From an uncultured Pseudomonadota bacterium (GTDB lineage Bacteria > BMS3Abin14), in the NCBI GenBank assembly GCA_964454175.1, contig CAYVSA010000017.1, positions 1-22,872 of the forward strand: 22,872 nucleotides of DNA, given 5' to 3'. Shown here one piece after another: positions 1 through 22,872 of the stretch (positions are counted from its first letter, which is position 1; each line of letters starts with the position of its first letter). A program made the translations under genes and the position numbers. Under the pieces are notes generated by a model. It was not told where the DNA came from. It made no database searches and saw only the letters and a program-made list of their open reading frames with translations.

Positions 1-75
1 ATGTACGAGGACAAAGAAAGGAACAAGCAGGAACGGTCTGGTTTAGAACAGCCGAAGGAATATAAAGTGGTCTGA

Positions 76-105
76 CACCATTTTGTTTAACACCATTCTG
101 TTTAA
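76..105. repeat. 15-bp tandem duplication
   Basis: caccattttgtttaa (76-90) and caccattctgtttaa (91-105), one mismatch. Confidence 0.7.
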
Positions 106-137
106 TATCAAATGTTCGAATGTTCTGCACTACTGAT

Positions 138-156
138 CTCCCGCTCACGGCGGGAG
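138..156 (-). promoter_or_regulatory. Candidate bacterial SECIS hairpin for the UGA at 169-167
   Basis: Minus strand reads UGA-GCGUAGCAUC-CUCCCGC-CGUGA-GCGGGAG: a perfect 7-bp stem whose loop starts 17 nt after the UGA, with G at loop position 2. No U-tract follows, which argues against an intrinsic terminator. Confidence 0.6.
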
Positions 157-160
157 GATG

Positions 161-385
161 CTACGCTCAGGAAAAGCCGCCGCCGTGGGAGTGCCCGCAG
201 CCTCCTCCTCCCCCGCCAGATGACGCGGGTGATTCAGTACCTGATGCCGAGAAGATGGAGAGCAGCTTCTCCGGGGATGCTTCACCGCACTCTGGGCACT
301 CGAGGGTTGAACCGTCTTCGTTTATACTCGCGAGGGTCTCAAAGGTATGTCCGCATTTTTTGCATCGAAATTCGTAAATAGGCAT
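161..385 (-). CDS. FmdB-family zinc-ribbon protein, probably a selenoprotein (72 aa if UGA at 169-167 is a stop; 74 aa ending GGGFS-U-A at TAG 163-161 if recoded)
   Basis: [16 protein letters not shown]...CPECG is the FmdB CxxC/CxxC zinc-ribbon signature, with a Gly/Cys/His-rich tail and a GGAG RBS. The UGA is followed by a SECIS-like hairpin. The family call is strong; the Sec extension is inference. Confidence 0.85.
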
Positions 386-398
386 ACTGATACTCCGG

Positions 399-578
399 TT
401 AATCTTTCAGCTTACGGTCATATTTACGGGGCACTTTGAACTGAACAGCCGATAAAAGCTTCTCAGGCCCGGTCTTGCCGCACTCGGGGCACTCGAGCCC
501 GGAGCCGTCATCATCCTTGCTGATCATAGCCTCAAATTCCTTTTTACATTTGGCGCATTTGAAATCGTAGATGGGCAT
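399..578 (-). CDS. Second FmdB-family zinc-ribbon protein (59 aa)
   Basis: [16 protein letters not shown]...CPECG. Start moved from 659 to the ATG at 578, which follows a GAGGTG RBS. Tandem paralog of 161-385 with a basic tail and a TAA stop. Confidence 0.88.
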
Positions 579-668
579 GTATTTGCACCTCGCTTTACGA
601 CAACCGGACCTTGCCGGCAGTGCTGTTATTGATTTGATGCAGCTCTGACCTGCAGCCAAAAGGGATAT

Positions 669-1592
669 CTATTCCTGAAGATACCTGTAAGCGTAAATAG
701 CAGCGGTTACTCCGTCTCCCACAGCAGTGGCGATCTGCCGAACTGATTGTTCACGGACATCACCGACAGCAAACAGACCTGGGACGGAAGTGGCCATTGT
801 CAGGTCAGTTGCTATGTAACCTCCCTCGGCCTTGTCGATCATGTCTCCCAGGAAGGACGACTGGGGTGTTATCCCAACGTAGATGAAAATACCGTCAACG
901 GCAAGTTCCCTGGTTTTGCCGGTTTTAACGTCCTCCAGCAGAACAGCGCTGACTTCATCCGCGCCCTTGATCTCCTTCACAGTGGAGTTCCACTGAAACT
1001 TTATCCTGTCGTTTGCTTCTGCCCTCTCCCTTGATATAGGAGTCGCCCTGAGTTCGTCTCTTCGGTGGATAATGTGTACGGTGCTGGCAAAACGGGTGAG
1101 AAATAGCGCCTCTTCGACGGCCGAATCGCCGCCACCGACTACAGCAACAGTCTTTTCCCTGTAGAGCGCGCCGTCACAGGTTGCACAGTATGATACTCCG
1201 CGCCCGGCGAGTTTTTCTTCTCCAGGTACTCCCAGCTTGTTTGGATCGGCGCCGGTAGAAACAATGACTGTTCGTGTGCGGATATCACCCTCACTGGTGT
1301 CGAGAACGAATAATTCGCCGTCTTTCCTTGCGGCGCTCACTTCTGCAGTCCGGACCTGGAGACCGTAGGCATCCGTCTGCTTCCGCATGAGATCGGCAAG
1401 TTCAAAGCCGCCGATACCCTCCGGGAACCCGGGATAGTTCTCAACGAGAAAGGTTGTGAGCATCTGGCCACCATGTGCGGCTTTTTCCAGCAGAAGAACG
1501 TCCAGTTTTGCCCTGGCTGCATAAAGTCCAGCCGAAAGGCCCCCCGGGCCTCCGCCGATTATTACCAGATCGTGTGTCATTTCCTTGGCCAT
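669..1592 (-). CDS. trxB: Thioredoxin-disulfide reductase
   Basis: FAD motif IIGGGPGG, redox centre GVSYCATCDG, NADPH motif VVGGGDSA, HRRD, and C-terminal TSVPGLFAVGDV...RQIATAVGDG; 307 aa. Confidence 0.96.
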   Translation of the reverse strand: MAKEMTHDLVIIGGGPGGLSAGLYAARAKLDVLLLEKAAHGGQMLTTFLVENYPGFPEGIGGFELADLMRKQTDAYGLQVRTAEVSAARKDGELFVLDTSEGDIRTRTVIVSTGADPNKLGVPGEEKLAGRGVSYCATCDGALYREKTVAVVGGGDSAVEEALFLTRFASTVHIIHRRDELRATPISRERAEANDRIKFQWNSTVKEIKGADEVSAVLLEDVKTGKTRELAVDGIFIYVGITPQSSFLGDMIDKAEGGYIATDLTMATSVPGLFAVGDVREQSVRQIATAVGDGVTAAIYAYRYLQE

Positions 1593-1635
1593 TGTAAACT
1601 CTTAACTCCCTAAAATTAAAGGTCAGTTTGCCCCT

Positions 1636-1666
1636 GTTCCAACTTCACACGGAAGTCAGCATGAAC
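1636..1666 (-). promoter_or_regulatory. Candidate bacterial SECIS hairpin for the UGA at 1670-1668
   Basis: UGA-A-GUUC-AUGC-UGACUUC-CGUGU-GAAGUUG-GAAC: 4-bp lower stem, bulge, then a 7-bp upper stem with two G-U pairs. The CGUGU loop starts 16 nt after the UGA and nearly matches the CGUGA loop at 145-149. Confidence 0.55.
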
Positions 1667-1742
1667 TTCAGCCGCCTCCTCCACCGGAAAACAAGAGAAG
1701 AAGAGCGGCGACAATAAGGATGAAAATTCCCAACCCGTGCAT
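1656..1742 (-). CDS. Unannotated micro-ORF: putative membrane-anchored selenopeptide MHGLGIFILIVAALLLLFSGGGGG-U-SSC (28 aa)
   Basis: The ATG overlaps the upstream gene's stop (TGATG, 1744-1740). It encodes a hydrophobic stretch, a Gly5 linker and an in-frame TGA (1670-1668) followed by Ser-Ser-Cys-TGA. A SECIS-like hairpin lies downstream. Confidence 0.55.
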
Positions 1743-2134
1743 CAGATGCCAGCCTTTCTGTGTTCCTTGAGAATACAGCGGTCCATAACTACATCCATCC
1801 CGGCATCTTTGCAAAGCTTTTCGGCTTCGTCGTTAATAACGCCTTCCTGGAGCCAGAGGACCCTGGCGCCGATATCAACTGCCTCCTCGGCGATGGGAAG
1901 TACTGTGTCTGACCGGCGGAAAACGTCGACGATCTCCACTGGGAAGGGGATGTCCTTAAGAGACCCATACGCTTTTTCCCCCAGGATCTCTTCAGTGCCG
2001 GGGCGTACAGGAACAATGCGGTAACCCATCGACTGCATGTACCTGGCGACCCCATGACTTGGTCTGTCGGGCCTTGGCGAAAGGCCGACAACAGCAATGG
2101 TGCGGTAGGTTTTCAGTATCTGTTCAATATCCAA
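1742..2134 (-). CDS. CoA-binding domain protein (YccU-like), about 130 aa
   Basis: IAVVGLSPRPDRPSHGVARYM...ILGEKAYGSL...VDVFRRS...LWLQEGV...VVMDRCILKEH. The likely start is TTG at 2134, preceded by AAGGAG; the ORF-track extension to 2485 is antisense to a real gene. Confidence 0.92.
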   Translation of the reverse strand: MDIEQILKTYRTIAVVGLSPRPDRPSHGVARYMQSMGYRIVPVRPGTEEILGEKAYGSLKDIPFPVEIVDVFRRSDTVLPIAEEAVDIGARVLWLQEGVINDEAEKLCKDAGMDVVMDRCILKEHRKAGI

Positions 2135-2144
2135 TGGTCTCTCC

Positions 2145-2197
2145 TTGATATTTACTAATTTATGATATACTAATAACAATATATCACAATTTGTCAA
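2145..2197. promoter_or_regulatory. Overlapping divergent sigma70-like promoters with a central palindrome
   Basis: AT-rich spacer. Minus strand: TTGACA (2197-2192)-16 nt-TATTAG. Plus strand: TTGATA (2145-2150) and extended -10 TGaTATACT. Inverted repeat TGATATA-N10-TATATCA at 2163-2186. Confidence 0.45.
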
Positions 2198-2212
2198 GGG
2201 GAGGGTACGAAT

Positions 2213-3046
2213 ATGGATGTGAGGGTTACAGTACTTGCAGAAAACAGCGTCCAGGCGCCTGAAAAGCTCATAGGCGAACATGGTTTTTCGGCTTTGGTGG
2301 AGAGAGGCTCCGAGAAAATCCTGTTCGACACGGGGCAGGGATACGCCATGATCCACAACGCAGAGGCCCTTGGAATCGACCTCGGGGCCATCGATAAGGT
2401 TGTCCTGAGCCACGGCCACAAGGATCACACCGGTGGGCTCGCCCAGTTCCTTGAAACCGGAGAGTCCAAAGACGTTTACGCACATCCCGGGATCTTCGCA
2501 TCCCGTTACAGGGAGCTACCGGAAGGCGGCACACTCCCTATAGGAATACCCTTTACGAGGGAGCACCTGGAGAGCCTGGGCGCCCGATTCCACCTCGATA
2601 AAGGGCCTCAGGAAATAGCGGCCGGGGTCTTCACTACAGGAGAGGTTCCTCGGGAGACGGACTTCGAGAGGGGAGACAGCGCCCTGTTCCTGTCATCCGA
2701 AGACGGCGGAGGCAGAGACGTGCATCTCGATGACCTGTCGCTGATAGTTGAGGGAGAGAGCGGGCTCATCGTCGTTCTCGGCTGCGCGCACTCCGGGACG
2801 GTGAACATCCTCAATCATGTTCTCAGGATGTTTCCGGGAAAGGACATAAAGTCCGTTCTCGGGGGGACCCACCTGGGATTTTCCTCAGAAGAGCAAATGA
2901 CGGGCACCATAGATGCCATAAAGGGGATGGGCATTGAAAAAGTCGGGGCCAGCCACTGCACGGGCCTTACGGGAGCTGCCAGGCTTTTGGATGCTCTGGG
3001 GGATTCGTTCTTTTTCGCGGGGGTTGGGTCCGTCCTCGAACTATAA
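2213..3046 (+). CDS. MBL-fold metallohydrolase (COG1237-like)
   Basis: EHGFS, LFDTG, SHGHKDHTGG (HxHxDH), GCAHSG, GGTHL and SHCTG motifs; GGGGAGG RBS. Confidence 0.9.
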   Translation: MDVRVTVLAENSVQAPEKLIGEHGFSALVERGSEKILFDTGQGYAMIHNAEALGIDLGAIDKVVLSHGHKDHTGGLAQFLETGESKDVYAHPGIFASRYRELPEGGTLPIGIPFTREHLESLGARFHLDKGPQEIAAGVFTTGEVPRETDFERGDSALFLSSEDGGGRDVHLDDLSLIVEGESGLIVVLGCAHSGTVNILNHVLRMFPGKDIKSVLGGTHLGFSSEEQMTGTIDAIKGMGIEKVGASHCTGLTGAARLLDALGDSFFFAGVGSVLEL

Positions 3047-3191
3047 ATTGCTTGGGTTTTTGCGGCTACAATAAGGGGTCATCTGCTTCGTTATCGGTTT
3101 CTGGAAACACTCGATGTACGGCCTGAAAGGGCATTTTCTCCAGCGTTTATCCCCTTTAGTACCTGTTAACTACCTCTCATTACATTGTACA

Positions 3192-3212
3192 TGGAACCTG
3201 GAACCTGGAACT
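3192..3212. repeat. Short tandem heptamer repeat TGGAAC(C/T) x3
   Basis: tggaacc tggaacc tggaact, directly downstream of the purU stop. Confidence 0.7.
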
Positions 3213-3217
3213 AGGTC

Positions 3218-4084
3218 TTAACCTCCGAAGACGACTGTTTTGCCGTTGTGAATAAGCACCCTGTTCTCAAAGTGCATGGCTACTGCCCTTGCCAGAACCA
3301 CCTTTTCAATATCCTCGCCCTTCCTCCTTAACGTGTCCACGTTGTCGCGGTGGGTGACGGGAACAACGTCCTGGAAAATTATCGGGCCCTGGTCCAGATC
3401 CTCGGTCACGTAGTGGCTCGTAGCGCCGATGACCTTAACGCCCCTCTGAAATGCCTGCATGTATGGGTCCGCTCCGGCAAAGGCCGGCAAAAAGGAGTGG
3501 TGGATGTTGATGATGCTGTTCCTGTATGCGTTGACGAATTTGGGTGTGAGTATCTGCATGTACCTGGCAAGCACAACGGTGTCTGCCTCTTCTTCACGAA
3601 GAATGGAAAGGATCTTATCCTCCTGCTCGGACTTGGTGTCTTTCGTGATGGGCAGATGGTGGTAGGGAATGTGGTAGTACCCGGCAATGTCCCTCTGGTC
3701 ATCGTGGTTGCTGATTATTGCGGGTATGTCCACACTGAGCTGGCCGCTCCTCCATCGATACAGGAGGTCCAGCAGGCAGTGTCCCTGTTTGGATACCATG
3801 ATCACGAGGCGCTTTCGCCTGTCAGAAAAAAAGAGCCTGTGGGCCATTCCCAGCCGCCAGCATACGTCCCCAAACTTGTCGTCCAGTTCATCGCGCGGGA
3901 CTGTGAACCCGTCGAGGCTCCACCTTATCCTCATGAAGAACATGTCTTCAGTGGAGTCTGTGTGCTGATCCAGGTAAACGATGTTTCCGCTGTGATCGAA
4001 GATCCAGTTGGTAATGGTGGCGATAATTCCCTTTGTGTCCTTTCCCTGGACAAGGGCGGTTACAGTAGGCGACTCATTAGTCAT
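3218..4084 (-). CDS. purU: Formyltetrahydrofolate deformylase
   Basis: N-terminal ACT-like domain, then VSKQGHCL, VLARYMQIL, INIHHSFLPAFAGA, GVKVIGATSHYVTEDLDQGPII; 288 aa. Confidence 0.96.
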   Translation of the reverse strand: MTNESPTVTALVQGKDTKGIIATITNWIFDHSGNIVYLDQHTDSTEDMFFMRIRWSLDGFTVPRDELDDKFGDVCWRLGMAHRLFFSDRRKRLVIMVSKQGHCLLDLLYRWRSGQLSVDIPAIISNHDDQRDIAGYYHIPYHHLPITKDTKSEQEDKILSILREEEADTVVLARYMQILTPKFVNAYRNSIINIHHSFLPAFAGADPYMQAFQRGVKVIGATSHYVTEDLDQGPIIFQDVVPVTHRDNVDTLRRKGEDIEKVVLARAVAMHFENRVLIHNGKTVVFGG

Positions 4085-4135
4085 AAAAAATCTCCAAGCG
4101 TGTGTTTTTCGTGTTGAACATATGTAAGATATTGT

Positions 4136-4163
4136 ATTCTATAAATTAATTCGTAAAGGTCAA
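4136..4163 (-). promoter_or_regulatory. Putative sigma70 promoter for purU
   Basis: TTGACC (4163-4158)-16 nt-TAGAAT (4141-4136), about 50 nt upstream of the purU ATG. Confidence 0.45.
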
Positions 4164-4354
4164 CATTTAAAATTCCTGTTCTAAAATTACAGGAAGTCAA
4201 GCAGCAGGCGGCTCCATTAATGACAACAAATCAGTAATCTAGTATTATCGGGAGCCAATGATCCCCTGGCATCCCGTGACGGCTTCGCAATTGGCCAGCA
4301 GGTGTGACAGGGATTCTGCTGAGGGCGCGGCGAGAGGGTTAAAAAGAGACCGAC

Positions 4355-4705
4355 ATGGCAACGAATGGCAATGATAAAAGAGTGCATGAACGTGTTGACG
4401 TAAAACTTGAGGTTACGTTCAACACCGGCAAACAACTCATATCCAGTTACATGAATAACGTCAGTCGGGGCGGGCTTTTCATAAGGACCGAAAAACCGCT
4501 CCCTCTCAATACCGAAGTTGAGCTTAATTTCAGGCTTCCAGACTCTTACAAGGTGTTTAAAACCAGGGGGCTGGTGGTCTGGAATTCACCGCCAGGCGGC
4601 AAGAAAATCCCCGGTATGGGTGTGCAGTTCCGCGAGATGTCTGCCGAGGACCAGGAAATTATTGACAAGGTGATAACAGCGCTCGTAGAAAAAGAGAAGG
4701 AATAA
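4355..4705 (+). CDS. Stand-alone PilZ-domain protein (predicted c-di-GMP binding; TIGR02266-like)
   Basis: RxxxR (RVHER) and NxSxxG (NVSRGGLFI) motifs, plus VVW...PGMGVQF; 116 aa. Confidence 0.88.
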   Translation: MATNGNDKRVHERVDVKLEVTFNTGKQLISSYMNNVSRGGLFIRTEKPLPLNTEVELNFRLPDSYKVFKTRGLVVWNSPPGGKKIPGMGVQFREMSAEDQEIIDKVITALVEKEKE

Positions 4706-4746
4706 AATTTATCGGTACGTGGGCCTGATCAGGCCTGATTTACCCA

Positions 4747-5001
4747 TCAGCAACAGCCCTCCTCTCCCGGTTTCGGACTGACCTTGAGTATGTCTTCCCT
4801 GATTATTGCAACAAGGCAGCCGGTGCCCTTGGTCACATTAATAGCGCCGTCGTGACAGTTGAGCATGCATGCTCCGCACTCGATGCACCTGTCCATAAAG
4901 GCAAGGTATGCTTTTTGATCTTTGAGTACCCAGACGCCGTGGGGACAGACCTTGACGCAGGTACCGCATCCTGTGCACTTTTCCGGTGAGACGGTGATCA
5001 T
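4747..5001 (-). CDS. hgcB: Mercury methylation 2[4Fe-4S] ferredoxin HgcB
   Basis: Two CxxCxxCxxxC motifs (CTGCGTCVKVC and CIECGACMLNC, which contains the HgcB C(M/I)ECGA signature), an extra Cys in GTGC and a C-terminal CC. ATGA overlap with the hgcA stop. Confidence 0.9.
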   Translation of the reverse strand: MITVSPEKCTGCGTCVKVCPHGVWVLKDQKAYLAFMDRCIECGACMLNCHDGAINVTKGTGCLVAIIREDILKVSPKPGEEGCC

Positions 5002-6143
5002 CTTCCCAAACCCGTAGCAATGAATGCTGCAAGGGATCCAGTGTAAAGCAGGACGTCGAGAGGCAGGAAATGGGCGATCTCTCTGCGGACTGCTGAATAG
5101 TTGCTGACAGCCGAGTTGCCCGTGTAAGCCAGCCCCATGAAAAGGGCCGTGGCGAGGCTGAAAAGCGCTGACATGACCAGATCAAGGCCAGTTGCCGCCC
5201 CCCTCGTGAAAGGGGGGATCAGGCCCAGGCTTAAGATAGCACCGAGCCACAATCCCTTCACAGCAAACTTCTTTCCGGGGAGAGCGGGAAAGAAAAGGGG
5301 ATATGCTGTCGCGATCAGAGCGGATAGAAGGGCAGCTTTCCAGGGTACGGAAAAACCCAGGAGGGCGTTTACCACCAGAAGCGCGGCAAGGACACCCATG
5401 CAGTATCCCATGAACTGCAAAAAACCTGGCAGCCAGGTGAATAATCTGGACTGGAATCCGAAGTACACGGTATCCGCACTGTCCCTGTAGGGCGGGTCTG
5501 CAAGGTAGGCGGGGAGGTCCTTTGCGTATAGCGGGCCGATCACGGGCCTTACGTGTGCCTGCCGCAGCATCCTCAGATCGATCCCTGAAAGAGAGAACTT
5601 GGGGAGGATGATCGTCAGGCGTTTTTCACTACTCATAAGTATTTTCTGGTAGCGCATAAGCTGTTTGAATATCTCCAGGTTCGAAAAACGTCCTTTGCCT
5701 GCCGAACACCACACGTTTATCCCGTATGTATCGATAACAAGTATATTGGCCGAAAAAGAACGTACCCTTCTTACCAGAATGAATACCGTTAACAGGTAGT
5801 TCGATGTAACCAGGAGAGGTTTTTCAGGATCGAAGTGTTCTCCCGTGTAGTAAAGACCCGGTGCCAAAGCATAGGTCCTCTTGAATCCATCCATCCAGCA
5901 GACCAGTGCCCTGATGTAGTGACTCAGGGATATCCTGAATGGTTGAGGTTCGCAGCTTTCTCCCGACCAGGGTGTTTCAGCTTTGTAATAAGTGGTTCGC
6001 AGAAGTGCAAGCAGTATCATAAAAACTCCTGCGCCGATGAGCCAGAGGTTCACATCCTGCGTGGGTTTGTAACTCCACCACCTGCCGGCCGAACCGGCAG
6101 CGGTGAAAAAAAGCCCTCCTGATATGAGAAAAAGGTAATTCAT
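4998..6143 (-). CDS. hgcA: Mercury methylation corrinoid protein HgcA (divergent, N-terminally extended)
   Basis: PGLY, VTSNY, ILVIDTYGINVWCSAGKGRF (cap helix NVWCSAGK at 5717-5694, Cys146) and GP..AKDLPAYL, followed by several C-terminal TM helices. Directly upstream of an HgcB-type ferredoxin. Start codon uncertain (weak RBS). Confidence 0.88.
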   Translation of the reverse strand: MNYLFLISGGLFFTAAGSAGRWWSYKPTQDVNLWLIGAGVFMILLALLRTTYYKAETPWSGESCEPQPFRISLSHYIRALVCWMDGFKRTYALAPGLYYTGEHFDPEKPLLVTSNYLLTVFILVRRVRSFSANILVIDTYGINVWCSAGKGRFSNLEIFKQLMRYQKILMSSEKRLTIILPKFSLSGIDLRMLRQAHVRPVIGPLYAKDLPAYLADPPYRDSADTVYFGFQSRLFTWLPGFLQFMGYCMGVLAALLVVNALLGFSVPWKAALLSALIATAYPLFFPALPGKKFAVKGLWLGAILSLGLIPPFTRGAATGLDLVMSALFSLATALFMGLAYTGNSAVSNYSAVRREIAHFLPLDVLLYTGSLAAFIATGLGR

Positions 6144-6316
6144 ATGGTCCGTCTGGTTGAGTACCAGTCTGTGTGAGAAGATGAGGAATATCCATTCGTA
6201 TTATACACCTTTTCCAGTCACCAGGAAGTCATAAGCAGTCATCGGTTGTGAAGGTCAGGCCTTATGTGCTATTTTCTGTTGTTTCAGCCAACAAGCCGTA
6301 AACATGGAGGTATACA

Positions 6317-6604
6317 GTGAAGATCACCCCTGAACTGGTTAAGCACGTAGCCGAGCTTGCCCGCCTCGAACTTGCAGGGGAGGACAGGGAAAAAATGGGT
6401 GCTCAGATGGCAGATATCCTGGAATACATTGGTCTTCTCGATGAACTCGACACTGACGCAATACCGCCTACTTCCCACGTGATCGAAATAATGAACGTGT
6501 TCCGGGAGGACGAAGTCAAGCCGTCCCTGTCGGTAGAAAAAGGCCTGGCCAACGCCCCGGAAAGGACCGGCAGCTCGTTCAAAGTGCCGAAGATCATCGA
6601 GTGA
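6317..6604 (+). CDS. gatC: Asp-tRNA(Asn)/Glu-tRNA(Gln) amidotransferase subunit C
   Basis: VKHVAELARL...ILEYI..LDELDT..PPTSH...NVFREDEV...NAP...FKVPKIIE; GGAGG RBS with a GTG start. Confidence 0.95.
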   Translation: MKITPELVKHVAELARLELAGEDREKMGAQMADILEYIGLLDELDTDAIPPTSHVIEIMNVFREDEVKPSLSVEKGLANAPERTGSSFKVPKIIE

Positions 6605-6643
6605 CTGAAGGCTATTTCCCCTTCAGTAAATTCGGGAGCAACA

Positions 6644-8113
6644 GTGACCATGGGACTATATAAAAGGACGATCCACGAACTGCACGCAATGCTCAGGGAA
6701 GGCGAGATCACCTCGCGCCATTTGACGGAGAACCTTCTTGCGAGGATCGAAAGCGTGGACGGTATGGTGAGGGCCTTTATTACCAGGACCGATGACCTGG
6801 CGCTTCAGATGGCCGATGAGGCAGACAATCGTTACAAGAATGGCGATTTTAAGGGTCCGTTGGACGGCATCCCCATGGCACTTAAGGACATATTCCTGAC
6901 AGAAGGTGTGAAGACAACCTGTGCTTCGAGGATCCTGGAAAACTTCATAGCGCCCTACGATGGAACTGTCGTGGCAAAGTTGAAAGATGCGGGAGCCGTT
7001 ATCCTGGGCAAGCTCAACATGGACGAATTTGCCATGGGTTCTTCAACGGAGAACTCTGGATTTTTTCCAACCCACAACCCGTGGAACCTGAAAATGGTTC
7101 CCGGCGGATCGTCAGGGGGATCGGCGGCAGCAGTCGCATCCGACATGGCCGTTGCAGCGCTGGGTACGGACACCGGCGGATCGATCAGGCAGCCTGCCTC
7201 CCACTGCGGCGTAGTGGGAATGAAGCCGACCTATGGAAGAGTGAGTCGATACGGTGTCATCGCCTTTGCCTCTTCACTGGACCAGGTTGGCCCCCTGACC
7301 AAGGACGTTACCGACTGTGCCACAATGATGAAGGCCATTTCCGGGCACGATCCGGCTGATTCCACCTCGGCGAAACTCCCCGTACCCGATTACCCCGCAC
7401 TGCTGACCGGTGATGTGGAGGGTATGACGGCCGGTTTACCGAAAGAGTTCTTCGAGGCCGGTATGGAATCCCAGGTGAAAGAGTCAATAGAAAAGGCGGT
7501 TGCTCAACTCGAAAGCAGGGGCATGCGCATAGTGCCCGTCTCCCTGCCCAGCACAAAGTACGCAGTGGCTACCTACTACATAATTGCACCCGCTGAAGCC
7601 TCCTCGAACCTTGCAAGGTACGACGGTGTGCGTTTTGGTGTACGGTCACCAGGTGCGAAAAACCTCATGGAAATGTATTGCAGAACCAGGAGCGAGGGCT
7701 TTGGGCCAGAGGTCCAGAGGAGGATCATGCTTGGGACCTTCGCCCTTTCGGCAGGGTATTACGATGCCTATTACGGCAAGGCACAGCGTGTGAGGACGCT
7801 CATACGCAGAGAACTGGAAGAGGCTTTTACAAAGGCGGACGTGCTCCTTGGCCCGACTTCACCTACACCGGCATTCCCAATTGGAGACAGGATCGATGAC
7901 CCTATCCAGATGTACCTTTCCGATATCTTCACAATACCGGTGAACATTGCTGGAGTGGCAGGGATATCTGTCCCGTGCGGACTCACCGCTGAATCCCTGC
8001 CCGTTGGACTGCAGGTTATCTCCCCGGCCTTCGCCGAGGATACTCTGCTCAACGTGGCCTATGCTTACGAGTTGGCAAGGGGGCATTTTGAAAGATGCCC
8101 ACTGCAGGACTGA
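6644..8113 (+). CDS. gatA: Asp-tRNA(Asn)/Glu-tRNA(Gln) amidotransferase subunit A
   Basis: Amidase signature [34 protein letters not shown], and [12 protein letters not shown]. Start is GTG 6644 or ATG 6650. Confidence 0.97.
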
Positions 8114-8205
8114 TCTCTGGGTAAGGATCGAACCCGGGAGGGTGACGAGGAACTTGCAGGTCCCGGTCCTGTACCGGGATATGTATCGACTGGCTGAGGA
8201 CTGTA

Positions 8206-9639
8206 ATGGATTACGAAGTAGTTATTGGACTGGAAGTACATGCCCAACTCAAAACCGACAGCAAGATCTTCTGCGGCTGCAGCACCAGCTTCGGCAAGGA
8301 CCCCAACGAGAACACCTGTCCTGTCTGTCTGGGTCTCCCGGGGGTACTCCCCGTTCTTAACAGAAAAGTAGTCGAGTACACCATCATGATGGGCCTGGCA
8401 ACCCACTGCACCATCGCCTCTGAGAGCACCTTTGCCAGGAAAAACTATTTTTATCCCGATCTGCCCAAAGGCTATCAGATAAGCCAGTTTGAAGAACCGC
8501 TCTGCAGCAGCGGCTGGGTGGAGGTGACGGTTGAAGGCTCCGCAAAAAAGATCGGCATCACCAGGATCCACATGGAGGAAGACGCAGGCAAACTTGTCCA
8601 CCAGGGAGATCTTGGCTCTTCCACAGGCAGCCTCGTGGACCTGAACCGGGCATGCGTTCCGCTTATAGAAATTGTCAGTGAGCCTGACATCAGGTCGCCT
8701 GAAGAAGCCAGGGAGTACATGCACACCCTGAGAGACATTCTCGTCTACCTGGATATCTGCGATGGCAACATGGAAGAGGGTTCCCTGCGGTGCGACGCGA
8801 ATATATCGATCATGCCAGAGGGGTCTGAGACGCTGGGCACCCGTGCCGAGATAAAGAACATGAACTCCTTCAAATTCCTGCAGCAGGCGTTGGAGTACGA
8901 GATCGAGCGGCAGACCGATATTGTTGAAAGCGGCGGAAAGGTTGTCCAGGAAACCCGGCTTTTTGACTCCGACAGGGGAATCACTTCCTCCATGAGGGGC
9001 AAGGAGGAAGCTCACGACTACAGGTATTTTCCGGAGCCCGACCTGGTTCCGCTTAAGATCGACGCACAGGAAGTCGAAAAGATCAGGAAAAGCCTTCCCG
9101 AACTGAGGGACGCCAGGATCGAAAGATATATGACAGGGATGGGACTGCCCGAGTACGACGCGCAGGTCCTCACATCGGAACGATCCGTGGCCGATTTTTT
9201 CGAGGATGTGGTTGGTGAGGGCGCCAGGCCCAAATCCGCCAGCAACTGGATCATGGGTGAATTCATGAGGCTGTACAAGGATAAAGGCCCGGATCCGGTC
9301 AGCATAACCCCTGGCCAGCTTTCGAGGATAATCTCACTGGTAGAGGATTCGGTCATCTCGAGGTCAGCTGCCAAAACTGTCTTCGAGGAGGTCTTTGGAA
9401 CCGGTTCTGACCCTGATAGTGTGGTAAAGGAAAAAGGCCTGGCCCAGGTTTCGGATGAAGGCCCCATTCGCGATGAGGTGAAAAAGATCCTGGGCGATCA
9501 CCCCGACGAGGTAGCCCAGTTCAGGGAGGGAAAGGAAAAAGTACTGGGCTTTTTTGTAGGCAAGGTAATGCAGGCCACAAAGGGCAAGGCAAATCCCAAA
9601 GTGGTCAACAAGATCCTGCGGGAGCTTCTTTCTGAATAA
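8206..9639 (+). CDS. gatB: Asp-tRNA(Asn)/Glu-tRNA(Gln) amidotransferase subunit B
   Basis: [55 protein letters not shown], and a C-terminal YqeY-like domain. Confidence 0.97.
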
Positions 9640-9663
9640 CCGCAACTTTTTCGGGAGGAGATT

Positions 9664-10719
9664 TTGAACACTATCCGACCAATTTCCTGGAACAGCGATT
9701 CGAAGGTGCTCACCCTCCTGGACCAGACACTCCTTCCGACCACTGAAAAATATCTGGACTATACCGAGTCAGACGCAGTGGCAAAAGCCATCAGGGACCT
9801 CGTTGTGAGGGGCGCTCCCGCTATTGGCTGCAGCGCCGCGTTTGCTGTCGTTCTGGCAGCCTTCTCATACAAAGGCACGGATCCTGGCAGGCTCGTGTCG
9901 AAGGTGGAAAAAGCCTCGCGGGTGCTTGCCGAAAGCAGGCCCACGGCGGTAAATCTGTTCTGGGCCATTGCCAGGATGAGAACTGTTCTCGATGATCGTG
10001 GTGAACTCGATGCAGACGGGATCAGGGACGCCCTCGAAAAAGAGGCGACGGCAATTTTCGATGAGGATCTTGCGTCCTGCATGAAGATCGGGGATCTGGG
10101 AGCCAGTCTTGTAATGGACGGCGCCAGGGTTATGACTTACTGCAATGCTGGAGCCCTGGCGACAGCCGGTTATGGGACAGCCCTGGGGGTTATTCGTTCT
10201 GCCCGCAAAATGGGAAAGCTTTCCGGAGTGTGGGTCTGTGAGACGAGGCCAGTCCTGCAGGGCGCCAGACTCACCGCCTGGGAACTCATGCAGGATGAGA
10301 TCCCATTCACCCTGATACCTGACAATTCCGCAGGGTCCATCATGCAGGCGGGTGAGGTGGACTTTGTAGTCGTGGGAGCTGACCGGATAGCGGCCAATGG
10401 CGATGTTGTCAATAAGATAGGTACATACACACTTGCTGTCCTGGCAAAAAGGCACCAGGTTGCTTTTACCGTGGCAGCTCCGCTTTCCACGGTTGACCTT
10501 GAACTTTCCACGGGAAAACTCATCACGATAGAAGACAGACCTCCCGGCGAGGTTTCCCATATGATGGGTGTACAGGTCGCTCCCGCAGGGGCCAATGTCA
10601 GGAACGCAGCCTTTGACGTAACTCCGGCAGAATTGATAGATGCGATAATCACCGAAAGGGGCGTTGCTATCCCTGATTACGCCTCCAGCCTCAAGGCCTT
10701 GTTTAAAATGGAGAACTGA
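9664..10719 (+). CDS. mtnA: S-methyl-5-thioribose-1-phosphate isomerase
   Basis: LLDQTLLP, VRGAPAIG, RPTAVNL, CNAGALAT, ETRPVLQGARLT, GADRIAANGD..NKIGTY, FDVTP; GGAGGAG RBS with a TTG start. Confidence 0.95.
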   Translation: MNTIRPISWNSDSKVLTLLDQTLLPTTEKYLDYTESDAVAKAIRDLVVRGAPAIGCSAAFAVVLAAFSYKGTDPGRLVSKVEKASRVLAESRPTAVNLFWAIARMRTVLDDRGELDADGIRDALEKEATAIFDEDLASCMKIGDLGASLVMDGARVMTYCNAGALATAGYGTALGVIRSARKMGKLSGVWVCETRPVLQGARLTAWELMQDEIPFTLIPDNSAGSIMQAGEVDFVVVGADRIAANGDVVNKIGTYTLAVLAKRHQVAFTVAAPLSTVDLELSTGKLITIEDRPPGEVSHMMGVQVAPAGANVRNAAFDVTPAELIDAIITERGVAIPDYASSLKALFKMEN

Positions 10720-10723
10720 TCTT

Positions 10724-13700
10724 ATGGACGACCCTGGCCGCCTCAATTACAGGGAGCTGGTTAGTAAAAGTGGTCGCTTCCATGATCCGGAGCCGGCGAT
10801 AAGCCTTCTGGAGGGCCTTGCTCGCCACGTTCGTGAACGAGACCTCCCCGCAATATTTGCTGAAAATGTTTTTCACGAAGCCCTGAACACCGCAGACCCC
10901 CTCTCTGCCATTAGCAGACTGGACCGCATTCTCGTTATGGTGGAGGATCCGGGTTTCCGCTCGCTCCTGGAAGACCCGGACGGGCTCAGGTCTTTACTGG
11001 CTGTTCTGGGGTATAGCAACTACCTTTCTTCACTCATACTCAGATCACCTGGCGATTACCTCTGGCTCATGCGGGATGTGGGCCTTTCGGGGCAGAGAAC
11101 ACTGGCTCTGATGCAGGGGGAACTGGCTGCCAAAATGGGGAATGACGGGGGCGCCGATGAGGCTATGAGGAGTTTGAGGCAGAACAAGTACCGCGAGATG
11201 CTCCGCATAGGCGTCCGCGACCTGTTGGGCGCGGCCACCCTCGTTGAAACAGTACACGATATTTCAAATCTGGCAGAGGCCTCCATAGACAGTTCCATTC
11301 ACAGGGCCTCCTCCATCCTGAAGGAAAAGTTCGGCACCCCTGTGTTCTTTTCAGGTAACGATGTCAGGAGGCCGGGAAAATTCACCGTTCTCGGCCTGGG
11401 CAAGCTGGGGGGTGAGGAACTTAACTACAGCTCCGATGTGGACCTGTTTTACCTGTACTCCTCCCACGAGGGAGCAACAACGGGCCGCCTTTCAAGCTCC
11501 GGCGGATTCAGGGATTCGATCGAAAATCACATGTATTTCGTCAAGATGGGGGAAATGGTCACCCGGTTGCTGAACGAGAGGACGGATGACGGGTTCGTAT
11601 TCCGTGTCGATCTCAGACTCCGCCCGGAAGGCGAAGCGGGTGAAATTGCCTATTCCCTGCCCAGCCTGGAAGTATTTTACCAGTCGTGGGGAAGGACAAC
11701 TGACCGTCTTGCTCTACTGAAAGCGAAACCGGTGGGTGGATTCAGGCGTCTCGGCGAGGAATTCCTTGAGCTGATAGAACCATTTGTGTTCCGAAGATAT
11801 CTGGACTACAGCGCCTTTGAAGAGATCGGGGCCCTCAAGGAAAAGATCGACCGGCACATAGGAGACGGTGAAGCGCGGACAAATGACATAAAACTGGGCC
11901 GGGGCGGAATAAGGGAGATCGAATTTCTGGTACAGAGCGTCCAGCTCATTAACGGCGGCCGGAACCCTGCTGTGAGGGAAAGAAATACACTCAGGGCAAT
12001 AGGCCGTCTGATGAGGAACGGGTACCTTCTTGAAAGAGATGCGGAATCCCTTTCCTCAGCTTATGAGTTTCTCAGGACGGTGGAACACAGGGTCCAGCTG
12101 GTGGAAGAAAGACAGACACACACGCTTCCCTCCGACAAGGCCTCCAGGGAAAAGATCGCTTTCTCGATGGGATATTCAAGAGGAGGCGCAGGTGATGCAA
12201 AGGCCTTCGAGGGGTCTCTTTCCAGGTACCAGGGGATGGTCACGGAGATCTACGACCGCACATTTTTCAGGGGAAAGGTTCATGCAGTTGGCGCACCCGA
12301 GGAATCGGTAAGGGTTCTGAGGGAGGATATCTCCTACGAGGAAGCCATCGAGGAGCTTACGGACCTCGGTTTCTCCGATCCTGAAGGATCATACAAGAAT
12401 TTGATGCTCCTCAGGGATGGTCCTGACCACAGCCATTTTCCGGAAACCTGCAGAGAGCTTTTAAGGCAGATCGCCCCCAGGCTGATGGAGGAAGTGACCC
12501 ACTCACCGGATCCTGATGCCGTGCTCACGAGTCTGGAACGATTTGTCCGGAGGGTGGGTGCGAGGGCTTCATACTACGCCCTTCTTGCCAGCAACCCGGA
12601 GTCCATAAGGCTGCTGGTCACTGTTTTTGGCTTTTCAAGGTTCCTGTCTGGCCTCCTGATCAGCCAGCCTGACCTCCTGGACCTGATGGTCAGCAGCGAA
12701 AGCCTCCACGCAGTCAAATCAACTGTTGACATGGAGAGCGAACTGGTTGAGATGCTCAGGCCAAGCCCCTCCTTTGAAGACGAACTCATAATGATGAGGA
12801 AATTCAGAAACGGTGAGATCCTGCGGATCGGCCTGGGAGACCTCCTGGGCTTAAAGGAGATCGCCCAGGTCAACCGTGAGTTAAGCGAACTGGCCGAGGT
12901 GATCATGAAGATCACCTATCCTATGGCGATCCGGGACGCGGCACAAAAGGGCCTGAACCCCGGCAAGAGCGGCAAATTCGCAATTCTTGCCCTGGGTAAA
13001 ATGGGCGGTATGGAGATCAACTACAGCTCCGACCTTGACCTCATATTTCTGTACGATGGAGAAGAGTCCGCAAGAGAGTTCTACACCTGGGCAGCACAGA
13101 GGATGATCACGATCCTCTCCAGCCCCACCGGTGAAGGCCTGCTGTACAGGATCGACATGAGACTCAGGCCGTCGGGACATGCCGGACCACTTGTTACCAG
13201 GGCCGATTCTTTTGAAAGGTATCAGAGGGAAGAAGCGATGGTATGGGAGCATCAGGCCCTTATCAAGGCAAGGTGCATTGCAGGTGACGGGGAGTTTATG
13301 GCCCGGATAACCAGCTCCCTGGATGATCAATTATACAGCAGGGCCCTGGAGGCCAGTGAAGTAGCCGAGATACGCAGGGTCAGGGACAGGATGGAAAATG
13401 AACTCTCGGCGGAAGCCGGCGGGAACTTCTATGATGTGAAAGTCGGTCGTGGAGGGTTGGTTGACATTGAGTTCGCTGTCCAGGTCATGCAGCTATATTA
13501 TGGTCACGACCACTCATCGGTGAGAGATACTTCAACCCTCCAGGCACTGGAAAAACTGCATGATGCTGGACTTGTGGAAGATAAATTGTATAATACATTT
13601 CGCCGCGCCTACTTTTTCTACAGGGGCGTGGAAAACCGGCAGCATATATACAAAGACAGGTCAGATCCCAGGGTTTATTTTGAAGAAGAGAGACTGAGAC

Positions 13701-13840
13701 CTCTTGTTCGAAGAATGGGCTTCACGGGATCGAAGGGATCCCTTGAAAAGTTCCTGGAAAATCTCAACAGCATCCGGGAAGAGGTCAGAGAAGGGTTCGA
13801 CAAAACACTTGATTTCATAGAGAAGAACTCAAGACAGTAA
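10724..13840 (+). CDS. glnE: Bifunctional glutamine synthetase adenylyltransferase/adenylyl-removing enzyme
   Basis: Two nucleotidyltransferase modules (GKLGGEELNYSSDVDL...RVDLRLRP...IKLGRGGIREIEF and GKMGGMEINYSSDLDL...IDMRLRPSG...KVGRGGLVDIEF). Start set at ATG 10724, just after the mtnA stop. Confidence 0.95.
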   Translation: MDDPGRLNYRELVSKSGRFHDPEPAISLLEGLARHVRERDLPAIFAENVFHEALNTADPLSAISRLDRILVMVEDPGFRSLLEDPDGLRSLLAVLGYSNYLSSLILRSPGDYLWLMRDVGLSGQRTLALMQGELAAKMGNDGGADEAMRSLRQNKYREMLRIGVRDLLGAATLVETVHDISNLAEASIDSSIHRASSILKEKFGTPVFFSGNDVRRPGKFTVLGLGKLGGEELNYSSDVDLFYLYSSHEGATTGRLSSSGGFRDSIENHMYFVKMGEMVTRLLNERTDDGFVFRVDLRLRPEGEAGEIAYSLPSLEVFYQSWGRTTDRLALLKAKPVGGFRRLGEEFLELIEPFVFRRYLDYSAFEEIGALKEKIDRHIGDGEARTNDIKLGRGGIREIEFLVQSVQLINGGRNPAVRERNTLRAIGRLMRNGYLLERDAESLSSAYEFLRTVEHRVQLVEERQTHTLPSDKASREKIAFSMGYSRGGAGDAKAFEGSLSRYQGMVTEIYDRTFFRGKVHAVGAPEESVRVLREDISYEEAIEELTDLGFSDPEGSYKNLMLLRDGPDHSHFPETCRELLRQIAPRLMEEVTHSPDPDAVLTSLERFVRRVGARASYYALLASNPESIRLLVTVFGFSRFLSGLLISQPDLLDLMVSSESLHAVKSTVDMESELVEMLRPSPSFEDELIMMRKFRNGEILRIGLGDLLGLKEIAQVNRELSELAEVIMKITYPMAIRDAAQKGLNPGKSGKFAILALGKMGGMEINYSSDLDLIFLYDGEESAREFYTWAAQRMITILSSPTGEGLLYRIDMRLRPSGHAGPLVTRADSFERYQREEAMVWEHQALIKARCIAGDGEFMARITSSLDDQLYSRALEASEVAEIRRVRDRMENELSAEAGGNFYDVKVGRGGLVDIEFAVQVMQLYYGHDHSSVRDTSTLQALEKLHDAGLVEDKLYNTFRRAYFFYRGVENRQHIYKDRSDPRVYFEEERLRPLVRRMGFTGSKGSLEKFLENLNSIREEVREGFDKTLDFIEKNSRQ

Positions 13841-13878
13841 ATATCGCAACCACACATCAGGTTGACGGAGGAAAAGTC

Positions 13879-14796
13879 ATGGTTGAACCCGTTGCCAAGA
13901 TCTGGATGAACGGTGAGATGGTGAACTGGGCCGATGCGAAGGTCCACGTTCTCACCCACACCCTTCATTATGGGCTGGGTGTCTTCGAGGGGATCCGCTT
14001 TTACGACACTCCGGAGGGCCCCGGGATTTTCCGGCTTCCAGAGCACGTCAACAGGCTCTTTGATTCATGCCACATCTGCAGGATCGAGATACCTTTTGAC
14101 AGGGACACTATCTGGAACGCCCACCTTGAAGTGGTGCGCGCGACCGGACTTTCAGACGGATACATTCGGCCAGTGGTCTACCTGAAGGACGGCCCAATGG
14201 GCCTTCTGGTCAAGGAGGATCACCCGGTGGGGATGTTTATCGCCGCCTGGGCATGGGGAGCTTACCTCGGCGAGGACGGGCTCAATAAGGGGATAAGCAC
14301 GAAGATCTCATCCTATGCCAGAAACCATGTCAACACAATGATGACAAAGGCGAAAGTTAACGGCGCATATGTAAATTCTATCCTTGCCAAGAGGGAGGCC
14401 ATCCAGGCGGGATATGACGAGACCATTATGCTTGACACAGAGGGATACGTCAGTGAGGGCAGCGGAGAAAATATATTTATCCTGCGTGACGGCAGGCTGA
14501 AGACAACTCCGCTGACGTCAGTCCTGAACGGCATCACCAGGGACACCGTCTTTGCCCTGGCTTCGAAACTGGGCTACGAGATCACAGAGACGCGTTTTAC
14601 GCGTGATGAGCTCTACACTGCTGATGAAGCGTTCTTCACCGGTACTGCGGCTGAGGTTACGCCCATTCGCATGGTAGATGACAGAGTTGTCGGCGAGGGC
14701 CGGCCAGGGCCTGTTACCATGGCCATCCAGGATGCCTATTTCAAGGCCGTTAAAGGACAGGACCCGCAGCATCGGGACTGGGTTACGGTTGTCTGA
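13879..14796 (+). CDS. ilvE: Branched-chain amino acid aminotransferase
   Basis: HTLHYGLGVFEGIR, AKVNGAY (PLP lysine), EGSGENIF, LNGITR, EAFFTGTAAEVTPI. Confidence 0.96.
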   Translation: MVEPVAKIWMNGEMVNWADAKVHVLTHTLHYGLGVFEGIRFYDTPEGPGIFRLPEHVNRLFDSCHICRIEIPFDRDTIWNAHLEVVRATGLSDGYIRPVVYLKDGPMGLLVKEDHPVGMFIAAWAWGAYLGEDGLNKGISTKISSYARNHVNTMMTKAKVNGAYVNSILAKREAIQAGYDETIMLDTEGYVSEGSGENIFILRDGRLKTTPLTSVLNGITRDTVFALASKLGYEITETRFTRDELYTADEAFFTGTAAEVTPIRMVDDRVVGEGRPGPVTMAIQDAYFKAVKGQDPQHRDWVTVV

Positions 14797-17473
14797 AAAC
14801 AGCTCCAGGGGACCTGAAAAGAGAACACTCTTCCTCATAGACGGCAGTTCCTACATCTACAGAGCCTACCACGCGGTAAGAGGACTTACCACCAGGGAGG
14901 GGTTCCCTACCAACGCCATATTCGGTTTCACCAATATGCTCCTTAAGGTCCTGAAGGAGCACGAGCCGGATTACGTTGCCCTGGTCCTGGATTCGCCAGG
15001 CCCGACGTTTCGTCACGATATTTTCCCGGAATACAAGGCTAACCGTCCGTCGATGCCCGATGATCTCAAGGTGCAGATTCCCGAGATCCACGGTCTCTCC
15101 GGTGCTTTCAACGTTCGCATGATCAGGAAAGACGGCTACGAGGCCGATGATATTATCGCCACTGTCGCCGACAGGTTTTCCAACCAGGTTGACCGGACGG
15201 TGATCGTTTCCTCCGATAAAGACCTCATGCAGCTGGTGTCTGATTCGGTGGTGATGCTCGATACCATGAAGGACAGGTGGATCGGGGAAGCGGAGGTCGA
15301 GGAACGGTTCGGGGTAAAGCCGGAGATGGTACCGGATGTCCAGGCTCTCATGGGAGATCCTACGGACAACATTCCGGGAGTTTCCGGTGTTGGTCCAAAA
15401 ACAGCCGGGAAGCTGGTATCAGAGTACGGAGATCTGGATTCAGTACTAGCACATAGCAGTGAGATCCCCGGCAAAGCGGGCCGGACTTTATCTGAGAGCA
15501 CTGAAGATGCAATGTTGTCCCTTTCTCTGGTCACCCTTGACAGGAACGTACCACTGGAAGTCACCCTCGATGACATGACAGCGAGAGAGCCGGACAGAGA
15601 TTCCCTGAGGGAAATATTTTCCAGGCTGCAGTTTTCCCGTTTCATGAAGGAACTGTCCCCCACTTCATCTCTATCCCGGGAAGCCTACAGACTCATTCTC
15701 TCCGGGGGAGATCTCGCCTCGTTGACAGAGTGCCTGCGTTCGACGGACAGGTTCGCTCTGGATGTTGAGACCGACAGCAAGGACCCGGTCAGGGCCAGGC
15801 TCGTGGGCATCTCTTTTTCCTGGGAACCTGGCGAGGCGGCCTATATTCCCCTCGATCACAGGTATATAGGGGCTCCAAAACAGCTTGAGACCGCCCGGGT
15901 CAGGGATGCCCTGTCAGATATCCTGGGCGACCCAGGGTATAAGAAGATCGGTCAGAACATAAAGTATGACCTGGAGGTCCTCACCCGCGCAGGATGGATC
16001 GTGGACGGGATTGATTTCGACACGATGGTCGCATCCTACCTGGTAAACCCTTCCAGAAGAACACACAGCCTTGAAGAGATCGCCGCTGAATACTTCAACC
16101 ACACCATGATCACCTTCAAGGATGTTGCGGGAAGCGGCAGAAAACAGGTTCCCTTTTACGAGGTGAACGTCGAGAGTGCAGCGGAGTATTCATGTGAAGA
16201 CTCTGATGTAACATTCAGGGCAGCCGATTCCCTGAATGCTGAACTACAGAGATCAGGGCTGGAAGATCTGTTCAGGGACGTTGAAATGCCCCTCGTGGAA
16301 GTGCTGGCGGAGATGGAACTTGCCGGGATCATGCTGGAACCAGCCGTCCTCAACGATCTTGAAGGTGAGGTGGCGGGAAGGATGGCCGCTGTAGAGAAGA
16401 AGATCTTCGAGGAGGCAGGCCGCAGTTTCAATATCAACTCTCCGCGTCAACTGTCTCAGATCCTTTTTGAGGAGATGGGTCTGGAGCCCCTGAAAAAGAC
16501 CAAGACAGGATACTCCACAAACAGCGATGTGCTGATCGAGCTCTCTGCAAAGCATCACCTCCCGGCAATGGTCCTTGACTACCGGAGTCTTTCCAAGCTC
16601 AAATCAACGTACATTGACTCCCTTCCCGGGCTGATCAACCCTGAAACAGGAAGGATCCACACATCATTTAACCAGGCTGCAACCGCCACCGGTCGTCTCT
16701 CCAGCTCGAATCCGAATTTACAGAACATCCCCGTGAGGACCGAGCTTGGCAGGAGGATAAGAGAAGCTTTCGTCGCTCCGGAAGGTTCGGTTCTGCTGTC
16801 TGCCGACTACTCCCAGATCGAGCTGAGGGTGCTGGCCCACCTGTCAGGGGACGAAGGTCTTATATCAGCTTTCAAAGAAGGGGATGACGTCCACGCGCAG
16901 ACTGCTCGGCAGATACTGGGGGCAGGAGAGGACGTGGAACCGGAACTCAGAAGGCGTGCCAAAGTTATCAATTTCGGGATCATATACGGCATGAGCGCCT
17001 TCGGTCTCTCAAAGGAGCTGGGTGTCCATCCTGCTGACGCTGCAGAGATCATTGAAAACTATTTTACGAATTACAGCGGAGTCAAGGAGTACACGGAACG
17101 CACGATCGCGGGAGCCAGGGAATGCGGGTACGTCGCGACCCTGGCAGGGAGGCGCAGGTATCTTCCTCAGCTGGACTCATCCAATCCGAACGAGAGAATG
17201 CTGGCCGAGCGGATGGCCGTCAACACTCCGGTACAGGGTACCGCTGCCGACCTGATCAAGATCGCAATGCTTCAGATCCGGGAACAGCTGGGAGAGGATC
17301 AGAACGGGAGGATGCTGCTTCAGGTACACGATGAACTCCTCTTCGAGGTCCCTGAGTCTGCTGCCGAAGTGGCAACTTCGCTTATACGGCCGGCCATGGA
17401 AAACGTCATGGACCTTTGTATACCTTTAATAGTTGATGTCGGACAGGGTAAGAACTGGGCGGAGGCGCATTGA
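14789..17473 (+). CDS. polA: DNA polymerase I
   Basis: 5'-3' exonuclease (LIDGSSYIYRAY, EADD, DKD, GDPTDNIPGV), 3'-5' exonuclease (DVETD) and polymerase motifs ADYSQIELR, RRRAKVINFGIIYG, QVHDEL. Likely start is TTG 14789, overlapping the ilvE stop. Confidence 0.97.
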   Translation: MSENSSRGPEKRTLFLIDGSSYIYRAYHAVRGLTTREGFPTNAIFGFTNMLLKVLKEHEPDYVALVLDSPGPTFRHDIFPEYKANRPSMPDDLKVQIPEIHGLSGAFNVRMIRKDGYEADDIIATVADRFSNQVDRTVIVSSDKDLMQLVSDSVVMLDTMKDRWIGEAEVEERFGVKPEMVPDVQALMGDPTDNIPGVSGVGPKTAGKLVSEYGDLDSVLAHSSEIPGKAGRTLSESTEDAMLSLSLVTLDRNVPLEVTLDDMTAREPDRDSLREIFSRLQFSRFMKELSPTSSLSREAYRLILSGGDLASLTECLRSTDRFALDVETDSKDPVRARLVGISFSWEPGEAAYIPLDHRYIGAPKQLETARVRDALSDILGDPGYKKIGQNIKYDLEVLTRAGWIVDGIDFDTMVASYLVNPSRRTHSLEEIAAEYFNHTMITFKDVAGSGRKQVPFYEVNVESAAEYSCEDSDVTFRAADSLNAELQRSGLEDLFRDVEMPLVEVLAEMELAGIMLEPAVLNDLEGEVAGRMAAVEKKIFEEAGRSFNINSPRQLSQILFEEMGLEPLKKTKTGYSTNSDVLIELSAKHHLPAMVLDYRSLSKLKSTYIDSLPGLINPETGRIHTSFNQAATATGRLSSSNPNLQNIPVRTELGRRIREAFVAPEGSVLLSADYSQIELRVLAHLSGDEGLISAFKEGDDVHAQTARQILGAGEDVEPELRRRAKVINFGIIYGMSAFGLSKELGVHPADAAEIIENYFTNYSGVKEYTERTIAGARECGYVATLAGRRRYLPQLDSSNPNERMLAERMAVNTPVQGTAADLIKIAMLQIREQLGEDQNGRMLLQVHDELLFEVPESAAEVATSLIRPAMENVMDLCIPLIVDVGQGKNWAEAH

Positions 17474-17590
17474 AGGCCTGAGAGTGGTCCAATGTCCCGG
17501 GACGAACGACCCAGTTGAAAAACGCGGGATATCAGACATGGGACGCGGGATTTATGCGTATAATCGCAAATTGACCAAAATAAACCGCTT

Positions 17591-18595
17591 ATGGTAAATA
17601 TTGACATGCCGATCCGGAAGATCCGGACATGCTTCGTCACCGGCGCGACAGGTTTTATTGGAAGTCACCTTGTGGAACTTCTGCTGGCCATGGATATGGA
17701 GGTCAGGTGTCTTCTGCGGGATCCGGACAGACCGGGGTGGCTGGAGGGCTTGCCCATCACAAAAGTAAAAGGAGATCTCTTCTCTTTGAGGTCTCTTGAG
17801 GATGGTGCTGCTGGAGCTGATGCCGTTTTTCACCTGGCTGGAGCCACAGCTGCTCCCAACCGGAGGGAATATTTCAATATCAATGCGCAGGGCTGCCTTA
17901 ACCTGGGACAGGCGGTCGGGCAGAACGGCGGTGCAAAGGTCCTTGTCTACGTGTCCAGTGCAGCAGCCGGCGGGCCGAGTGCGCCAGGATGTGCTGTCTC
18001 GGAGGACGACGAACCGGCGCCTGTAACTCATTACGGATGGAGCAAACTGGAGGGAGAGAAGCTTCTGAAGGGCCTTAAGGATCTTCCTCTGGTGATCGTA
18101 AGACCTCCGGCCGTTTATGGACCCAGGGACAGGGAGAACCTGCTGCTTTTCAAGCTGGCTTCAAAGGGCATTCTCCCCATCTTCAATGCCCTTGCCAGTT
18201 TAAGTCTTATTAACGTCGTGGACCTCGTTCGGGGGATATGGGCCGCGGCCGAGAGGGGAAGGCCAGGTTCCACATACAACCTGGCCGACGATCTGCCCGT
18301 AAAAACGGTCGACCTTCCTGATATAATGGGCCGTGCCATGGGCCGAAAGATCAGGGGTATTACAGTTCCGACAGGTTTTCTGCGCTCAGCGGCGTTTTTT
18401 TACGAAATGGCTGGGAAGTTATCGGGCAGGATGCCTGTTTTCAACATTCAAAAAGTCAACGAGTTGACAGCGCCCGGCTGGGTGGTCAATACTGACAGAG
18501 CCGCTGCCGAACTGGCTTTCAGTACCGAAGTGTCTCTGGAAGACGGGTTCCTGGAAGTCGCCCACTGGTACCGGGAAAAAGGATGGATCAGATGA
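17591..18595 (+). CDS. NAD(P)-dependent extended SDR/epimerase; candidate ceramide or 3-ketosphinganine reductase (CerR-like)
   Basis: VTGATGFIG Rossmann motif, VSS, YGWSK (YxxxK), RPPAVYGP. The specific function is inferred from the adjacent spt and bCerS-like genes. Start may be ATG 17606. Confidence 0.8.
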   Translation: MVNIDMPIRKIRTCFVTGATGFIGSHLVELLLAMDMEVRCLLRDPDRPGWLEGLPITKVKGDLFSLRSLEDGAAGADAVFHLAGATAAPNRREYFNINAQGCLNLGQAVGQNGGAKVLVYVSSAAAGGPSAPGCAVSEDDEPAPVTHYGWSKLEGEKLLKGLKDLPLVIVRPPAVYGPRDRENLLLFKLASKGILPIFNALASLSLINVVDLVRGIWAAAERGRPGSTYNLADDLPVKTVDLPDIMGRAMGRKIRGITVPTGFLRSAAFFYEMAGKLSGRMPVFNIQKVNELTAPGWVVNTDRAAAELAFSTEVSLEDGFLEVAHWYREKGWIR

Positions 18596-18613
18596 TAACA
18601 GAAGGAGGACATC

Positions 18614-19795
18614 GTGGGGATTTTTAATAAATGCGCAGAGTATACGGATCCCCAGAAAGTGAAGGATGCCGGTGTTTATCCCTACTTCAGGGTCATACAA
18701 TCGCAGCAGGACCCCGAAGTGATGATGGACGGGAAGAAAGTGGTGATGTGCGGATCCAACAACTACCTTGGTCTGGCCTCACATCCCAAGGTCAAGGAGG
18801 CTGCCTCCAAAGCGGTTGATCGGTACGGTACGGGGTGTGCCGGATCGAGGTTCCTGAACGGCACCCTGGACCTCCACGTGGAGCTGGAAGAAAAGCTTGC
18901 AGGATTTTTCAGAAAAGAAGAGGCCCTTGTTTACGCTACCGGCTATCAGACAAATCTTGGCGTCATCTCGGCTCTTGTAGGCAGGGGAGATGTTGTTCTC
19001 AGCGATCGACAGAACCACGCTTCCATAGTGGACGGCTGTCGGCTCAGTTATGGTGATCTCAAGAAATTCCGGCACAATGATCCCAAGGACCTTGAGCGCC
19101 TGCTTGTCAGTGAAAAAGACAGGAATAAGCTGGTGATCGTTGACGGCGTTTTCTCAATGGAAGGTGATATCGCACCCCTGGATGAGATCGTAGCTCTAAA
19201 GGGCAAGTATGACTTCGGGATCATGGTTGACGATGCCCACGGAATCGGGGTGCTGGGCAAGACAGGCAGGGGAACTGCCGAGCATTTCGGGGTTGAGGAT
19301 GAATCAGATGTCATAATGGGGACGTACAGCAAGTCTCTGGCAACTATTGGCGGGTTCGTAGCGGCTTCTTCTGAGATCATCGAGTTCCTGAAACACGTGA
19401 GCAGATCTATGATGTTTTCTGCCAGCCTGGCTCCCGGTATGGCCGCCGCGGTCAGCGCCGCCCTGGACATTATTGATCAGGAACCCGAGCGGAGAGATCA
19501 GCTCTGGAAAAACACCGAAAAGATGATGGAGGGGTTTACATCCATGGGGTTTGACATCGGCGATGCCGCTACCCCTATCATTCCGGTGATCGTTGGCGAC
19601 GATATGCTCACCTTCCAGGTAGCCTTGATGCTTCAGGAAGAAGGCGTTTTTGCCAACCCCATCGTTTCCCCCGCCACTCCGCCAGGAAGGGCTCTTATCA
19701 GGACGAGCTTCATGGCAACTCACACTTTTGAGCAGCTCGATCGTGTCCTTGAAGCGTTCGACAAGGTTGGTAAAGCAGTGGGGCTTATCACTTAG
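18614..19795 (+). CDS. spt: Alpha-oxoamine synthase, most likely serine palmitoyltransferase
   Basis: GVYPYF, GSNNYLGL, GSRFLNGT, NHASIVDG, DGVFSMEGD, DDAHG and PLP lysine motif GTYSKSLA. The SPT-like motifs and a bCerS-like neighbour favour SPT over BioF or Kbl. Confidence 0.8.
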   Translation: MGIFNKCAEYTDPQKVKDAGVYPYFRVIQSQQDPEVMMDGKKVVMCGSNNYLGLASHPKVKEAASKAVDRYGTGCAGSRFLNGTLDLHVELEEKLAGFFRKEEALVYATGYQTNLGVISALVGRGDVVLSDRQNHASIVDGCRLSYGDLKKFRHNDPKDLERLLVSEKDRNKLVIVDGVFSMEGDIAPLDEIVALKGKYDFGIMVDDAHGIGVLGKTGRGTAEHFGVEDESDVIMGTYSKSLATIGGFVAASSEIIEFLKHVSRSMMFSASLAPGMAAAVSAALDIIDQEPERRDQLWKNTEKMMEGFTSMGFDIGDAATPIIPVIVGDDMLTFQVALMLQEEGVFANPIVSPATPPGRALIRTSFMATHTFEQLDRVLEAFDKVGKAVGLIT

Positions 19796-19891
19796 GCGAT
19801 GTTCCACGACCCATGTCCCGTGACCCAGGGAATAAACATGAAACCGCTAGCCGGATCGAACTGCGCACAATAACTGACGTGGGAATGAATC

Positions 19892-21019
19892 ATGAGCATA
19901 AAAGTTGTTGAGGCGGAAAAGGGCAGGGCCTTCAGGGATTTCATTAACTTGCCCTGGATGATCCACAGCGGCGATCCCTACTGGGTGCCCCCTCTCAAAC
20001 GGGAGGTTGCAAAGCTCCTTTCAGTGCGGCACCCTTTCTATCGCAAAGCGGAACGAAAGATCTTTATCTGTTACAGGAATGGCCGGCCTGTTGGCCGGGT
20101 AGCAGGTGTCATCAACCACGCCCACAACGATTTTCACCAGGACAAAGTGGGGTTCTTCGGATTCTTCGAGTGTGTGCCTGATCAGGAAGTGACCCGTGCT
20201 CTTCTTGCTGAAGCCGAAGATTATCTCAGATCAAATGGTATGGACACTTCCCGGGGCCCAGTCAATCCCAGCACCAACGAAGAGTGCGGCCTTCTGATCG
20301 AAAACTTTCTCTCCCCTCCCTTTATAATGATGACCTATAACCCGCCCTATTACGCTGAATTACTGGAGGGTGCAGGTTACGGCAAGGCCAAGGATCTCTT
20401 CGCCTACTATTTCGACGTCGGCCAGAAGCTTCCAGACAGGCTGCAGCGACTGTCGGATGCTATCAGGAAGAGAGAGAAGGGACTCACCGTCAGGTTCCTG
20501 GATATGAATAACTTTGCTGCCGACCTGGATTTCGTCAAGATCATTTACAATGAGGCCTGGGAAAAAAACTGGGGATTTTTCCCCATGACCGACGACGAGA
20601 TAAACTACATGGCCAAGAACCTCAAGCCTATTGTTGACCCTGAAAAAGTGGCCTTCGCTTTCATTGATGGAGAACCAGCCGGCTTTCTCATGGCCCTTCC
20701 CGATTACAATCACGTCCTGCGCGTTTTCAATGGCCGGATCACGCCGTTCAATCTCCTGAGGGGTCTCCGGCTTGCAAAACGGCTGCGTACGGCCCGGGTT
20801 GTAACTCTGGGTGTCAGAGAGCAGTTCAGGAAAAGGGGAATAGAATCGCTCCTTTTTGCTATGGTGTGGCAAAAAGGGATCGACAGGGGCGAGCGGTACG
20901 GCGAATTTTCCTGGACTCTGGAGGACAACACGCTGGTGAACGAGACCTCGGAAAAAATATTCGGGGCCACTCGATACAAGACATACAGGATCTACGATAG
21001 AAGCCTGCGGGAAAGCTGA
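19892..21019 (+). CDS. GNAT-fold N-acyltransferase, bacterial ceramide synthase (bCerS)-like
   Basis: LPW...DPYWVPPL, VGRVA, GFFGFFE, RGPVNPSTNEECGLL, MMTYNPPYY, AWEKNWGF, LGV...FRKRG, SWTLEDN; directly downstream of spt. Confidence 0.8.
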   Translation: MSIKVVEAEKGRAFRDFINLPWMIHSGDPYWVPPLKREVAKLLSVRHPFYRKAERKIFICYRNGRPVGRVAGVINHAHNDFHQDKVGFFGFFECVPDQEVTRALLAEAEDYLRSNGMDTSRGPVNPSTNEECGLLIENFLSPPFIMMTYNPPYYAELLEGAGYGKAKDLFAYYFDVGQKLPDRLQRLSDAIRKREKGLTVRFLDMNNFAADLDFVKIIYNEAWEKNWGFFPMTDDEINYMAKNLKPIVDPEKVAFAFIDGEPAGFLMALPDYNHVLRVFNGRITPFNLLRGLRLAKRLRTARVVTLGVREQFRKRGIESLLFAMVWQKGIDRGERYGEFSWTLEDNTLVNETSEKIFGATRYKTYRIYDRSLRES

Positions 21020-21618
21020 TGCCCCTCGCGGACATCAGAGGGGAGATCCCCAGGACCTTTTTCCATGTTCTGGGCGGTCTGTTTCTGGGCGTTGTCGGCT
21101 TCACACTCCCAGAACCACTCAATAAGGCAGTACTGGGGATCCTGTTCCTGACAGCCGTTACGGTTGACACCGCAAGGCTCAGGAGCCCTGGATTTTCAGA
21201 GGTGATCGTCAAGGTGATCGGCCCATTCATGCGGCCATCGGAGAAAACTTCATATACGGGTTCACCGGCCTTCACTGCAGGTTTTTTACTTTCATTTTTC
21301 CTCTTTCCAAAACAAATCGCCCTGGCTGCTGTTGTTCCTCTGGTTATCGGTGACAGGGCGGCGGTCCTGGTGGGAAAGTCCTGGGGAAGCGTCAGGATCG
21401 GCAATAAGACCCTGGAAGGTTCCCTGGCCTGCTTTGTATCCACGCTTCTGGCCTATTATCTTGGTGCGAAGTTTTTACCCGCCCTTCTTCCCTTTCACAC
21501 CCTGTATCTTGCCGGGGCTGCCCTGGCGGCCACAGTGGTAGAGATGCTTCCAAGGCCTTTTAATGACAACCTCACAATACCCCTCGCAGCAGGCGCCCTG
21601 CTGGCCTTCCTCACCTGA
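21019..21618 (+). CDS. Polytopic membrane protein of the CTP-dependent dolichol/phytol/diacylglycerol kinase family
   Basis: R..FH, MRPSEK, GDRAAVLVGKSWG...KTLEGS and NDNL motifs; multiple TM segments; TGATG coupling to the bCerS-like gene. Confidence 0.8.
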   Translation: MPLADIRGEIPRTFFHVLGGLFLGVVGFTLPEPLNKAVLGILFLTAVTVDTARLRSPGFSEVIVKVIGPFMRPSEKTSYTGSPAFTAGFLLSFFLFPKQIALAAVVPLVIGDRAAVLVGKSWGSVRIGNKTLEGSLACFVSTLLAYYLGAKFLPALLPFHTLYLAGAALAATVVEMLPRPFNDNLTIPLAAGALLAFLT

Positions 21619-21638
21619 GGTCTGCTGGAGGGCTGACG

Positions 21639-22343
21639 ATGATGGGTGACCGGAAGAGCAATATGCCCAGAATGGCGCTTGCGGATGCTGTCCCCATTAT
21701 ACTGGGTTACATTCCCATGGGAGCTGCCTACGGTATCCTCGCCAGGCAGGCCGGTATTGAACTTTTTCCCACCATTTTCATGTCCATCGTTGTTTTTGCC
21801 GGGGCGAGCCAGTTCATCGCGGTGGGACTTCTTGCTGGTGGTGCTACACCTTTCGAGGTGGTGGCGACGACTTTTTTCGTCAACATGAGACACGTACTTA
21901 TGAGCGCCTCGCTCTCTCCATATTTCAGAAAAGTTAACAGGAAGATACTTCCTTTTATTGCGTGGGGAATTACCGATGAAACGTATGCTATCTCCATAGG
22001 CAGATTCAGGAGCGGGGAAGCGGACTACAGATACAGCCTGGTTCTCAATTACACAGCTTACCTGAGCTGGCTTACCGGGTCGGTTATGGGGGCTTTCGCG
22101 GGGTATCTTGTTCCATCGGCCCTTCAGGGCAGCCTTGAATTTGCCCTGTACTCCATGTTCACAGGCCTTGTGGTCCTCCAGGTAACAGATAAACTCCACG
22201 TTTTTGTGGCAGTAGCGGCAGCGGTGATGTCGACGCTGTTTTCCTTCTTTATGGGCGGGACATGGCACATTATCATGGCCTCATTGCTTGGAGCGACACT
22301 GGGATTGGTTTTAGAAAGTCTCTTTACCCAGAGTGAGCTGTGA
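21639..22343 (+). CDS. azlC: AzlC-family branched-chain amino acid exporter, large subunit
   Basis: GYIPMGAAYG, MSIVVFAGASQF, VNMRHVLMSASL, ITDETYA. Start could be ATG 21663. Confidence 0.9.
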   Translation: MMGDRKSNMPRMALADAVPIILGYIPMGAAYGILARQAGIELFPTIFMSIVVFAGASQFIAVGLLAGGATPFEVVATTFFVNMRHVLMSASLSPYFRKVNRKILPFIAWGITDETYAISIGRFRSGEADYRYSLVLNYTAYLSWLTGSVMGAFAGYLVPSALQGSLEFALYSMFTGLVVLQVTDKLHVFVAVAAAVMSTLFSFFMGGTWHIIMASLLGATLGLVLESLFTQSEL

Positions 22344-22506
22344 GAGGGTTTGGGCATTTCCGGGTACCGAAACATCGAAATCAGGAGATTAAACATTAGA
22401 TCATCAGAAGTTAGAACATTATTAAATCACGTTGGACGTTGGACAAGGTCATCATCAACACTCTGGACCAGTTACCCTGGGCCGTGGGACTGAATAAAAA
22501 ACGAAT

Positions 22507-22827
22507 ATGGATACTAACAGATTAATTCTCATTTTCCTCGGTATGGCCGCCGCCACCTACTTTCCGCGGCTGCTGCCCCTGGCAGCCCTGTCCAGGGTTG
22601 AGCTGCCCCGGATAGTGATGCGGTGGCTGGCCTATCTGCCCGCGGCCATTTTATCCGCCCTGATATTTCCGGGAGCGATCCAGCGGGGGGGTGCAATAGA
22701 TATCAGTGCCGGGAATCCCGGGATATGGGCCCTGATCATCAGCTTCGGAGTGGCCATCTGGACGAGAAATCTCATTCTGACGGTGATAGTCGGAGGGGTG
22801 GCTATGTATGTGCTGCAGTTTATCTGA
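22507..22827 (+). CDS. azlD: AzlD-family branched-chain amino acid exporter, small subunit
   Basis: GMAAATYFPRLLP...WLAYLPAAILSALIFP...TRNLILTVIVG; follows azlC. Confidence 0.88.
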   Translation: MDTNRLILIFLGMAAATYFPRLLPLAALSRVELPRIVMRWLAYLPAAILSALIFPGAIQRGGAIDISAGNPGIWALIISFGVAIWTRNLILTVIVGGVAMYVLQFI

Positions 22828-22872
22828 TTGGACCAGGTGACCATTTGCAGGAATAAATTAGTGATCCCGGGT

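Follow-up and report, generated by a model that had tools for sequence, protein, structure and literature searches.

In bacterial selenoprotein genes decoded through SelB, an in-frame UGA is followed by a hairpin, the bSECIS, which carries a G within the first two loop positions and lies 16-37 nt downstream of the UGA (PMC13188914, Fig. 2A). SELENOK and SELENOS combine an N-terminal membrane helix with a Gly-rich, unstructured cytoplasmic tail and a selenocysteine (Sec) near the C-terminus, as set out in PMC10650576; SELENOS, a protein of 189 aa, is further described there as having a resolving Cys, a selenenylsulfide bond, and Trx/TrxR as the proposed donor. DUF2933 genes, which provide a different point of comparison, occur in copA clusters (PMC8478169).

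The window, meaning the whole stretch of 22,872 nucleotides analysed here, holds between a CoA-binding protein gene and trxB a small conserved gene that is built like a bacterial selenoprotein gene. Judged from sequence comparison, its in-frame UGA is very probably read as Sec by way of SelB and a downstream hairpin. The features of the locus are the following:

1742..2140 (start approximate), minus strand: gene for a CoA-binding protein, PF13380, YccU/PH1109 type; its stop overlaps the start of the peptide gene
1656..1742, minus strand: putative selenopeptide gene, 28 codons plus stop, conserved in 39 copies
1668..1670, minus strand: in-frame TGA, putative selenocysteine 25; TGA in all copies, Cys at the matching position of four fused relatives
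1639..1659, minus strand: bacterial SECIS-type hairpin that overlaps the final stop, with its CGUGU loop at 1651-1647, 16 nt past the UGA
669..1592, minus strand: trxB, thioredoxin-disulfide reductase; TIGR01292 at 375.4 bits (cut-off 343.45)
399..578, minus strand: first FmdB-type zinc ribbon gene; TIGR02605 over its cut-off, and PF09723
167..385, minus strand: second FmdB-type zinc ribbon gene; PF09723 at 62.3 bits, ending in a Gly run, a Cys and a His tail

The peptide ORF occupies positions 1742-1659 of the minus strand, its ATG at 1742 and the final TGA of the CoA-binding gene having one A in common (TGATG). It consists of 24 sense codons followed by TGA (1670-1668), Ser-Ser-Cys and the stop (1658-1656). 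Its product would comprise a short N-terminus, one hydrophobic helix, a Gly5 linker and U-S-S-C. An earlier sequence-only reading had proposed this start/stop overlap, single helix, Gly5 stretch and UGA-S-S-C, all of which were confirmed on the sequence, and had regarded the gene as too short and too interrupted by UGA for gene callers; cut-off forms are indeed what the databases list (P0008, P0009, P0012). The mechanical ORF of the upstream CoA-binding gene runs from 2485 to 1742 on the minus strand (247 aa), and its real start is probably near 2140, because homology to CoA-binding proteins begins there. Among the 112 sites in the genome with the pattern TGA-N6-TGY-stop, an in-frame hydrophobic helix lies upstream of a single one (1/112), which is the peptide site.

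In total, 39 copies were found in three bacterial lineages; they are kin, and counts taken over them are non-independent. Within the window's own phylum (16 genomes), the CoA-binding gene is present in 11 genomes, with the peptide right behind it in 9/11, start and stop overlapping or adjacent, while at the remaining two loci the CoA-binding gene goes straight into trxB. No peptide copy was found in the other five genomes of this phylum. G001, G004 and G008 are near-complete, selA-positive relatives that gave no copy. A scan of a genome collection gave two real copies among the matches listed (120 loci), in records titled Deltaproteobacteria and Thermodesulfobacteriota; the other loci among those listed were discarded for want of a hydrophobic helix or a start. 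In the class of the Thermodesulfobacteriota record (G042), which constitutes the second lineage, a pattern admitting TGA, TGC or TGT at the Sec position matched 13/21 genomes, all with TGA and with no control matches. Since this pattern is partly circular, the remaining eight genomes were searched via the upstream anti-sigma gene, by which the locus was located in seven, each with a helix-Gly-TGA ORF (7/7), so that 20/21 genomes of the class carry a copy. The third lineage, the class of G041, has a helix-type copy in 10/77 genomes, among 16 pattern matches, a count based on the pattern.

DNA patterns and gene order were used because a six-frame profile search proved too insensitive, finding the L073 copy only at E 0.23 and missing the L142 copy; 23/39 copies were found with a pattern in which both the final stop and the Cys were required. 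One truncated member was the yield of a profile search across 1.84 billion representatives. Several other screens were set aside: the single match of a metagenome scan was judged a chance hit, and a 401-genome sample of one phylum gave 13 rows that are known copies and no clear further copy (partly judged by eye), its 17 new loci failing the helix test and its other rows being judged by eye. L213 was excluded, with a hydropathy of 2.1 and a weak hairpin at 37 nt. Two other phyla, with 151 genomes each, yielded 10 rows each, none helix-like by eye.

Across the family, the peptide measures 25-34 residues. The 15-residue mean hydropathy of the helix is 2.2-3.7 in 32/32 copies, a value that reflects hydropathy alone and doubles as a selection criterion, and the Gly linker is 2-5 residues long, usually with one Arg or Lys. 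Only Met1, one Gly, the Sec and the Cys are invariant among 26 aligned copies, the conservation of the helix sequence being limited to its hydrophobicity. The motif reads UGSC in 24/32 copies, and the Sec stands fourth from the C-terminus in 36/39, third in two and further in one. The UxxC motif named by the sequence-only reading is accordingly present in most copies, with a spacing that is not strict, as 2/39 have UxC. Tail variants were noted at L289, L290 and L291, between the anti-sigma gene and trxA, two of them with UxC and one with 11 residues added after the Cys.

The codon at the Sec position is TGA in 39/39 copies (32/32 plus the 7/7 located by synteny) and never TAA or TAG, while the terminal stop varies (TGA in 26 and TAA in 6 of 32 copies). 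The codons between them change synonymously: over the same 32 copies the Ser at +2 is written TCN 19 times and AGY 8 times, and the Cys as TGC in 25 and TGT in 7. Among the seven synteny-found copies, one ends in TAG, another continues through the hairpin for 11 codons beyond the Cys, and two have UxC, with the loop in both of these still 18-19 nt from the first UGA. Because this distance is held in the UxC copies and the final stop is variable, the hairpin is placed by the first UGA and not by the final stop. Had the first UGA been an ordinary stop, the product would be a membrane peptide of 24 residues, with the hairpin serving stability or termination, an explanation to which the frequency of TGA as the commonest stop of the genome (598/1169 long ORFs) and the truncated forms in databases lend some plausibility. 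It is nevertheless extremely improbable, given the constancy of TGA beside a varying second stop, the synonymous changes in the codons between, a hairpin positioned relative to the first UGA, the lack of a terminator-like site in a promoter and terminator scan that stayed at chance level at the locus, and the Cys at this very position in fused relatives.

The window hairpin has eight pairs, including G-U. Taken alone it is weak (z -0.18 to -0.81 against shuffles), its stem of -5.8 kcal/mol being among the family's weakest, and an Rfam search gave three sub-threshold matches and no family above threshold. It is judged more than chance because it belongs to the sole helix-bearing site of the 112 and because ORF, TGA and hairpin are conserved in relatives. 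Hairpins were examined with an own script applying the bSECIS constraints shown in PMC13188914 to 33 family sites, namely 32 peptides and one fused gene. At a threshold of -3 kcal/mol, a hairpin was present at 33/33 family sites versus 126/596 ordinary TGA stops, and at -7.5 kcal/mol at 29/33 versus 22/596, the window stem missing the strict value. In 10 aligned own-phylum sequences, 85% of cells are paired, compared with 36-53% for slid partners, and both sides change in 5/8 pairs; shuffles matched the covariation in 2-15/500 cases on four of five measures and in 65/500 on the fifth, figures that are inflated by kinship. The stem of the second lineage differs, with six pairs, a GGUC loop and little covariation. 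The stem-loop with CGUGU that had been noticed 16 nt after the UGA was thus recovered at 1659-1639, conserved in relatives and with covariation in its own phylum.

The hosts are also equipped for Sec insertion. The window's own genome (G000) encodes selB (363.6 bits), a selD with an in-frame TGA, and a tRNA-Sec over the cut-off; of selA, only the last 40 positions are present, at the end of contig C66 and just before selB, and this contig break accounts for the absence of selA from a PF03841 search of the genome. A full selA is present in 12/15 relatives, and 67/77 genomes of the third-lineage class have a selA match. Two carriers are without selA and selB matches, namely G002 (73% complete, also without a selD match) and G214 (selD with TGA), and both have tRNA-Sec. 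The presence of Sec machinery in the genome, on which the selenopeptide reading had been made to depend, is therefore borne out by selB, selD, tRNA-Sec and a contig-cut selA, and that reading stands, with ORF and hairpin conserved and TAA or TAG at the Sec position in 0/39 copies.

The genes around the peptide differ between lineages. In the own phylum, the order is CoA-binding gene, peptide, trxB (8/9; in the ninth the contig ends) and zinc ribbon. In the second lineage, it is ECF sigma, zf-HC2 anti-sigma, peptide, trxA (20/20), zinc ribbon and often a TlpA-like gene; the best NCBIfam match of the anti-sigma is RsrA, below cut-off, and such sigma/anti-sigma pairs control thiol-stress genes in Actinobacteria. 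In the third lineage, a zinc ribbon lies upstream in 9/10 and DUF302 downstream in 6/10, with no trxA or trxB homologue within about 1.5 kb on each side of the 10 copies. The FmdB-type ribbon, found within 2.2 kb on the same strand at 29/32 copies (two of the misses have short flanks), is the neighbour type common to all three lineages. In the window, the two ribbon genes stand in tandem after trxB, and the tail of the second echoes the peptide tail.

A selenium-sensing leader, in which the following gene (trxB, trxA or DUF302) is tuned by read-through or stalling at the UGA and the peptide itself is of little consequence, would be consistent with a thioredoxin-system gene coming immediately after it in two lineages and with the overlap of hairpin and final stop. 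However, the next gene begins anywhere from about 55 to 375 nt past the UGA, conservation of the hydrophobic helix, the charge asymmetry and the Cys is of the kind expected of a protein, and the tail persists on a soluble domain with Cys replacing Sec, all of which leaves a leader role with little probability.

Elsewhere in the window, an overlapping hgcA-like and hgcB-like pair was observed at 6143-4998 and 5001-4747 on the minus strand. The best NCBIfam matches are HgcA at 149.5 bits (cut-off 275) and HgcB at 84.5 (cut-off 99), both below cut-off; the hgcA-like protein contains NVWC-S-AGK, which we take to be a cap-helix-like motif, and the hgcB-like ferredoxin ends in Cys-Cys, so that these genes may be described as a divergent, mercury-methylation-like pair. 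The other genes between 3218 and 21019 are presumably housekeeping genes (purU-like, gatCAB, mtnA, glnE, ilvE, polA, aminotransferase).

As an alternative to redox exchange, the tail could chelate soft metals and metalloids such as Cu+, Hg2+ or As3+ at the membrane, which would make this selenoprotein the Sec counterpart of DUF2933-like copper-cluster microproteins. Both UxC and UxxC would bind such metals, DUF302 follows 6/10 third-lineage copies, and the family profile weakly retrieves proteins of 53-55 aa in which helix-RGGG-C-GSH is combined with a His-rich tail (E about 0.3). In the Atlas these proteins fall close to DUF2933 clusters (0.91), which is no more than a lead, and DUF2933 genes are themselves located in copA clusters (PMC8478169). 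Against this, the members are without the His tail, none of 11 has a DUF2933 match, the recurring neighbours are thioredoxin-system genes, loci with ORFs listed contain no metal pump, and the likeness to the look-alikes is short and of low complexity; chelation is accordingly unlikely, if not negligibly so. Separately, a single-helix protein of 56 aa that carries GGG-CC and a tail containing His, and that has no Pfam or NCBIfam match, is encoded at L192:1483-1653 (plus strand) in G004, and the gene before it presumably encodes a CsoR-type metal repressor.

The charge distribution of the 32 copies offers an indication of topology. Acidic residues occur in the first six positions in 25/32, basic residues in the seven positions before the Sec in 28/32, and acidic residues never there (0); the window's own peptide is without this asymmetry. 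Together with the soluble fused form described below, the bias suggests a cytoplasmic tail. The product of 25-34 residues would thus sit in the inner membrane, N-terminus outside, and its flexible, Gly-linked U-x(x)-C tail would face the cytoplasm. Selenenylsulfides can arise between a selenolate and a Cys three residues away, and the tail may cycle between selenolate/thiol and selenenylsulfide, a step held less firmly than the topology, with oxidation by peroxide, by disulfides or by cysteine partners from the same operon (the FmdB zinc ribbon, the CoA-binding protein). The oxidised tail would be re-reduced by thioredoxin, with TrxB upstream of thioredoxin. Reduction by a co-transcribed TrxB had been proposed from the window alone: trxB does adjoin 8/9 own-phylum copies, but this is specific to one lineage, and thioredoxin is the likelier reductant, since low-molecular-weight TrxB normally works through thioredoxin-fold partners and trxA replaces trxB in one lineage.

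Taken as a whole, the mechanism of a cytoplasm-facing Se/S redox handle without a fold, recycled by thioredoxin in a thiol-stress operon, is favoured by a modest balance of probability. The UxC variants speak against a fixed active-site geometry, and the lack of trxA and trxB homologues beside the 10 third-lineage copies counts against the thioredoxin mechanism. That lineage without a trx neighbour would also suit a selenoprotein acting independently of thioredoxin, whether within a membrane complex, as small subunit or redox sensor, or as a Se/S carrier, and single-helix microproteins often act on larger membrane proteins. Such a role has as little probability as that of a leader, given that the helix is conserved in hydrophobicity only and is replaced in the fused form.

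The fused form was encountered in a paralogous CoA-binding gene of G015 (L066:1456-1893, minus strand), which continues in frame into a Gly/Pro linker, a TGA, Met-Ser-Cys and a hairpin with a CGUGU loop. Of 58 proteins recovered in a database search, 44 have this C-terminal extension (P0002-P0007 and P0013-P0050 being CoA-binding proteins with the tail). Of these 44 fused clusters, 39 end exactly before the Sec position, four have Cys followed by M-x-C, and one is cut shorter; the 39 truncated and four Cys forms, as read from sequence, are the usual Sec/Cys signature. The Sec/Cys pair rests on this fused form, because profile and pattern searches for the membrane-anchored peptide gave no Cys form, bar weak look-alikes. 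The expectation of a conserved UGA or Cys at position 25 was thereby borne out for UGA (39/39), and for Cys in the four fused relatives, not in the membrane form. Fused genes were read at the DNA level in two cases only, L066 and the fused-type L064 (G015:C317). In L064 the Sec position is occupied by TGG and the tail is different and longer, so that it is possibly a decayed copy.

In a tree of 39 rows that includes 18 of the 44 fused proteins, the fused clade has a support of 100/99 and nests among the CoA-binding genes that precede the peptide (95/84), both under a midpoint root, a pattern compatible with the two neighbouring genes having fused and the membrane helix having been lost. Kinship of the fused form with the peptide is suggested by its tail, its hairpin and the tree. 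The model predicted for the Cys form is a soluble Rossmann domain of the YccU/PH1109 fold (TM-score about 0.85), in which the conserved Cys124 is followed by a helix at 125-139 and the tail is disordered. In Pfam the fused protein matches PF13380 only, and in NCBIfam a sub-threshold ligase model. Plasmid sequences, when searched, yielded nothing but ordinary CoA-binding proteins. CoA-binding proteins with a C-terminal helix and a U/C-M-x-C tail are thus a candidate second selenoprotein family, which databases annotate as truncated.

A more specific role, which is quite unlikely, would make the tail the catalytic half of a CoA counterpart of the glutaredoxin system. The YccU-type protein would bind CoA and use the conserved Cys close to its C-terminus, kept in 38/44 fused clusters, to form or capture mixed disulfides of CoA; the Sec/Cys tail, on the membrane peptide or fused, would resolve the CoA disulfides, and thioredoxin would recharge the tail. 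Against it, the CoA-binding gene and the peptide are paired only in the window's lineage, and the contact must be inter-subunit or need unfolding, since the model places a 15-residue helix between Cys124 and the tail. If true, it would provide a function for the long-orphan YccU/PH1109 family and indicate that a fold-less peptide of about 3 kDa can be a working selenoenzyme.

The peptide family is real and conserved and, apparently, undescribed. Eleven members had no Pfam or NCBIfam match near a cut-off, and Table 1 of the 2026 catalogue of 119 families (PMC13188914) contains no match for the peptide or for a CoA-binding domain with a Sec tail, in keeping with the initial failure to recognise a described family. 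The literature searched, which included part of BSepDB (PMC13326102) and had subscription papers and unpublished annotation outside its scope, holds no prior description of the family, and the literature on YccU and PH1109 yielded nothing relevant and no report of a selenoprotein form of this type. Two apparently uncatalogued selenoprotein architectures are therefore indicated, a membrane peptide consisting of hardly anything but an anchor and a Sec/Cys pair, and a CoA-binding domain to which a comparable tail is attached. At its length the peptide can be synthesised, allowing a direct test of a minimal scaffold for a Sec redox centre and of whether bacteria possess a SelK/SelS-like device, and the fusion is a testable lead for the uncharacterised YccU/PH1109 family. 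Methods that need known or Cys homologues would miss such microprotein families, the deep-Sep filter being one that requires them (PMC12013277).

Compared with bacterial SelB/bSECIS genes as presented in PMC13188914, the family shares the in-frame UGA, the hairpin with an early G 16-37 nt downstream, UxxC and Sec-competent hosts, and differs in its length of 25-34 residues, in having no folded catalytic domain and in a SECIS that lies mostly beyond the stop codon. The UGSC motif of 24/32 copies is shared with the UGSC selenoprotein NF041046 and with thioredoxin-fold UxxC proteins, but the peptide is too small for a thioredoxin fold and has no NCBIfam match near cut-off. As for the DUF2933-like microproteins (PF11666), the look-alikes share with the peptide a single helix followed by RGGG-C-G-S, whereas they have 53-56 aa, His-rich tails and a copper-cluster context; neither the peptide members nor the look-alikes themselves match PF11666 in Pfam. 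The upstream gene and the fused form share the fold and the conserved C-terminal Cys of YccU/PH1109 (PF13380; PDB 2DUW, 2D59/2D5A, 1IUK), to which the fused clade adds the helix and the U/C-M-x-C tail. SELENOK and SELENOS resemble the peptide in their single N-terminal helix, Gly-linked tail, Sec near the C-terminus and Cys partner, and the charge bias of the peptide fits, as a prediction, their type III topology with the tail in the cytoplasm. In contrast to them, the peptide is far shorter, has no extended Gly/Pro/basic-rich region and no Pfam sequence match, and its Sec, usually fourth from the end in place of their second- or third-from-end position, precedes its Cys. The peptide is not filed under SELENOK/SELENOS because it departs from two of their defining features, and the likeness is one of build and probably convergent.
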